Shown here piece by piece: positions 1 through 64,000 of a stretch of 64,000 nt of DNA. Origin of the DNA: an uncultured Bacilli bacterium (GTDB lineage Bacteria; Bacillota_I; Bacilli_A; RF39; UBA660). The stretch's first letter is position 1, and each line of letters begins with the position of its first letter. The notes under the pieces were generated by a model that saw only the letters and a program-made list of their open reading frames with translations, was not told the origin of the DNA and ran no database searches. The DNA is taken from the NCBI GenBank assembly GCA_944332475.1, contig CALVKA010000002.1, positions 391,147 through 455,146 on the forward strand. Reading direction: 5' to 3'. A program made the translations under genes and the position numbers.

Positions 1-1186
1 CGTTCTTAGCAGCCCTAATTAATTTAATAATTGCATCGATATGATCAAGAGCAATTTTTAAACCTTCTAAAATATGAGCTCTAGCTTCATCTTTAGCCAA
101 ATCAAACTTAGTACGACGAATGATAATTTCTTTCTGATAATCAATATATTTAGAAATAATATCTTTTAAACCTAAAGTTTTTGGAACACCCTGATCAAGC
201 ATTAAGAAAATAATTCCATAATTAGTTTGAAATGCAGTATGCTTATACAAATTATTAAGAACAACTTGAGGATTTGCATCCTTCTTAAGAGTAATTGTAA
301 TTGTAACGCCATTTTTCAAATCAGTATGATAATCTGTTATACCATCAATTACTTTATTGTGAACCAATTCAGCAACTTTATTTTTTAATTCTAAAGTATT
401 AATACCATAAGGAACCTCATCAATAATAATATAATGCCTTCCATTTTTTTCCTCAATTCTAGCCTTACTTCGAATAGTAATGGTTCCTCTACCAGTCTCA
501 TAAGCCTTTTTAATGCCACTGTTTCCTAAAATTATAGCACCAGTAGGAAAATCAGGACCCTTGATATATTGCATTAAACCATCTACATCAATATCAGGAT
601 TATCAATATATGCAATACACCCATCAATTACCTCTTTTAAATTATGTGGTGGAATATTAGTAGCCATACCAACAGCAATTCCCATAGTACCATTAACTAA
701 AATATTAGGAAATCTAGAAGGTAATATTTCAGGTTCCTTTTCAGACTCATCAAAATTAGGAATAAAATCAACCGTATCTTTATTAATATTTCTAAGTAGC
801 TCCAATGATATTTTAGATAAACGAGACTCTGTATAACGCATTGCTGCTGCACCATAACCCTCAATATTACCAAAATTACCATGTCCATCAACTAACATAT
901 AACGATACGAAAAGTCTTGTGCCATACGAACCATAGCCTCATAAATACTAGAATCACCATGTGGATGATATTTACCCATAACATCTCCAACAATTCTAGC
1001 ACTCTTTTTATGAGGTTTATCAGGCGTATAACCAGATTCATACATAGAATATAAAATACGTCTGTGAACAGGCTTTAAACCATCTCTCAAATCAGGCAAA
1101 GCCCTTGAAACAATAACACTCATCGAATATTCAAGGAAAGAATCCCTTACTTCATTCACTATATTATTCTGTTCTAACTTATCCAT
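1..1186 (-). CDS. gyrA: DNA gyrase subunit A, N-terminal ~395 aa; gene continues past window start
   Basis: Reverse-strand translation from ATG (complement of 1184-1186) gives [13 protein letters not shown]...[19 protein letters not shown]...GKYHPHGD...AAMRYTE, the GyrA N-terminal breakage-reunion domain. Absent from the ORF track because no stop lies inside the window. RBS GGAGG lies upstream at ~1193-1200. Confidence 0.9.
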
Positions 1187-1200
1187 CTTTACCTACCTCC

Positions 1201-3138
<1,938 letters not shown>

Positions 3139-4248
3139 CTACTTTCTTTCAACATTTCCATTTTTAACATTGTATATATAAGCATCCACTAAATATTTTT
3201 TATTAATGTTTTTTAAATCTGTCGTTGTAATAATACTTTGAATACCTGTATGAATCAATTTCAAAAACCGATTTCTCTTCTTCAAATCCAATTCACTAAA
3301 AATATCATCCAAAAGAAGAACTGGCTTAGTCCCTAATTGTTGCTCAAATATAGATATTTCCGCTAACTTATAAGCCAAGATGGCAGTTTTTTGTTGACCT
3401 TGGGAACCAAAAAATTTCAAATCATTTTCATTTAATAAGAAAGAAAAATCATCTCTATGAGGACCAACAAGAGTCATACCATAATTAAGTTCTTTTTTAT
3501 AATTCTTCTTATAATAATGTTTCAAAGTTTTTCTAATATCTTCACTATCATAAGAAGATAACTCTATATTTGGTAAATATTTTACAATCAAACCCTCTTC
3601 ACCGCTAATTTCTTTATAATAAGTATTAATATTTTTATTTACCAAATCTACATATTCTTTCCGTTTTTGATAAATAAAAACTGCTTTTTCTATTAACTTA
3701 TCAGTAATAATATCCAAATAACTAGAATCCGCAATAGAATTTTGAAATAAAACCTTTAAATATTCATTTCTAGTTCTAAGTAATTTATTATACTCATTAT
3801 AAACATTTAAATAAATTTTAGAAATCTGCGAAAGCTGTATGTTTAATAGGTTACGACGAACACTAGGAGAACCTTTTACAATCTCCAAATCGTCTGGTGA
3901 GAATACAATAACATTTAAATTAGAAATATAATCTGCCACTTTTCTAATCTCAGTTTGATTAACATATAATTTCTTTTCACTATCAACCATATCTATTTCT
4001 AATTTAGACAATATCTTATCTTTCTGAACAACTCCCTTAATTTTAGCTTTCTTTTTATGAAACATAATAACATTAGGATGAACTCCTAATCGATGAGACT
4101 TTGTTAGAGCTAAAAAAGTAATAGCCTCCAATATATTTGTCTTACCTTGAGCATTATCTCCAACAAAAATATTCATACCCGAACCAAATTTTATTGCTAA
4201 GGTTGAATAATTTCTAAAATTTAATAAATTTAACTTAGTGATTTTCAA
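3139..4248 (-). CDS. recF: DNA replication and repair protein RecF
   Basis: 369 aa. N-terminal Walker A (FVGDNAQGKTNILEAI) and C-terminal signature/Walker B (LLLDDIFSELD). Lies between gyrB and dnaN as in Firmicutes. An own TGnTATAAT-like promoter (tggtataat on the minus strand, ~4290-4300) is present. Confidence 0.9.
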   Translation of the reverse strand: MKITKLNLLNFRNYSTLAIKFGSGMNIFVGDNAQGKTNILEAITFLALTKSHRLGVHPNVIMFHKKKAKIKGVVQKDKILSKLEIDMVDSEKKLYVNQTEIRKVADYISNLNVIVFSPDDLEIVKGSPSVRRNLLNIQLSQISKIYLNVYNEYNKLLRTRNEYLKVLFQNSIADSSYLDIITDKLIEKAVFIYQKRKEYVDLVNKNINTYYKEISGEEGLIVKYLPNIELSSYDSEDIRKTLKHYYKKNYKKELNYGMTLVGPHRDDFSFLLNENDLKFFGSQGQQKTAILAYKLAEISIFEQQLGTKPVLLLDDIFSELDLKKRNRFLKLIHTGIQSIITTTDLKNINKKYLVDAYIYNVKNGNVERK

Positions 4249-4371
4249 TCAGACTTAAAAAAAAGACCCATATAATCACCTATCCCCTATTTCAGTATTC
4301 CTATACATACAACAATATTATACCATAAAATAAGCTAATAAGATAGGAAAAAGTGATTTTATGAGTACTTT

Positions 4372-4821
4372 TTATAAATTGGATTTTCTCTTTCTCATTA
4401 GAAAGTCCAATCTAGAAGCTCTAGAAATCTGATTTTCTAATGTTCTATAAGAAATAGGAACAATAATTTCCTTATTATTATCAAAAATAACTTTTGTATT
4501 AATACTATCTACTTTTTCAAAAGACTTGACTCTTCTTAAAGAAATCCAAATACAATCTTCAGACCTTGGAGAAGTTGTTGGAAATACAATCAAATTATCA
4601 GTATCTTCAACAATAATAGGAACTTTATACTCTGCTCCTAAAATAGCTTTAGCACTATCCTTTCTTCCCTCATAAGTACTACCAAAATATTTACAGCTTT
4701 CCTCCATAATTTGAAATGGTGTTTGATGAATTAAAAAACGATCTTCATCCTCATACACCAAGCTTTCCATAGATTCATTAGGCATAATTGCTAATGTTCC
4801 CTTATTAATTTCATATTCCAT
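4372..4821 (-). CDS. comK: ComK-family competence transcription factor; start at second Met (MEYEIN...), which has RBS GAGGGGG
   Basis: Translation aligns by eye along its whole length with B. subtilis ComK: YEINKGTLAIMP, CKYFGSTYEGRK, LIVFPTTSPRSEDCIWISLRRVKSF, VPISYRTLENQISRASRL. The ORF track starts at 4842, but that ATG has no RBS. Confidence 0.7.
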   Translation of the reverse strand: MEYEINKGTLAIMPNESMESLVYEDEDRFLIHQTPFQIMEESCKYFGSTYEGRKDSAKAILGAEYKVPIIVEDTDNLIVFPTTSPRSEDCIWISLRRVKSFEKVDSINTKVIFDNNKEIIVPISYRTLENQISRASRLDFLMRKRKSNL

Positions 4822-4920
4822 AATATTCCCCCTCTCAAACATGAAATTGCAATTAGAATATCAACTAAATCTGTCTAATTTTGTCGAAAAAAATCATTTC
4901 ATATATATTATTCGAAAAAA

Positions 4921-4948
4921 ACAAAAAAAGACTCCAAAAATTGAGTCT
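4921..4948 (-). terminator. Rho-independent terminator after dnaN
   Basis: Hairpin AGACTC-n8-GAGTCT (4929-4948) followed by a T-run on the minus strand (complement of 4922-4928). Confidence 0.45.
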
Positions 4949-4959
4949 TTTTGAATCTT

Positions 4960-6084
4960 TTAATAAGTACGAATTGGTAATACTAATTGAGTTAATGTTT
5001 CATCTTCACTTGATTTAATTAAAATTGGTTTAATCTCTCCTACAAAATGAATATCTACAGTTTCTGTTGAAAAACTTTTTAAAGCTTCCATCATATATTT
5101 TGCACTAAATGATATTTTAATATCTTCATCATTATTTTTAGTAATAGGCATTTTTTCTTCAACACGACCAATTTCTACAGAAGAACTTTTTAATACCAAT
5201 ATATCCCCTTTTGTTTCCAATGTAACGATATTTTTTTCCTTATCACTAGTTAATATACTAACACGATCAATTACATCGTAGAAGGCGTTTAAATTGGTAC
5301 TTACAATTAAATTAGAATCTTCAGGCAATAAATTAGAAGTATTTGGATATGTTCCATTAATTAAACGAGATTCAAATTTTAAATTTCCAGTTTTAAATAA
5401 AATCTTATTATTAAAGACATGTAATTCAATATCTCCATCTTCATCATCTATAATCCTAGAAAATTCTAAAATATTATGACTTGGAATAACAATATTATAA
5501 TTCTCTTCACTAGCACTTTCTAATTTTACAACTTTTCTTGCTAAACGATAAGAATCAGTCGAATTACATTCCAATACATCCCCTACTATATTAAAATTAA
5601 TACCTGTAAGAACTGGTTTACTTTCTTCATTAGAAGCTGCAAATGCTGTCTGATTAACAATATCCTTAAATATAGAAGCTTTAATATGTACTTTCTTCTT
5701 ACTTTCTTCTAATCCGATATTAGGATACTCACTCTCACTTATACCATTTAAATTAAATTCGCTATTTTCTGTATAAATTAAAATTTTTAATTCATCTACT
5801 ACTTCTATATTAATATATTGATCAGGTAACTTACGTACAATATCTAATATATATTTTCCCTGAATAATAATACTACCTTCACTTTCAATTTTAAAGTCAT
5901 CATCATTAGCCTCAATCATAGTTTGAATAGTAATATCATTATCACTAGCTGTTAATATTAATCTTTTTTTCTTTACCTCAAACTTAATACCAGCAAGAAC
6001 TGGAATAAGATTCTTAGTAGAGATTGCTTTTGATACTTTATTTAATGCATTCAATAATAATTCTTTTTTAATCGTTAATTTCAT
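4960..6084 (-). CDS. dnaN: DNA polymerase III beta subunit (sliding clamp)
   Basis: 374 aa with three-domain clamp-like architecture. N-terminus MKLTIKKELLLNALNKVSKAIS is typical of DnaN. Immediately downstream of dnaA. Confidence 0.95.
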   Translation of the reverse strand: MKLTIKKELLLNALNKVSKAISTKNLIPVLAGIKFEVKKKRLILTASDNDITIQTMIEANDDDFKIESEGSIIIQGKYILDIVRKLPDQYINIEVVDELKILIYTENSEFNLNGISESEYPNIGLEESKKKVHIKASIFKDIVNQTAFAASNEESKPVLTGINFNIVGDVLECNSTDSYRLARKVVKLESASEENYNIVIPSHNILEFSRIIDDEDGDIELHVFNNKILFKTGNLKFESRLINGTYPNTSNLLPEDSNLIVSTNLNAFYDVIDRVSILTSDKEKNIVTLETKGDILVLKSSSVEIGRVEEKMPITKNNDEDIKISFSAKYMMEALKSFSTETVDIHFVGEIKPILIKSSEDETLTQLVLPIRTY

Positions 6085-6215
6085 TTATATTCCTTCTTTC
6101 TTTTTTATTTTTATTATTATTACTGTGGAAAAAGTGAAAAACTAAAATTTAACCAGTTTCTACAATGATTTTATCATATTTTTTATTGTGGAAAAAGAAA
6201 AGTTTCTCATCTTTT
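6085..6215. promoter_or_regulatory. oriC part 2: AT-rich DNA unwinding element plus DnaA-box-like sites in the dnaA-dnaN intergenic region
   Basis: TGTGGAAAA (6124-6132) and TGTGGAAAA (6188-6196) are reverse complements of TTTTCCACA. AGTGAAAAA is a weaker box. A 6100-6123 poly-AT tract ttttttatttttattattattac could be the unwinding element. Confidence 0.6.
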
Positions 6216-7607
6216 TTACACAACCCCTATATCCTTTTTTAATTTTTCAATAATATTAGCTAAATCTTTGTTGACTTTAATTTCTTTTTCTATTTTTTCA
6301 ACAGAATGCATTACTGTAGTATGGTCTTTTCCACCAAATTCTGTTCCTATCTTTGGAAAAGACTCATTTGTCATTGTTCTACAAAGATACATAGCGATTT
6401 GCCGAGGAAAAGAAATATTAGAACTTCTCTTTTTACTTCGAATATCTTCAACTGATATTTGAAAATATTCCGAAACTATTTTTTGAATTCTTTGAATATC
6501 ATTTTTTTCTCCCATACCTTTACTAATAAAGTCCTTCAGAGCTTCTATTGCTAAATCCAAAGTGATTTTTGCCCCACCCATTATTGTTGAGTAAGCAATC
6601 AGTCTAGTAATAGACCCTTCCAATTGTCTAACATCCGTTCCAATATTAGAAGCAATATATTCTACTACATCATCAGGTATTTCCTGCTCAAAATTTCCAG
6701 CAATAATTTTCTTTTTTAAAATTTCGGTTCTTAAAGCAAAATCAGGGGGGAAAATATTAACCGTTAATCCCCAACAGAAACGAGTTCTCAATCGATCTTC
6801 CAAAAGTTTTAAATCGTCTGGAGAACGGTCTGAGGAAATAATAATTTGCTTACTATCATTATAAAGACTATTAAAAGTATGGAAAAACTCTTGTTGTGTT
6901 TGAGTAGCCCCACCTAAAAACTGAATATCATCGATAATTAACACATCGATATTACGGTATTTGTTTTTAAAAAAATCTACATAATTGAAATTAGTCCCCT
7001 TCTCGTCTTTTTTATTGATACCAATAAAATCTTGAATAAATTGATCTGATGTAACATATAGCACCCTACGATTACTATTTTCTGTAATATAATTTCCAAT
7101 AGCATGCATTAAATGAGTTTTACCAAGACCACTATTTCCATATATAAATAAAGGATTATACATATTACCGGGATTTTCAGCAACAGACAAGGCAGCTGCA
7201 TGAGCAAATTTATTACTATTACCAACAATAAAATTATCAAAAGTATATTTGCTTTTTAAATTTGTTTGTATTTGATTATGAGGAACCCCAGAAATTTCAT
7301 TAGTTTGAACCACCATTTCTTCCTCATGCTCTTTATTATTATTCTCCCCCTCTTCTTCAATTTCTTCTTTTAATAGAAATACCAATTCAAAATTTGTTCC
7401 TGTAATATCATTTAAATGATTTAATATTAATTCAGAATAATTATCGGCTAAATGTTTTTTATGAATCGGCATAGGAACAATAATATAAGCTTTGCCGTTA
7501 TCTAATTTATATAATTTTGTATCTTTAAACCAAGTATCAAAGGATAGAGAGGTCAAATCGTCTTTTACTTCAGATAGAAATTTTGACCATAAAATATCTA
7601 CATTCAT
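6216..7607 (-). CDS. dnaA: Chromosomal replication initiator protein DnaA
   Basis: AAA+ Walker A (GNSGLGKTHLMHAIG), Walker B (DVLIIDDIQFL) and C-terminal DnaA-box-binding helix. Start is set at ATG 7607 (MNVDILWSKF), which has RBS GGAG 8 nt upstream; the track's 7625 start is a TTG. Confidence 0.95.
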   Translation of the reverse strand: MNVDILWSKFLSEVKDDLTSLSFDTWFKDTKLYKLDNGKAYIIVPMPIHKKHLADNYSELILNHLNDITGTNFELVFLLKEEIEEEGENNNKEHEEEMVVQTNEISGVPHNQIQTNLKSKYTFDNFIVGNSNKFAHAAALSVAENPGNMYNPLFIYGNSGLGKTHLMHAIGNYITENSNRRVLYVTSDQFIQDFIGINKKDEKGTNFNYVDFFKNKYRNIDVLIIDDIQFLGGATQTQQEFFHTFNSLYNDSKQIIISSDRSPDDLKLLEDRLRTRFCWGLTVNIFPPDFALRTEILKKKIIAGNFEQEIPDDVVEYIASNIGTDVRQLEGSITRLIAYSTIMGGAKITLDLAIEALKDFISKGMGEKNDIQRIQKIVSEYFQISVEDIRSKKRSSNISFPRQIAMYLCRTMTNESFPKIGTEFGGKDHTTVMHSVEKIEKEIKVNKDLANIIEKLKKDIGVV

Positions 7608-7625
7608 TCGACCATCTCCCCACAA

Positions 7626-7860
7626 GTAAAATTATACCAATAGTTTAGCTCAAATTGTTTAAAAAAGAAATAGAAAAAGTAAAAAAAAAAGAAATCACAG
7701 CTTTTCCACAAAAGAAATCACAAGGAAATATGTGAAAAAATAACGAAAAAAAAGATATTTCCACATTTTCCACAAATTTTTGCCCACAGCAGTGCAAAAT
7801 ATAATTCACAGTGCTGTGGAAATTGTGGAAAGAAAAAAAGCAAGTAAAAAAAACAAATGA
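7626..7860. promoter_or_regulatory. oriC part 1: cluster of at least 6 DnaA-box-like 9-mers between dnaA and rpmH
   Basis: TTTTCCACA at 7701-7709 and 7764-7772. ATTTCCACA at 7755-7763. TGTGGAAAT and TGTGGAAAG at 7814-7832 on the opposite strand. TTGCCCACA at 7779-7787. All within 1-2 mismatches of TTATCCACA. Confidence 0.65.
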
Positions 7861-7892
7861 TTGACAAATTGCTCACTTTATTATTATAATAA
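7861..7892 (+). promoter_or_regulatory. Sigma-A promoter for rpmH-rnpA
   Basis: TTGACA (7861-7866), 18-nt spacer, then TATAAT. RBS GGAGGTGGAGAG precedes rpmH. Confidence 0.5.
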
Positions 7893-7922
7893 TGTAGATT
7901 TATGTCTGGAGGTGGAGAGAAG

Positions 7923-8045
7923 ATGAAAAGAACATATCAACCAAATAATCGTAAAAAATCTAAAAAAATGGGCTTTTTCGCACGCAAGAAAACAAATATC
8001 TTAAATCGTCGTCGTCGCAAAGGACGTAAAAGTCTTTGTAAATAA
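7923..8045 (+). CDS. rpmH: 50S ribosomal protein L34 (short, 40 aa)
   Basis: MKRTYQPNNRKKSKKMGFFARKKTNILNRRRRKGRKSLCK. Too short for the ORF track. Strong RBS. Canonical position divergent from dnaA and upstream of rnpA. Confidence 0.85.
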   Translation: MKRTYQPNNRKKSKKMGFFARKKTNILNRRRRKGRKSLCK

Positions 8046-8093
8046 TTTACCGCTGCCAAAACAGTGGTTTTTTACTTATAAAGAGGTGATAAG

Positions 8094-8429
8094 ATGAAAA
8101 AATTATATATAGTAAAACATAAGTATGATTTTGATAGAATTATAAAACAAGGAAAGAAAAAAAAGAATGATATCTTTATAATATATTCCGAAAACAACAA
8201 TTTAAAATATGCACGATATGGGATATCAGTAGGAAAAAAACTAGGAAATGCTGTATATAGAAATAAAAAGAAAAGGCAATTAAGATCCATAATAGATAAT
8301 TTAGAAAAAGACTATGTAAAAACGAAAGATTATATTATAATATTAAGAGAAAAGGGAAAACAGTTAGATTACCAAGAATTAAATAAAAAACTTAAGTCCC
8401 TTATAATTGAAAGAAAGGACCAAAGATGA
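8094..8429 (+). CDS. rnpA: Ribonuclease P protein component
   Basis: 111 aa basic protein with the RNR-like motif NAVYRNKKKRQLRSI. Position after rpmH fits. Confidence 0.85.
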   Translation: MKKLYIVKHKYDFDRIIKQGKKKKNDIFIIYSENNNLKYARYGISVGKKLGNAVYRNKKKRQLRSIIDNLEKDYVKTKDYIIILREKGKQLDYQELNKKLKSLIIERKDQR

Positions 8430-9355
8430 AGAAAAACAAATTGAAAATTCTCATTATTTTAATTCTACTATTAGTAACGACTGGTTGTACTACAACTCTA
8501 ACAGATGACGATAATAGAGCAGTAAGAAATGAGAATACAGGACAAAACTTAACAGAAAACATCATATGTCAACCAACAGATAAAGAAAATATAAAATTGT
8601 ATGAAGAAAATGGAGTAAAAGTGGATGAACTACCAACTTGCGAAGAGTTCACGCCAGCATCAGGAAAATATGAAGGTCTATGGACCAGTATATTTGTAAA
8701 GCCGCTATCTTTTATTTTATTATGGGCAGGTAGGTTAGTAGGTAATTATGCTATTTCATTAATAATTATTAGTATTATTATTAGATTGATAACTTTCCCA
8801 TTAACCAAAAAGACAGCCTTACAATCAGAAATGATGAAAAAAGCACAACCAGAATTAGAAAAAATCCAAAGAAAATATAAAGATAAACAAGACCAAGAAT
8901 CTATGATGAAACAAAGTCAAGAACTGATGATGGCATATAAAAAATATAATATAAGTCCTATGTCTGGATGTTTGTTTGCTATGTTACAATTTCCAATAGT
9001 AATTGCCTTTTTTGAAGCAATCCAAAGAACACCAGCCATATTTGAAGATAAGTTTTTGGGATTACAACTAGGAACTACACCATCAGTAGGAATTACTTCT
9101 GCTACATTTATTGCATATCTTATTCTAATGTTATTCATTGCAGGAACAACATTTTATTCTCTAAGAATGAACTTATCAAATTCAAATGTTGATCCTAGTA
9201 TGAAAATGATGCCAATCATGATGAGTGTAATAATCATTATTACAGCCTTATTCATGCCATCAGCATTAGGAATTTACTGGGTGACATCAAATTTATTAAC
9301 GATAATCCAGAATATAGTAGTAAAAAGGAGCAAAGAAGTACATGGAAAAGCATAA
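8426..9355 (+). CDS. yidC: Membrane protein insertase YidC/SpoIIIJ family (lipoprotein signal)
   Basis: Lipoprotein signal LLLVTTGC, multiple TM segments and a basic C-terminal tail. Overlaps the rnpA stop (coupling), as in rnpA-yidC-jag operons. Confidence 0.85.
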   Translation: MKKNKLKILIILILLLVTTGCTTTLTDDDNRAVRNENTGQNLTENIICQPTDKENIKLYEENGVKVDELPTCEEFTPASGKYEGLWTSIFVKPLSFILLWAGRLVGNYAISLIIISIIIRLITFPLTKKTALQSEMMKKAQPELEKIQRKYKDKQDQESMMKQSQELMMAYKKYNISPMSGCLFAMLQFPIVIAFFEAIQRTPAIFEDKFLGLQLGTTPSVGITSATFIAYLILMLFIAGTTFYSLRMNLSNSNVDPSMKMMPIMMSVIIIITALFMPSALGIYWVTSNLLTIIQNIVVKRSKEVHGKA

Positions 9356-9959
9356 GTTTTTAGGAAAAACAAAAGAAGAAGCAATTGAAAATGCAAAAAT
9401 TGGTCTACAAGAGCTAGAAGAAAATTTAATTATTACAGAAACAGAAGTACAAAAAGGTGGATTATTTAAAAGCAAAAAAGTAGAAGTAGAAGTAATAGAA
9501 AAAAGAGAAGTAGTAAAAGAGATAAAAAATTACTTATCAAAACTATTAAAAGACTTAGGCTTTACAGCCAATATTGAAGTAAAGATGAAAGGCCAGGTAC
9601 CAACTTATACCATATATTCTGATAATGATGGTTTATTGATTGGAAAAAATGGAAAAAATCTTCATGCTTTATCAATTGTAGTAGGTCAATATATAAAAAA
9701 AGAAATAGGGGAGTCATATAAATTTTTAATTGATATTAATGATTATAAAGAAAAACATGAAAGAGCTCTAGTACGTTTAGCCAAAAAAGTAGCAAAAGAA
9801 GTAGCTCAAACAAAAATTGAAGCAAAGATGGATTCAATGAATTCTTATGAAAGAAGAATTATTCATAATGCATTAACAAATAATAAAAAAGTATATACAG
9901 AAAGTGAAGGGGAAGAACCTAATCGTTATGTAGTAATTAAACCAAAAGAAGAAGAGTAA
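9342..9959 (+). CDS. jag: Jag/KhpB RNA-binding protein (KH and R3H domains)
   Basis: 205 aa. KH-like IGKNGKNLHALSIV and R3H-like SMNSYERRIIHNAL. Conserved position after yidC. Confidence 0.75.
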   Translation: MEKHKFLGKTKEEAIENAKIGLQELEENLIITETEVQKGGLFKSKKVEVEVIEKREVVKEIKNYLSKLLKDLGFTANIEVKMKGQVPTYTIYSDNDGLLIGKNGKNLHALSIVVGQYIKKEIGESYKFLIDINDYKEKHERALVRLAKKVAKEVAQTKIEAKMDSMNSYERRIIHNALTNNKKVYTESEGEEPNRYVVIKPKEEE

Positions 9960-10036
9960 TTCTTCTTTTTTCGTTTTTACTTAAATATTAAGGATTTGTG
10001 TGCTATAATATACGAAGAAAAAGAGGAAGTGATACT

Positions 10037-11392
10037 ATGAATGATACAATTGTCGCAATTTCAACCGCCATGGGAGTTGGAGCGATATCCATTGTAAGAT
10101 TAAGCGGAAACGATGCCATAAACATTGTCAACAACTGCTTTAAAGGAAAAGATTTAACAAAGGTAGAAAGCCACACAATCAATTATGGGCATCTTTTAGA
10201 CAATGGAGAAGTAATTGATGAGGTTTTGGTATCCGTTATGAAAGCCCCAAGAACTTATACTATGGAAGATGTAGTAGAAATCAATTGTCATGGTGGAATT
10301 ATCTCTACTAAAAGAATATTAGAAACCATGTTAACAAATGGTGCTAGATTAGCAGAACCAGGAGAATTTACCAAAAGGGCATTTTTAAATGGAAGAATTG
10401 ATCTTGTAAAAAGTGAAGCAGTAATGGATATTATCGATAGTAAGACAGAAGAAGCCAATAAATTGGCACTTTCTCAATTAACGGGAACTACATCAAATAT
10501 GATTCATTCATTTAGAGAAAAATTAAAGCAATTATTAGCATCTATAGAAGTAAACATTGATTATCCAGAGTATCATGATATTGAAGTAATAACAAAAGAA
10601 CAAGTATCCTCAGAGATAGTAAAAATGAAACAAGAATTAGAAAAAGTAATCAAAGAATCTAAAAACTCCACATTAATAAAAGAAGGAATAAAAACTGTTA
10701 TAGTAGGAAGACCAAATGTTGGAAAAAGTAGTATTTTAAATAAGTTATTAGAACAAGATAAAGCCATTGTAACAGATATTGCAGGAACGACTAGGGATAT
10801 CGTAGAAGGAGAAATTAATTTAGATGGCATTTTATTAAATATTATTGATACTGCAGGAATTCGAAGTACAGATGATGTAGTAGAGAAAATTGGAGTAGAA
10901 AAAAGTATTTCAATGATAGAAGATGCGGATTTAGTAATTGTAGTACTAAACAATAACGAACCTCTAACAGCAGAAGATAAGGAGATATTATCAAAAACAA
11001 AAGAAAAACAACGAATTATTGTAATTAATAAAACAGACTTACCAACGAACATAGATATCAGTAAAGAAAATTTAAAAAATGTAGTTCATACTAATGCGAA
11101 TACGGTAGAAGGAATTAAGCAATTAAAATCAAAAATTATAGAACTTTTTCAATTAGAGACATTAAAAACAAAAGATTATACTTATTTAAGTAATGCTAGA
11201 CAAATTTCTTTAGCTAAAAAGGCCTATCAAAGCCTAAAAGAAGCAGAAACAGGACTTAATAACAATTTACCAATTGATATGGTAGAAATCGATTTAAAAG
11301 AAACTTTTGACTTATTAGGTGAAATAATAGGAGAAACTTATAGTGAAGAAATATTAGATCATTTATTTGCAAACTTTTGTGTAGGAAAGTAG
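10037..11392 (+). CDS. mnmE: tRNA modification GTPase MnmE (TrmE)
   Basis: G-domain motifs GRPNVGKSS and DTAGIR. C-terminal CxGK (FCVGK). Start at ATG 10037 with RBS AAGAGGAAG; the track start 9998 lacks an RBS. Confidence 0.9.
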   Translation: MNDTIVAISTAMGVGAISIVRLSGNDAINIVNNCFKGKDLTKVESHTINYGHLLDNGEVIDEVLVSVMKAPRTYTMEDVVEINCHGGIISTKRILETMLTNGARLAEPGEFTKRAFLNGRIDLVKSEAVMDIIDSKTEEANKLALSQLTGTTSNMIHSFREKLKQLLASIEVNIDYPEYHDIEVITKEQVSSEIVKMKQELEKVIKESKNSTLIKEGIKTVIVGRPNVGKSSILNKLLEQDKAIVTDIAGTTRDIVEGEINLDGILLNIIDTAGIRSTDDVVEKIGVEKSISMIEDADLVIVVLNNNEPLTAEDKEILSKTKEKQRIIVINKTDLPTNIDISKENLKNVVHTNANTVEGIKQLKSKIIELFQLETLKTKDYTYLSNARQISLAKKAYQSLKEAETGLNNNLPIDMVEIDLKETFDLLGEIIGETYSEEILDHLFANFCVGK

Positions 11393-11402
11393 AGGTGATA
11401 AT

Positions 11403-13259
11403 ATGAAATATGAAGTAATAGTAGTAGGTGGTGGACATGCAGGATGTGAAGCAGCCTTAGCAACCGCTAGACTCGGACATAAAACATTATTAATAACATC
11501 AAATATAAAGAATATAGCTGATATGCCTTGTAATCCATCAATTGGTGGTCCAGCAAAAGGAATTGTTGTAAGAGAAATAGACGCTTTAGGTGGAGAAATG
11601 GGAAAAAATGCCGATAAAGCAGCTCTCCAAACCAAGATGCTAAACACGAAAAAAGGTCCTGCAGTACAAGCATTAAGATTTCAAGCAGACAAAGTCACTT
11701 ATCCCAAGGAAATGTTAAAAACTTTAAGGGCAACAAAAAATTTGGAAATTCAAGAAGCTATGGTAGAAAAACTACTTGTAAACAATCAAAAAATAGAAGG
11801 TGTAGAATTAGAAGACGGCACAAAAATACCATCAACCATTGTAATTTTAACAACAGGTACCTATCTAAAAGCTGTAGTTCTAACAGGATCTACAAAAAAA
11901 TCTAGTGGTCCCCATGGAGAAAAAGAATCAAAATATTTAAGTGATAATCTCCGTGAATTAGGCTTTACAATAAAAAGATTAAAAACAGGAACACCACAAA
12001 GAATCGATAAGAATTCAATAGATTATAGTAAAACAAAAGAAGAAAAAGGAGATGCCGTGGCTCATACTTTTTCCTTTGATAATATAGTATATAGACAACC
12101 AAAAGATCAAATATCATGTCATTTAATTTATACAACCCCAAAAACCCATGAAATTATCAAAGAACATTTAAATGAATCTAGTATGTACGGAGGTTATGTT
12201 GAAGGAATCGGCCCAAGATATTGTCCTTCTATTGAAGATAAAGTAGTACGTTTCAGTGATAAAGAACGTCATCAATTATTTTTAGAGCCAGAAAGTTTAT
12301 ATTATGATGATATTTATTTACAAGGGTTTTCAACAAGTATGCCACATGATGTTCAAGAATTAATGGTTCATAGTTTACCAGGCCTGGAACATGCCAAAAT
12401 TTTAAAATATGGTTATGCTATTGAGTACGATGCTATTGATTCAATGCAACTAAAAAGGTCTTTAGAGACGAAGCTAATTGAAAATTTATATACAGCAGGG
12501 CAAATTAATGGAACAAGTGGATATGAAGAAGCCGCTGGTCAAGGCTTAATAGCAGGAATCAATGCAGCATTAAAATTAGAAGGAAAAAAACCTTTAATAT
12601 TAAAAAGAAATGAATCCTATATTGGAGTATTAATTGATGATTTGGTGACAAAAGGAGTAAAAGATCCATATCGTCTTCTAACTTCTCGTGCAGAATATCG
12701 CTTATTATTAAGAAATGATAATGCAGATTTAAGATTAAGAGAATATGGTTACCAAGTAGGATTAATCTCAAAAGAAAAATATGAAGTTTTTTGTAAGAAA
12801 AAAGAAAATATAAAAAAATTAATAGATCAATTACAAACAACCAGAATAACACCAAAAAAAGAAATCAACGAATATATAGAAAAGATACCATCCCCACCAT
12901 TGAAAGATGGAATATCATTATTTGATTTATTAAAAAGGCCAGAAATTGCATTAGAAAATATAAAACATTTTATAGATATAAGTAGTTACTCAAAAGAAGA
13001 ACAAGAACAAGTAGAAATCAATGCTAAGTATGAAGGATATATTAAAAAAGCAAAAAAAGAAGCAGCAAAGATGTTATCATTAGAAGAAAAAATAATTCCA
13101 GAAAACATTGATTATAATCAAATTCCTAATTTAGCAAGTGAAGCAAGACAAAAACTATGTGAAGTACGTCCAACAACCATTGGCCAAGCATCTAGAATTA
13201 GTGGAGTAAATCCAGCCGATATTTCTATATTAATGGTATATTTAAGAAGGAATAGCTAA
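11403..13259 (+). CDS. mnmG: tRNA uridine 5-carboxymethylaminomethyl modification enzyme MnmG (GidA)
   Basis: FAD-binding VIVVGGGHAGCEAA at the N-terminus. 618 aa. Follows mnmE. Confidence 0.95.
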   Translation: MKYEVIVVGGGHAGCEAALATARLGHKTLLITSNIKNIADMPCNPSIGGPAKGIVVREIDALGGEMGKNADKAALQTKMLNTKKGPAVQALRFQADKVTYPKEMLKTLRATKNLEIQEAMVEKLLVNNQKIEGVELEDGTKIPSTIVILTTGTYLKAVVLTGSTKKSSGPHGEKESKYLSDNLRELGFTIKRLKTGTPQRIDKNSIDYSKTKEEKGDAVAHTFSFDNIVYRQPKDQISCHLIYTTPKTHEIIKEHLNESSMYGGYVEGIGPRYCPSIEDKVVRFSDKERHQLFLEPESLYYDDIYLQGFSTSMPHDVQELMVHSLPGLEHAKILKYGYAIEYDAIDSMQLKRSLETKLIENLYTAGQINGTSGYEEAAGQGLIAGINAALKLEGKKPLILKRNESYIGVLIDDLVTKGVKDPYRLLTSRAEYRLLLRNDNADLRLREYGYQVGLISKEKYEVFCKKKENIKKLIDQLQTTRITPKKEINEYIEKIPSPPLKDGISLFDLLKRPEIALENIKHFIDISSYSKEEQEQVEINAKYEGYIKKAKKEAAKMLSLEEKIIPENIDYNQIPNLASEARQKLCEVRPTTIGQASRISGVNPADISILMVYLRRNS

Positions 13260-13901
13260 ATGAATCAACAAGAATTTATAGAAGAACTAAAAAAATTAGG
13301 AATTTCACCAACAACCAAACAATTAGAATTATTAAATCAATTTTATGAATTATTAATAGAGTGGAACCAAAAGATAAATCTTACAAGAATCACCGAGAAA
13401 GAAGAAGTATATTTAAAACATTTTTATGATAGCCTAACGATTGTAAAAGAAATAGATTTATCAAAGGTATCAACACTATGTGATGTAGGTAGTGGTGCAG
13501 GTTTTCCAGGAATTGTATTAAAAATATTTTATCCAAATTTAAAAGTAACATTAATTGATTCTCTTCAAAAAAGAGTAAACTATTTAAATGAAGTAATGAA
13601 AGCATTAAATTTAACAGATATTCAAGCAATTCATACAAGAGCAGAAGAATATTATGAAACATTTGACATCGTTACGGCAAGAGCCGTAGCTAATATAGAA
13701 AAATTACTAAAGTATACAATGCATTTATTAAATAAAACAGGAAAATTAGTGGCAATGAAAGGAAATATAGATGAAGAGTTGTCTGATGCTGTTCAAAAAA
13801 GGATTCAAAAAAAATATAAAATAATAAAAATAACTAAATTTTATCTTCCAAAAGAAAATAGTCATCGAAGTTTAGTTATTATAAGTAAAAAAGGACAATA
13901 A
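13260..13901 (+). CDS. rsmG: 16S rRNA (guanine527-N7)-methyltransferase RsmG (GidB)
   Basis: SAM-binding DVGSGAGFPGI. 213 aa. Follows mnmG. Confidence 0.9.
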   Translation: MNQQEFIEELKKLGISPTTKQLELLNQFYELLIEWNQKINLTRITEKEEVYLKHFYDSLTIVKEIDLSKVSTLCDVGSGAGFPGIVLKIFYPNLKVTLIDSLQKRVNYLNEVMKALNLTDIQAIHTRAEEYYETFDIVTARAVANIEKLLKYTMHLLNKTGKLVAMKGNIDEELSDAVQKRIQKKYKIIKITKFYLPKENSHRSLVIISKKGQ

Positions 13902-13997
13902 GGTCCTTTTCTTTTTAATATTTCTTGAAAGCATAAAAAAAATAGTCTATAATGATAACATAGGGTTACTATAAAGAATAAAAAGTGAGGGATGGAT

Positions 13998-15497
13998 ATG
14001 CAAGAGCAAAATAAAGATGAAATTGTTTATCTATATTTAGACGACATCATACCAAACAGGTTTCAACCTCGCGAAGTATTCGATGAAAGAGCACTAAAAG
14101 AACTTGCTGTATCAATTAAAGAACATGGTGTCATACAACCAATTATAGTACGAAATGTAAATGGAAAATATGAAATTATTGCAGGAGAAAGAAGATATAA
14201 AGCCTCTGCCATGGCAGGATTAACAAAAATACCAGCAATTATTAGAAATTTAGACGATAAAGAAAGCTCAAAAGTAGCATTACTAGAGAATTTACAACGC
14301 AAAAATTTAAACCCCATTGAAGAAGCAAGAACGTATCAAAAAATATTAGAAATAGATCAGATGACCCAAGAAGAATTAGCAAAGACAATGGGAAAAAGTC
14401 AATCAGCAGTCGCAAATAAAATAAGACTGTTAGGATTATCGGATGAAGTACAAGAGGCACTATTAAAAGAACAAATATCTGAACGGCATGCAAGGACATT
14501 ATTAAATATTCCAGATAAAAAGAAACAAAATGAAATGGTTAAAAAAGTTATTAAAGAAAGAATGACTGTCCGCCAATTAGAAGCAGAAATTAAAAAAATG
14601 TATCCAAGAGAGGAGAAAAAAGAGACTATGAACAATGCTATGCCAAACCCACAATCAACGCCAATAAACCCAACTGCCTTTGTAAATAATAGTCCGTTAA
14701 TGCCAACTGCTGATTTACCAGAGGATACATCGGATTATGGTAAGATTACAATAGCTCCTCCAAGTGATCAAGAAAGTCAAACAGAACATCAACCAAGGTT
14801 TATTAATTATGGTGAAATCAATGATGATGACGATGATGAGGAAGAAAGTCCAGTAGTAGGAGGAGTAAACCCGACGATTAATCCTCAAACAACTCCAAAT
14901 ATTTCAGATATTAAAGCAAATGCAGTAGATATCAATACCCCACAACCAAAACCAAGCGCAGATTTAGACGGTTTGTTAAATATTAATGCTGCACCAATAT
15001 CTAATAATACAGATAATGGCCAAAACTTTAAATTTATAACTCCGGCAGAAGAAATTGTAAAAACAGACGCTAGTAAAGCAACAACAGAAAAAGTCGAGGA
15101 TTATTTTAAAACACCAGATTTAATTCCAGTAGAATTGCCAAATGAAGTACAAACCAAAAATACTAATTCTGTTTCTATCGATGAAATAGAAGAAAAAAAT
15201 AAATCTATGAATATACCACATCCAAGGAAGGAAACCCAACAAAAATCTCAGCACGATTCAAGATTTGAAAACAAGACATTAAATAATACAAACCTTAATA
15301 CAACTTTATTTGGAGAAATACAACAACCAGAATTAAATCAAAAGAAAAACGAACAGTTCACAGTTCAAAAATCAATTGATATGGTTCGTAGCTTAGTAGA
15401 AGAATTACAACGTCACGGGGTAAAGGTAGATATAGACGAAATGAACTTCTCAAAATCATATCAAATTATTATAAAATTAGATAAGACAGCAGATTAA
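13998..15497 (+). CDS. ParB/Noc-family nucleoid-associated protein with a ~250-aa low-complexity insertion
   Basis: N-terminal ParB box and HTH (IIPNRFQPR, GERRYKAS, LLENLQRKNL, QEELAKTMGKSQSAVANKIRLL). The C-terminal ~45 aa (MVRSLVEELQRHGVKVDIDEMNFSKSYQIIIKL) resemble the Noc/Spo0J dimerisation end. Between them is an N/P/T/Q/D-rich tract including DDDDDEEE. Start at the second ATG, which has RBS GAGGG. Confidence 0.7.
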   Translation: MQEQNKDEIVYLYLDDIIPNRFQPREVFDERALKELAVSIKEHGVIQPIIVRNVNGKYEIIAGERRYKASAMAGLTKIPAIIRNLDDKESSKVALLENLQRKNLNPIEEARTYQKILEIDQMTQEELAKTMGKSQSAVANKIRLLGLSDEVQEALLKEQISERHARTLLNIPDKKKQNEMVKKVIKERMTVRQLEAEIKKMYPREEKKETMNNAMPNPQSTPINPTAFVNNSPLMPTADLPEDTSDYGKITIAPPSDQESQTEHQPRFINYGEINDDDDDEEESPVVGGVNPTINPQTTPNISDIKANAVDINTPQPKPSADLDGLLNINAAPISNNTDNGQNFKFITPAEEIVKTDASKATTEKVEDYFKTPDLIPVELPNEVQTKNTNSVSIDEIEEKNKSMNIPHPRKETQQKSQHDSRFENKTLNNTNLNTTLFGEIQQPELNQKKNEQFTVQKSIDMVRSLVEELQRHGVKVDIDEMNFSKSYQIIIKLDKTAD

Positions 15498-15500
15498 GAA

Positions 15501-15526
15501 AGTAGATAAAAATCTACTTTTTTTTC
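15501..15526 (+). terminator. Rho-independent terminator after the noc-like gene
   Basis: AGTAGAT-aaaa-ATCTACT followed by T8. Confidence 0.5.
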
Positions 15527-15595
15527 GAAAAGCATTTAAAAAAGAGTATTTCTTTGATACAATATATTAGTAAAAATGGAAACAGGTGATTAAAC

Positions 15596-16381
15596 ATGGG
15601 AAAGGTGATATCTTTAGTAAATCAAAAAGGTGGAGTAGGAAAAACAACGACTAGTATCAATCTTTCTGCATCATTAGCAGTACTAGGGAAAAAAGTATTA
15701 TTAATCGATTTAGATCCTCAAGGAAACACTACAACAGGTGTAGGGATTAATAAAGGGGATATTGAAAAAAGTGTCTATGATGTTTTAATTGGAGAATGTA
15801 AAATATCAGAGGCAATGATTAAAACGAAATATAAAAATTTATATGTTTTACCAGCAACAATTAACTTAGCAGGATTAGATATAGAATTAGTAGAAAAGAG
15901 CAAACAAGAATCTGGCTTTTTAAAAGGGGAGCAGTTAAAACTGCATTTAATAGATATTAAAGACAGCTTTGATTATATTATTATTGATTGCCCACCTTCA
16001 TTGGGAATTATTACAACAAATGCTTTAACGGCATCAAATTCTGTTATTATTCCAGTCCAATGCGAATTCTTTGCTCTTGAGGGAATTACACAATTATTAA
16101 AGACTATTATGTTAGCTCAAAAAAGTTTAAATCCAACACTAGATATTGAAGGTGTCTTATTAACGATGTTAGATTCAAGAACCAATTTAGGTTTTGAAGT
16201 AGTAGAAGATATTAGAAAGTTCTTTAAAGAAAAAGTATATAACACAATTATTCCAAGATTAGTTCGGTTGACAGAAGCTCCATCTCACGGAGAACCAATT
16301 ATTGCATATGATCCAAAGAGCCGTGGAAGTGAAGCATACTTAAATCTAGCAAAGGAAGTGATTGAAAGAAATGGAAAATAA
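15596..16381 (+). CDS. soj: Chromosome partitioning ATPase ParA/Soj
   Basis: Deviant Walker A KGGVGKTT. 261 aa. Followed by an overlapping parB. Confidence 0.9.
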   Translation: MGKVISLVNQKGGVGKTTTSINLSASLAVLGKKVLLIDLDPQGNTTTGVGINKGDIEKSVYDVLIGECKISEAMIKTKYKNLYVLPATINLAGLDIELVEKSKQESGFLKGEQLKLHLIDIKDSFDYIIIDCPPSLGIITTNALTASNSVIIPVQCEFFALEGITQLLKTIMLAQKSLNPTLDIEGVLLTMLDSRTNLGFEVVEDIRKFFKEKVYNTIIPRLVRLTEAPSHGEPIIAYDPKSRGSEAYLNLAKEVIERNGK

Positions 16382-17258
16382 AAGAAGAGCTTTAGGACGA
16401 GGATTAGAAGAATTATTTTATAATGAACCAATTGCCTACGATAAAATGGAAGAAAAAATCTTAACAGAGACTCCAAAAGAAGAGATTGTAAATGTAAAAA
16501 TCTCAGACTTAAGAAGCAATCCATATCAACCAAGACAAGTTTTTAATGAAGAAGCGCTAAAAGAATTAGCAGACTCTATAAAAGAACATGGAGTATTTCA
16601 ACCAATCATAATTAAAAAAAGTATCAAAGGATATGAAATCATAGCAGGAGAGCGTCGTGTAAAAGCCTCACAAATGGCAGGATTAGAAGAAATACCAGCT
16701 ATCATCAGAGACTTTACAGATGAAGAAATGATGGAAATTGCTCTTTTAGAAAATTTACAAAGAGAAAATTTAAATCCAATGGAAGAATCCCGTGCATATA
16801 AGAAATTAATAGAAGCACTAAATATAACACAAGAAGAATTAGCAAAAAAATTAGGAAAAAGTAGAAGCTATATTACTAACATGATAGGTTTACAAAATTT
16901 ACCTGAGTCTATTCAAACTATGATTACAGAAAACAAAATGACCATGGGTCATGCTAGAGTATTAAGTAAACTAGAAAATGCAACACAACAACAAGAATTA
17001 GCTGATAAAGTAGTTACTGAAGGAATGAGTGTTAGAGAATTAGAAAATATAACTCAATCAAACGAAAAATATATTAGAACACATAAAATACAAAAGAGAA
17101 CAGCAAGAACAAACGAATATCAATATTTAGAAGATGAATTATGTGATAAGCTTGGGACAAAAGTAAAAATTAAATCAAATAAAATTGAAATTTGTTTTGT
17201 CAATGGCAACGATTTAAATAGACTATTAGAAATCATGAATTTAGAGGCAAGGAGGTAA
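16362..17258 (+). CDS. spo0J: Chromosome partitioning protein ParB/Spo0J
   Basis: ParB box GERRVKAS and an HTH domain. 298 aa. Overlaps the soj end. Confidence 0.9.
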   Translation: MKEMENKRRALGRGLEELFYNEPIAYDKMEEKILTETPKEEIVNVKISDLRSNPYQPRQVFNEEALKELADSIKEHGVFQPIIIKKSIKGYEIIAGERRVKASQMAGLEEIPAIIRDFTDEEMMEIALLENLQRENLNPMEESRAYKKLIEALNITQEELAKKLGKSRSYITNMIGLQNLPESIQTMITENKMTMGHARVLSKLENATQQQELADKVVTEGMSVRELENITQSNEKYIRTHKIQKRTARTNEYQYLEDELCDKLGTKVKIKSNKIEICFVNGNDLNRLLEIMNLEARR

Positions 17259-17264
17259 TCCAAA

Positions 17265-18077
17265 TTGCAATTATTTGATAGTATAACAATTGAAATAGAA
17301 CAAATAATTTTTCCAATAGTTTACATTGCTATTGGCTTTGTTGTCTATAAACTCTTAAAAAGATTAGTGAATAAAGTACTACTAAGAACACCAAAGATGA
17401 AAAAACAACACCAGCAAAGAGCAAATACAATTAGAATTATCATTTTAAATATAATAAAATATTCAGTAGTGGTTGTTGTATTGTTAGCAATACTTGCTAA
17501 TTTTGGAGTTAATGTTAAATCAATTGTTGCTGGATTAGGAATCACAACAGCCATAATCGGATTGGCATTTCAAGATTTAGCTAAAGATTTGATCGCAGGA
17601 ATATCAATTATTACAGAAAATCAATTTGAAGTAGGAGATACAATTGAATATGATGGTTTCATGGGTGAGGTTATTTTTCTAGGATTAAAAACAACAAGAA
17701 TCAAAGATTATAGAGGTGCTGTGAAAATAATAGCAAACCATAAATTAGATACGATTATTAACTATAGCTTAAATAATTATCTTGCTATAATTGATGTAGG
17801 AGTTTCATACGATGAAGATCCTGATAAAGTAGCCGAAGCTTTAGAAGAAATTAGACAAGAATTAAACGGAAAAGTACCAAATGCAACTGGAGACATTCAA
17901 GTCTGGGGATTAGATGATTTTGAAGACTCCAATATGCGTTATAGAATAGTTGTTGAAACAAAGTCTATGCAACACTATGGTGCCCAAAGATTTCTACGGA
18001 GTGAATTTAAAAAACGTCTAGAAGAAAGAAATATAAGAGTTTCTTGTCAACAAATAGAGGTGACTCATGGAGAATAA
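17265..18077 (+). CDS. mscS: Small-conductance mechanosensitive channel (MscS family)
   Basis: Three N-terminal TM helices followed by a beta-domain with GDTIEYDGFMGEVIFLGLKTTRIKDYRG, characteristic of MscS. Confidence 0.8.
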   Translation: MQLFDSITIEIEQIIFPIVYIAIGFVVYKLLKRLVNKVLLRTPKMKKQHQQRANTIRIIILNIIKYSVVVVVLLAILANFGVNVKSIVAGLGITTAIIGLAFQDLAKDLIAGISIITENQFEVGDTIEYDGFMGEVIFLGLKTTRIKDYRGAVKIIANHKLDTIINYSLNNYLAIIDVGVSYDEDPDKVAEALEEIRQELNGKVPNATGDIQVWGLDDFEDSNMRYRIVVETKSMQHYGAQRFLRSEFKKRLEERNIRVSCQQIEVTHGE

Positions 18078-18261
18078 TAATTATACTATTGGCACAAAAG
18101 TAATTATGAAAAAGCCCCACCCCTGTGGAACAAACGAATGGATAATTACAAGAGTAGGTGCTGATATTAAAATAAAATGTATAAATTGTGGTAGAACAGT
18201 TTTAATACCTAGAATAGAATTTAATAAGAAATTAAAAAAAATAATTTCTGAGGAAGGATAA
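18067..18261 (+). CDS. DUF951 (YyzM-like) small protein
   Basis: 64 aa with KKPHPCG...CINCG motifs, as in the B. subtilis yyzM family found in this origin-proximal neighbourhood. Overlaps the mscS stop. Confidence 0.6.
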   Translation: MENNNYTIGTKVIMKKPHPCGTNEWIITRVGADIKIKCINCGRTVLIPRIEFNKKLKKIISEEG

Positions 18262-18265
18262 AAAT

Positions 18266-19861
18266 ATGAAAGAAAAACGTAAATTGAAACTCAAAAAATT
18301 TTATTTTCATCCAATTACAGTATTTCTATTTTTAACTTTTTTAACTATTATATTAAGTGGTATTTTATCTGCATTCGAAATGCAAGCAACATATAACACA
18401 GTCAATCCAAATACCAATGAGTTAGAGCCAACACTAGTGGCTGTTAAAAATTTATTTAGTTTTGATGGAATGAAATTTTTAATAGGAGATGCAACAACTA
18501 ACTTTTTAAGTTTTGCTCCCCTAGGAACTTTATTATTAGCACTAATAGGAATTACAATTGCTGAAGCAACTGGCTTTATTGAAACATTATCCAAACGATA
18601 TTTCATAAAAATGCCAAAGGAAGTATTTACATTCATTATTATTTTTGTAGCAACAATATCTTCCCTAATTAACGAAGTGGGTTATGCTATTTTAATTCCT
18701 TTAGCAGCATTAATTTATTTTATAAATGGCAGAAATCCAATTTTAGGAATTATTACAGCGTTCTGTGGTGTTGCATTTGGTTATGGAGTAACTATTTTCG
18801 TAGGTTCCATGGAAGTAGCATTAATGGATTACACAAGAACAGCAGCTTGGTTAATTGATGATAATATGCATATTGCCTTAACATCAAATTTAATCTTTAT
18901 TATTGCAACATCAATTTTAATATCAATTATTGGAACAATAATTATTGAAAAAATTATTGCTCCCAAAATTGGTAAATATAAGAAGGAAGAAGAATTTGCT
19001 AAAACAGAACAATATAGAGTAATCAATCTAGAAGAAGAAGAGCAAAAGAAAATAGAAAAAGATAAATATGAGAAACGAGGAATGCGCTTTGCTCTTATTA
19101 CAGGAATTGTAGTAATCTTGTTATTTGCTTATATGCTAATACCAGGGCTACCTTATTCAGGAATGTTATTAGATATGAATGAAGAAACATATTTAAACCA
19201 ATTATTTGGAGATAATTCCTATTTCCAATCAGGTTTTACATATTTAGTAACACTTTTATTGGTATTTATGGGACTAGCTTATGGAATAGGGGCAAAAACT
19301 ATAAAGAATGATAAAGAATTAATCGAAGAAATTGGTAACAAATTTAGTAAAACCACATATATATTTGTTCTAATTTTTGTAGTTTCCCAGTTTATTTCCG
19401 TATTCAGAGAAACAAATATTGGAATAATTATCACAGCTTGGCTAGCTTCTTTACTAGAGACATTAGAATTTAGTGGTATTCCACTAATCATAGTAACTTT
19501 ATTGATTATTGCACTAGCAAACTTTGTCTTACCAAGTGCAACTACAAAATGGATGATTTTTGCTCCAATTGTAGTACCAATGTTTATGCAATCAAACATA
19601 TCTCCACAATTTGCACAAATTGTAATGAGAATAGGTAATTCTATGACAAATGGATTTACTCCAATTTTAGCATCTTTCGTTATTTATTTAGGATATCTAA
19701 ATATTTATAACTTAAATAAAAACAAGCCTATTACAATTAGAAAATCATTGAAAATGATAACTCCGTATTTTTTAATTATATCAGCAGCTTGGATATTAAT
19801 TGTAGTAGGATGGTATATAACAGGTCTACCAATAGGCCCAGGAGTATATCCAACTTTATAA
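18266..19861 (+). CDS. AbgT-family transporter (p-aminobenzoyl-glutamate / antimetabolite exporter family)
   Basis: 531 aa polytopic membrane protein. The N-terminal region resembles AbgT/MtrF (HPITVFLFLTFLTIILSGILSAF...FAPLGTLLLALIGITIAEATGF). Weak 5-bp-stem terminator at 19861-19880. Confidence 0.65.
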   Translation: MKEKRKLKLKKFYFHPITVFLFLTFLTIILSGILSAFEMQATYNTVNPNTNELEPTLVAVKNLFSFDGMKFLIGDATTNFLSFAPLGTLLLALIGITIAEATGFIETLSKRYFIKMPKEVFTFIIIFVATISSLINEVGYAILIPLAALIYFINGRNPILGIITAFCGVAFGYGVTIFVGSMEVALMDYTRTAAWLIDDNMHIALTSNLIFIIATSILISIIGTIIIEKIIAPKIGKYKKEEEFAKTEQYRVINLEEEEQKKIEKDKYEKRGMRFALITGIVVILLFAYMLIPGLPYSGMLLDMNEETYLNQLFGDNSYFQSGFTYLVTLLLVFMGLAYGIGAKTIKNDKELIEEIGNKFSKTTYIFVLIFVVSQFISVFRETNIGIIITAWLASLLETLEFSGIPLIIVTLLIIALANFVLPSATTKWMIFAPIVVPMFMQSNISPQFAQIVMRIGNSMTNGFTPILASFVIYLGYLNIYNLNKNKPITIRKSLKMITPYFLIISAAWILIVVGWYITGLPIGPGVYPTL

Positions 19862-19969
19862 CACCAATAGGTGTTTTTTCTTGCCTAAATATATAATTTT
19901 ATATATAATACAAACGAATAGAAAAGCACATACAAATATGCTATAATAAAAAAGAAAAGAGGTATAAAT

Positions 19970-21070
19970 ATGAGTTTAACAGCAGGAATTGTAGGATTAC
20001 CAAATGTTGGGAAATCTACACTTTTTAATGCAATTACAAATCAAAAAATATTAGCAGAAAATTATCCTTTTGCTACGATAGAACCAAATGTAGGAGTAGT
20101 AACAGTACCTGATGCTAGAATGGATAAGCTAAAGGAGATGTATAATCCACAAAGATTTATTCCAACAGCATATGAGTTTACAGATATAGCCGGATTAGTA
20201 AAAGGTGCTTCCCAAGGAGAAGGCTTAGGCAATAAATTTTTATCGCATATTAGAGAAGTAGATGCTATTGTAGAAGTAGTAAGGTGTTTCGATGACGGTA
20301 AGATAATCCATGTGGAAGGAAACATTGATCCTATCAGAGATATAGAAACGATTAATCTAGAGTTAGCAATAGCTGATTTAGACGTGATTAACAATAGGTT
20401 GGAAAGAGTATCAAAAAAAGCTAGAACAACAAAAAATAAAGATGATGTAGTAGAAGTAGAAGCATTAGAAAAAGCAAAAAAAGCTTTAGAAGAAAATAAA
20501 GCACTACGCCAAGTAGATTTTACAGATGATGAAAAAAAACTTCTAAAATCATACAGTTTTTTAACATTAAAGCCAATCATTTATTTAGCTAATATTAAAG
20601 AAAGCGAACTAGGAAATTCTGATAATGAATATGTTAAACAAGTCAAAGAATACGCAACGAAAGAAAATGCTAAAGTAGTAAGTCTATGTGCCAAAGTAGA
20701 AGAGGACTTGAGTGAATTAACGAAAGAAGAAAAGCAAGAAATGTTAGAGGCACTAGGATTAGAAGAATCAGGATTGGACCGATTAATTCAAGCAACATAC
20801 GATATTCTTGGGTTAGCAACATATTTTACAGTTGGAAAAGATGAAGTTAGAGCTTGGACATTTAGAAAAGGGATGAACGCCAAACAATGTGCCGGTATCA
20901 TTCATACAGACTTTGAAAAAGGATTTATAAGAGCAGAAGTGATATCTTATGATGATTTAATGAACTATGGTAGCGAATTAAAAGTAAAAGAAGCAGGTAA
21001 GGCAAGACTAGAAGGAAAAGATTATTTAATGCAAGACGGAGATATCTGTCACTTTAGATTTAATGTATAG
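19970..21070 (+). CDS. ychF: Ribosome-binding ATPase YchF (Obg family)
   Basis: G1 GLPNVGKST at the N-terminus and a C-terminal TGS domain. 366 aa. Confidence 0.95.
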   Translation: MSLTAGIVGLPNVGKSTLFNAITNQKILAENYPFATIEPNVGVVTVPDARMDKLKEMYNPQRFIPTAYEFTDIAGLVKGASQGEGLGNKFLSHIREVDAIVEVVRCFDDGKIIHVEGNIDPIRDIETINLELAIADLDVINNRLERVSKKARTTKNKDDVVEVEALEKAKKALEENKALRQVDFTDDEKKLLKSYSFLTLKPIIYLANIKESELGNSDNEYVKQVKEYATKENAKVVSLCAKVEEDLSELTKEEKQEMLEALGLEESGLDRLIQATYDILGLATYFTVGKDEVRAWTFRKGMNAKQCAGIIHTDFEKGFIRAEVISYDDLMNYGSELKVKEAGKARLEGKDYLMQDGDICHFRFNV

Positions 21071-21079
21071 AAGGAAAAA

Positions 21080-21874
21080 ATGAAAAATTATAGATTAGTT
21101 ATATTTGAAACAAATAAAAAAGATGGTTGTATGAGTTTAGCAAAAAAATTTTATCCCGAAGATTACACAGACAAAGAAAGACGAAAAGAGTTTAATAAAG
21201 TAAAAGAAAAAGTAGGAAAAAAATATCATTTTAATGGTAAGCATATCTTACAACCACAACAAAAAGATGTTGAATTAGAAGGCAATTACCCTGATGGTAC
21301 TTATGTTAAAATAACCGAAAATTATTTGACTAAAGAAGATTACTGGGATGAAAAAATACCATGTGACATATTAGTAATAGATACTAAGTTTCCTAATATA
21401 GTAATAGGACATAGAATGGCAGATTGTCCAATAATAATCGCAGAAGATACGAAAAATCAAGTAGTAGCAGTCTCTCATTGCGGAGCCAGTCAAATCAATA
21501 GAGAAGTACCAAAATGGACCATAGAAGCATTGAAAAAGGAAGCACACAGTAATCCCCAAAATATTCATGTCTATATTGGAAGCTGCATAAAAAAGAATAG
21601 TTATCAATATGATTGTTATCCACACTGGGCAACAAATGATAAAGTCTGGAAAGATTGTATTCACGAAGTAAATAATGTATATTACATAGATTTGATTCAT
21701 GCCATAAAAAAACAACTTGATGAAGAAAACATATTAGATAAAAATATAAAAGCAAGTCCCACTGATACCTATCTTTCACCAGATTATTACTCTCATACAG
21801 AAGAAAAAAGAAATCCAAATAGTATAATCGGTCAAAATTTTGTAGGCTGTTTTTATCAAGAAGAAAGTAATTAA
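21080..21874 (+). CDS. Putative YfiH/PgeF (DUF152, LACC1-like) family protein
   Basis: By-eye alignment to E. coli YfiH: MADCPIIIA vs TADCLPVLF; VVAVSHCGAS vs VAAAHAGWRG with the His conserved; IGSCI vs GPAIGP with the Cys; C-terminal DTY...YYSH vs CTY...FFSYRR. The GWRG motif is diverged. Confidence 0.5.
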   Translation: MKNYRLVIFETNKKDGCMSLAKKFYPEDYTDKERRKEFNKVKEKVGKKYHFNGKHILQPQQKDVELEGNYPDGTYVKITENYLTKEDYWDEKIPCDILVIDTKFPNIVIGHRMADCPIIIAEDTKNQVVAVSHCGASQINREVPKWTIEALKKEAHSNPQNIHVYIGSCIKKNSYQYDCYPHWATNDKVWKDCIHEVNNVYYIDLIHAIKKQLDEENILDKNIKASPTDTYLSPDYYSHTEEKRNPNSIIGQNFVGCFYQEESN

Positions 21875-21959
21875 ATACTTTCTTTTTTTCACTTAGTTTC
21901 CACAAAACTTTCATTATTTTGACACATTAATTTCATACAATGAAACAAAGGAGGATTTT

Positions 21960-22937
21960 ATGAAAAGAATCGCCTACTTTGATAATGCAAAAGGAATATT
22001 AATTATTTTTATTATTTTAGCACATGTATTAAGTCTATGTTCAAGTTACTATAATTATAATGATGATTTTTTTAAGTTTGCCACTTTGTTTATGTTACAA
22101 TGTTTTTTCTTTATTTCAGCTTATTTTGCATCAAAAAGTAAGACTCCTAAGAAAAAGAGAATACTAAACTTATTAAAGACTTATCTAATATGGCAGACAA
22201 TTATAACAATTTATTATGCTTTTGTGTTAAATATAGTAGAATTCAATTTAAACTACATGATTCCAAGATATACTTTATGGTTTTTAATAACGATGATATT
22301 TTATAATTTATCAGAATTTTTTTTAGAAAAATCAAACTATAAAGTAATGATTCCTTTATCTATCATAATTGGATTATTAGCAGGTTTTGTTCCGTTGATT
22401 GGAGAAACACTATCTTTATCAAGAACTTTTGTATTTTTTTCATTTTATGTAATAGGATATTATGCCAAAGATTTAAATCTATTAGAAAAAATAAAAACAA
22501 AGAAAATAAAAATTCTGTCTATAGCCTTATCTATTGTAATACTTATCTTTATATTAAAATTTGACAATATTCTATCAATAAAAATATTAAAAGGGAAATA
22601 TAGCTATTTTGATATAAATAGTCTTAATATATGGGCTGCCTGCGGACAACGTTTGCTATTTTATATTCTTAGTATGATAGTCAGTATAGGATTTCTAAAT
22701 TTAGTTCCTAAAAAAGAAAATTTTCTTACAACTTTAGGAAGAAATACCCTATATATTTATTTGACGCAAGGAATGATTTTAAAAACTTTTGTAACAGAAA
22801 AAATACTATTAAATAATAGAGTAGTAGGAACCTTACTATTATTTATATGTGCATTTATCTTAACAATCCTATTTACTAAAATATTGAATCAAATTCAAAA
22901 AATAAAAAAATACAAAATGGAGGCAGCAAATGGATAA
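21960..22937 (+). CDS. Acyltransferase-3 family membrane protein (OatA/WecH-like O-acyltransferase)
   Basis: 325 aa with 9-10 TM segments. N-terminal F-D-N-A-K-G-x-L-I motif (RIAYFDNAKGILIIFIILAHV) is typical of PF01757. Confidence 0.65.
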   Translation: MKRIAYFDNAKGILIIFIILAHVLSLCSSYYNYNDDFFKFATLFMLQCFFFISAYFASKSKTPKKKRILNLLKTYLIWQTIITIYYAFVLNIVEFNLNYMIPRYTLWFLITMIFYNLSEFFLEKSNYKVMIPLSIIIGLLAGFVPLIGETLSLSRTFVFFSFYVIGYYAKDLNLLEKIKTKKIKILSIALSIVILIFILKFDNILSIKILKGKYSYFDINSLNIWAACGQRLLFYILSMIVSIGFLNLVPKKENFLTTLGRNTLYIYLTQGMILKTFVTEKILLNNRVVGTLLLFICAFILTILFTKILNQIQKIKKYKMEAANG

Positions 22938-24189
22938 AAAGTTTAAAAGTTTCAAATTAGAATTAGAAAGAATTTATAAAAGCAATAAAATATACAGGGA
23001 AAAGATGAAACGGCAAAAGATTACACCAGATGATATAAATAGTTGGAAAGATATAAAGAAATTACCAATTACTACAAAGCAAGATCTTCTAAAGGATTAT
23101 CCAAATGGTTGGAGTTGCGTTCCAACATCAGAAATAAAAATGTATCATGCTTCTAGTGGAACGACAGGAAAACCTTTGATTGTTGGATTAACAGAAAATG
23201 ATTTACAGTTTCGAAAAAAAGTAATGATAGAAGATGCCAAAGAAGCCGGAATAACGCCAGATGACACTATCCAAATATGTTATGGCTTTGGTATGTTTAC
23301 AGGTGGTTTTAGTTTTTATGAAGGAGTAAGAGACTACGGCTGTAAAATTATACCAACAGGAACGATGTCCACAGAAATGCAGCTATTATATATGAACAAT
23401 TTAAAACCAACTGTCTTAATCACCAGCCCTTCTCATGTCATGCATTTATATGAAAAAGCCAAAGAAGAAAACATTGATGTAAAAAAATTACCAATTCGCA
23501 TTATTAGAGTAGGCAGTGAATTATTAACAGAATCGATGAGAAAGAAAATAAAAGAAGCCTGGGGAGAAAATGTCAGCGTTACACAAGATTATGGAATGAC
23601 TGAAACTCTAGGACCAGGATTAGGTATGGAATGTAAATTTGAAAATGGTATGCACTTAAATCCAAATTACTATTTTGAATTAGTAGACCCAGTGACAAAA
23701 AAGCCAACAAAAAAGAAAGTTGGAGAACTAGTGGTAACAACAATCTATAATGAATGCTTCCCAATTATCCGTTATGCAACGAGTGATTTAGTGGAAATTT
23801 CAAAAGAAAGTTGTCCCTGTGGATGTTCTAGTCCAAGAATTACAAGATTTTTAGGCAGATCTGATGATATGTTGAAAGTAAAAGGCGTAAAAATATTTGT
23901 AAGTCAAATAGAAGACTTTCTATTTAAGCACCCTTATTTTACCCACCAATATGAAATTGTAATTTCTAAAGAAGACTATAAAGATATTTTAACAATTAAT
24001 GTTGAATATAAAGATAGAATTACCCCGGAAATAAAACAAAATATATATAACTATACAGAGAATGTCGAAGAAGAGTTCAAAAGTAAATTCGGAATTAAGA
24101 GTAAAATCAATATTGTAAATAATAAAACAATAAAGCCATCCCCTGGTAAAGTAGTTCATGTTAGAGATTTAAGAAAAATAAAAGTATAA
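22930..24189 (+). CDS. PaaK-like adenylate-forming enzyme (phenylacetate-CoA ligase / CapK / F390 synthetase family)
   Basis: 419 aa. A-motifs SSGTTGKP, GFGMFTGG, QDYGMTE and an LKVKG C-terminal lysine motif. Start overlaps the acyltransferase stop by 8 nt (translational coupling). Confidence 0.6.
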   Translation: MDKKFKSFKLELERIYKSNKIYREKMKRQKITPDDINSWKDIKKLPITTKQDLLKDYPNGWSCVPTSEIKMYHASSGTTGKPLIVGLTENDLQFRKKVMIEDAKEAGITPDDTIQICYGFGMFTGGFSFYEGVRDYGCKIIPTGTMSTEMQLLYMNNLKPTVLITSPSHVMHLYEKAKEENIDVKKLPIRIIRVGSELLTESMRKKIKEAWGENVSVTQDYGMTETLGPGLGMECKFENGMHLNPNYYFELVDPVTKKPTKKKVGELVVTTIYNECFPIIRYATSDLVEISKESCPCGCSSPRITRFLGRSDDMLKVKGVKIFVSQIEDFLFKHPYFTHQYEIVISKEDYKDILTINVEYKDRITPEIKQNIYNYTENVEEEFKSKFGIKSKINIVNNKTIKPSPGKVVHVRDLRKIKV

Positions 24190-24293
24190 ATAAACCTAGA
24201 CAAATGAAGGAATACTTGCTATAATACTAACGAGTATTTTAAATACTCCTTGCTACATAACTGTAGCCATTAGTCCAAAAGGAGGTGTAAAAA

Positions 24294-24581
24294 ATGAGAA
24301 AGTATGAAATTATGTTCATAGTAAGACCAGATATGGAAGAAACTGAAATTCAAAAAACGGCTGAAAATCTAAAGAAAGTCTTAGAAGAACAAAAAGCAAA
24401 AATTCTAGAAAATAAGGCAATGGGTCCTAGAGAATTAGCTTACGAAATCAAAAAATTCAAAACTGGATATTATTACTTATTCGTAGTAGAAGCAACTCCA
24501 GAAGCAGTTGCTGAATTCGACCGTGTTGTTAGAATTAATGAAAGCTTATTACGTCATTTAATCGTAAAAGTAGAAGACTAA
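24294..24581 (+). CDS. rpsF: 30S ribosomal protein S6
   Basis: MRKYEIMFIVRPD. 95 aa. Forms an rpsF-ssb-rpsR operon. Confidence 0.9.
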   Translation: MRKYEIMFIVRPDMEETEIQKTAENLKKVLEEQKAKILENKAMGPRELAYEIKKFKTGYYYLFVVEATPEAVAEFDRVVRINESLLRHLIVKVED

Positions 24582-24595
24582 AAAAGAGGTAGAAT

Positions 24596-25087
24596 ATGAA
24601 TAAAGTATTTTTAATAGGAAGATTAACTAGAGACCCAGAATTAAGATATACAGGAAGTAATACTGCAGTTGCTACATTCTCTTTAGCAGTAAATAGAAAT
24701 TTCACAAATGCAAACGGAGAAAGAGAAGCAGATTTTATAAATATTGTTGTTTGGAGAAAGCAAGCAGAGAATGTAAAAAATTATTTGTCACAAGGTAGCC
24801 AAGTAGCTATCGACGGCCGTATTCAAACGAGAACATATGATGATCAAAATGGTCAAAGACGATATGTAACTGAAGTAGTAGCTGATAATGTAGAATTCCT
24901 AGGTTCAAAAGGGTCATCTAATAGTACAAATGCTAGTAGTAATGCATCACAACAAACTGCTGATGCAGAGCCTACACCTTATGACTTTGGTCCAAGTACT
25001 GAGCCAAAGGGAACAGATGTAGATAGCAATCCTTTCGCTGATTTCGGATCAAGTATTGAAATCAGTGACGATGAATTACCATTCTAA
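24596..25087 (+). CDS. ssb: Single-stranded DNA-binding protein
   Basis: OB-fold N-terminus ([18 protein letters not shown]) and acidic C-terminal tail DDELPF. Confidence 0.9.
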
Positions 25088-25103
25088 AAAAGGAGGAGTA
25101 AAA

Positions 25104-25319
25104 ATGGCAGAATTTGGACGTAGAAAGAAAAAAGTATGTATGATGTGTACTGGTGCAACAGTTGACTATAAAAATCCTGAAACATTAAAAAGATATGTAA
25201 ATGAAAAAGGAAAAATTGTTTCAAGAAGAGTTACTGGTAACTGTGCTCGTCATCAAAGATATATTTCAACACAAATTAAAAGAGCAAGAGCAATCGCTTT
25301 AATGCCTTATACAAGATAA
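25104..25319 (+). CDS. rpsR: 30S ribosomal protein S18
   Basis: Start at [10 protein letters not shown] with RBS AAGGAGGAG; the track start 25056 has no RBS. Terminator hairpin GAGTTC-n6-GAACTC plus T-run at 25326-25349. Confidence 0.9.
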
Positions 25320-25407
25320 AAAATTGAGTTCTTCTGTGAACTCTTTTTTCATTTTACAAACATAAGAAAGTATTATATAATAAGAAAGAGGAATACAGGA
25401 GGAAAAA

Positions 25408-26397
25408 ATGAAGATAATTGAACAAAGAAGAGAACTAAACAAACGTATCAAAAAAGCGAAAGTAATCTTTCTAATGGCTCATAAAGATCTAGATTTAGAT
25501 GCTTTAGGAAGCTGTATCGGCCTAAGTTTAATTTTAAAGCAACGTAAAAAAAATTGCTATATTATTATAGATGATAAAACACATGAACTAGGAGTAGATA
25601 AAATCTTAAAAGAGTTAGATGGATGTATTCCTATTATAAGAGGGGAAGAACTTGATAAACATCTTTATCCTAATAATAAGAAAAATCTTTTAATTGTATT
25701 AGATACTAACAAAACGGAATTAGTCCAAAATCAAGAGGTATTAAAAAAGATTGATACAAAAATTATAATTGATCATCATGATTTGGGAAAAACCAGTATC
25801 AAAGATGCATTAACTATTGTGGATGATGAAGTTTCTAGTACATGTGAAATGATAACAGAATTAACAGAATTCTATGATGTAGAATTAGACCCTTACTATG
25901 CTACAGTATTATTATCAGGAATTGTATTAGATACGAATAACTTTACCCTAAAAACAAGTGCAGAAACTTACTATTCTGCCTACTATTTAGCCAATCTTGG
26001 AGCAAGTGCTAAAAAGGTACAATATTTATTAAAACAAGATATTGAAGAATATACAGAACGTCAAAAACTACTAGCTGATATAGAGACCATCAATAAAAAG
26101 ATTGCGTTTACGAAAGCTAGTCCATATACGATATATCGAAGAGAAGACTTAGCGAAAGTTGCAGATACCTTATTATTCTTCAACAACATTGAGGCATCTT
26201 TTGTAATTGGAAAAGTAGGAAAAGATACTGTAGGAATTAGTGCAAGAAGTCTTGGTAATTTTAATATAACTAAAATATTAGAAAAGCTTGGTGGCGGTGG
26301 AGATGACTATAATGGAGCCGCTAGAATTGAAAAAACAACAATTAGCAAAGTAGAACAAGAACTAAAAAAAGCAATTGCTAAAGAAGAAGGTGAATAA
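25408..26397 (+). CDS. DHH/DHHA1-family phosphoesterase (NrnA/GdpP-like catalytic core only)
   Basis: DHH motifs [12 protein letters not shown] and IIDHHD, and a DHHA1 glycine-rich motif [12 protein letters not shown]. 329 aa with no TM, PAS or GGDEF region, although it sits where gdpP (yybT) lies in Bacillus. Confidence 0.7.
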
Positions 26398-26398
26398 T

Positions 26399-26839
26399 AT
26401 GGAAGTAATCTTTATCAAAGATTTAAAAGGACAAGCAAAAAAAGGTCATATCAAAAATGTAAAAGATGGCTATGCAGAAAATTTCTTAATTAAAAATGGC
26501 TATGCAGTTATAAAAAATAAAGAAAATCTTGCTAAATTAGAAAAAGAACAACAACAAAAGGCAAATCAAGATGCCAAAAACAAAAAAGAAGCAGAAGAAA
26601 CAAAGAAAAAATTAGATCAGTTAGTACTAGAATTTAAGGTAAAAACTGGAGAGGGAGATAAGGTGTTTGGCAGTGTAAGTATGAAACAAATAAGAGATGC
26701 TTTATCAAAAGAAGGATATAAAGTAGAAAAAAGTCAAATCGAATTAACATCTTCTATGGCTAGTCTAGGTTTTCATCGTGTCAATATTAACCTATATCCT
26801 GGAATTACAGCAACGCTAAAAGCACATATCATAAAATAA
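26399..26839 (+). CDS. rplI: 50S ribosomal protein L9
   Basis: [31 protein letters not shown]. Start at 26399 with RBS GAAGGTG. Confidence 0.9.
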
Positions 26840-26852
26840 TCGAGGTGAAAAA

Positions 26853-28205
26853 ATGCCAATTAAATCATTACCAAACAACATAGAAGCAGAAGAATCTGTA
26901 TTAGGTGCTTGTTTTCTTTCAAAATACGCACTACAAAAAGCCTGTGAAAGCCTAACACCAGACTCTTTTTATGATGAAAAAAATGGTAAAATTTTTGCGG
27001 CGATGAATTCTTTAGTAGAAGAAAAAACACCGATTGATATTACGACAGTAACAGGTTACTTAAAGAAAAAAAATCAACTAGCAGAAATTGGTGGTGTTGA
27101 ATATCTAACAGAAGTACTAAACTTTGTTCCCACGGCTAGTAATATTGATTATTATATAAAAAATGTAGAAGATGCTTCGATTTTAAGAAGACTAATAGAA
27201 ACAGCTACAGATATCGCGTCAGAGGGTTACAGAACAGATGAATCTGTAAATGAAATTTTAGATAATTCTGAAAAGAAAATATTGAATATCGTAAAAAATA
27301 GAAAAGCAAGTGAATTTAGAACAATCAAGGAAGTTTTACAAAAAACACAATCTGATTTAGAACGATTATCAGAACATAAAGGAGAAGTAACAGGCTTAGC
27401 GACAGGCTGGTATGATGTTGATAAATTAACAACAGGACTACATCCCAATGAATTGATTATTATTGCTGCTCGTCCTGCTATGGGAAAGACTGTATTTGCC
27501 CTAAACCTTGCTACTCATGCAGCAATGACACAAGATAAATCAGTAGCTTTATTTAATCTTGAAATGAGTGCTGAACAATTAGCAACCCGTGTGATTTCTT
27601 CGCTAGGACAAATCGATGGTTTTAAATTGCGTACAGGAAATTTGATGAATACAGATTGGAAAAGAATCAATGAGGCATCTTCACAACTTTCCAATACCAA
27701 TTTAGTAATAGATGATACACCAGGAATAACAATCGGAGAAATAAGAGCGAAATGCCGTAGATTAGCAAGTAGTGAAAATGGACTAGCATTAGTCGTGATA
27801 GACTACCTACAATTAATATCAGGTGGAAAAAATTACGGTGCAAATAGACAACAAGAAGTATCTGATATTTCTAGAAGCCTAAAAACATTAGCAATGGAAT
27901 TACAAGTTCCAGTAATTGCTTTATCCCAATTATCTCGTAGTGTAGAAGCACGAGAAGATAAAAGACCGATTATGAGTGATTTACGTGAATCTGGATCAAT
28001 AGAACAAGATGCAGATATTGTAGCTTTTTTATATAGAGACGATTATTATAAAAAAGAAGCAAGAAATGAAGATAATACCAGCATAGTAGAGTTAATTATT
28101 GGCAAACATCGTAATGGACCAACAGCAACAGTAGAATTACTCTTTAAGAAAAATACATCTACTATGTTAAGCTTAAGTAAAAATAATCGAGGTGAAGAAG
28201 GATAG
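26853..28205 (+). CDS. dnaB: Replicative DNA helicase (DnaB family; dnaC in B. subtilis nomenclature)
   Basis: N-terminal NIEAEESVLGA, Walker A AARPAMGKT and Walker B LVVIDYLQL. 450 aa. Follows rplI. Confidence 0.9.
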   Translation: MPIKSLPNNIEAEESVLGACFLSKYALQKACESLTPDSFYDEKNGKIFAAMNSLVEEKTPIDITTVTGYLKKKNQLAEIGGVEYLTEVLNFVPTASNIDYYIKNVEDASILRRLIETATDIASEGYRTDESVNEILDNSEKKILNIVKNRKASEFRTIKEVLQKTQSDLERLSEHKGEVTGLATGWYDVDKLTTGLHPNELIIIAARPAMGKTVFALNLATHAAMTQDKSVALFNLEMSAEQLATRVISSLGQIDGFKLRTGNLMNTDWKRINEASSQLSNTNLVIDDTPGITIGEIRAKCRRLASSENGLALVVIDYLQLISGGKNYGANRQQEVSDISRSLKTLAMELQVPVIALSQLSRSVEAREDKRPIMSDLRESGSIEQDADIVAFLYRDDYYKKEARNEDNTSIVELIIGKHRNGPTATVELLFKKNTSTMLSLSKNNRGEEG

Positions 28206-28206
28206 T

Positions 28207-29691
28207 ATGAACCAAAAGATAAAAAAAATAATAATAGTTTTAATCTTAGGAATTGCACTGCCGTTTGTAACTGCCGCTACAAATGCAACTCCACAGACAT
28301 TATACCGTGTTTATTTAAAAGGAGAATCAATAGGACTAATTAAGTCAAGAACACAACTAGAAGAATATATTGATAAAAAACAAGATCAAATTAAAGAGAA
28401 GTTTGATGTTGATAAAGTATATTTGCCAGAGGACTTGGATATTGTAAAAGAAGTTACCTTTGATAATGATATATCTACAGTAAAAGAAATATACAATAAG
28501 ATTAAAGATATATCTCCATTTACTATAAAAGGTTATGCGATAACAATAGGTGCAGTAGATTCACAAGCCGCTGACGGAAAAAAAATCAAAGGAAAAAAAC
28601 AAACCATCTATGTCTTAGATAAACAAGTTTTTGAGGATGCCGTTGATAATATTGTCCACTCTTTTATATCAGAAGAGGATTATGAAAATTATGCCAACGG
28701 TACGCAAGAAGAAATAGAAGAGACAGGAAGTATTATTGAACGTATATATATAGAAAATAAAATTACAATAAGTAGAAGAAATATCCCAGTAGATGAAACC
28801 ATTTATCAAGATACTGATACATTAAGTCAATATTTAATGTTTGGAACGACTAAAGCACAACAAAAATATACTGTTCAAACGGGCGATACAATCGAACAAA
28901 TTTCCTTTAACAATAAAATTTCAACAGAAGAGTTTTTGATTGCTAATCCAGAATTTACAAGTGCTAATAGTTTACTATATGCAGGACAAGAAGTTACTTT
29001 AGGTATCTTAAAACCACAATTTAGAGTTGTAGAAGAAGATCATGTAGTGCTAGACGAAGAAACCAATTATCAAACAGAAACACAATATGATAATACAAAA
29101 GAAGTTGGCTATAGCGAAGTAAAACAGGCTGGTGTAAAAGGAGTTACAAGAGTAACACAAAAAGTACAAAAAGTAAATGGTGAGACCATTTCCGTAGCAA
29201 GAGTATCATCAGAAGTATTAAAAGAGCCAATCAATGAAATTGTTGTAAAAGGTGGTAAAAAATCAAGTTACTATGGTTATGGAGAAGCCGTACCAACAGC
29301 TGGAGACTGGGGATGGCCAGCAACCTGTTCATCAATCTCAAGTCCATTTGGATATAGATGGGGAGTATTACATGATGGAACAGATATAGCAGGATGTGGA
29401 TATGGTTCAAATATCTTTGCCGCTCAATCAGGTACAGTAGTTCAATCTTCATATAAGTATGACAATGGAGAGTTCATTACCATTGATCACCATAATGGTT
29501 ATTATTCAATGTATGCTCACATGATATCAGGCTCAAGAAGAGTTCAAGTTGGAGACTATGTTGTAAAAGGACAAGTAATTGGAAGCATGGGTATGACAGG
29601 AGCAGCAACAGGAGTACATCTACACTTCTCAATTTGGAGAGGATTCCCATACCGTGGAGGAAGAGCTCTAAACGCTATGAGCTTCTATTAA
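28207..29691 (+). CDS. Membrane-anchored M23 (LytM) metallopeptidase with LysM and G5 domains
   Basis: N-terminal TM. LysM YTVQTGDTIEQIS...LYAGQEVTL. G5-like VKGVTRVTQKVQKVNGETISV...VVKGGKK. M23 motifs HDGTDIAG and HLHFSI. ATG 28207 with RBS GAAGGA is preferred over the GTG track start. Confidence 0.75.
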   Translation: MNQKIKKIIIVLILGIALPFVTAATNATPQTLYRVYLKGESIGLIKSRTQLEEYIDKKQDQIKEKFDVDKVYLPEDLDIVKEVTFDNDISTVKEIYNKIKDISPFTIKGYAITIGAVDSQAADGKKIKGKKQTIYVLDKQVFEDAVDNIVHSFISEEDYENYANGTQEEIEETGSIIERIYIENKITISRRNIPVDETIYQDTDTLSQYLMFGTTKAQQKYTVQTGDTIEQISFNNKISTEEFLIANPEFTSANSLLYAGQEVTLGILKPQFRVVEEDHVVLDEETNYQTETQYDNTKEVGYSEVKQAGVKGVTRVTQKVQKVNGETISVARVSSEVLKEPINEIVVKGGKKSSYYGYGEAVPTAGDWGWPATCSSISSPFGYRWGVLHDGTDIAGCGYGSNIFAAQSGTVVQSSYKYDNGEFITIDHHNGYYSMYAHMISGSRRVQVGDYVVKGQVIGSMGMTGAATGVHLHFSIWRGFPYRGGRALNAMSFY

Positions 29692-29692
29692 A

Positions 29693-30448
29693 ATGAAAGT
29701 TAAAACAATTGCCAGTGGTTCAAAAGGAAATTGTACAATAGTATTATGTGATAGTACAAATATAATCATAGATATGGGAATTTCCTACTTAACTCTAAAA
29801 CGGAGTTTAGAAGAAAATTCCCTTTCTTTTGAACAATTTAGTGGAGTATTAATTACACATAGTCATAAAGATCACATTAATGGTCTAAAATCATTAGTCA
29901 AACACACCAACTTAACCATTTATATTCCAGAAAAAATGTATGATGATTTAGAAGAAATTGTTCCCAGGTACCGTTGTGAATTTATAGAAGATAAATTCCA
30001 AATACAAGATATTGATATTGAATTAATTCATACATCACACGATACATCTTGCTCTGTTGGCTACATCATTACCTATAATAATAAATCTCTCGTATACGTA
30101 ACAGACACAGGATATATTAATAGAAAATATCTAGCCAAAATGACAGAAAAAGATATCTATGTCATAGAAGCTAATCATGATGAAGTAATGCTTATGGATG
30201 GTCCTTATCCAAGGTTTCTTAAAGAAAGAGTTATCAGTGATAAAGGCCATTTATCTAATAAAACGACTGCAAAATATTTAAAAAAAATAATTGGTAAAAA
30301 TACACAATATATTTTGCTTGCCCATCTAAGTGAAAAAAACAATACTGAAGAAAAAGCACTAGAAGCAGTATATGATGAATTAGGTAAAACCAATATAAAA
30401 ATATTAATTGCAAAACAAAAAGAAGAAAGTCCTATGATTGAGGTGTAA
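29693..30448 (+). CDS. MBL-fold metallo-hydrolase, WalJ/YycJ-like
   Basis: HSHKDH motif and an overall 251-aa length. Position immediately upstream of rlmH matches yycJ-rlmH in Bacillus. No walRK genes lie adjacent. Confidence 0.65.
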   Translation: MKVKTIASGSKGNCTIVLCDSTNIIIDMGISYLTLKRSLEENSLSFEQFSGVLITHSHKDHINGLKSLVKHTNLTIYIPEKMYDDLEEIVPRYRCEFIEDKFQIQDIDIELIHTSHDTSCSVGYIITYNNKSLVYVTDTGYINRKYLAKMTEKDIYVIEANHDEVMLMDGPYPRFLKERVISDKGHLSNKTTAKYLKKIIGKNTQYILLAHLSEKNNTEEKALEAVYDELGKTNIKILIAKQKEESPMIEV

Positions 30449-30451
30449 AAT

Positions 30452-30907
30452 ATGATAAAGATTATCACAGTAGGATCCATAAAGGAAAAATATTTAGCAG
30501 CCGCAATAGAAGAATACTTAAAAAGATTACAAAAATATACATCTGTTGAAATAATAGAGGTAAAAGATGAAGGTCTATTGCCACCAAATCAAGCAATGGA
30601 AAAAGAAGGGGAAAAAATAAAAAAACATCTATCCGATAAAGATTACATCATTACACTAGAAATAGAAGGAAAAAAATTAACTTCTGAAGAATTTGCGAAA
30701 AAAATAGAAAATACTAGGATGATAAACAGTAATATAACTTTCGTAATTGGTGGAAGTTATGGTATCGCCCCATTTATTAAAGATATGGCAAACTATCATT
30801 TATCATTTTCAAAAATGACATTTCCTCATCAATTATTTCGAGTACTATTATTAGAACAAATATATAGGTCATTTAAAATAATGAACCATGAAAGTTATCA
30901 CAAGTAG
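30452..30907 (+). CDS. rlmH: 23S rRNA (pseudouridine1915-N3)-methyltransferase RlmH
   Basis: 151 aa SPOUT protein, MIKIITVGSIKEKYL...FVIGGSYG. Confidence 0.85.
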   Translation: MIKIITVGSIKEKYLAAAIEEYLKRLQKYTSVEIIEVKDEGLLPPNQAMEKEGEKIKKHLSDKDYIITLEIEGKKLTSEEFAKKIENTRMINSNITFVIGGSYGIAPFIKDMANYHLSFSKMTFPHQLFRVLLLEQIYRSFKIMNHESYHK

Positions 30908-30915
30908 GTGAGAAT

Positions 30916-31488
30916 ATGAAATATGTAAAAGTTATGAATGACACTACATCGAACGCAGATAATACATTAAAATACAAAACAAATGAAATAAATATAGCAA
31001 AAAATTGGAATAAAACCGCAACAACACCAGAAGAGATGGGAGGCTTTAACTTTTCTACAGAAGATAAGATATTAAGATGGTTATTAAGAGGAGATACATT
31101 ATATGAAGTAACACTACCAGACGATGCCGAAGTAGTAGAATGTGAATCTCAGTCTGCTCCTCATGGAGTTTTTAGAGCAAACAAGATAATCATCAAAAAT
31201 CCTGTAAAAATAACTGACGAAGTGGCTATGGATTTATATAAAAAGTCAGATTTGCCATGGAAATCATATATTCAAATTTTATCTTATCTCGCAGCTTCGG
31301 ATTATAAAAAGACAAGTTATCAAATATTAGAAGATCAAATAACACCAGATAATGCGAAAGAATCATTAGACATATATGATAATTTTTTAAAGATTAGAAT
31401 AGATCCAATGCCACAACTTTATTTAGAAATAAAAAAACAAATTGAAAACCAAATCAGTGGAAAAGAGGAAAAAAATGATTGGAAATAA
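30916..31488 (+). CDS. Hypothetical protein; its end overlaps the ung start by 14 nt
   Basis: 190 aa ORF with RBS GGTGAGAA before the ATG. No recognisable family. Translational-coupling geometry with ung. Confidence 0.5.
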   Translation: MKYVKVMNDTTSNADNTLKYKTNEINIAKNWNKTATTPEEMGGFNFSTEDKILRWLLRGDTLYEVTLPDDAEVVECESQSAPHGVFRANKIIIKNPVKITDEVAMDLYKKSDLPWKSYIQILSYLAASDYKKTSYQILEDQITPDNAKESLDIYDNFLKIRIDPMPQLYLEIKKQIENQISGKEEKNDWK

Positions 31489-32137
31489 ATGGGATACATT
31501 ATTAAATTCAGAATATCAAAAAGAATACTTTAGAAATCTAATGGATTTTATTAAAGAAGAGTATAAAACGAAAACAGTATATCCAAGACAAAGTGATGTA
31601 TTTAATGCCTTTCGTTATACAGATTTTGACAATGTAAAAGTTGTTATATTAGGTCAAGATCCTTATCATGGACCCAATCAAGCAGAAGGTTTGTCTTTCT
31701 CAGTAAGTAATGAAGTAGTAAAACCACCATCATTACAAAACATTTTTAAGGAACTAGAAAGTGACTTAGGAATACCATTTCCAAAACATAACTCACTAAA
31801 ACCCTGGGCCAAAGAGGGCGTATTATTATTAAATGCAGTACTGACAGTAGAGAAACATACACCAACTTCCCACAAAAATCATGGATGGGAACAATTTACA
31901 GATGAAGTGATTAAAATCATAAATAAAAAAAATACACCTGTTGTTTTTATTCTATGGGGAAGTTATGCTAGGGCAAAGAAAAAATTAATTACAAATCCCA
32001 TTCATTATGTCATTGAATCAGCTCATCCATCCCCATTTTCAGCCTACAACGGTTTTTTTGGAAGTAAACCATTTTCCAAAACAAACAACTTTTTAAAAAG
32101 TCATGGATTAAAAGAAATAGACTGGAGAGTAGAATAG
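31475..32137 (+). CDS. ung: Uracil-DNA glycosylase
   Basis: GQDPYHGPNQAEGLSFSV water-activating loop and the HPSPFS C-terminal motif. Start at MIGNKWDTLL with RBS AAGAGGAAA. Confidence 0.9.
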   Translation: MIGNKWDTLLNSEYQKEYFRNLMDFIKEEYKTKTVYPRQSDVFNAFRYTDFDNVKVVILGQDPYHGPNQAEGLSFSVSNEVVKPPSLQNIFKELESDLGIPFPKHNSLKPWAKEGVLLLNAVLTVEKHTPTSHKNHGWEQFTDEVIKIINKKNTPVVFILWGSYARAKKKLITNPIHYVIESAHPSPFSAYNGFFGSKPFSKTNNFLKSHGLKEIDWRVE

Positions 32138-32185
32138 AGACCTAGTCTCTTTTTTGTTGACAGAAAGCCAAAAAAAAGTTATAAT
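32137..32185 (+). promoter_or_regulatory. ung terminator hairpin followed by a consensus sigma-A promoter for paralog A
   Basis: GAGAC-cta-GTCTC plus T6 at 32137-32155. Then TTGACA (32157-32162), 17-nt spacer and TATAAT (32180-32185). Confidence 0.55.
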
Positions 32186-42248: not shown

Positions 42249-43316
42249 ATGATAGAAAGATTAGAGGCAACCTTAGAAAAATATAACCATCTTCAAGAAG
42301 AACTTACAAAACCAGAAGTGCTAAGTGATATAAAAAAAACTAAAGAATATTCAAAAGAGATGGCATCTCTTGAAGATGTTGTAAACTGTTATAAGAAATA
42401 TAAAAAAGTTTTATCAGAAATAGAAAGCACAAAAGAAATGACAAAGGATCCAGAATTAGGTGAGATGGCAAAAGAGGAATTAAAAGATTTAGAAGAAGAA
42501 AAAGAAAAATTAGACGGTGAATTAGAAATTTTATTAATTCCAAAGGATCCTAATGATGGTAAAAATGTAGTAATGGAAATTCGTGGAGCAGCAGGTGGAG
42601 ACGAAGCAAACATTTTTGCAGGTGACTTATTTAGAATGTATACAAGATATGCAGAAAAGAAAGGCTTTACTTATCAAGTATATAACTCAGTAGAAGGAAC
42701 CGCAGGTGGATATAGTCAAATTGAATTTATTGTAAAGGGAGCAAATGCCTATTCCTTATTAAAATATGAAAGTGGATCTCACAGAGTACAACGTGTTCCT
42801 GTTACAGAAGCTAATGGAAGGCTCCAAACTTCAACCGCAACAGTATTAGTAATGCCAGAAGCAGACGAAGACATTGAAATAGAAATAAATCCAAGCGATT
42901 TAAGAATAGACATTTATCGTTCCAGTGGTTGTGGTGGTCAAGGGGTTAATACAACAGATTCTGCAGTTAGAATTACCCATTTGCCAACCAACACGGTAGT
43001 AACATGTCAAAATGAGCGTAGTCAAATTCAAAACAAAGAACAAGCAATGAAAGTATTAAAAACAAGGCTATACGAAATGCAATTAAGAGAACAACAAGAA
43101 GAGATGGGAGCAGAAAGAAGAAGTAAAATCGGTACCGGAGATCGTGCTGAAAAAATAAGAACATATAACTATCCACAAAATCGAGTAACAGACCATAGAA
43201 TTGGATTTACAACGAAAAATCTAGATAGAGTTATGGATGGAGATTTAGATGATATTATTGATGCTCTAATTCAAGAAGATCAAAAAAGAAAATTACAAGG
43301 AGAAACAGAAGAGTGA
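42249..43316 (+). CDS. prfA: Peptide chain release factor 1
   Basis: GGQ motif (SGCGGQGVN) and a PVT tripeptide (RVPVTEANGR), the latter specific to RF1. Confidence 0.9.
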   Translation: MIERLEATLEKYNHLQEELTKPEVLSDIKKTKEYSKEMASLEDVVNCYKKYKKVLSEIESTKEMTKDPELGEMAKEELKDLEEEKEKLDGELEILLIPKDPNDGKNVVMEIRGAAGGDEANIFAGDLFRMYTRYAEKKGFTYQVYNSVEGTAGGYSQIEFIVKGANAYSLLKYESGSHRVQRVPVTEANGRLQTSTATVLVMPEADEDIEIEINPSDLRIDIYRSSGCGGQGVNTTDSAVRITHLPTNTVVTCQNERSQIQNKEQAMKVLKTRLYEMQLREQQEEMGAERRSKIGTGDRAEKIRTYNYPQNRVTDHRIGFTTKNLDRVMDGDLDDIIDALIQEDQKRKLQGETEE

Positions 43317-44149
43317 TGACCGTAGAAAATCTTCTGTTTTTTGCTAAACAGCACATTCATTCAGATCATGCAAAAATATTAGTGGCAGAATTATTAGGAT
43401 GTAATCCATTAGAACTATTCAATCATTTAGAAGATGAAATACCAGAAGAAAAAGTAGAATTGCTAAAAAAAGAAATAAAAGCATTAGAACAAAATAAGCC
43501 ATTACAATACGTCCTAGGTCATATCAATTTTTATGGAAATGATTTTTTAATTGATGAAAGAGTTCTAATTCCGAGGTTTGAAACAGAAGAATTAGTAGAA
43601 CATACCATAGAATATATAAAAAAGTTTTTCACAGAGCCTGTGGATATTATAGATTTAGGATGTGGAAGTGGTGTTATCGGCATAAGTTTGGAAAAAAAAA
43701 TATCCCCAAATTCTGTGGATTTAGTAGATATTAGCGAAGAAGCCTTACAAGTTACCCACAAAAACTGTGAAAAACTAAATTCAAAGGCAAATATAATTCA
43801 CAGTGATATGTTTTCAAACATAGAAAAAAAATATGATATTATTATTAGCAATCCTCCCTATATAAAAACAGAGGAGAAAATTGAAGATATAGTCAAAAAT
43901 AATGAACCACACATTGCCTTATATGCCGGGCAAGATGGTCTGGACTGTTATAGAAAAATATTAGAAAATATAAAACCACATATGAAAGAAAAATGCTTAA
44001 TTGCATTTGAAATAGGTATGACGCAGGCAGAAGATATTAAAAAACTAGTAGATCAATACTTACCTAATACAGAAGTAGAACTGAAACAAGACCTATCAGG
44101 AAAAGATAGAATGTTCTTTATTTTTTCAGGAATAGAAAAAAATGAATAA
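43313..44149 (+). CDS. prmC: Release factor glutamine N5-methyltransferase PrmC (HemK)
   Basis: SAM motif DLGCGSGVIGI and catalytic NPPY (IIISNPPYI). Overlaps the prfA stop. Confidence 0.85.
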   Translation: MMTVENLLFFAKQHIHSDHAKILVAELLGCNPLELFNHLEDEIPEEKVELLKKEIKALEQNKPLQYVLGHINFYGNDFLIDERVLIPRFETEELVEHTIEYIKKFFTEPVDIIDLGCGSGVIGISLEKKISPNSVDLVDISEEALQVTHKNCEKLNSKANIIHSDMFSNIEKKYDIIISNPPYIKTEEKIEDIVKNNEPHIALYAGQDGLDCYRKILENIKPHMKEKCLIAFEIGMTQAEDIKKLVDQYLPNTEVELKQDLSGKDRMFFIFSGIEKNE

Positions 44150-44204
44150 TTTTTGAATAAGAATCGAGCATTTCTCTCACTATAGAATTGAAAGGAAGAG
44201 AGAA

Positions 44205-44723
44205 ATGAAAAAAGCAATTGTCATTTTGGCTATCATAATAACCATATTAGCTATAAATAAAGAAGATAAAATAGTAATTCCCAAAGATGCGATTCGTTTT
44301 AGAGTTATTGCCAATAGCAATGAAGAACAAGATCAATCTATAAAAAAAGAAGTCGTAGAAAACTTAAATGGAGAAATCAGAAAACTGACGATTTTAGACA
44401 CCTCATTAGAAAATTCTAGAAAAAATATAAAAAACAGAATACCAGAATTTTCTAAAATTGTTGCCAAAACTTTAGAAAACAACAAAATAGATCAACCCTA
44501 TACCATAGATTATGGCATGAATTATTTTCCAGAAAAAGAATATAAAGGAATAATATATGAAGAAGGAGAATATGAATCTCTTGTCATTACATTAGGAAAT
44601 GGAAAAGGAGACAATTTCTGGTGTGTGCTATTTCCTCCATTATGTTTGCTAGATACAGAAACAGATTCCGAAAATGTAGAATATACCTCTTTTGTAAAAG
44701 AATTGATAGACAAGTATTTTTAA
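44205..44723 (+). CDS. spoIIR: Stage II sporulation protein R (SpoIIR), the sigma-E processing signal
   Basis: Signal/TM N-terminus, IRFRVIANSNEEQDQSIKKEV and GKGDNFWCVLFPPLC, matching the conserved SpoIIR blocks (RxHVIANSD...; NWWCVLFPP). Confidence 0.8.
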   Translation: MKKAIVILAIIITILAINKEDKIVIPKDAIRFRVIANSNEEQDQSIKKEVVENLNGEIRKLTILDTSLENSRKNIKNRIPEFSKIVAKTLENNKIDQPYTIDYGMNYFPEKEYKGIIYEEGEYESLVITLGNGKGDNFWCVLFPPLCLLDTETDSENVEYTSFVKELIDKYF

Positions 44724-44757
44724 TAAAGAAAAGAAATAGAATATATAAGGTGATAAT

Positions 44758-45291
44758 ATGAACCAAATCCTTATATATTTTTTTATGGCAATTGCTCTAA
44801 GTATGGACGCCTTCTCTTTAGCAATCGCCTATGGAACAACCGATATTCCTATTAGAAAAAAAGTAATCCTTAGTATAGCGGTAGGAATATTTCATTTTGT
44901 TATGCCACAATTAGGAGCCTATTTAGGAACAGAATTACTATTAAACTATATTGCAAAAGCAAATTATATAGTAGGAATTATTTTTATTATTCTAGGAATT
45001 GAAATGTTTGTATCACGAAACGATGAACATCAAGGTAATATAACTAATTTTCTTTCAATTATCATTTTCGCGTTCACGGTAAGTATTGATAGCTTCTCTG
45101 TGGGAATTGCTTTGTCATTAACAACCAAAACCATTATTACAGCCTGTTTAATATTTGCAATTACAAGTATGAGTTTTACTTTTCTAGGAATCAACCTAGG
45201 AAAAAAATTAGCTGAAAAATTCGAGAAAAAAGCAGAATATTTAGGAATACTAATACTAATTTTATTAGGTATTAAATATTTGTTTTTTTAG
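44758..45291 (+). CDS. mntP: Manganese efflux pump MntP
   Basis: Six TM helices with duplicated LSMDAF / SIDSFSVG motifs. Confidence 0.8.
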   Translation: MNQILIYFFMAIALSMDAFSLAIAYGTTDIPIRKKVILSIAVGIFHFVMPQLGAYLGTELLLNYIAKANYIVGIIFIILGIEMFVSRNDEHQGNITNFLSIIIFAFTVSIDSFSVGIALSLTTKTIITACLIFAITSMSFTFLGINLGKKLAEKFEKKAEYLGILILILLGIKYLFF

Positions 45292-45350
45292 TCTAGTAAA
45301 ACTTCATAATAAATGATAAAATGTAATCAAAATAAAGTAAGGAGAGTAGA

Positions 45351-46121
45351 ATGAAAAAAAACATTGTAATTGTAATTTTATTATTAGCAGTTATTGGATG
45401 TGCAGGGTATATTGGATATGATAAACTTTATTTAGAAAGACAAGACCAACAAGAAAATAAAGAAGAAACAAATCAACCAGAAGAAACACAAACAGAAGAG
45501 ATAAATACAGATAGTACATTTGTAGAAGATTTGGTAGGAAGATATGATTATTATTTTATCAGTGATACCAATCTAGAAAACATGTTGTACACAAACGATA
45601 CAACAACTCCAACAGAATTAACCGAAGACTTCATTAAACAAACAGCTACTTATGCCTACTATGCCATACCAAGAGGATTAAGTGGGACTTGGCAACAAAC
45701 CTATAATTTTACAAGTGATGACTTAAAAGAGCAAGTAAGAAAATTATATGGTCCAGAGGTAACAATCACAGATAGTAGTTTTGATATGGACTGCGGAACA
45801 TATGAATATAATGCAGAAAATAATACATACACAAGAAATGAAGGTAGTGGTTGTGGAGGAACCAATAGCACCTATCTAACTAGAGAAATTGTTTCTGCAA
45901 CCCAGGAAGAGAATCAAATCATGATAGAAGTTGCCGTGGCAAGAGTCGATGTAGGTAACAACATAATATTAAATATGAATGATGAAGCAATTGGGGAATT
46001 AACAGCAGAAAATTTTGACATCTCTACAGCTTTAGAACAAGTAGATCACTTTATTTACCAGTTTAATTATGATGAAGAAAATCATAACTATTATCTTGCT
46101 ACAATTTCTAAAGTAAACTAA
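45351..46121 (+). CDS. Putative lipoprotein, unknown function
   Basis: Signal peptide with lipobox VIGC; acidic Q/E/T-rich linker; no recognisable family. Confidence 0.5.
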   Translation: MKKNIVIVILLLAVIGCAGYIGYDKLYLERQDQQENKEETNQPEETQTEEINTDSTFVEDLVGRYDYYFISDTNLENMLYTNDTTTPTELTEDFIKQTATYAYYAIPRGLSGTWQQTYNFTSDDLKEQVRKLYGPEVTITDSSFDMDCGTYEYNAENNTYTRNEGSGCGGTNSTYLTREIVSATQEENQIMIEVAVARVDVGNNIILNMNDEAIGELTAENFDISTALEQVDHFIYQFNYDEENHNYYLATISKVN

Positions 46122-46196
46122 GAAAGAGTAAATCTTTCTTTTTCTTTTGACAAACAATATAATATTGCTTATGATATATATGAAAGGTGGCATAAT

Positions 46197-47042
46197 ATGT
46201 TAGTAAACTTTAATGAAATATTATTGAATGCAAAAAAAGGAAAATATGCAGTTCCTCATCTTAATATAAATAATCTAGAATGGACCAAATATATTTTAGA
46301 AAAATGTAATGAATTACAAGTCCCAGTTATTTTAGGAGTAAGTGAGGGAGCAGCTAAATACATGGGTGGTTATCACGCAATAACAGGAATGGTAAAAGGA
46401 TTAATGGAAGATTTAAATATTACAATTCCTGTGTGTTTACACGTAGATCACGGAAGTAGTAAAGAAACATGTATAAAAGCAATTGATGCAGGATTCACAT
46501 CAGTCATGATTGATGCATCTCGTCATGAATTAGAAGAAAATATTCGTATTACAAAAGAAGTAGTAGAATATGCCCATGAAAGAGGAGTTAGTGTAGAAGC
46601 AGAAGTAGGACATATTGGTGGAACAGAAGATAATATTACATCTTCTGCAACCAATGCAACATTAGAAGACTGTTTAACGCTATATAATAATACTAAAATA
46701 GATGCTCTTGCACCAGCTTTAGGAAGTGTACATGGATTCTACAAAGGAGAACCAAATCTAGACTTCGAAACAATGAAGACAATTAATGAACAATTACCAA
46801 TTCCTCTAGTATTACATGGAGGAACAGGAATTCCAGATGATAAAATAAAAAAAGCAATTTCTTGTGGAATATCTAAAATAAATATTAATACAGATCTACA
46901 ATCTGTATGGAGCAAAGCAGTAAGAAAATTCCTAGAAGAAAACCAGGATGTTTATGATCCAAGAAAAATTATTGGTAGTGGAGAACAATCCATCAAAAAC
47001 AGAATTGAGGAAATTGTCACTCTATTCGGCACAAAACGATAA
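46197..47042 (+). CDS. fba: Fructose-bisphosphate aldolase, class II
   Basis: VPVILGVSEG...HVDHG...LHGGTG zinc-aldolase blocks. 281 aa. Confidence 0.85.
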   Translation: MLVNFNEILLNAKKGKYAVPHLNINNLEWTKYILEKCNELQVPVILGVSEGAAKYMGGYHAITGMVKGLMEDLNITIPVCLHVDHGSSKETCIKAIDAGFTSVMIDASRHELEENIRITKEVVEYAHERGVSVEAEVGHIGGTEDNITSSATNATLEDCLTLYNNTKIDALAPALGSVHGFYKGEPNLDFETMKTINEQLPIPLVLHGGTGIPDDKIKKAISCGISKININTDLQSVWSKAVRKFLEENQDVYDPRKIIGSGEQSIKNRIEEIVTLFGTKR

Positions 47043-47072
47043 AATATAGTAAAGCCATCAGGAGGGAAAAAG

Positions 47073-48326
47073 ATGAAAATAATGGAAATAGAAGGCAACC
47101 GTGAATTAAATGGAACAATCAGAGTTAGTGGTGCTAAAAACGCAACTGTTGCATTAATACCTGCTGCTATACTTACCGATGAAGAAGCAACCATTTGCAA
47201 TGTTCCAGAAATAACAGACACAGACGCTTTATGTGACATCTTAAATGAATTAAATGTGGATGTAAAAAGAGCCAGTGAAAGCATCGTAATTAATCCACAA
47301 AACATGAAAAATATTGAAATTGCCGAAAAATTTTCAAAAAAATTAAGAGCATCTTATTATTTTATGGGAGCATTATTAGGAAAATTTAAAAAAGCAGTTA
47401 TGTATTTTCCAGGAGGATGTTCCATAGGTGCAAGACCCATCGACCTACATTTAAAAGGCTTTGAAGCATTAGGTGCTAAGGTAACGAATGATAAAAACAA
47501 ATATATAGTAGAAGCAGAAGAATTGCAAGGAGCAAATATTTATTTAGACATTGCATCTGTAGGAGCGACAATTAATATTATGTTAGCAGCAGTAAAAGCA
47601 AAAGGTACAACCATAATTGATAATGCTGCAAAAGAACCTGAAATTGTCAATGTCGCTACCTTTTTAAATAATATGGGGGCAAAAATCAGTGGAGCAGGAA
47701 CTTCTACTATAAAAATAGAAGGAGTAGAAACACTTCATCAATGCTTTCATGAAGTAATACCGGATAGAATAGAAGCCGGAACCTATATTATTATAGGAGC
47801 ATTATGTGGAAAAAATTTAAAAATAGATAATATTATTCCAGAGCATGTAGACTCCCTATTATCCAAGTTAGAAGAAATAGGTACAGAGTTACAAATTGGA
47901 GCAGACTATGTAATTGTCTCGAAATCACATCACTATAAACCAACCACTATAAAAACAGCAGTCTATCCAGGTTTCCCTACAGACTTACAACAACCATTTA
48001 CAGTGTTGTTAACGCAATGTCATGGAAAATCAAAAGTGATGGAAACCATCTGGGAAAATCGTTTTATGCACATACCATATCTAAAAGATTTAGGAGCAGA
48101 TGTTACAGTAAAAAACCAGACAGCAACCATTATTGGACCAACCAAATTAACAGGAACCTCAGTAGTTGCAACCGATTTAAGAGCAGGAGCAGCAATGGTT
48201 GCTGCAGGACTATTAGCAGAAGGAAATACAACAATTGCGAATGTAGAACATATCTTAAGGGGATATGAACAAATTGTAGAAAAACTAACAAACGTAGGTG
48301 CTAAAATCCATATTAAAGAAATATAA
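47073..48326 (+). CDS. murA: UDP-N-acetylglucosamine 1-carboxyvinyltransferase
   Basis: VSGAKNA N-terminus, active-site Cys loop (FPGGCSIGARPIDLH) and a 417-aa EPSP-synthase fold. Confidence 0.9.
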   Translation: MKIMEIEGNRELNGTIRVSGAKNATVALIPAAILTDEEATICNVPEITDTDALCDILNELNVDVKRASESIVINPQNMKNIEIAEKFSKKLRASYYFMGALLGKFKKAVMYFPGGCSIGARPIDLHLKGFEALGAKVTNDKNKYIVEAEELQGANIYLDIASVGATINIMLAAVKAKGTTIIDNAAKEPEIVNVATFLNNMGAKISGAGTSTIKIEGVETLHQCFHEVIPDRIEAGTYIIIGALCGKNLKIDNIIPEHVDSLLSKLEEIGTELQIGADYVIVSKSHHYKPTTIKTAVYPGFPTDLQQPFTVLLTQCHGKSKVMETIWENRFMHIPYLKDLGADVTVKNQTATIIGPTKLTGTSVVATDLRAGAAMVAAGLLAEGNTTIANVEHILRGYEQIVEKLTNVGAKIHIKEI

Positions 48327-48361
48327 TGAAATAGTTATATTTCTTTTTTTATGGAGGCATT

Positions 48362-49081
48362 ATGATTAAAAAACACTACAAACTAATTATTTTTCTATTG
48401 ATTATCTTTACTATTTTTTTAATATATAAAGATAATCACATCAATTATTTTAATTATACTTCTCTAGGAGATGGATATGCCTTAGGAATAAATTCTTACG
48501 GAGTAGAAGAGTATGGATATAGTGATTTTATTCAAGAAAGGTTAAGAGAAAATAATAAGTTAAAATTATATACTAAGTCTTTTGCAGAGAAAGATCAATC
48601 GATAAATCGTCTTTATGAGTCAATAGTTACGAACGAAAAAAAGATAATAGATAACACAGAAAGGAACATAAGACAGATATTAAGAGAATCTGACTTAGTT
48701 ACCCTGACAATAGGATTAAATGATATAATTTATCAAATATCCATTACAGGAAATATCAATGAATATCAATTAAATAAGATAATAAATCAGACAGAAGAAG
48801 ATCTAACTAGATTAATAAAAGAAATAAAACAATATTATCCTAAAGATCTATATGTGATAGGCTATCCACAGATGCCAATTGAAAACAGTTATATAAAGGA
48901 GGGAGTAAAAAGATTAAATCAAATCTATAAAAAGATGGAGAACATCATATATATAGATACGACAAATATCATAGGCTATGAAGACTTTTTACAACCAACG
49001 TGCCTTTACCCAGGAAAGAAAGGATATTATAAAATTTCTGAAGAAGTAATAAAAAAACTTGCCAAAGATAAAAATAACTGA
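48362..49081 (+). CDS. Putative SGNH/GDSL-like hydrolase, membrane-anchored
   Basis: N-terminal TM. Block I SLGDGYALG has GDG in place of GDS. Block III LTIGLND. Weak assignment. Confidence 0.4.
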   Translation: MIKKHYKLIIFLLIIFTIFLIYKDNHINYFNYTSLGDGYALGINSYGVEEYGYSDFIQERLRENNKLKLYTKSFAEKDQSINRLYESIVTNEKKIIDNTERNIRQILRESDLVTLTIGLNDIIYQISITGNINEYQLNKIINQTEEDLTRLIKEIKQYYPKDLYVIGYPQMPIENSYIKEGVKRLNQIYKKMENIIYIDTTNIIGYEDFLQPTCLYPGKKGYYKISEEVIKKLAKDKNN

Positions 49082-49146
49082 TATACTAATAACGCTAGTT
49101 TAATTACTATGACTGAAAAGAAGTCATGGCGGAAGGAGAGATAAGA

Positions 49147-49365
49147 ATGAAAAAAGGAATTCATCCAGAAGTAAAAGACTGTACAGTAACTTGTGCATGT
49201 GGCGAAACTTTTACTTGTAAATCAACAAAAGATAGCATTACTGTTGAAGTATGTTCTAAATGTCATCCTTTCTATACAGGAAAACAAAGTAGAGCATCAC
49301 GTGCTGGACGTGTTGATAAATTTAACAAAAAATATGGATTTGACAAAAAAGAAACTGCTGAGTAA
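49147..49365 (+). CDS. rpmE: 50S ribosomal protein L31
   Basis: [22 protein letters not shown]...[10 protein letters not shown]. Start at 49147 with RBS GGAAGGAGAG. Confidence 0.9.
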
Positions 49366-49401
49366 TAGCAGTTTTTAATTTACACGAAAGTAGGAAGTAA
49401 T

Positions 49402-49962
49402 ATGATATTTGCTAGCAATAATGAAGGTAAAATAAAAGAGATAAAAGAAATCTTTCAAAAGGAAAAAATACAGTCATTACAAGAGAAAAAAATAAAAATA
49501 GAAATAAAAGAGGATGGACAAACATTTTATGAAAATGCTTTAAAAAAAGCAAAATCTATTTATGAAATAAAGAAGGAACCAGTATTAGCCGACGATTCTG
49601 GTTTAATCATCACAGAACTAAAAACATGGCCAGGCGTTTACACTAATAGATTTTTAGGAGAAAATAAAACAGATAGAGAAAAAAATATGGCTATTATCGA
49701 TGTTGTAAACAAAAAATGTCAAAGCAGAAAAGCAGAAGTAGTATGTGTACTGGTTTATTATGATGGAAAAAATATTGTTACTGGAGAAGGAAAGATAAAA
49801 GGAAATATTACAAAAGAACCCAGAGGAAAAAATGGATTTGGCTTTGATGAAATTTTCGAGTATAATAATAAGACATTAGCTGAGTTATCACCAACTGAAA
49901 AAAACAACCTATCTGCAAGAAAAATAGCAGCAGAAGAAATAAAGAGAAAGTTAGAAAGGTGA
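49402..49962 (+). CDS. rdgB: Non-canonical purine NTP pyrophosphatase (RdgB/Ham1 family)
   Basis: MIFASNNEGKIKE...DDSGL...FGFD Ham1 blocks. 186 aa. Confidence 0.75.
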   Translation: MIFASNNEGKIKEIKEIFQKEKIQSLQEKKIKIEIKEDGQTFYENALKKAKSIYEIKKEPVLADDSGLIITELKTWPGVYTNRFLGENKTDREKNMAIIDVVNKKCQSRKAEVVCVLVYYDGKNIVTGEGKIKGNITKEPRGKNGFGFDEIFEYNNKTLAELSPTEKNNLSARKIAAEEIKRKLER

Positions 49963-49966
49963 TGAT

Positions 49967-50587
49967 ATGTCCAAAATAGAAATACATAATCTACAAGAAC
50001 TGATACAACAAAATTATCCACAAGAAACAGTAGAAAAAATGTTACAACAAATATTGGTACTAAGTATGCAAGTCAAACAAGACTATCCTGATTATCGAAA
50101 TTGGTTTTTAAACACACAAGTACCAGGCTTATATGATAATACACGAAATATTATTATTGCACATATAAAAGAAAGAATTGTGGGCTTTGTTTCTCTAAAA
50201 AAGACAGAAGAAGAAAAAAAGATATGCACATTTTATGTGGAAAAAGGCTTTCGTCAAAATAAGATAGGAACAATTCTTGTGGAAAAAGCAATTGAATATT
50301 TAGAAGAAGATAAACCATTAATCACAATTCCTTTATCTAAACTCCATGAATTTATACGAATAGGAGAAAGACTTGGCTGGCAAATAACAGATATAAAAGA
50401 AAATTTATATCGAATAGGTATACCAGAAGTAATTGTAAACGGAGAACAACGAGAAAATGATTCATTACTTCTTCCAACCAAAAGCTTAAAGAAAACATGG
50501 AGAAAATATAAAATTGAAAAATGGAAACAACTATCAAAAAATATTACTATATTTAGAATAAAATCAAATAATAAAACATGTAATTAA
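49967..50587 (+). CDS. GNAT-family N-acetyltransferase (putative)
   Basis: Motif A-like VEKGFRQNKIGTILVEKAIEYL. 206 aa. Overlaps the rdgB stop. Confidence 0.45.
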   Translation: MSKIEIHNLQELIQQNYPQETVEKMLQQILVLSMQVKQDYPDYRNWFLNTQVPGLYDNTRNIIIAHIKERIVGFVSLKKTEEEKKICTFYVEKGFRQNKIGTILVEKAIEYLEEDKPLITIPLSKLHEFIRIGERLGWQITDIKENLYRIGIPEVIVNGEQRENDSLLLPTKSLKKTWRKYKIEKWKQLSKNITIFRIKSNNKTCN

Positions 50588-50696
50588 ATAAAAAGGTGAT
50601 ATAATAAAATCAGAGATATATAATGTAATATATTAAATATAAAGAATAAAAAGTCAATTTCAAATCTACAAAATAGAAAAGAGAAGAGGATAAAAC

Positions 50697-51158
50697 ATGA
50701 AAAAGAAATATTATAAAGTACCAGTTTATAAAGTGACCAACTTGAGATTTTATGTAGGTACAGCAGCACAATATCAAATGGAGAATATAGGGGATGTTAT
50801 TATAGAAAGAACAATCTTTACAGGATTTTTTACTCCCCCAAAAGAAATTTCTACGAACTACGACGGATTTTTACCTATGACACAATATTATCAATTTCGT
50901 CCTACGGTAGAAAATACACCAGATATTTATGCAACAAAAACAACCCCCAGAGCTATGAATGAAATGATTGATGAATTTGGATATGGCCTAGCAATTAATC
51001 AAATAGACTATTTCAACGAAGAAAACAGGGCAACATCAGAAGATATAATGAGGTATTTAGAAAATTCACAAAATTCTTTATTTTACCAGCTATATTCAGA
51101 TATGCAACGAATAGCAAGAGAAAAAGAACAAAACCAAGCAATAAAAAGGAGAAAATAA
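50697..51158 (+). CDS. Hypothetical protein
   Basis: 153 aa ORF whose stop overlaps the rpiB start. No recognisable family. Confidence 0.4.
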   Translation: MKKKYYKVPVYKVTNLRFYVGTAAQYQMENIGDVIIERTIFTGFFTPPKEISTNYDGFLPMTQYYQFRPTVENTPDIYATKTTPRAMNEMIDEFGYGLAINQIDYFNEENRATSEDIMRYLENSQNSLFYQLYSDMQRIAREKEQNQAIKRRK

Positions 51159-51604
51159 TGATTAAAATAGGAATAGCCAGTGACCATAGAGGTTACATAT
51201 TAAAAGAACAAATTATAGATCGATTAATGAATAAATATGATATTACAGATTGTGGAACAACATCACAAGACTCAGTAGATTACCCTGATTATGCATTTAA
51301 ATTAGGAAACTTAGTAGCAGATCAAGATGTAGATTTTGGTATTGCTATCTGTGGAACAGGAATTGGAATTAGTATAGCCTGTAATAAAGTAAAAGGTGTA
51401 CGTTGTGCAAAAGTAGAAAATATAGAAGAAGCAAAAGCAACTAGAATAGACAACGACGCAAATATTATCGCCTTTGGAGAAAAAATGCCGTTGGAAAAAG
51501 CACTTGAACTAATTAATGTGTTTATCACAACAGAAGCATCAACAGAAGCAAAACATGTTCGCCGTAGACAAAAAATTGCTCAATATGAGGAAGAACAATG
51601 TTAG
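51158..51604 (+). CDS. rpiB: Ribose-5-phosphate isomerase B
   Basis: MIKIGIASDHRGY...GIAICGTGIGISIA RpiB/LacAB blocks. 148 aa. Confidence 0.85.
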   Translation: MIKIGIASDHRGYILKEQIIDRLMNKYDITDCGTTSQDSVDYPDYAFKLGNLVADQDVDFGIAICGTGIGISIACNKVKGVRCAKVENIEEAKATRIDNDANIIAFGEKMPLEKALELINVFITTEASTEAKHVRRRQKIAQYEEEQC

Positions 51605-51795
51605 GGAAACTACTTCTATATATATTTGTAACAATCCTTGTTATTTGGGCAATGGACTCTGTTAATATTAATCAAATATTTAAAAAGAATCATGTTATGC
51701 AAGCTAGAATTTTTTACTTTTTATTAGGAATTTCACTAATTTATTTAGTTACCAATTTTTTAATGGATTTATTTACTACCTCAAAAATTTTTTAA
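51598..51795 (+). CDS. Small hypothetical membrane protein (65 aa, two predicted TM helices)
   Basis: Hydrophobic helices LLLYIFVTILVIWAM and FYFLLGISLIYLVTNFLM. Overlaps the rpiB stop by 7 nt. Coding status uncertain. Confidence 0.3.
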   Translation: MLGKLLLYIFVTILVIWAMDSVNINQIFKKNHVMQARIFYFLLGISLIYLVTNFLMDLFTTSKIF

Positions 51796-51816
51796 AAGGA
51801 GTATAAATCTTTTTTT

Positions 51817-52488
51817 TTGGTAAAAACTTATAATGAGGTGAAAAAAATGAAAAGAAGAAAATTAAAACCATACGTATTACCAACACTATTGCTTTTAGCT
51901 ATTACAAGTATTATCTTTGGAACGGCAATGATAACAAACAATTTGAAAGAAGAAAAACCAGATGATAGCCCTACAAGTTACGTTACAAGTACAATCCTAG
52001 AGGAAGAAGAACCTGTAATTAATGAAACAAAAACAATGATTAATCCATATACAGATACTACTGTAACAATTGGTAAAAACTACTATGACTATAAAGCAGA
52101 TGCAGAAACACAAGAAAAGTCAATCATTTATCATGACAACACATATATGCAAAACTCTGGTACAGACTTTGTAAGTGAGAATGTCTTTGATGTTGTAGCT
52201 GTACTAGATGGAAGCGTAACGGACGTAAAAGAAGATGATACATTAGGAAAAGTGGTAGAAATTAAACACGATAATGGATATATAAGCATTTATCAAAGCT
52301 TATCAGAAGTAAGTGTTAAAAAAGGTGATATGATAACTCAGGGACAAGTGATTGGGAAAAGTGGTACAAACGAATTAGATAAAGATATGGGGAATCATTT
52401 ACATTTTGAATTATATGTAAATGGACAAGTAGTAGACCCAGCACTTTATTTAAATAAAGAGTTAGAAACTTCCGAAAATAAAGAGTAA
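51817..52488 (+). CDS. Membrane-anchored M23/LytM-domain protein, SpoIIQ-like
   Basis: Single N-terminal TM; LytM domain with HLHFE motif intact, but no HxxxD in the first motif (YHDNTY). Lies directly upstream of mbl/mreB, as spoIIQ does in clostridial spoIID-spoIIQ-spoIIID-mbl clusters. Terminator at 52481-52502. Confidence 0.5.
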   Translation: MVKTYNEVKKMKRRKLKPYVLPTLLLLAITSIIFGTAMITNNLKEEKPDDSPTSYVTSTILEEEEPVINETKTMINPYTDTTVTIGKNYYDYKADAETQEKSIIYHDNTYMQNSGTDFVSENVFDVVAVLDGSVTDVKEDDTLGKVVEIKHDNGYISIYQSLSEVSVKKGDMITQGQVIGKSGTNELDKDMGNHLHFELYVNGQVVDPALYLNKELETSENKE

Positions 52489-52588
52489 TATACTCTTTTT
52501 TTCATAAAAGCAAAAAATATGAATATATTTTATTATAAAATGGCGATTTTATGATAAAATATTAATGACAGAAAAGGAAGTGACATAT

Positions 52589-53584
52589 ATGTGGACAAAA
52601 GATATAGGAATAGACTTAGGGACAGCTAATGTTTTGATATATGTTAAAGGTCAAGGAATCGTATTAAATGAACCAAGTATTGTTGCAATAGATACAGACT
52701 CAAAAAGTGTGATTGCTGTAGGTACAGAAGCAAATGAAATGTTAGGCAGAACACCTGGTAAAGTAAAAGCAATAAAGCCAATGAAAGATGGAGTAATTGC
52801 AGATTTTGAAATCACAGAAATTATGTTAAATTCATTTATAAAAAAAATAAAAGCAAAGAAGTTGTTTTCACGACCAAGAATTTTAATATGCTGTCCAACT
52901 AATATAACTCCAGTAGAAAAAAATGCCATTAAAGAAGCTGCTGAAAGAACAGGCGCTAGAAAAGTATACATCGAAGAAGAACCTAAGGTGGCTGCGATTG
53001 GTGCTGGTATGGACATTTCTAAGCCAACGGCAAATATGGTAATTGATATTGGAGGAGGAACAACAGACATAGCAATTCTTTCATTAAATGATATTGTATC
53101 TTCTGCCTCTGTTAGAATTGCAGGAAATGTATTTGATCAAGATATTATTAAATATATCAAAGATAAATACAAGTTATTAATTGGAGAAAGAACAGCAGAA
53201 GATATAAAAATTGAATTTGCTAATATATTTGATCCAAGTAAAAAAGAAAAACTAGAAGTAAGAGGAAGAAACTTAATTACCGGCTTACCTGATACAATAG
53301 AGATTACTCAGGATGAAACCAAAACAGCCCTAGAAGAAAGCTTACAAAAAATAATTAAAGCAACAACCAATGTTTTAGAGCAAACCCCACCAGAGTTATC
53401 AGGTGATATTGTGGAAAAAGGAATTATCTTAACAGGTGGTGGAGCTATGTTAAGAGGACTCCCAGATTTACTAGAAAAAGAGTTGCAAGTTCCTATTTTA
53501 ATTGCAGAATCACCTTTGACATGTGTGGCAGAAGGAACAGGAACATTATTAAACAATATAGCTGTATTAGAAGAAGACCAATAA
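52589..53584 (+). CDS. mreB: Rod-shape-determining actin homologue MreB/Mbl
   Basis: DIGIDLGTANVLIYV phosphate-1 loop and DIGGGTTD phosphate-2. Start at 52589 with RBS AAGGAAGTG. Confidence 0.9.
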   Translation: MWTKDIGIDLGTANVLIYVKGQGIVLNEPSIVAIDTDSKSVIAVGTEANEMLGRTPGKVKAIKPMKDGVIADFEITEIMLNSFIKKIKAKKLFSRPRILICCPTNITPVEKNAIKEAAERTGARKVYIEEEPKVAAIGAGMDISKPTANMVIDIGGGTTDIAILSLNDIVSSASVRIAGNVFDQDIIKYIKDKYKLLIGERTAEDIKIEFANIFDPSKKEKLEVRGRNLITGLPDTIEITQDETKTALEESLQKIIKATTNVLEQTPPELSGDIVEKGIILTGGGAMLRGLPDLLEKELQVPILIAESPLTCVAEGTGTLLNNIAVLEEDQ

Positions 53585-53647
53585 AATTGGTTTTTTTATT
53601 TGCTAAAAAGTAGAATTTTGGTATAATTTTAGTAGGAAGTGACAATA

Positions 53648-54742
53648 ATGAGAGAACAAATCCTAGATGCCAGTAAGATTGTTTTAGTAACTTTTGTATT
53701 TACGGCAATGATTATGCCAATCATAAAAAAAATCGCAATACACGTTGGAGCAATTGATGTACCACGTGCTGATGAAGGACATAGACACATTCATAAAAAA
53801 CCAACTCCAAAATTAGGTGGAGTAGGAATTTTCTTGGGCTTTTTATTCGGGTATATGCTTTTTGGAGAACAAAGCATTAGAATGAATTCAATACTAATAG
53901 GTAGTTTTATCATTGTTTTAACTGGAATCATGGATGATATTAAACCGATTAGAGCCTATCAAAAAATGATAGGACATATAGTCGCAGCATGTATTATTGT
54001 GTTCTATGGACAAATTACTCTAGACAATATTACTGCGTTTGGTTTTTCTTTGGATTTTGGAGCTTTTGCTCCTTGGATAACAATATTTTTTATTGTAGCA
54101 TGCACCAATATAATTAATTTGATTGATGGCTTAGATGGATTAAGTGGAGGAGTATGTTCAATATTTTATTTAACAATCGGAATCATAGGATTTTATCAAG
54201 GTAGAGGTGGAAGCTTAGTTATGGTATTAACCTTTATCATGCTAGGATCAACGTTAGGATTTTTATTACATAATTTTTATCCTGCAAAAATATTTGCTGG
54301 AGACTGTGCAACATTTATGGGATTTATTATATCAATAATTACATTATTGGAATTTAAAGGACCAGCCTTAACATCATTCTTTGTTCCAATTATGATTTTA
54401 GGAATACCTATTTTAGATACACTATTTGCGATTATTAGAAGGTTGCTAAAAGGACAACCTCCATTCCAAGCAGATAAACAACACTTACATCACCAATTAT
54501 TAGGTATGAATTTTTCACAGAGAACAACTGTTCTAATTATATATGGTATAAACCTATTATTTGCAGCAGCATCTATTCTTTATACAATTAAAGATCCGGT
54601 TTTAGGAAAAATAATATATATCATAATATTTATTATTGTATTGTGGTTTGTTCTACATACTACAATTATTTCTGATAAAACTCCAACAAGAACAAAAAAG
54701 ATAGAAGAAAAACTTCCAATATTCAGAAGAAAAAAATCCTAA
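53648..54742 (+). CDS. tagO: Undecaprenyl-phosphate N-acetylglucosaminyl-1-phosphate transferase (TagO/WecA, MraY-like GT4 family)
   Basis: Polytopic membrane protein with DDxxD (IMDDIKP) and NLIDGLDGL motifs. Extended -10 TGGTATAAT at 53619-53627. Terminator at 54750-54775. Confidence 0.7.
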   Translation: MREQILDASKIVLVTFVFTAMIMPIIKKIAIHVGAIDVPRADEGHRHIHKKPTPKLGGVGIFLGFLFGYMLFGEQSIRMNSILIGSFIIVLTGIMDDIKPIRAYQKMIGHIVAACIIVFYGQITLDNITAFGFSLDFGAFAPWITIFFIVACTNIINLIDGLDGLSGGVCSIFYLTIGIIGFYQGRGGSLVMVLTFIMLGSTLGFLLHNFYPAKIFAGDCATFMGFIISIITLLEFKGPALTSFFVPIMILGIPILDTLFAIIRRLLKGQPPFQADKQHLHHQLLGMNFSQRTTVLIIYGINLLFAAASILYTIKDPVLGKIIYIIIFIIVLWFVLHTTIISDKTPTRTKKIEEKLPIFRRKKS

Positions 54743-54824
54743 AACAGAAAACTGCTAGCACTAGCAGTTTTTTCTTTATAATACAATTGGAAAATTTTAC
54801 CAAATCTAAAGAGGAGAGATTAAC

Positions 54825-55556
54825 ATGCTGAACTTTATTATTTGTGAAGATGAACCAGAGCTATTAAAGGAATATAAAAATCAGATTGATAAATTTATGA
54901 TGAAGTATGATATTGAATATACGTGTTATACTTTTGATTGTTATAATGCAAAATGGAAGAAAGTAGCGAAAGAGATAAAAGGCTTTAAAATATTTTTATT
55001 AGATATTAGAACAGAAAAAGGTTCAGGTATAGATGCAGCTAGAATGATAAGAGAAGAATTTGATGATTGGGTATCTATGATAATTATGATATCAGGTTAT
55101 GCAGAGTATAAGTATGAAGCACTAGGAAAAAGATTGATGCTAGTAGATTTTATAAACAAGCTAGATCACTCTGAACAAAAACTACAAGATGCACTATTAA
55201 TTTGTATGAAACACTATGATAATAAATATAAATGTTTAAGATATACATATAAAAATGTAGCCTATAACATCGAGTTTAGAAGCATTATTAAAATAGAAAA
55301 AGAAATGGACAGTAAAAGATGTTTGATAACGACTGAAGAAGGAGAATATCCAATTCAAGGCACATTAAACGAAATATTAAAGAAATTAGATAAAAGATTC
55401 TTTAAATGTAATAGAGCAGTAGCAATTAATATTGAACAAGTACAAAGTTACAATTTTACAAAGAATGTAATAAAATTTAAAAACGGTGAAGAATTCAAAG
55501 AAACTTCAAGGAGTAAAAAGAGGGAGATGTTTAATCATGTTAGAGGTGTTTGTTAA
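54825..55556 (+). CDS. agrA: LytTR-family response regulator (AgrA-like)
   Basis: Receiver domain (ICEDEP...FLLDIRT...) plus a C-terminal LytTR DNA-binding domain (FFKCNRAVAINIEQV). RBS AAAGAGGAG. Confidence 0.8.
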   Translation: MLNFIICEDEPELLKEYKNQIDKFMMKYDIEYTCYTFDCYNAKWKKVAKEIKGFKIFLLDIRTEKGSGIDAARMIREEFDDWVSMIIMISGYAEYKYEALGKRLMLVDFINKLDHSEQKLQDALLICMKHYDNKYKCLRYTYKNVAYNIEFRSIIKIEKEMDSKRCLITTEEGEYPIQGTLNEILKKLDKRFFKCNRAVAINIEQVQSYNFTKNVIKFKNGEEFKETSRSKKREMFNHVRGVC

Positions 55557-56841
55557 TTTTATTAATTGCTTTTTAATGTCATTAGTCGGATTTTATATTA
55601 TAAAAATTTTAACGAAATCAGAAGTTAAAATATATGAATTTAAAGTTATTGGATGGTTATTATTAGATACAATCATTCCTACATATTTGCAAGCTAATAT
55701 TTATGTTGAAATAAAACCGCTGATAATATATTGTATAAATATATTAGCTTATAAACAAATATTCGATTTGCATATTGATGATGCGATTATAGTTGCTGGA
55801 ATAGCAATGTTGTTAAATTTGATAGGTGATATACTGATTTCTATTGTAATGAACATTTTATTTACAAACGATATAGAATTAATTAGTAACGTAGTAGCAA
55901 GTTTTCTAAAAAATACAATAGTTTCAGTTCTTGCATTATTATTAATAAATATTAAAAAAATAAAAGAAAAATTATGTGATTTCTATAATAATATAAAAAA
56001 CAAGAAGAAAGTATCAACTGTTGTGTTTTTTTCACTAACAATTATTATCTTCTGTATTCTTGGGTTCCACATATATGTATCGTCACATTTTGATATTTCT
56101 TATTTAACAGCAATACTAACAATAGCAATATTATGGACATTAATAATTATTTTTATAAATAGTAGGAATAAATATAATTATTTGATAAAAGAATATGATA
56201 CATTATTTTCATACGTTCAAAACTTTGAAGATTGGATAGAGCAAGAACAATTAAACCGACATGAGTATAAGAATCAATTAGCTGTACTACGCTGTCTTAC
56301 GAAAGAAAAGAAGGTGAAGGATAAAATTGATGAGATATTGGAAGACAATATCAACATTGAAGGTCAAGCAGTCACCAACCTAAAGAACCTTCCTAAAGGT
56401 GGAATTAGAGGTTTAATGTATTATAAGGCAGCCATTGCTCAAAAACATAAAATAAATTTGACAACAGATGTCAGTATAGAAGCAAAAGGTATTTTATCAA
56501 AATTATCAGAAAAAGATATAAGAATTCTTTGTAAGTTAATTGGAATTTATTTTGATAATGCAATTGAAGCTGCAGCTGAAAGTAGAAAAAAGAATTTAAC
56601 AATCGAAATATATGAACTAAAAGATAAAGTGAGTTTTGTCTTTTCTAACACATTTAAACGTCATAAAAATATGAAAGATAGAAATAAAAAAGGAGTTTCA
56701 TCTAAAGGAGAAGGTAGAGGGAATGGATTATATTTTGCTTCTAAATTAATAAAAGACAATCCATGGCTAGAAGAAAAGCAAGAAATTATTGATGGTTATT
56801 ATATTGAACAATTGACAATAAAAAAGAATATCAATAAATGA
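55537..56841 (+). CDS. agrC: AgrC-like GHKL sensor histidine kinase (HPK10 family)
   Basis: Six to seven N-terminal TM helices. H-box RHEYKNQL (cf. AgrC HDYKNH). N-box and G2 box KGEGRGNGLYFASKL. ATG 55537 with RBS AAGAGGGAG overlaps the regulator's 3' end. Confidence 0.8.
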   Translation: MLEVFVNFINCFLMSLVGFYIIKILTKSEVKIYEFKVIGWLLLDTIIPTYLQANIYVEIKPLIIYCINILAYKQIFDLHIDDAIIVAGIAMLLNLIGDILISIVMNILFTNDIELISNVVASFLKNTIVSVLALLLINIKKIKEKLCDFYNNIKNKKKVSTVVFFSLTIIIFCILGFHIYVSSHFDISYLTAILTIAILWTLIIIFINSRNKYNYLIKEYDTLFSYVQNFEDWIEQEQLNRHEYKNQLAVLRCLTKEKKVKDKIDEILEDNINIEGQAVTNLKNLPKGGIRGLMYYKAAIAQKHKINLTTDVSIEAKGILSKLSEKDIRILCKLIGIYFDNAIEAAAESRKKNLTIEIYELKDKVSFVFSNTFKRHKNMKDRNKKGVSSKGEGRGNGLYFASKLIKDNPWLEEKQEIIDGYYIEQLTIKKNINK

Positions 56842-56850
56842 TATTCTTTT

Positions 56851-56973
56851 TTAATCTTGAAATACATCAATTGAATCTGGTTCATCATTAAACCACCATG
56901 CACACCCTAAACTTGCTGCCCCTGTTGCCAACATGGCTACTGCAGCCAATAACATAGATAATCTTTTTTTCAT
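56851..56973 (-). CDS. agrD: AgrD-like autoinducing-peptide precursor (40 aa), not in the ORF track
   Basis: Codon-by-codon translation gives MKKRLSMLLAAVAMLATGAASLGCAWWFNDEPDSIDVFQD. It has an amphipathic/hydrophobic leader, a Cys plus four hydrophobic residues (CAWWF, cf. C. perfringens CLWFT and S. aureus CDFIM), then an acidic proline-containing tail. RBS AAAGGAG lies 8 nt upstream. The gene sits immediately downstream of agrB. Confidence 0.6.
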   Translation of the reverse strand: MKKRLSMLLAAVAMLATGAASLGCAWWFNDEPDSIDVFQD

Positions 56974-57005
56974 ACTACGCTCCTTTACCAAAAATATATT
57001 AAATA

Positions 57006-57608
57006 CTATTTTGTAGTATTTAACCTTTTATAATTGTTATATGGTTGCCCAAATAACGTATAAGTAAGTGGACTAACAATAATTGCCTGAACAATTAATG
57101 CTGACAAAATAATCGCCGTCCAATATTCTTGATGTAATAGTACAATTGTTAATGTATAGATAAAACCAATCGTAACCGTAAGAATTTTACGAATGATTCT
57201 CTTTCTTTTGTTTGAAAGAGGTCTTTTTTTTGTATCTGCAGGTGCAAATAGTAAATAATGGGTAATACAAATTGCACAGATGACATATACAATAAAATTA
57301 GGTAGGTGTATATGTAACAATAAATATGGTATTGCAATAAAATTAAAAATTGAAAAGATCAAACATTGATAACTTTTCTCTGCATGAAAGCCAAATCCCG
57401 TATATCGAATAATATTAAATAAAATTGTTACAATAACGAATTCAAATAACATATTCAAAATAATTGCTAGAATGAGTAGTATAACCAACTTTGTTATGGT
57501 AAGGTATATTCCCTCTAAGCCATAATTTAATTTTTTCTTGTCGTAGTCAGAAAAGGATTGGTATTTACAGATAAGGTCCATGCAACGATTTAAAAATAAT
57601 TGTTTCAT
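57006..57608 (-). CDS. agrB: AgrB-family pro-peptide processing membrane endopeptidase
   Basis: Conserved catalytic His/Cys region (RYTGFGFHAEKSYQC, cf. RRHAHGAHAPSSFWC) and the APADTKKRP loop (cf. APAATKKKP). Four to five TM helices. First ATG at 57608; the track start 57632 is a TTG. Confidence 0.8.
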   Translation of the reverse strand: MKQLFLNRCMDLICKYQSFSDYDKKKLNYGLEGIYLTITKLVILLILAIILNMLFEFVIVTILFNIIRYTGFGFHAEKSYQCLIFSIFNFIAIPYLLLHIHLPNFIVYVICAICITHYLLFAPADTKKRPLSNKRKRIIRKILTVTIGFIYTLTIVLLHQEYWTAIILSALIVQAIIVSPLTYTLFGQPYNNYKRLNTTK

Positions 57609-57690
57609 ATACAACCACCAAACCTCAATCAATCTTATTATATAACTATAATAAGATTAAAAACAAAAAAATCAATCAAATAATTAATTG

Positions 57691-57780
57691 AAAATAAATT
57701 TTGTCGAATTTTGTCGAAAAAAGAAGAATACAAACCATCAAAGTAACTACCAATAGCAATTAACGGAATTTTTGTCGTTG
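57691..57780. promoter_or_regulatory. agrBD upstream region with tandem 10-bp repeat TTTTGTCGAA x2 plus a third TTTTTGTCG copy
   Basis: 57699-57708 and 57709-57718 are identical. 57769-57777 is a degenerate copy. An A4-N5-T4 AT-box (aaaataaatttt) lies at 57691-57702. The same TTTTGTCGAAAAAA string occurs at 4879-4892 upstream of the comK-like gene. Confidence 0.4.
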
Positions 57781-57854
57781 GGTTGGCAAAAATTGGTATG
57801 ATGTAATCACCAAGGAGATAAACGATGCTGTTGGTAGAAATGAGGTGCAAGAAC

Positions 57855-58076
57855 ATGATGGTTGGACGCGTAAAATGGTTCAACAATGATAAAGGCTATG
57901 GCTTTATTGAATACAAAGAAAATGAAGATGTATTCGTACACTATTCAGCAATAGAATTAGAAGGTTATAAGACTTTATCTGAAGGACAACTAGTAGAATT
58001 TAAATTGGTTGAAACAAGCAAGGGATACCAAGCTTTAAATGTAAAATTAGTTAAAGAAACTGCTAATGCTAAATAG
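57855..58076 (+). CDS. csp: Cold-shock protein (CspA family)
   Basis: [19 protein letters not shown] with RNP1/RNP2 motifs. Start 57855 with RBS GAGGTG; the track's upstream extension is spurious. Confidence 0.85.
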
Positions 58077-58127
58077 TAGTTTTTTTTTCTAAATTATGCT
58101 ATACTCTAAGTATAAGGAGGTGATAGT

Positions 58128-58658
58128 ATGGAAATTATTATTCATGGAGATAAACTTAAAATTACTGATTCTATGAAAGGCTATATTGAAGAGAAGCTAG
58201 ATAAGTTAAATAAGTACCTAGAAGATAGCGAAAATGTTCGCGCAACCGTCATAGTAAAAGTAAAAAATCATGAACAACGAGTAGAAATTACCATACCACT
58301 AAAAGCATTTATTTTAAGATCAGAAGAGTCAAAAGATGACTTCTATGCAGCTGTCGATAAAACTATCGATAAGCTAGAAAGACAGATAAGAAAGAACAAA
58401 ACACGTATTATGTCAAAACAAGTGAAAACAAATCGTGACTTTGTAGTATCTGCTTTCTCAGATGAGGATTCATCTGATGATAAAAAAATCTTAAAGAGAA
58501 AGAAAGTTGAAGTAAAACCAATGAACGAAGAAGAGGCAATACTTCAAATGGAGCTCTTAGGTCACCAGTTCTATATGTATAAGGATAGTGAGACAAATCA
58601 AGTTGCAGTTGTTTATAAAAGAACAGATGGCAACTATGGTGTAATCGAATCCGAATAG
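58128..58658 (+). CDS. hpf: Ribosome hibernation promoting factor (long HPF / YvyD)
   Basis: N-terminal S30AE domain and a C-terminal dimerisation domain (VVYKRTDGNYGVIE). Canonical position upstream of secA. Terminator at 58668-58700. Confidence 0.85.
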   Translation: MEIIIHGDKLKITDSMKGYIEEKLDKLNKYLEDSENVRATVIVKVKNHEQRVEITIPLKAFILRSEESKDDFYAAVDKTIDKLERQIRKNKTRIMSKQVKTNRDFVVSAFSDEDSSDDKKILKRKKVEVKPMNEEEAILQMELLGHQFYMYKDSETNQVAVVYKRTDGNYGVIESE

Positions 58659-58730
58659 TAAGAAAATGGAAGAATAACCTTTTATTCTTCCTCTTTTTTT
58701 GGTAGAATAATTAGTTAAGGAGATGTTAGA

Positions 58731-61229
58731 ATGAAATTATTAAGAAAATTGTTTGACCACGAATATAAAGAGCTAAAAAGATTTGCAGTTCTAGCGGATA
58801 AAATCATGGACTTAGATGAAGAATATTCTAAGTTAACAGATACAGAATTAAAAGGTAAAACGGAAGAATTTAAAGAAAGATTACAAAATGGAGAAACTTT
58901 AGAAGATATATTAGTAGAAGCTTTTGCAACTGCAAGAGAAGCCTCTTACCGTGTATTAGGAGAAAAACATTTTTATGTACAAATTTTAGGTGGTCTTGCT
59001 ATTCATTATGGTAATATAGCTGAAATGAAAACAGGTGAAGGAAAAACCTTAACTTGTGTACTTCCTGGTTATCTAAATGCCTTAACAGGAGAAGGAGTAC
59101 ATGTTATCACAGTTAACGAATATTTAGCAGGACGTGATGCACAGTGGATGGGAGATATTTATCGTTTTCTTGGTTTGACCGTAGGAGTTAATACAAGAGA
59201 TTTAAGTCCCAAAGAAAAACAAGAAGCATATAATTGTGATATTTTATATTCTACAAATAATGAAATTGGATTTGACTATTTAAGAGACAATATGGTAATT
59301 AGAAAAGAAAATAGAGTACAAAGACCATTAAATTTTGCAATTATCGATGAGGTTGACTCTGTTTTAATTGACGAAGCAAGAACACCATTGATTATATCTG
59401 GTGGACAAATGAATAGTGCTAACCTATATTTAGATGCAGATCATTTTGCTAAAGGATTAAAAAATGAAGATGATTATGTTTACGACGAAAAAACAAAAGC
59501 AGTTACATTAACTGAAAAAGGTGTAGAAAAAGCAGAAAAATCATTTCATATTAAAAATTTATATGATATTGAAAATGGCTCTTTAGTACATTATATTAAT
59601 CAAGCATTGCGTGCTAACTATGCTATGAAAAAAGATGTGGATTATGTTGTACAAGAGGATGAAATCGTAATTGTTGACCAATTTACTGGACGTTTAATGA
59701 AAGGTCGTGCTTACTCTGATGGACTTCATCAAGCAATTGAAGCAAAAGAAGGAGTAACGATTAATCAAGAAACTAAGACTTTAGCAACTATTACATTCCA
59801 AAACTTATTCAGAATGTATAAAAAATTATCAGGTATGACTGGTACGGCTAAAACTGAAGAAGAAGAGTTTAGAAATATTTATAATATGTACGTTATTGAA
59901 ATACCTACCAACAAACCAATTGTTCGTGTAGATGCTCCGGATTTAGTTTATGCTACAAAAGAGGCAAAATACAAAGCAATTATTAACTTTGTAAAAGAAC
60001 GCTATGAAAAAGGACAACCAGTATTAATCGGTACGATTGCTATTGAAACCAGTGAATTAATCAGCGATTTATTGAAGAAAGCACACATTCCCCACGAAGT
60101 GTTAAATGCTAAAAATCATGCTCGTGAAGCTGAAATAATTTCAAAAATTGGACAAAAAAGATCAGTAACCATCGCAACAAACATGGCTGGTCGTGGTACC
60201 GATATTAAACTATCAGATGATATTAGAAAATTAGGAGGACTTTGTGTTGTTGGTACAGAACGTCATGAGTCTCGTCGTATTGATAATCAGTTACGTGGTC
60301 GTTCTGGACGTCAGGGAGACCCAGGTTATACACAATTCTTCGTATCTATGAAAGATGACTTAATGGTACGTTTCGGATCTGATAGAATTGGTGAAATGAT
60401 GAAAACAATGGGACTTGGCGATCAAGCTATTCAAAGTAAGACATTCACCAAATCTATTGGTACTGCTCAAAAACGTGTAGAAGGAAATAACTTTGATATT
60501 CGTAAACAATTACTACAATATGATGATGTTATGAATGATCAAAGAGAAATCATGTATGCGAAACGTAATAGAATTCTAGATAGTGAATCTATTCATGAAA
60601 TGGTTCTAGACACTTTCCGTCATCATATGGAAGATTTAGTAAAATCTCATTTAGCTCCAGAAGGTGCCTTAGGAAAAAAAGACTATGAAGAAATAACAGA
60701 ATATGTAAACGAAAACTTGTTAAAAAATGATATCAAGTTATCTGATATAGAAAACTTATCTGATGAAGAAGTAATTGATATTTTAGTAAAGAAAATTACA
60801 GAAGAATATGAGGCTAAAATAAAAGAAATTCCACAAGAAGTAACAGATGAATTTGAAAAAGCAATCACACTACAAGTAGTAGATAATTATTGGATGGAAC
60901 ATATCAATACTATGTCACACTTAAGAGAAGGAATTCATTTAAGAGGTTATGCTCAAGAAGACCCACTTCGTGCTTATACCATGGAAGGTTATGACATGTT
61001 CGATGAAATGTTACAAAAAATTGATAGAGATGTAACAACCTTCTTACTAAGAGCAGAAATAAGACAAAACATTGAACGTAAAGAAGTGGTGAAAAAGAAA
61101 GTTACTAATGAAGGTGGTAAAGAACCTGCCAAAAAACAACCAAAGAGAGTAAAGAAAATTGGTAGAAATGAGCCATGTCCATGCGGCTCAGGAAAGAAAT
61201 ATAAGAATTGTTGCGGAAAGAACGCATAA
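58731..61229 (+). CDS. secA: Preprotein translocase ATPase SecA
   Basis: DEAD-motor Walker A (MKTGEGKT) and Walker B. C-terminal zinc finger CPCGSGKKYKNCCG. 832 aa. Confidence 0.95.
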   Translation: MKLLRKLFDHEYKELKRFAVLADKIMDLDEEYSKLTDTELKGKTEEFKERLQNGETLEDILVEAFATAREASYRVLGEKHFYVQILGGLAIHYGNIAEMKTGEGKTLTCVLPGYLNALTGEGVHVITVNEYLAGRDAQWMGDIYRFLGLTVGVNTRDLSPKEKQEAYNCDILYSTNNEIGFDYLRDNMVIRKENRVQRPLNFAIIDEVDSVLIDEARTPLIISGGQMNSANLYLDADHFAKGLKNEDDYVYDEKTKAVTLTEKGVEKAEKSFHIKNLYDIENGSLVHYINQALRANYAMKKDVDYVVQEDEIVIVDQFTGRLMKGRAYSDGLHQAIEAKEGVTINQETKTLATITFQNLFRMYKKLSGMTGTAKTEEEEFRNIYNMYVIEIPTNKPIVRVDAPDLVYATKEAKYKAIINFVKERYEKGQPVLIGTIAIETSELISDLLKKAHIPHEVLNAKNHAREAEIISKIGQKRSVTIATNMAGRGTDIKLSDDIRKLGGLCVVGTERHESRRIDNQLRGRSGRQGDPGYTQFFVSMKDDLMVRFGSDRIGEMMKTMGLGDQAIQSKTFTKSIGTAQKRVEGNNFDIRKQLLQYDDVMNDQREIMYAKRNRILDSESIHEMVLDTFRHHMEDLVKSHLAPEGALGKKDYEEITEYVNENLLKNDIKLSDIENLSDEEVIDILVKKITEEYEAKIKEIPQEVTDEFEKAITLQVVDNYWMEHINTMSHLREGIHLRGYAQEDPLRAYTMEGYDMFDEMLQKIDRDVTTFLLRAEIRQNIERKEVVKKKVTNEGGKEPAKKQPKRVKKIGRNEPCPCGSGKKYKNCCGKNA

Positions 61230-61443
61230 AATAAGGGCTTAGCGAGGATTTTAAAAATTAAAAAATTACAAAAAACAGTCAATTTGTTTCCATTTTGTTT
61301 CCAAAATTAGGAAAGATGTTACCAAAATCTCGGAAATCCCTTATAAAATAAGGAAAAATTTTTTGGAAACAAAAAAGTTAGGATTCATTTTATCTAGCAA
61401 GAGTGAAATTGAAACACAAAACATATGTGGTGGTGAATATAAA

Positions 61444-62031
61444 ATGGAAAAATTTTATTTGGAAATGCCTTCACTGGAAAGAAAAAATCAAATTATAGAT
61501 TATGTGAATGAATTTGCACTTTATAACTCTGAAACAAATGGTATGGGATCGTTAAGAAAAATATTAGAAGGATACACGTTTGAACAGGCATTAGAAATGT
61601 GTCTCAGGATGCAAGATGAAGAGTATGCTAAAAAATTAGGAAGATGTCAGTCTAAAACGTTTTTATTGATTAGCGAAAATGATGATAGAATCATCGGTGC
61701 CATCAATGTTCGATGGAATTTACCAGAAAGTATGAAACAATTCGGTGGCAATATTGGGTATGGTATTCGTCCGACCGAAAGAAGAAAAGGATATAATAAG
61801 ATAAATTTATATTTAGGTTTAATTGAAGCACAAAAATTGGGATTAAACTTAGTGATGTTAGATTGCGATGTAAATAATCTAGGATCTGTTAAAACCATGC
61901 AAGCTTTAGATGGCAAATTAGAAAGAACAGAGGTGGATCCATCCGATGGAATCCTGACTAGTGTATATTGGTTTGATGTGAATGAAACAATTGATAAGTA
62001 TCAAAATGTATTCAAAAAATGTATAAAATAA
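61444..62031 (+). CDS. GNAT-like acetyltransferase (putative); start at MEKFYLEM
   Basis: IIGAINVRWNL...GNIGYGIRPTERRKGYNKINL resembles GNAT motifs A/B. RBS GGTGGTGA 8 nt before ATG 61444. The track ORF begins at a TTG (61363) with no RBS. Confidence 0.4.
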   Translation: MEKFYLEMPSLERKNQIIDYVNEFALYNSETNGMGSLRKILEGYTFEQALEMCLRMQDEEYAKKLGRCQSKTFLLISENDDRIIGAINVRWNLPESMKQFGGNIGYGIRPTERRKGYNKINLYLGLIEAQKLGLNLVMLDCDVNNLGSVKTMQALDGKLERTEVDPSDGILTSVYWFDVNETIDKYQNVFKKCIK

Positions 62032-62049
62032 AAAAATGACTAAGAAAGA

Positions 62050-64000: not shown

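Follow-up and report, generated by a model that had tools for sequence, protein, structure and literature searches.

A convergent agr-type quorum-sensing locus in RF39 gut bacteria and its predicted link to Spo0A

The locus analysed here, contained in a 64,000-nt window (the whole stretch of DNA examined) from an uncultured Bacilli bacterium, raises two questions: do two gene pairs that face each other make up a complete agr-type quorum-sensing system, and what might control the production of its signal? A sequence-only reading had proposed that the system is complete, and had taken its relatives to be Erysipelotrichia and Clostridia. The host lineage is instead RF39, genus CAG-877 (Candidatus Faecimonas) (PMC8035907; PMC10868615 supplement). 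These uncultured bacteria, with genomes of some 1.4 Mb, are common gut inhabitants of humans and animals, and their behaviour is little known.

The first unit lies on the plus strand. Its first gene, agrA (54825-55556, 243 aa), encodes a response regulator with receiver and LytTR DNA-binding domains. In a profile search the LytTR domain was matched by PF04397 at an E value of 8e-14, while the receiver domain (PF00072) scored 28.2 bits, slightly under the 30.2-bit cutoff, and the NCBIfam AgrA model aligned over its full length at 9.5e-13, also under that model's cutoff. The top match among solved structures was S. aureus AgrA (3bs1, 6e-6), and syntenic orthologues in relatives display 36-87% identity. 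The end of agrA is overlapped by 20 nt by agrC (55537-56841, plus strand, likely ATG start at 55537), which encodes a 434-aa polytopic sensor histidine kinase of the AgrC/HPK10 type. It was matched by HATPase_c_5 (PF14501, 7e-7) and, over residues 16-408, by the NCBIfam AgrC model (1.3e-13; 50.9 bits against an equivalog cutoff of 500). Its top solved-structure match was the kinase module of S. aureus AgrC (6e52, 6e-11), with which the RHEYKN His box, the DNAIEA N box and the KGEGRGNGL G box were aligned. Residues 1-207 contain about six hydrophobic segments, and the sensor half of the gene (55,600-56,200) retains only about 50% nucleotide identity to close relatives. The agrAC unit apparently has only a weak promoter, directly 3' of the terminator of the upstream gene.

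The second unit lies on the minus strand. There agrB (57006-57608, likely ATG start at 57608) encodes a 200-aa membrane endopeptidase for AgrD, matched by the AgrB family PF04647 with an E value of 5.4e-31 and 107.8 bits, where the cutoff is 23. All 12 orthologues compared keep H75 and C82, which stand 7 residues apart, just as the catalytic residues H77 and C84 do in S. aureus AgrB. The LytTR regulator and AgrC-like kinase that had been read from the plus strand, and the AgrB endopeptidase read from the minus strand, are thus all borne out by the matches to PF04397, PF14501 and PF04647. Downstream of agrB by 32 nt, and preceded by a GGAG ribosome-binding site 8 nt upstream of its ATG, agrD (56851-56973, minus strand) encodes the 40-aa autoinducing-peptide precursor, MKKRLSMLLAAVAMLATGAASLGCAWWFNDEPDSIDVFQD.

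Recognition of this peptide by profile depends on the model used. The Pfam AgrD model PF05931, a staphylococcal one that the sequence-only reading had named for this purpose, does not recognise the RF39 peptides. With TIGR04223 the AgrD of the window itself reached 14.6 bits, below the cutoff of 19, and 25 of 49 orthologues matched at E <= 0.1, the best of them at 9.6e-8. The expectation that the 40-aa frame is kept beside agrB did hold: it is immediately downstream in relatives whose contig extends that far, in 64 distinct orthologues. All 64 carry G-C-X5-[D/E/G]-E-P, and their X5 portion is hypervariable, with 62 variants. Pherotypes exist, since at least 3-4 AgrD alleles are found within the species of the window, on contigs that match the window at 98.5-100% identity along the agrB-secA flank.

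The predicted ring of the signal has either 5 residues (CAWWF) or 6 (CAWWFN), and in the precursor a DEP...D tail follows it. AgrB would cut the acidic tail of the 40-aa precursor after C-X4 or C-X5 and close the thiolactone, yielding one or the other of these rings. The signal-peptide-like leader, which ends in the invariant Gly just before the Cys, would be removed, so that the product may be tail-less. AgrC would then sense the peptide and phosphorylate the LytTR regulator AgrA.

In the window, agrA and agrC converge on agrD and agrB, and the claim of a complete agr-type system in two convergent units, with all four components, is upheld, each of the four reading frames having family support of its own. 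One detail requires correction: the stop codons of the two units are 9 nt apart (56842-56850), not 10 nt. Over this gap lies a hairpin (56819-56853) resembling a bidirectional intrinsic terminator, which spans the 3' end of agrC, the 9-nt gap and the agrD stop codon. Its arms form a perfect 15-bp inverted repeat (56819-56833 and 56839-56853) around a 5-nt loop, with a folding energy of -14.1 kcal/mol (z = -5.5) that none of 200 shuffled sequences equalled. Most relatives have A-tract/stem/T-tract hairpins at the same place between the convergent units, and the structure looks like a shared bidirectional terminator of the two units.

The convergent layout was found in all 80 retrieved species-level genomes with both units on the contig, which upholds its conservation among relatives, these being RF39 genomes. 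Across them the locus is flanked by tagO/mraY-like and mreB genes on one side and by csp, hpf and secA on the other; the order hpf-csp / agrB-agrD >< agrC-agrA / GT4-mreB is kept in loci L001-L083, with AgrB identity down to 43%. The RF39 lineage has a single agr locus, which occupies the same chromosomal site throughout. The four components are all there, their arrangement is kept across the lineage, and peptide and receptor are hypervariable. In the literature searched, neither a convergent arrangement of agr genes nor an RF39 agr system was found to be described, and searching for surveys of agr gene order yielded nothing specific.

A lipoprotein-like appearance of the AgrD leader (MKKR, a hydrophobic stretch, then GAASLG-C) might suggest that the locus is a decaying or rewired remnant, in which the 40-aa frame encodes a small lipoprotein-like signal peptide and AgrC and AgrA sense something else. 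A few AgrD orthologues do match lipoprotein models weakly, and the score of the window's own AgrD falls short of the AgrD-model cutoff. However, almost all of the 80 species have the four genes intact, and the peptide always adjoins agrB, with an invariant Cys and the [DEG]-E-P tail motif. The X5 portion and the AgrC sensor diversify together, also within species, which is the signature of a working signal-receptor pair, and we regard a remnant as highly improbable.

How does this locus compare with known systems? The same four proteins are found in the S. aureus agrBDCA system, namely an AgrB with its His/Cys pair, a Cys-bearing AgrD with an acidic tail, an HPK10-type AgrC and a LytTR AgrA, and in both cases the peptide and receptor sensor are hypervariable, with alleles within one species. 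The arrangement differs. S. aureus has a single operon in the order B-D-C-A, transcribed from P2, whereas RF39 has two convergent units with one shared terminator; the variable peptide and variable sensor, contiguous in S. aureus, are parted in RF39 by the conserved half of the kinase. In S. aureus the divergent transcript from P3 is RNAIII, while the divergent neighbour in RF39 is csp-hpf, and an Rfam search of the locus found no RNA family and no RNAIII. Neither the one B-D-C-A operon nor the divergent RNAIII of the staphylococcal architecture is thus seen in the RF39 locus. Furthermore, the RF39 agrBD promoter lacks a pair of AgrA-type repeats at -40 to -75 and has Spo0A-type boxes instead.

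The split of the operon, by which the sequence-only reading had set this locus apart from the staphylococcal one, is real, but it is less exceptional than was implied, as separate agrBD and agrCA units, as well as 6-residue rings, are already known in clostridia (PMC12312760). The RF39 peptides resemble those of C. acetobutylicum (agrBD and agrCA), C. difficile agr2 and C. perfringens (agrBD) in their signal-peptide-like leader, in a hydrophobic ring whose second position is taken by Trp, and in the E-P of the tail. C. difficile agr2 has the order agrA2-C2-D2-B2, and thus the same linear A-C-D-B order as RF39, but its genes are described as co-directional, with polar effects of an agrA2 insertion on each of them (PMC4453554), whereas the RF39 units converge. 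Clostridial agr systems are often accessory or present in multiple copies, unlike the single RF39 locus at its fixed site. They share with RF39 a functional tie to sporulation, which in RF39 is predicted from the boxes described below. The mechanism is an ordinary agr mechanism; it is the convergent architecture, kept across a whole lineage, that is unusual.

Direct repeats had also been reported as common to the agr upstream region and the promoter of a comK-like gene. These repeats are real, and a scan of the entire window found just these two sites. Upstream of agrB they take the form of tandem heptads, TTCGACA-AAA-TTCGACA on the minus strand (57702-57718; TGTCGAA-TTT-TGTCGAA on the plus strand), 59 nt upstream of the agrBD TATAAT box; the element AATTTTGTCG is present twice at 57697-57716. 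When up to one mismatch was permitted, TGTCGAANNNTGTCGAA occurred in the 64 kb only at 57702-57718 (no mismatch) and at 4872-4888 (one mismatch). The latter copy, TTCGACA-AAA-TTAGACA on the minus strand, lies 8 nt upstream of the extended -10 element (TGATATTCT) of comK, a gene whose identity was confirmed (4372-4821; PF06338 at 4e-47). Six relatives also have degenerate tandem heptads at comK, two or three of them per locus, at a constant 8 nt from TGnTAnnnT.

Of 84 loci, 44 have tandem heptads with at most one mismatch ahead of agrB, between -97 and -117 relative to its ATG, and no further copy was found in 1.48 Mb; 25 of the 84 loci, L081 among them, do not have the tandem box. All 17 positions are conserved across species despite diverged flanks. 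The same module precedes spo0A in 12 of 43 RF39-like spo0A loci, as compared with none of 57 clostridial-type loci, and in 385 kb it occurs solely upstream of spo0A. Inspection for ComK boxes (AAAA-N5-TTTT) or a CodY box gave no convincing match.

The boxes of the B. subtilis abrB promoter, to which Spo0A binds, are arranged head to tail in tandem with a 3-bp spacer, and the RF39 heptads have this same arrangement. In Bacillus and C. difficile the core of the 0A box is TGTCGAA with A/T flanks, as in the operators of spo0A and sigH, and spo0A is auto-regulated via such a box (PMC3485338); the 7-bp core and the A/T flanks recur in the RF39 heptads. In B. subtilis, Spo0A~P binds PcomK directly, with one box over the -35 (PMC3297582). 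The RF39 boxes likewise lie over the comK -35 region, and those upstream of spo0A are consistent with auto-regulation. Unlike these known operators, the RF39 boxes are predicted ones, and their strictly tandem form before spo0A was seen only in the RF39-like group. The shared heptads are accordingly predicted to be perfect tandem Spo0A boxes rather than LytTR-style AgrA boxes: at agrBD the promoter region contains two perfect 0A boxes with a 3-bp spacer, and at comK the site has one mismatch.

RF39 bacteria have been predicted to be able to sporulate (PMC10868615), though one machine-learning study scored their genomes as non-sporulating (PMC12536801). The window itself contains spoIIR (PF09551, 3.5e-37). 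A Spo0A orthologue of the lineage, P0313, has an intact recognition helix (SRVERAIRHAIEV), and a further protein, P0317, is annotated as Spo0A [Bacilli bacterium]. P0313 and agr locus L081 are each on an NCBI contig of 186,429 bp (JAVBQF010000001.1 for L081), which suggests that the two are linked; a similar pairing of P0322 with L051 as one contig was dropped, as the two stretches share no sequence. A tblastn search with a B. subtilis Spo0A sequence as the query gave no match in the 64-kb window or the agr loci, nor was a spo0A seen on the contig of the window's own species among the 120 Spo0A matches listed.

Each step of the agr/Spo0A scheme is one that we infer from sequence. The same tandem boxes occur at all three genes, and on this ground we propose that Spo0A~P controls agrBD, comK and spo0A. 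At agrBD, two perfect Spo0A boxes repeated every 10 bp would stand ahead of the promoter, at about -72 to -88; at comK the same boxes would overlap the -35 region, and in this lineage they would also lie upstream of spo0A. Spo0A~P would then directly control autoinducer production, competence and its own synthesis, by activation or repression, and cell-density signalling would be coupled to the stationary-phase or sporulation decision. We know of no earlier description of an agr pheromone operon that carries an operator for direct Spo0A binding, and the Spo0A-agr-comK wiring, while new, is a prediction that is unproven.

The control region of agrBD contains another candidate site. Between the csp and agrB promoters, on the minus strand, motif R1 (TTCCGTTAATTGC, 57756-57768) is accompanied 21 bp away by a weaker copy, R2 (57735-57747). 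R1 has the consensus TTCC(G/T)TnAAtTGT, with columns invariant or nearly so in 70 non-identical loci, and its perfect match is the only one in the window; an offset scan peaked at +21 (6.03 versus about 4.1), and the start of R1 is a fixed 50 nt from the first heptad. LytTR proteins recognise 9-bp repeats with a period of about 21 bp, and the R1/R2 pair is the best candidate for an AgrA site. The pair is some 105-138 nt ahead of the proximal agrBD start, too distant for classical LytTR activation. Its position serves csp better: this cold-shock protein gene (57855-58076, plus strand; PF00313 at 1e-25), the divergent neighbour of agrB and syntenic in all loci, has a predicted extended -10 element TGGTATGAT (57794-57802, plus strand), conserved in the alignment as a TGnTAnnAT block, and R1/R2 fall at about -41 to -74 of this predicted promoter. 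An agrB-sense promoter (TGnTAnnnT) over R2, which would place the heptads just downstream of the start as at abrB, was also considered and discarded as a conserved element, since only about 14 of 73 loci have it there.

Could the heptads instead be the operator of AgrA itself, so that AgrA~P auto-induces agrBD and switches on comK and spo0A, with quorum sensing upstream of competence and sporulation? They do lie within the agr control region and are common to all three genes; clostridial agr acts upstream of sporulation, and the restriction of the tandem form before spo0A to the RF39-like group agrees with a regulator of this kind. However, a 7-mer with a 10-bp period is not the LytTR format, whereas a motif pair with exactly the 21-bp period stands 50 nt away, the heptad is a perfect Spo0A core down to its flanks, and the Spo0A of the lineage retains its recognition helix. 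The 10-bp period and the exact core led us to reject AgrA boxes as the first choice, and we consider this reading unlikely. The heptads might also bind some other repeat-recognising regulator or be mere promoter elements, in which case the link between agr and comK would carry no Spo0A meaning. TCGACA agrees with the -35 hexamer TTGACA at 5 of 6 positions, and a promoter scan paired it with a weak -10, but the -10 of comK is 11 nt from one box and 21 nt from the other, and neither distance can serve as a -35 spacing, while at agrB no conserved -10 follows the proximal box. The operator of CtsR is a heptad direct repeat with a 3-bp spacer, (A/G)GTCAAA-NAN-(A/G)GTCAAA, and thus has the same geometry; its consensus nevertheless differs at two positions per heptad, and the known CtsR targets are clp genes. 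The retention of 17 of 17 positions amid diverged flanks argues for a protein site, and these last possibilities appear decidedly improbable. As the tandem boxes precede spo0A only in RF39-like loci, a lineage-specific factor other than Spo0A may act at the heptads.

With these alternatives weighed, we consider it reasonably likely that the locus serves an RF39 gut bacterium as a functional agr-type quorum-sensing system with a cyclic peptide, arranged in two convergent operons with a shared bidirectional terminator and controlled by Spo0A as proposed. A bolder form of the Spo0A reading, which we put forward tentatively and hold to be rather doubtful, is that vertically inherited agr, comK and spo0A share one Spo0A operator module as a minimal circuit of pheromone, competence and sporulation, in which the strain-specific peptide could be a main input to Spo0A activity and csp-hpf could be an AgrA-controlled effector in the place of RNAIII. 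The role suggested for the peptide stems from the reported lack of the classical sporulation sensor kinase in related lineages (PMC10868615). If true, the shared Spo0A-type operator would explain how a bacterium with a reduced genome links DNA uptake and sporulation to cell density.

An intact, conserved and fast-diversifying pheromone system suggests that RF39 bacteria communicate and that they probably tell strains apart. The predicted peptides, with some 60 different G-C-X5 cores, could be synthesised as potential signals, cross-inhibitors or cultivation aids. That the variable peptide and the variable receptor domain are not neighbours also matters for the question of how recombination leaves matching alleles of signal and receptor together.

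The proximal agrBD promoter would itself combine a poor -35 with a conserved -10, the TATAAT box (57637-57642, minus strand), which at least 80% of the 27 intergenic regions in the alignment retain. In the window this -10 sits within a palindrome with 12-bp arms (57631-57658), and long palindromes of this sort overlap the agrBD -10 in 17 of 82 loci.

The four open reading frames that the sequence-only reading had assigned to an agr-type quorum-sensing locus were all found in the window, and profile searches bore out the proposed LytTR and AgrB assignments. agrA (54825-55556, + strand) matches the LytTR domain PF04397 at 8e-14, with its receiver domain falling slightly under the cutoff, and its best match among solved structures is S. 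aureus AgrA. For agrC (55537-56841, + strand) the most probable start is the ATG at 55537, giving a 20-nt overlap with agrA that is the same in relatives; the gene contains a GHKL domain (PF14501, 7e-7) of the type usual for AgrC-like kinases and about six hydrophobic segments in residues 1-207. Its product aligns over the full length with the NCBI AgrC model, at a score under the equivalog cutoff. The AgrC kinase module of S. aureus (6e52) is matched at 6e-11, and in that alignment the N and G boxes, as well as the phospho-acceptor His of RHEYKN, fall into register. On the opposite strand, agrB (57006-57608, - strand) matches PF04647 at 5e-31 and has an invariant His75/Cys82 pair, and agrD (56851-56973, - strand) encodes MKKRLSMLLAAVAMLATGAASLGCAWWFNDEPDSIDVFQD. 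Alone, this product stays below the cutoff of the AgrD family model (14.6 bits, with 19 required), a model that 25 of 49 orthologues matched at E <= 0.1 (best 9.6e-8). The 40-aa frame is conserved beside agrB: all 64 distinct orthologues share the pattern leader-G-C-X5-[D/E/G]-E-P-tail. We regard the identification of the locus as agr as secure, with little doubt attached to it.

The stop codons of the two converging units lie 9 nt apart, and not 10 nt as initially reported. Both fall inside a perfect hairpin with 15-bp arms (56819-56853; folding energy -14.1 kcal/mol, z = -5.5) which, with its flanking A-run and T-run, has the form of a putative bidirectional intrinsic terminator; an A-tract/stem/T-tract hairpin is present between the agr stops in most relatives as well. 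Insertions between agrD and agrC occur in some species. Among the related loci compared, L028 has an IS3-like transposase there (5765-7170), L055 a second full-length agrC paralogue of 436 aa (5769-7370) and L078 probably another second paralogue (5766-7090), while L003, L009, L048, L067 and L076 have shorter extra sequence of 218-638 nt.

AgrB relatives were found in MAGs labelled Candidatus Faecimonas, 'Bacilli bacterium', 'Tenericutes' or 'Mycoplasma sp. CAG:877'; Candidatus Faecimonas is the GTDB genus CAG-877, order RF39 (PMC8035907; PMC10868615 supplement). The window, with a G+C content of 29.7% and a replication origin (gyrB-recF-comK-dnaN-dnaA), is 100% identical to a 373-kb ENA scaffold, scaffold_17 of ERZ28614798, over 56,855-59,076 and 98.9% identical to a 1,424,580-bp contig, s495.ctg000758c of ERZ21564551, over 56,901-59,076. 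As far as the contigs reach, the gene order hpf-csp / agrB-agrD >< agrC-agrA / glycosyltransferase-4-mreB (><, point of convergence) was kept in all 83 related loci examined, 80 of them from species-level genomes; the relatives that retain this convergent layout are RF39, whereas Erysipelotrichia and Clostridia had been named for the comparison beforehand. Since the order is the same in all loci, with AgrB identity going down to 43% and that of MreB at ~70-97%, the locus is ancestral and vertically inherited, its convergent layout having been maintained. Clostridia are already known to have agrBD and agrCA as separate operons and to form 6-residue rings (PMC12312760); in the agr2 locus of C. 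difficile the genes run A-C-D-B, but the locus is treated as a single co-directional unit (PMC4453554). Neither a convergent agr locus nor any agr system of RF39 was described in the literature searched, which is no proof of absence. The mechanism of the system is ordinary; the convergent architecture is unusual, and conserved throughout the lineage.

Convergence of the units places the conserved kinase half between the two variable parts, peptide and sensor. The five residues following the AgrD Cys (X5) form 62 different hydrophobic segments among the 64 orthologues, with Trp second in 45 of these. Nucleotide identity between the window and its close relatives is ~80-90% in the flanking genes, ~70% in agrD and ~50% in the sensor half of agrC (55,600-56,200), and peptide and receptor evolve as a signal and its receptor would. 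Over agrB-secA, the contigs L215-L224 share 98.5-100% identity with the window, and among them are the AgrD alleles CAWWFN, CVWALW and CLVWIV; a further MAG (L004, CALVSS010000002.1) has the peptide CWWWTV. As different peptides are found on contigs this close to the window, pherotypes exist within its species. An apparent agrD frameshift was seen in L218, a long-read contig of the same species. The L004 contig is 99-100% identical to the window from 57,700 rightwards (~57,700-59,500: promoter region, csp, hpf, secA), and only ~81-89% identical leftwards from the agrB start (agr, glycosyltransferase, mreB); this sharp mosaic boundary at 57,600-57,700 points to a recombination breakpoint bordering the agr locus. 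For the AgrD ring, either C+4, the staphylococcal form, or C+5, that of C. acetobutylicum (PMC12312760), is possible. A six-residue ring is slightly favoured by the conserved tail, which begins only at C+6.

Tandem heptads, TGTCGAA-TTT-TGTCGAA as read on the + strand, are located upstream of agrB (57702-57718), and the sole other window site at <=1 mismatch, TGTCTAA-TTT-TGTCGAA (4872-4888), lies ahead of comK; these are the direct repeats that had been noticed as common to the two upstream regions. Of 84 loci, 44 have the tandem (<=1 mismatch) 5' of agrB, at a position that invariably falls between -97 and -117 relative to the ATG, and there was no other site in 1.48 Mb. comK (4372-4821, - strand; PF06338, 4e-47) encodes a short protein (149 aa when read from ATG 4821) and lies between dnaN and recF, beside the replication origin; relatives keep the order dnaA-dnaN-comK-recF-gyrB, with ComK identities of 74-90%. 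Its promoter (4855-4888) consists of an extended -10, TGATATTCT, and the tandem heptads 8 nt upstream. The comK loci of six relatives have 2-3 degenerate heptads with a 10-bp period, also ending 8 nt before the extended -10, so that they cover ~-24 to -40 (to -50 where there are three).

The core Spo0A box of B. subtilis and C. difficile is TGTCGAA with A/T flanks, and a consensus box 5' of spo0A marks auto-regulation in these species (PMC3485338); PcomK of B. subtilis is bound directly by Spo0A~P, including at a box over -35 (PMC3297582). A search for Spo0A with a codon-biased recognition-helix pattern retrieved 120 A+T-rich metagenome contigs, ~40-50 of which, up to 1.28-1.38 Mb in size, contain a divergent Spo0A group (...VERAIRHAIEVSWNRG...) with the helix SRVERAIRHAIEV retained. 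A profile built from this group found the Spo0A orthologue P0313; another orthologue, P0317, carries the name Spo0A [Bacilli bacterium], and the agr locus L081 is on JAVBQF010000001.1 ('Bacilli bacterium'). In 12 of 43 loci of the divergent, RF39-like group, TTTTCGACAAAATTCGACAAAA is present upstream of spo0A, followed by TATAAT ~55 nt on. This module was found nowhere else in 385 kb of the group, and it was absent upstream of spo0A in 57 clostridial-type loci.

The heptads are best read as a Spo0A operator shared by agrBD, comK and spo0A, in our judgment a fairly probable reading; the link of agr to Spo0A and comK is a new prediction. The main rival holds that the heptads are bound by AgrA or another lineage-specific factor. 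Against the Spo0A reading, spo0A was not found on any contig of the window's own species; the retained helix and the boxes upstream of spo0A in the RF39-like group argue for it. Under Spo0A control, the position of the agrBD heptads, 59 nt upstream of the -10, would be compatible with activation, and the comK heptads overlap the -35, like the repressing boxes of B. subtilis; control could be of either sign at both.

Alignment of 27 csp-agrB intergenic regions revealed four blocks: the csp ribosome-binding site with an extended -10 (TGnTAnnAT); R1, with the consensus TTCC(G/T)TnAAtTGT; the tandem heptads; and a TATAAT with a poor -35, ~25-35 nt ahead of the agrB start. The R1 columns are near-invariant over 70 non-identical loci, and R2 is a weaker R1 copy exactly 21 bp off (offset scan peak of 6.03 identities vs ~4.1 background); from the R1 start to the first heptad start there is a fixed 50 nt, sometimes 39-40. 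LytTR regulators use a 21-bp period, and for this match in spacing R1/R2 (57735-57768) was picked as the candidate AgrA site. Relative to the predicted csp promoter (extended -10 at 57794-57802) it covers -41 to -74, and the proximal agrBD start is >100 nt away; with this placement, classical agr auto-induction is only putative, and csp, perhaps with the downstream hpf, could be a LytTR-controlled output of the locus. A long perfect A+T-rich palindrome with arms of 10-21 bp overlaps the agrBD-promoter TATAAT in 17 of 82 loci (window 57631-57658; L023-L028, L032-L034, L036-L038, L040, L059, L064 and L071); its symmetry is kept across species while its sequence changes, and it might serve as an operator, form a cruciform or act as a leader hairpin.

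The sporulation-specific signalling gene spoIIR (44205-44723, + strand; PF09551, 3.5e-37) is present in this genome of the 1.4-Mb class. Directly upstream of mreB, 51817-52488 encodes an M23 peptidase, anchored in the membrane by its N terminus, that might be SpoIIQ-like. Sporulation in RF39 was predicted to be possible in one study (PMC10868615) and the order to be non-sporulating in another (PMC12536801). In five RF39-like loci (L225-L229) spo0A lies inside a glycolytic cluster, gap-pgk-...-tpiA-spo0A-(AAA_14/DUF4143)-gpmI, and L226 and L227 also encode a prepilin-type N_methyl protein directly upstream. Elsewhere in the window, a 581-aa protein (35627-37372, - strand) is without a Pfam match, and a 608-aa protein (32186-34012, + strand) has only a weak match to the HopA1 effector family (2.7e-6). 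The only Rfam family found at the gathering threshold in the whole window was the L31-Firmicutes ribosomal-protein leader RF03156 (49107-49138, + strand; 38.5 bits).

Follow-up and report, generated by a model that had tools for sequence, protein, structure and literature searches.

A complete agr-type quorum-sensing system, as recognized from gene content and order, lies in the window (the whole 64,000-nucleotide stretch of DNA that was analysed), with agrA-agrC converging on agrD-agrB. The small agrD gene encodes a genuine AgrD precursor, which AgrB would most likely cut between Asn29 and Asp30 to give a six-residue signal, C-A-W-W-F-N, that would be tail-less and rearranged to a cyclopeptide. 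The host is an uncultured gut bacterium with a reduced genome, known only from metagenomes, of the order RF39 and close to the genus CAG-877 (‘Ca. Faecimonas’). Bacteria of this order are frequent in the guts of humans and animals, their genomes are small and dependent, and to our knowledge none of them has ever been grown in pure culture. Our literature search, outside of which lay the supplements of a large human-microbiome AIP survey, found no paper that brings AgrD or agr together with RF39, and none that contains the agrD peptide string.

The agrD product, MKKRLSMLLAAVAMLATGAASLGCAWWFNDEPDSIDVFQD*, is read from the minus strand, and a plus-strand translation of the same interval gives many stops. 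A 40-residue peptide of this sequence had been predicted here with no strand given, and the minus-strand translation confirms it. The same prediction described the gene as unannotated, which is correct only under a cut-off of 60 residues for open reading frames; NCBI, ENA and Logan had already called it, without a name. Indeed, gene calls for exactly this peptide exist on 49 public contigs, none of the sources naming it, and its homologs amount to about 47 in a word search and to 44 clusters at 50% identity in a profile search across 1.84 billion representatives. The reading frame is thus real, well beyond chance. A Pfam search with the 40-residue peptide returned noise matches alone (UxaC, ArcB TM).

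The gene sits 32 nt downstream of agrB on the same strand, with the genes of an AgrC-like kinase and a LytTR regulator adjacent, and this synteny recurs in every related contig. AgrB reaches 107.6 bits against Pfam PF04647, for which the cutoff is 23, and in 45 homologs the conservation of its H75/C82 pair (H-x6-C) and of the motif P123-A-D-T-x-K-R-P130 is 95% or higher. It must be regarded as a distant family member, because it scores 108.9 against the NCBIfam equivalog PRK01100, below the cutoff of 282. An alternative in-frame TTG start at 57632 would extend it to 208 residues, and public gene callers take the 200-residue form. A sequence search of the PDB with AgrB found no solved homolog from which the geometry of the cut might be read. 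AgrC, a kinase of the HPK10 type, possesses about six to seven hydrophobic segments within residues 1-207; its H-box reads RHEYKN (H242), and its ATPase domain is of the GHKL kind. Its HATPase_c_5 domain and the LytTR domain of AgrA lie above the Pfam cutoffs, while the AgrA receiver domain (Response_reg, E = 2.3e-6), with 28.2 bits, falls just under the gathering score of 30.2 bits. The two proteins together thus show the composition of an agr two-component module, a polytopic HPK10/GHKL sensor with a receiver-LytTR regulator. Both also match staphylococcal equivalog models far under their cutoffs, AgrC NF046015 (E = 2.3e-13) and AgrA NF046049 (E = 9.5e-13). The end of agrA overlaps the start of agrC by 20 nt, and the operon order is therefore agrA, then agrC. 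The arms of the inverted repeat between the two operons are 100% complementary, and its RNA fold of -17.7 kcal/mol (z = -5.2) was equalled by 0 of 200 shuffles; it is likely a bidirectional intrinsic terminator common to agrAC and agrBD. On its divergent side, the locus is bordered by cspA. An Rfam scan of the whole window revealed no RNAIII-like or other known RNA at the locus, its sole match being an L31 leader at 49107.

Table 1. Features of the agr locus, in window coordinates.
Feature	Position	Strand	Basis or remark
agrA, 243-aa response regulator with LytTR DNA-binding domain	54825..55556	plus	LytTR E = 8.1e-14
agrC, sensor histidine kinase of 434 aa with polytopic N-terminal sensor at about 1-207	55537..56841	plus	HATPase_c_5 E = 7.5e-7
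Perfect 15-bp inverted repeat, 5-nt loop, T-runs on both strands	56819..56853	.	spans the agrC and agrD stop codons
agrD, 40 codons and TAA stop	56851..56973	minus	leader 1-23, core 24-29, follower 30-40
D30-E31-P32, conserved follower start; predicted AgrB cut just before D30	56878..56886	minus	entropy, 77 sequences
Predicted core C24-A-W-W-F-N29, six-residue macrocycle	56887..56904	minus	entropy, 68 cores, gapless register with six-ring AgrDs
Ribosome-binding site AAAGGAG, 6-nt spacer to agrD ATG	56980..56986	minus	direct reading
agrB, 200-aa membrane cysteine endopeptidase/cyclase (predicted)	57006..57608	minus	Pfam PF04647, E = 6.1e-31
TTCGACA-N3-TTCGACA, direct repeat in tandem, some 95 nt before the agrB ATG	57702..57718	minus	repeat search

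An AgrD-like reading frame directly follows agrB in all 38 AgrB-related loci, one of them truncated by the contig end. The layout of leader, Cys, variable core and follower with acidic residue and E-P is kept throughout these loci, and in the window peptide this tripartite build ends in an acidic follower. A comparison of 77 distinct precursors shows little or no variation in the leader, at Cys24 and in D/E30-E31-P32, and hypervariability at positions 25-29. The entropies are 0 bits at C24, 1.2-3.2 bits at positions 25-29, 0.83 bits at position 30 and 0 bits at E31 and P32. The variability culminates at position 29 with 14 residue types and 3.18 bits, and conservation sets in abruptly with D/E30. 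In total, 68 distinct cores were found. As judged from the codon differences between 40 distinct agrD nucleotide sequences, the gene is under frame-specific selection: synonymous and nonsynonymous differences number 14 and 0 at Cys24 and 30 and 4 in D-E-P, but 1 and 136 at positions 25-29, where selection is diversifying. The spacing C-x5-(D/E)-E-P is shared by every one of the 77 anchored precursors behind these entropies, and exceptions in the two family searches are limited to three sequences, namely P0060 and P0064, which are without a core, and P0080, which has Thr in place of Cys. Distant members show C-x5-DEPK[MA]PKS[LM], with a follower that resembles canonical AgrD followers. The AgrD model TIGR04223 aligns residues 3-32 of the window peptide to its positions 1-30 of 38 with 14.6 bits (E = 0.027), under the cutoff of 19 bits. 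Of 49 family members, the model picks up 23 at E <= 10, the best at E = 5.8e-4. The score below the cutoff represents a sensitivity limit for a hypervariable peptide of 40 residues, rather than counter-evidence. The proposed assignment as an AgrD-type autoinducer precursor is thereby backed by the adjoining AgrB, the AgrA- and AgrC-like genes, the layout and the co-variation of core and sensor described below.

A conserved Cys behind a hydrophobic leader is also what a mini-lipoprotein or secreted peptide unrelated to AgrB would present, the Sec or lipoprotein signal being cleaved before a lipid-modified Cys24. Indeed, the KKR n-region, the hydrophobic h-region and ASLG/C agree with a permissive lipobox of the PROSITE type, boxes like it (VTTG/C and AVIG/C) occur in two likely lipoproteins of the window, and a few family members match mollicute lipoprotein models, if very weakly (best E = 0.85 and 0.21). 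Position -3 of a strict lipobox is usually Leu, Val or Ile, but it is Ser here, and the mature part would be just 17 residues long. Moreover, such a protein would leave unexplained the invariant DEP with its canonical AgrD follower, the extreme diversity of precisely the five residues after the Cys and the co-variation with AgrC, and it would have to come directly after agrB in 38 of 38 loci. The pattern fit notwithstanding, this context strongly disfavors a lipoprotein, which we consider highly improbable.

The co-variation of the AgrD precursor with its receptor appears most directly in two alleles of one species, L045 with the core CVWWFQ and L051 with CPWLSV. Their flanks are 96-99% identical at the nucleotide level, agrA is 99% and agrB 97% identical, but the AgrC sensor halves share 69% nucleotide identity over 42% of the length and 40% identity at the amino-acid level. 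Another locus considered as a same-species allele, L007, was rejected, since its left flank is merely about 85% identical at a right flank of 99-100%, and it belongs to another species; L045 and L051 are the true within-species pair. One clade has kinase halves of 92-97% identity; there, the sensors of loci that share the core CIWIVV are 85-94% identical, and those of loci with different cores 48-64%. The relation is graded, as sensors within the xWWF[NQHY] group are 56-62% identical, compared to 33-40% where the cores are unrelated and the identity of the kinases is comparable. Core and sensor hence vary while the flanking genes are conserved, also within a species. Co-variation of this kind between the hypervariable core of AgrD and the sensor of AgrC, even among such alleles, is, on these alignments, the classic hallmark of agr specificity groups.

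The length of the ring follows from where AgrB cuts. In characterized AgrDs, the end of the ring directly precedes the motif [D/Y/H]-[E/Q]-P. The AgrD of C. acetobutylicum, ...GKCVLVTL/YEPKMP, yields a tail-less six-membered macrocycle as confirmed by mass spectrometry, and Rc-AIP1 is likewise a six-residue peptide, CWFWSY. We predict C-A-W-W-F-N for the window allele because C-x5-(D/E)-E-P matches this six-ring AgrD of C. acetobutylicum and not the five-ring C-x4. The Cys-x5 before [Y/D]-E-P that marks the six-ring subclass is present, in the same register as in the alignment of known six-ring AgrDs; in hhalign, the family aligns with these without gaps, the Cys residues facing each other and DEP facing YEP, a match that is not significant (E = 0.033, probability 1.5%) and is informative for its register alone. 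S. aureus AgrB releases a follower of 14 residues. The follower of S. aureus AgrD-I is DEVEVPKELTQLHE, and because of this length and sequence the cut there would be right before D-E.

The original prediction was a five-residue ring, C-A-W-W-F, and this we do not retain, as the hypervariable block reaches five residues past the Cys and the C-x5 spacing is that of six-ring AgrDs. For such a canonical five-residue thiolactone, AgrB would have to cut after Phe28, so that Asn29 starts the discarded follower, and several observations speak for it. Five is by far the commonest ring size among AIPs, found in all those of staphylococci, Listeria (e.g. CFMFV) and C. perfringens, and Phe28 is a typical hydrophobic ring-closing residue, while Asn29 is polar and in this respect differs from most family members. 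A cut after Phe28 would also put D30 at position +2, where, as Thoendel and Horswill reportedly found in 2009, S. aureus AgrD has an essential Glu. Finally, CVWWFQ and CVWWFH (L045 and L047) differ by Q-to-H at position 29 and have identical sensors, i.e. the exchange came without any receptor change. CVWWFQ and CVWWFY, on the other hand, have sensors of 61% identity, in a pair that is confounded by species divergence. Of these two pairs, alike in the first five residues of the core, neither discriminates between a ring of five and one of six. Against the shorter ring stands the family maximum of variability at position 29, whereas the residue at +1 after the ring is conserved (Y) in characterized AgrD families; the conserved block begins exactly at position 30, at the C-x5-[D/Y]EP distance of the proven six-ring C. 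acetobutylicum AgrD. In 68 of the 77 members, moreover, residue 29 is one of I, V, F, L, M, A, G and W, all of them hydrophobic or small, which fits a ring-closing role, the Asn of the window allele notwithstanding. Taken together, we think that the five-residue ring is unlikely to be realized here.

For the six-residue ring, the following maturation can be proposed. The 40-residue AgrD would insert into the membrane via its signal-peptide-like leader, and AgrB, with H75/C82, would cut between Asn29 and Asp30 and remove the follower DEPDSIDVFQD. The carbonyl of Asn29 would be passed to the Cys24 thiol, resulting in the thiolactone C-A-W-W-F-N. Removal of the leader would most likely occur right after Gly23, because Ser at -3 and Gly at -1 are conserved and -2 is variable, as it fits the signal-peptidase I rule. 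The signal would thus probably be tail-less, and because of this the thiolactone is expected to be a transient intermediate, which rearranges by a spontaneous S-to-N acyl shift to the lactam, a homodetic cyclo-hexapeptide, in line with the clostridial AIPs examined, which are all tail-less and all lactams. Alternatively, the leader could be cut further upstream, e.g. after Ser21 or Ala20, and the six-residue ring would then be a stable thiolactone with an LG- or SLG-tail, comparable to the tailed AIPs of staphylococci. A19-A20-S21 also conforms to the rule of small residues at -3 and -1, and position 22 varies moderately, with conservative exchanges (L, M, V, I; 2.06 bits), as a tail residue with a part in specificity might. 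Yet the clostridial AIPs detected so far and the Listeria AIP all lack a tail, and across the 77 sequences G23 is practically constant and S21 almost constant, fitting recognition for a cut just before Cys24. A tailed form therefore seems quite unlikely to us. A motif search of the window found no MroQ-like CPBP protease. Computed masses are M = 807.316 and [M+H]+ 808.3235 for cyclo-CAWWFN, and 694.2806 for the five-ring CAWWF.

With regard to expression, 31 of 52 loci have an exact copy of the repeat TTCGACA-N3-TTCGACA before agrB, while the intergenic sequence around it diverges, and the repeat is a candidate operator of the agrBD promoter. The 64-kb window contains two matches, compared to 0.21 expected. 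The second match lies in the comK promoter, at 4872-4888. In the proposed circuit, transcription of agrBD would start at the promoter beside the repeat and run to the hairpin, which also closes the convergent agrAC operon; sensing of the peptide would fall to the polytopic domain of the neighboring AgrC, which in turn would phosphorylate AgrA. Whether the repeat, being common to the agrBD and comK promoters across the lineage, could be the binding site of AgrA is doubtful; LytTR sites are usually about 21 bp apart from center to center, and the phasing of 10 bp is atypical for them. If it were true, highly polymorphic agr pherotypes with at least 68 cores would have direct control of natural competence through ComK in uncultured, genome-reduced gut bacteria of RF39 and create ‘mating groups’ analogous to the pneumococcal pherotypes, in agreement with the sharp breakpoint of recombination exactly at agrB. 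Other identities of the repeat were considered and not retained. DnaA boxes are rejected, the genome's own at oriC being TTTTCCACA clusters around dnaA, a CodY box seems not to apply with only about 9-10 of 15 positions fitting AATTTTCWGAAAATT in a hand alignment, and on inspection the ComK K-box (A4-N5-T4) appears to be absent from the repeats.

The type of agr locus is ordinary, but the lineage is little-known, and a complete and rapidly diversifying peptide quorum-sensing system offers a concrete and chemically simple handle on RF39 biology. The predicted hexapeptide can be synthesized and searched for by mass, and it could be tried on enrichment cultures or serve as a ‘synthetic-bioinformatic’ probe, a route that was recently taken for other gut autoinducing peptides. 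With a ring of six residues, a standard of the five-residue CAWWF would have the wrong mass (694.28 instead of 808.32) and probably the wrong activity. The at least 68 natural cores, each paired with a receptor sensor, represent a ready data set for ligand-receptor specificity in six-ring AIPs, and the operator common to agrB and comK hints that cell-density signalling may govern DNA uptake in the lineage.

Among known systems, the locus is closest in several respects to C. acetobutylicum (R6T0, CVLVTL) and related six-ring clostridial AgrDs, with which it shares the spacing Cys-x5-[acidic/aromatic]-E-P, the separate agrBD and agrCA operons and, as predicted, the tail-less product with S-to-N acyl shift; the predicted core is also as rich in Trp and Phe and as hydrophobic as Rc-AIP1 of Ruminiclostridium cellulolyticum. 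It differs from them by a hydrophobic, signal-peptide-like leader (MKKRLSMLLAAVAMLATGAAS-x-G) instead of the amphipathic GIGKASMKIGEQ-type, by a follower that starts with D/E instead of Y, by convergent operons with a common terminator, by the absence of a LanM-like gene following the locus, and by a host that belongs to RF39 (Bacilli in GTDB) and not to the Clostridia. With the agr systems of S. aureus (groups I-IV) and coagulase-negative staphylococci it has in common the four-component logic, the HPK10-type AgrC with polytopic sensor and the LytTR-type AgrA, the H-x6-C dyad of AgrB (H77/C84 in S. aureus), the D-E-P with which the followers of AgrD-II and of most coagulase-negative species begin, and the hypervariable cassette of AgrD core and AgrC sensor with allelic groups within species. 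In contrast to these, the ring is predicted to comprise six residues and not five, and between alleles AgrB is not noticeably above the genomic background divergence (97% nucleotide identity within species). S. aureus has a single agrBDCA operon where agrA-agrC and agrB-agrD converge here, and in place of a divergent RNAIII there is cspA, with no MroQ-like CPBP gene in the window. The AgrD of C. perfringens likewise has a signal-peptide-like hydrophobic leader with small residues just before the Cys. Its AIP (CLWFT) and that of Listeria monocytogenes (CFMFV) resemble the predicted signal in being tail-less with a Trp/Phe-rich core, but their precursors follow C-x4-[H/Y]-[Q/E]-P and give five-residue rings, whereas the spacing is uniformly C-x5 in the family described here.

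The peptide of the original prediction, MKKRLSMLLAAVAMLATGAASLGCAWWFNDEPDSIDVFQD, is encoded exactly at 56851-56973 on the minus strand and is followed by TAA, and translation of the plus strand over the same stretch gives a reading packed with stop codons. The ORF escaped the six-frame track solely through its length, which is below 60 aa. Conservation among the homologs starts at the Met of agrD, not at an in-frame TTG further upstream, and the window holds a single AgrD-like ORF. The gene was also described as unannotated, which holds just for a 60-aa ORF cut-off: gene calls on 49 contigs (NCBI, ENA, Logan) already include the identical 40-aa protein, although no source gives it a name.

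Features of the agr locus and of the comK region, with positions in the window
Feature	Position	Strand	Remarks
comK	4372-4821	-	between dnaN and recF; Pfam E = 4e-47
Direct repeat TTCGACAAAATTAGACA upstream of comK	4872-4888	-	same repeat as upstream of agrB; ~50 nt from the ComK gene
agrA	54825-55556	+	receiver + LytTR response regulator; converges on agrD; weak whole-length AgrA match
agrC	55537-56841	+	434-aa histidine kinase, GHKL domain; 20-nt overlap with agrA
Perfect 15-bp inverted repeat	56819-56833 / 56839-56853		takes in the stop codons of agrC and agrD
agrD	56851-56973	-	40 codons
Ribosome-binding site AAAGGAG		-	6 nt upstream of the agrD ATG
agrB	57608-57006	-	200 aa; 32 nt upstream of agrD; Pfam PF04647, E = 6e-31
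Tandem direct repeat TTCGACA-N3-TTCGACA	57702-57718		~95 nt upstream of agrB

Across the clade the gene order mreB, GT4, agrA, agrC, then agrD and agrB on the opposite strand, and cspA, hpf, secA is kept. Among 45 AgrB homologs, conservation is at least 95% for an H75-x6-C82 dyad and for a P-A-D-T-x-K-R-P motif, whose counterparts in the S. aureus enzyme are H77/C84 and PAATKKKP. The kinase, with about 6-7 hydrophobic segments within residues 1-207 and an H-box RHEYKN at H242, matches staphylococcal AgrC weakly over its whole length, similarly to the regulator and AgrA. With T-runs on either side, the inverted repeat between the operons folds at -17.7 kcal/mol (z = -5.2), and it is therefore probably a shared bidirectional terminator of agrAC and agrBD. 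An Rfam scan gave no family matches at the agr locus; its sole above-threshold match in the window is an L31-Firmicutes leader (RF03156, 38.5 bits, 49107-49138, +). Most related loci also contain a conserved second block between cspA and agrB (~57755-57790, consensus about TTCC[GT]TTAA[TC]TG on the agrB strand), which may be part of the divergent cspA promoter or 5' UTR. In the metagenomic locus L003, whose AgrD is identical to that of the window, agrB, agrC and secA are all broken into fragments, most likely by assembly indel errors and not by agr pseudogenisation.

In each of the 38 AgrB-related loci taken from species-representative genomes, an AgrD-like ORF comes directly after agrB, in one case truncated by the contig end. 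The family is narrow, as its profile retrieved just 44 clusters from 1.84 billion representative proteins. Position entropies on 77 non-identical precursors are near 0 bits for the near-invariant leader residues A13, T17, A20 and G23 and 0 bits for Cys24. They then rise to 3.09 at position 25, 2.44 at 27, 2.67 at 28 and 3.18 at 29, with position 26 mainly Trp (1.24 bits). The value at position 29 is the highest within the core and is exceeded only by follower position 35 (3.46 bits). Conservation resumes at D/E30 (0.83 bits), and E31 and P32 are invariant (0 bits). When the codons of 40 distinct agrD genes were compared with the window gene as reference, Cys24 showed 14 synonymous and no nonsynonymous differences, D-E-P (30-32) 30 and 4, and core positions 25-29 1 and 136. 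These counts show agrD to be a genuine reading frame, with diversifying selection acting on its core. There are 68 distinct six-residue cores, some with a second Cys inside (CSWWVC, CWWCLV). The followers of one clade (L020, L022-L024, L026, L031, L044) have an additional conserved Cys close to the C-terminus (...KAMKSLCD). In one profile-search match, P0080 (...AASTGTVFWLLDEPK...), Thr replaces the ring Cys, which might mean lactone formation, a dead allele or an error in the sequencing.

The core varies together with the sensor of the adjacent kinase. The window and locus L007 share CspA and HPF at 100% amino acid identity, and their AgrC is 31% identical in its N-terminal half versus 84% in its kinase half. 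From secA as far as the start codon of agrB, nucleotide identity is 99-100%; it then drops sharply to ~82%, with 45-57% in the sensor-coding part and ~85% in the far flank. L007 thus represents a different species, its right flank being recombined (or mis-assembled). The breakpoint (window 57640, in the comparison with L007 1-7653), a recombination site or the junction of a chimeric metagenomic contig, is sharp and coincides precisely with the border of the agr cassette. Within one species, L045 (core CVWWFQ) and L051/L052 (CPWLSV) share flanks of 96-99%, agrA of 99% and agrB of 97% nucleotide identity, and the kinase half of agrC is 88% identical versus 69% across just 42% of the length of the sensor half (40% at the amino acid level). 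In a clade with kinase halves 92-97% identical, sensors are 85-94% identical if the core is shared and 48-64% if cores differ. Also the xWWF[N/Q/H/Y] cores, including that of the window, go with sensors 56-62% identical, versus 33-40% among loci of comparable kinase identity whose cores are unrelated, so that the relationship between core and sensor similarity is graded. The same pattern has been described for the staphylococcal agr groups; any reading in which the adjacent kinase does not have the variable core as its ligand would have difficulty accounting for it.

The N-terminus of AgrD is compatible with a permissive lipobox, similar boxes occur in two likely lipoproteins of the window, and a few family members match mollicute lipoprotein models very weakly. 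We nevertheless think it very improbable that the product is a lipoprotein modified at Cys24, which would leave a mature part of just 17 aa and would explain neither the obligatory placement after agrB, nor the invariant DEP follower, nor a diversification limited to the five residues after Cys, nor the co-variation with AgrC. These same features, from agrB adjacency to AgrC co-variation, bear out the assignment as AgrD. The two window ORFs with clear lipoprotein-type signal peptides (8426-9355, +, ...VTTG/C; 45351-46121, +, ...AVIG/C) suggest that the host, reduced genome notwithstanding, retains a lipoprotein pathway.

Although the AgrD precursor was correctly recognized, the proposed CAWWF thiolactone, a ring of Cys plus four, is probably one residue short and may not stay a thiolactone. 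In characterised AgrDs the ring end directly precedes the conserved follower motif, as with YEP after CFMFV in the Listeria precursor and with the follower DEVEVPKELTQLHE in S. aureus. The family of the window has a uniform C-x5-(D/E)-E-P spacing, distant members read DEPK(M/A)PKS(L/M), the canonical AgrD follower, and the border between hypervariable and conserved positions sits exactly between 29 and 30. C. acetobutylicum AgrD (...GKCVLVTL/YEPKMPEEL) has the same C-x5 spacing, and hhalign against eight known six-ring precursors is gapless, pairing Cys with Cys and DEP with YEP (E = 0.033, with 16 columns too few for significance). Published work established a released follower of 14 aa for S. 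aureus AgrB, CFMFV as the Listeria AIP, the six-residue CWFWSY for R. cellulolyticum Rc-AIP1, and a tail-less six-membered macrocycle for C. acetobutylicum, first from the synthetic R6T0 and then by mass spectrometry. Taken together, the known ring boundary, the C. acetobutylicum spacing, the gapless register and the follower boundary lead us to predict C-A-W-W-F-N as the probable signal. As five-rings predominate among known AIPs and residue 29 of the window allele (Asn) is polar, a C-A-W-W-F product of AgrB is the less likely outcome but still a sizeable possibility.

With S21 (-3) and G23 (-1) conserved and position 22 (-2) variable, the leader would be cut right before Cys24, matching the signal-peptidase -3/-1 rule; a cut after S21 would also fit, and an LG tail would then remain. 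Every clostridial AIP examined has no tail and, because its alpha-amine is free, is rearranged by an S-to-N acyl shift to a homodetic cyclopeptide. By analogy, a tail-less AIP of the window is expected to rearrange likewise. Predicted [M+H]+ values are 808.3235 for cyclo-CAWWFN, 694.2806 for cyclo-CAWWF and 978.4291 for the LG-tailed six-ring; the calculation reproduces the published CWFWSY value of 873.3389.

An exact copy of the TTCGACA-N3-TTCGACA repeat stands upstream of agrB in 31 of 52 loci, with diverged flanking intergenic sequence, and its sole other match in the 64-kb window (0.21 expected) lies upstream of comK. By eye, nearly all of 56 metagenomic ComK loci (62-92% identity; L053-L110) have 2-3 units in 10-bp phase just upstream of an apparent extended -10 element. 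No such repeat lies upstream of agrA. AgrA, ComK or another regulator may bind here, and AgrA is the obvious candidate, given that regulators of the LytTR type bind to direct repeats and that autoinduction is a property of agr systems. A 10-bp phasing is unusual for LytTR sites and closer to those of OmpR/PhoB-type regulators. If AgrA does bind, quorum sensing would control competence in this lineage. The repeats are not DnaA boxes, as the genome's own boxes form TTTTCCACA clusters; clusters of this type at 6085-6215 and 7626-7870 flank dnaA and mark the replication origin, at which the window begins (gyrA (partial), gyrB, recF, comK, dnaN, dnaA).

The relatives are without exception metagenome-assembled genomes, which carry the labels uncultured Bacilli, Tenericutes or Mycoplasmatota. 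SecA of the window (29.7% GC) is 96% identical in amino acids to that of one of them, Ca. Faecimonas intestinavium (GTDB genus CAG-877, family CAG-611, order RF39; ~28% GC; 1.4-Mb genome). Large-scale AIP mining of human-microbiome genomes has been published; in the literature searched, no paper connects agr with RF39 or contains the peptide MKKRLSMLLAAVAMLATGAASLGCAWWFNDEPDSIDVFQD. Agr systems, AgrD precursors, six-ring AIPs and specificity groups were known before, and the gene adds to them a further AgrD from a poorly known lineage, with unusually rich natural allelic variation.
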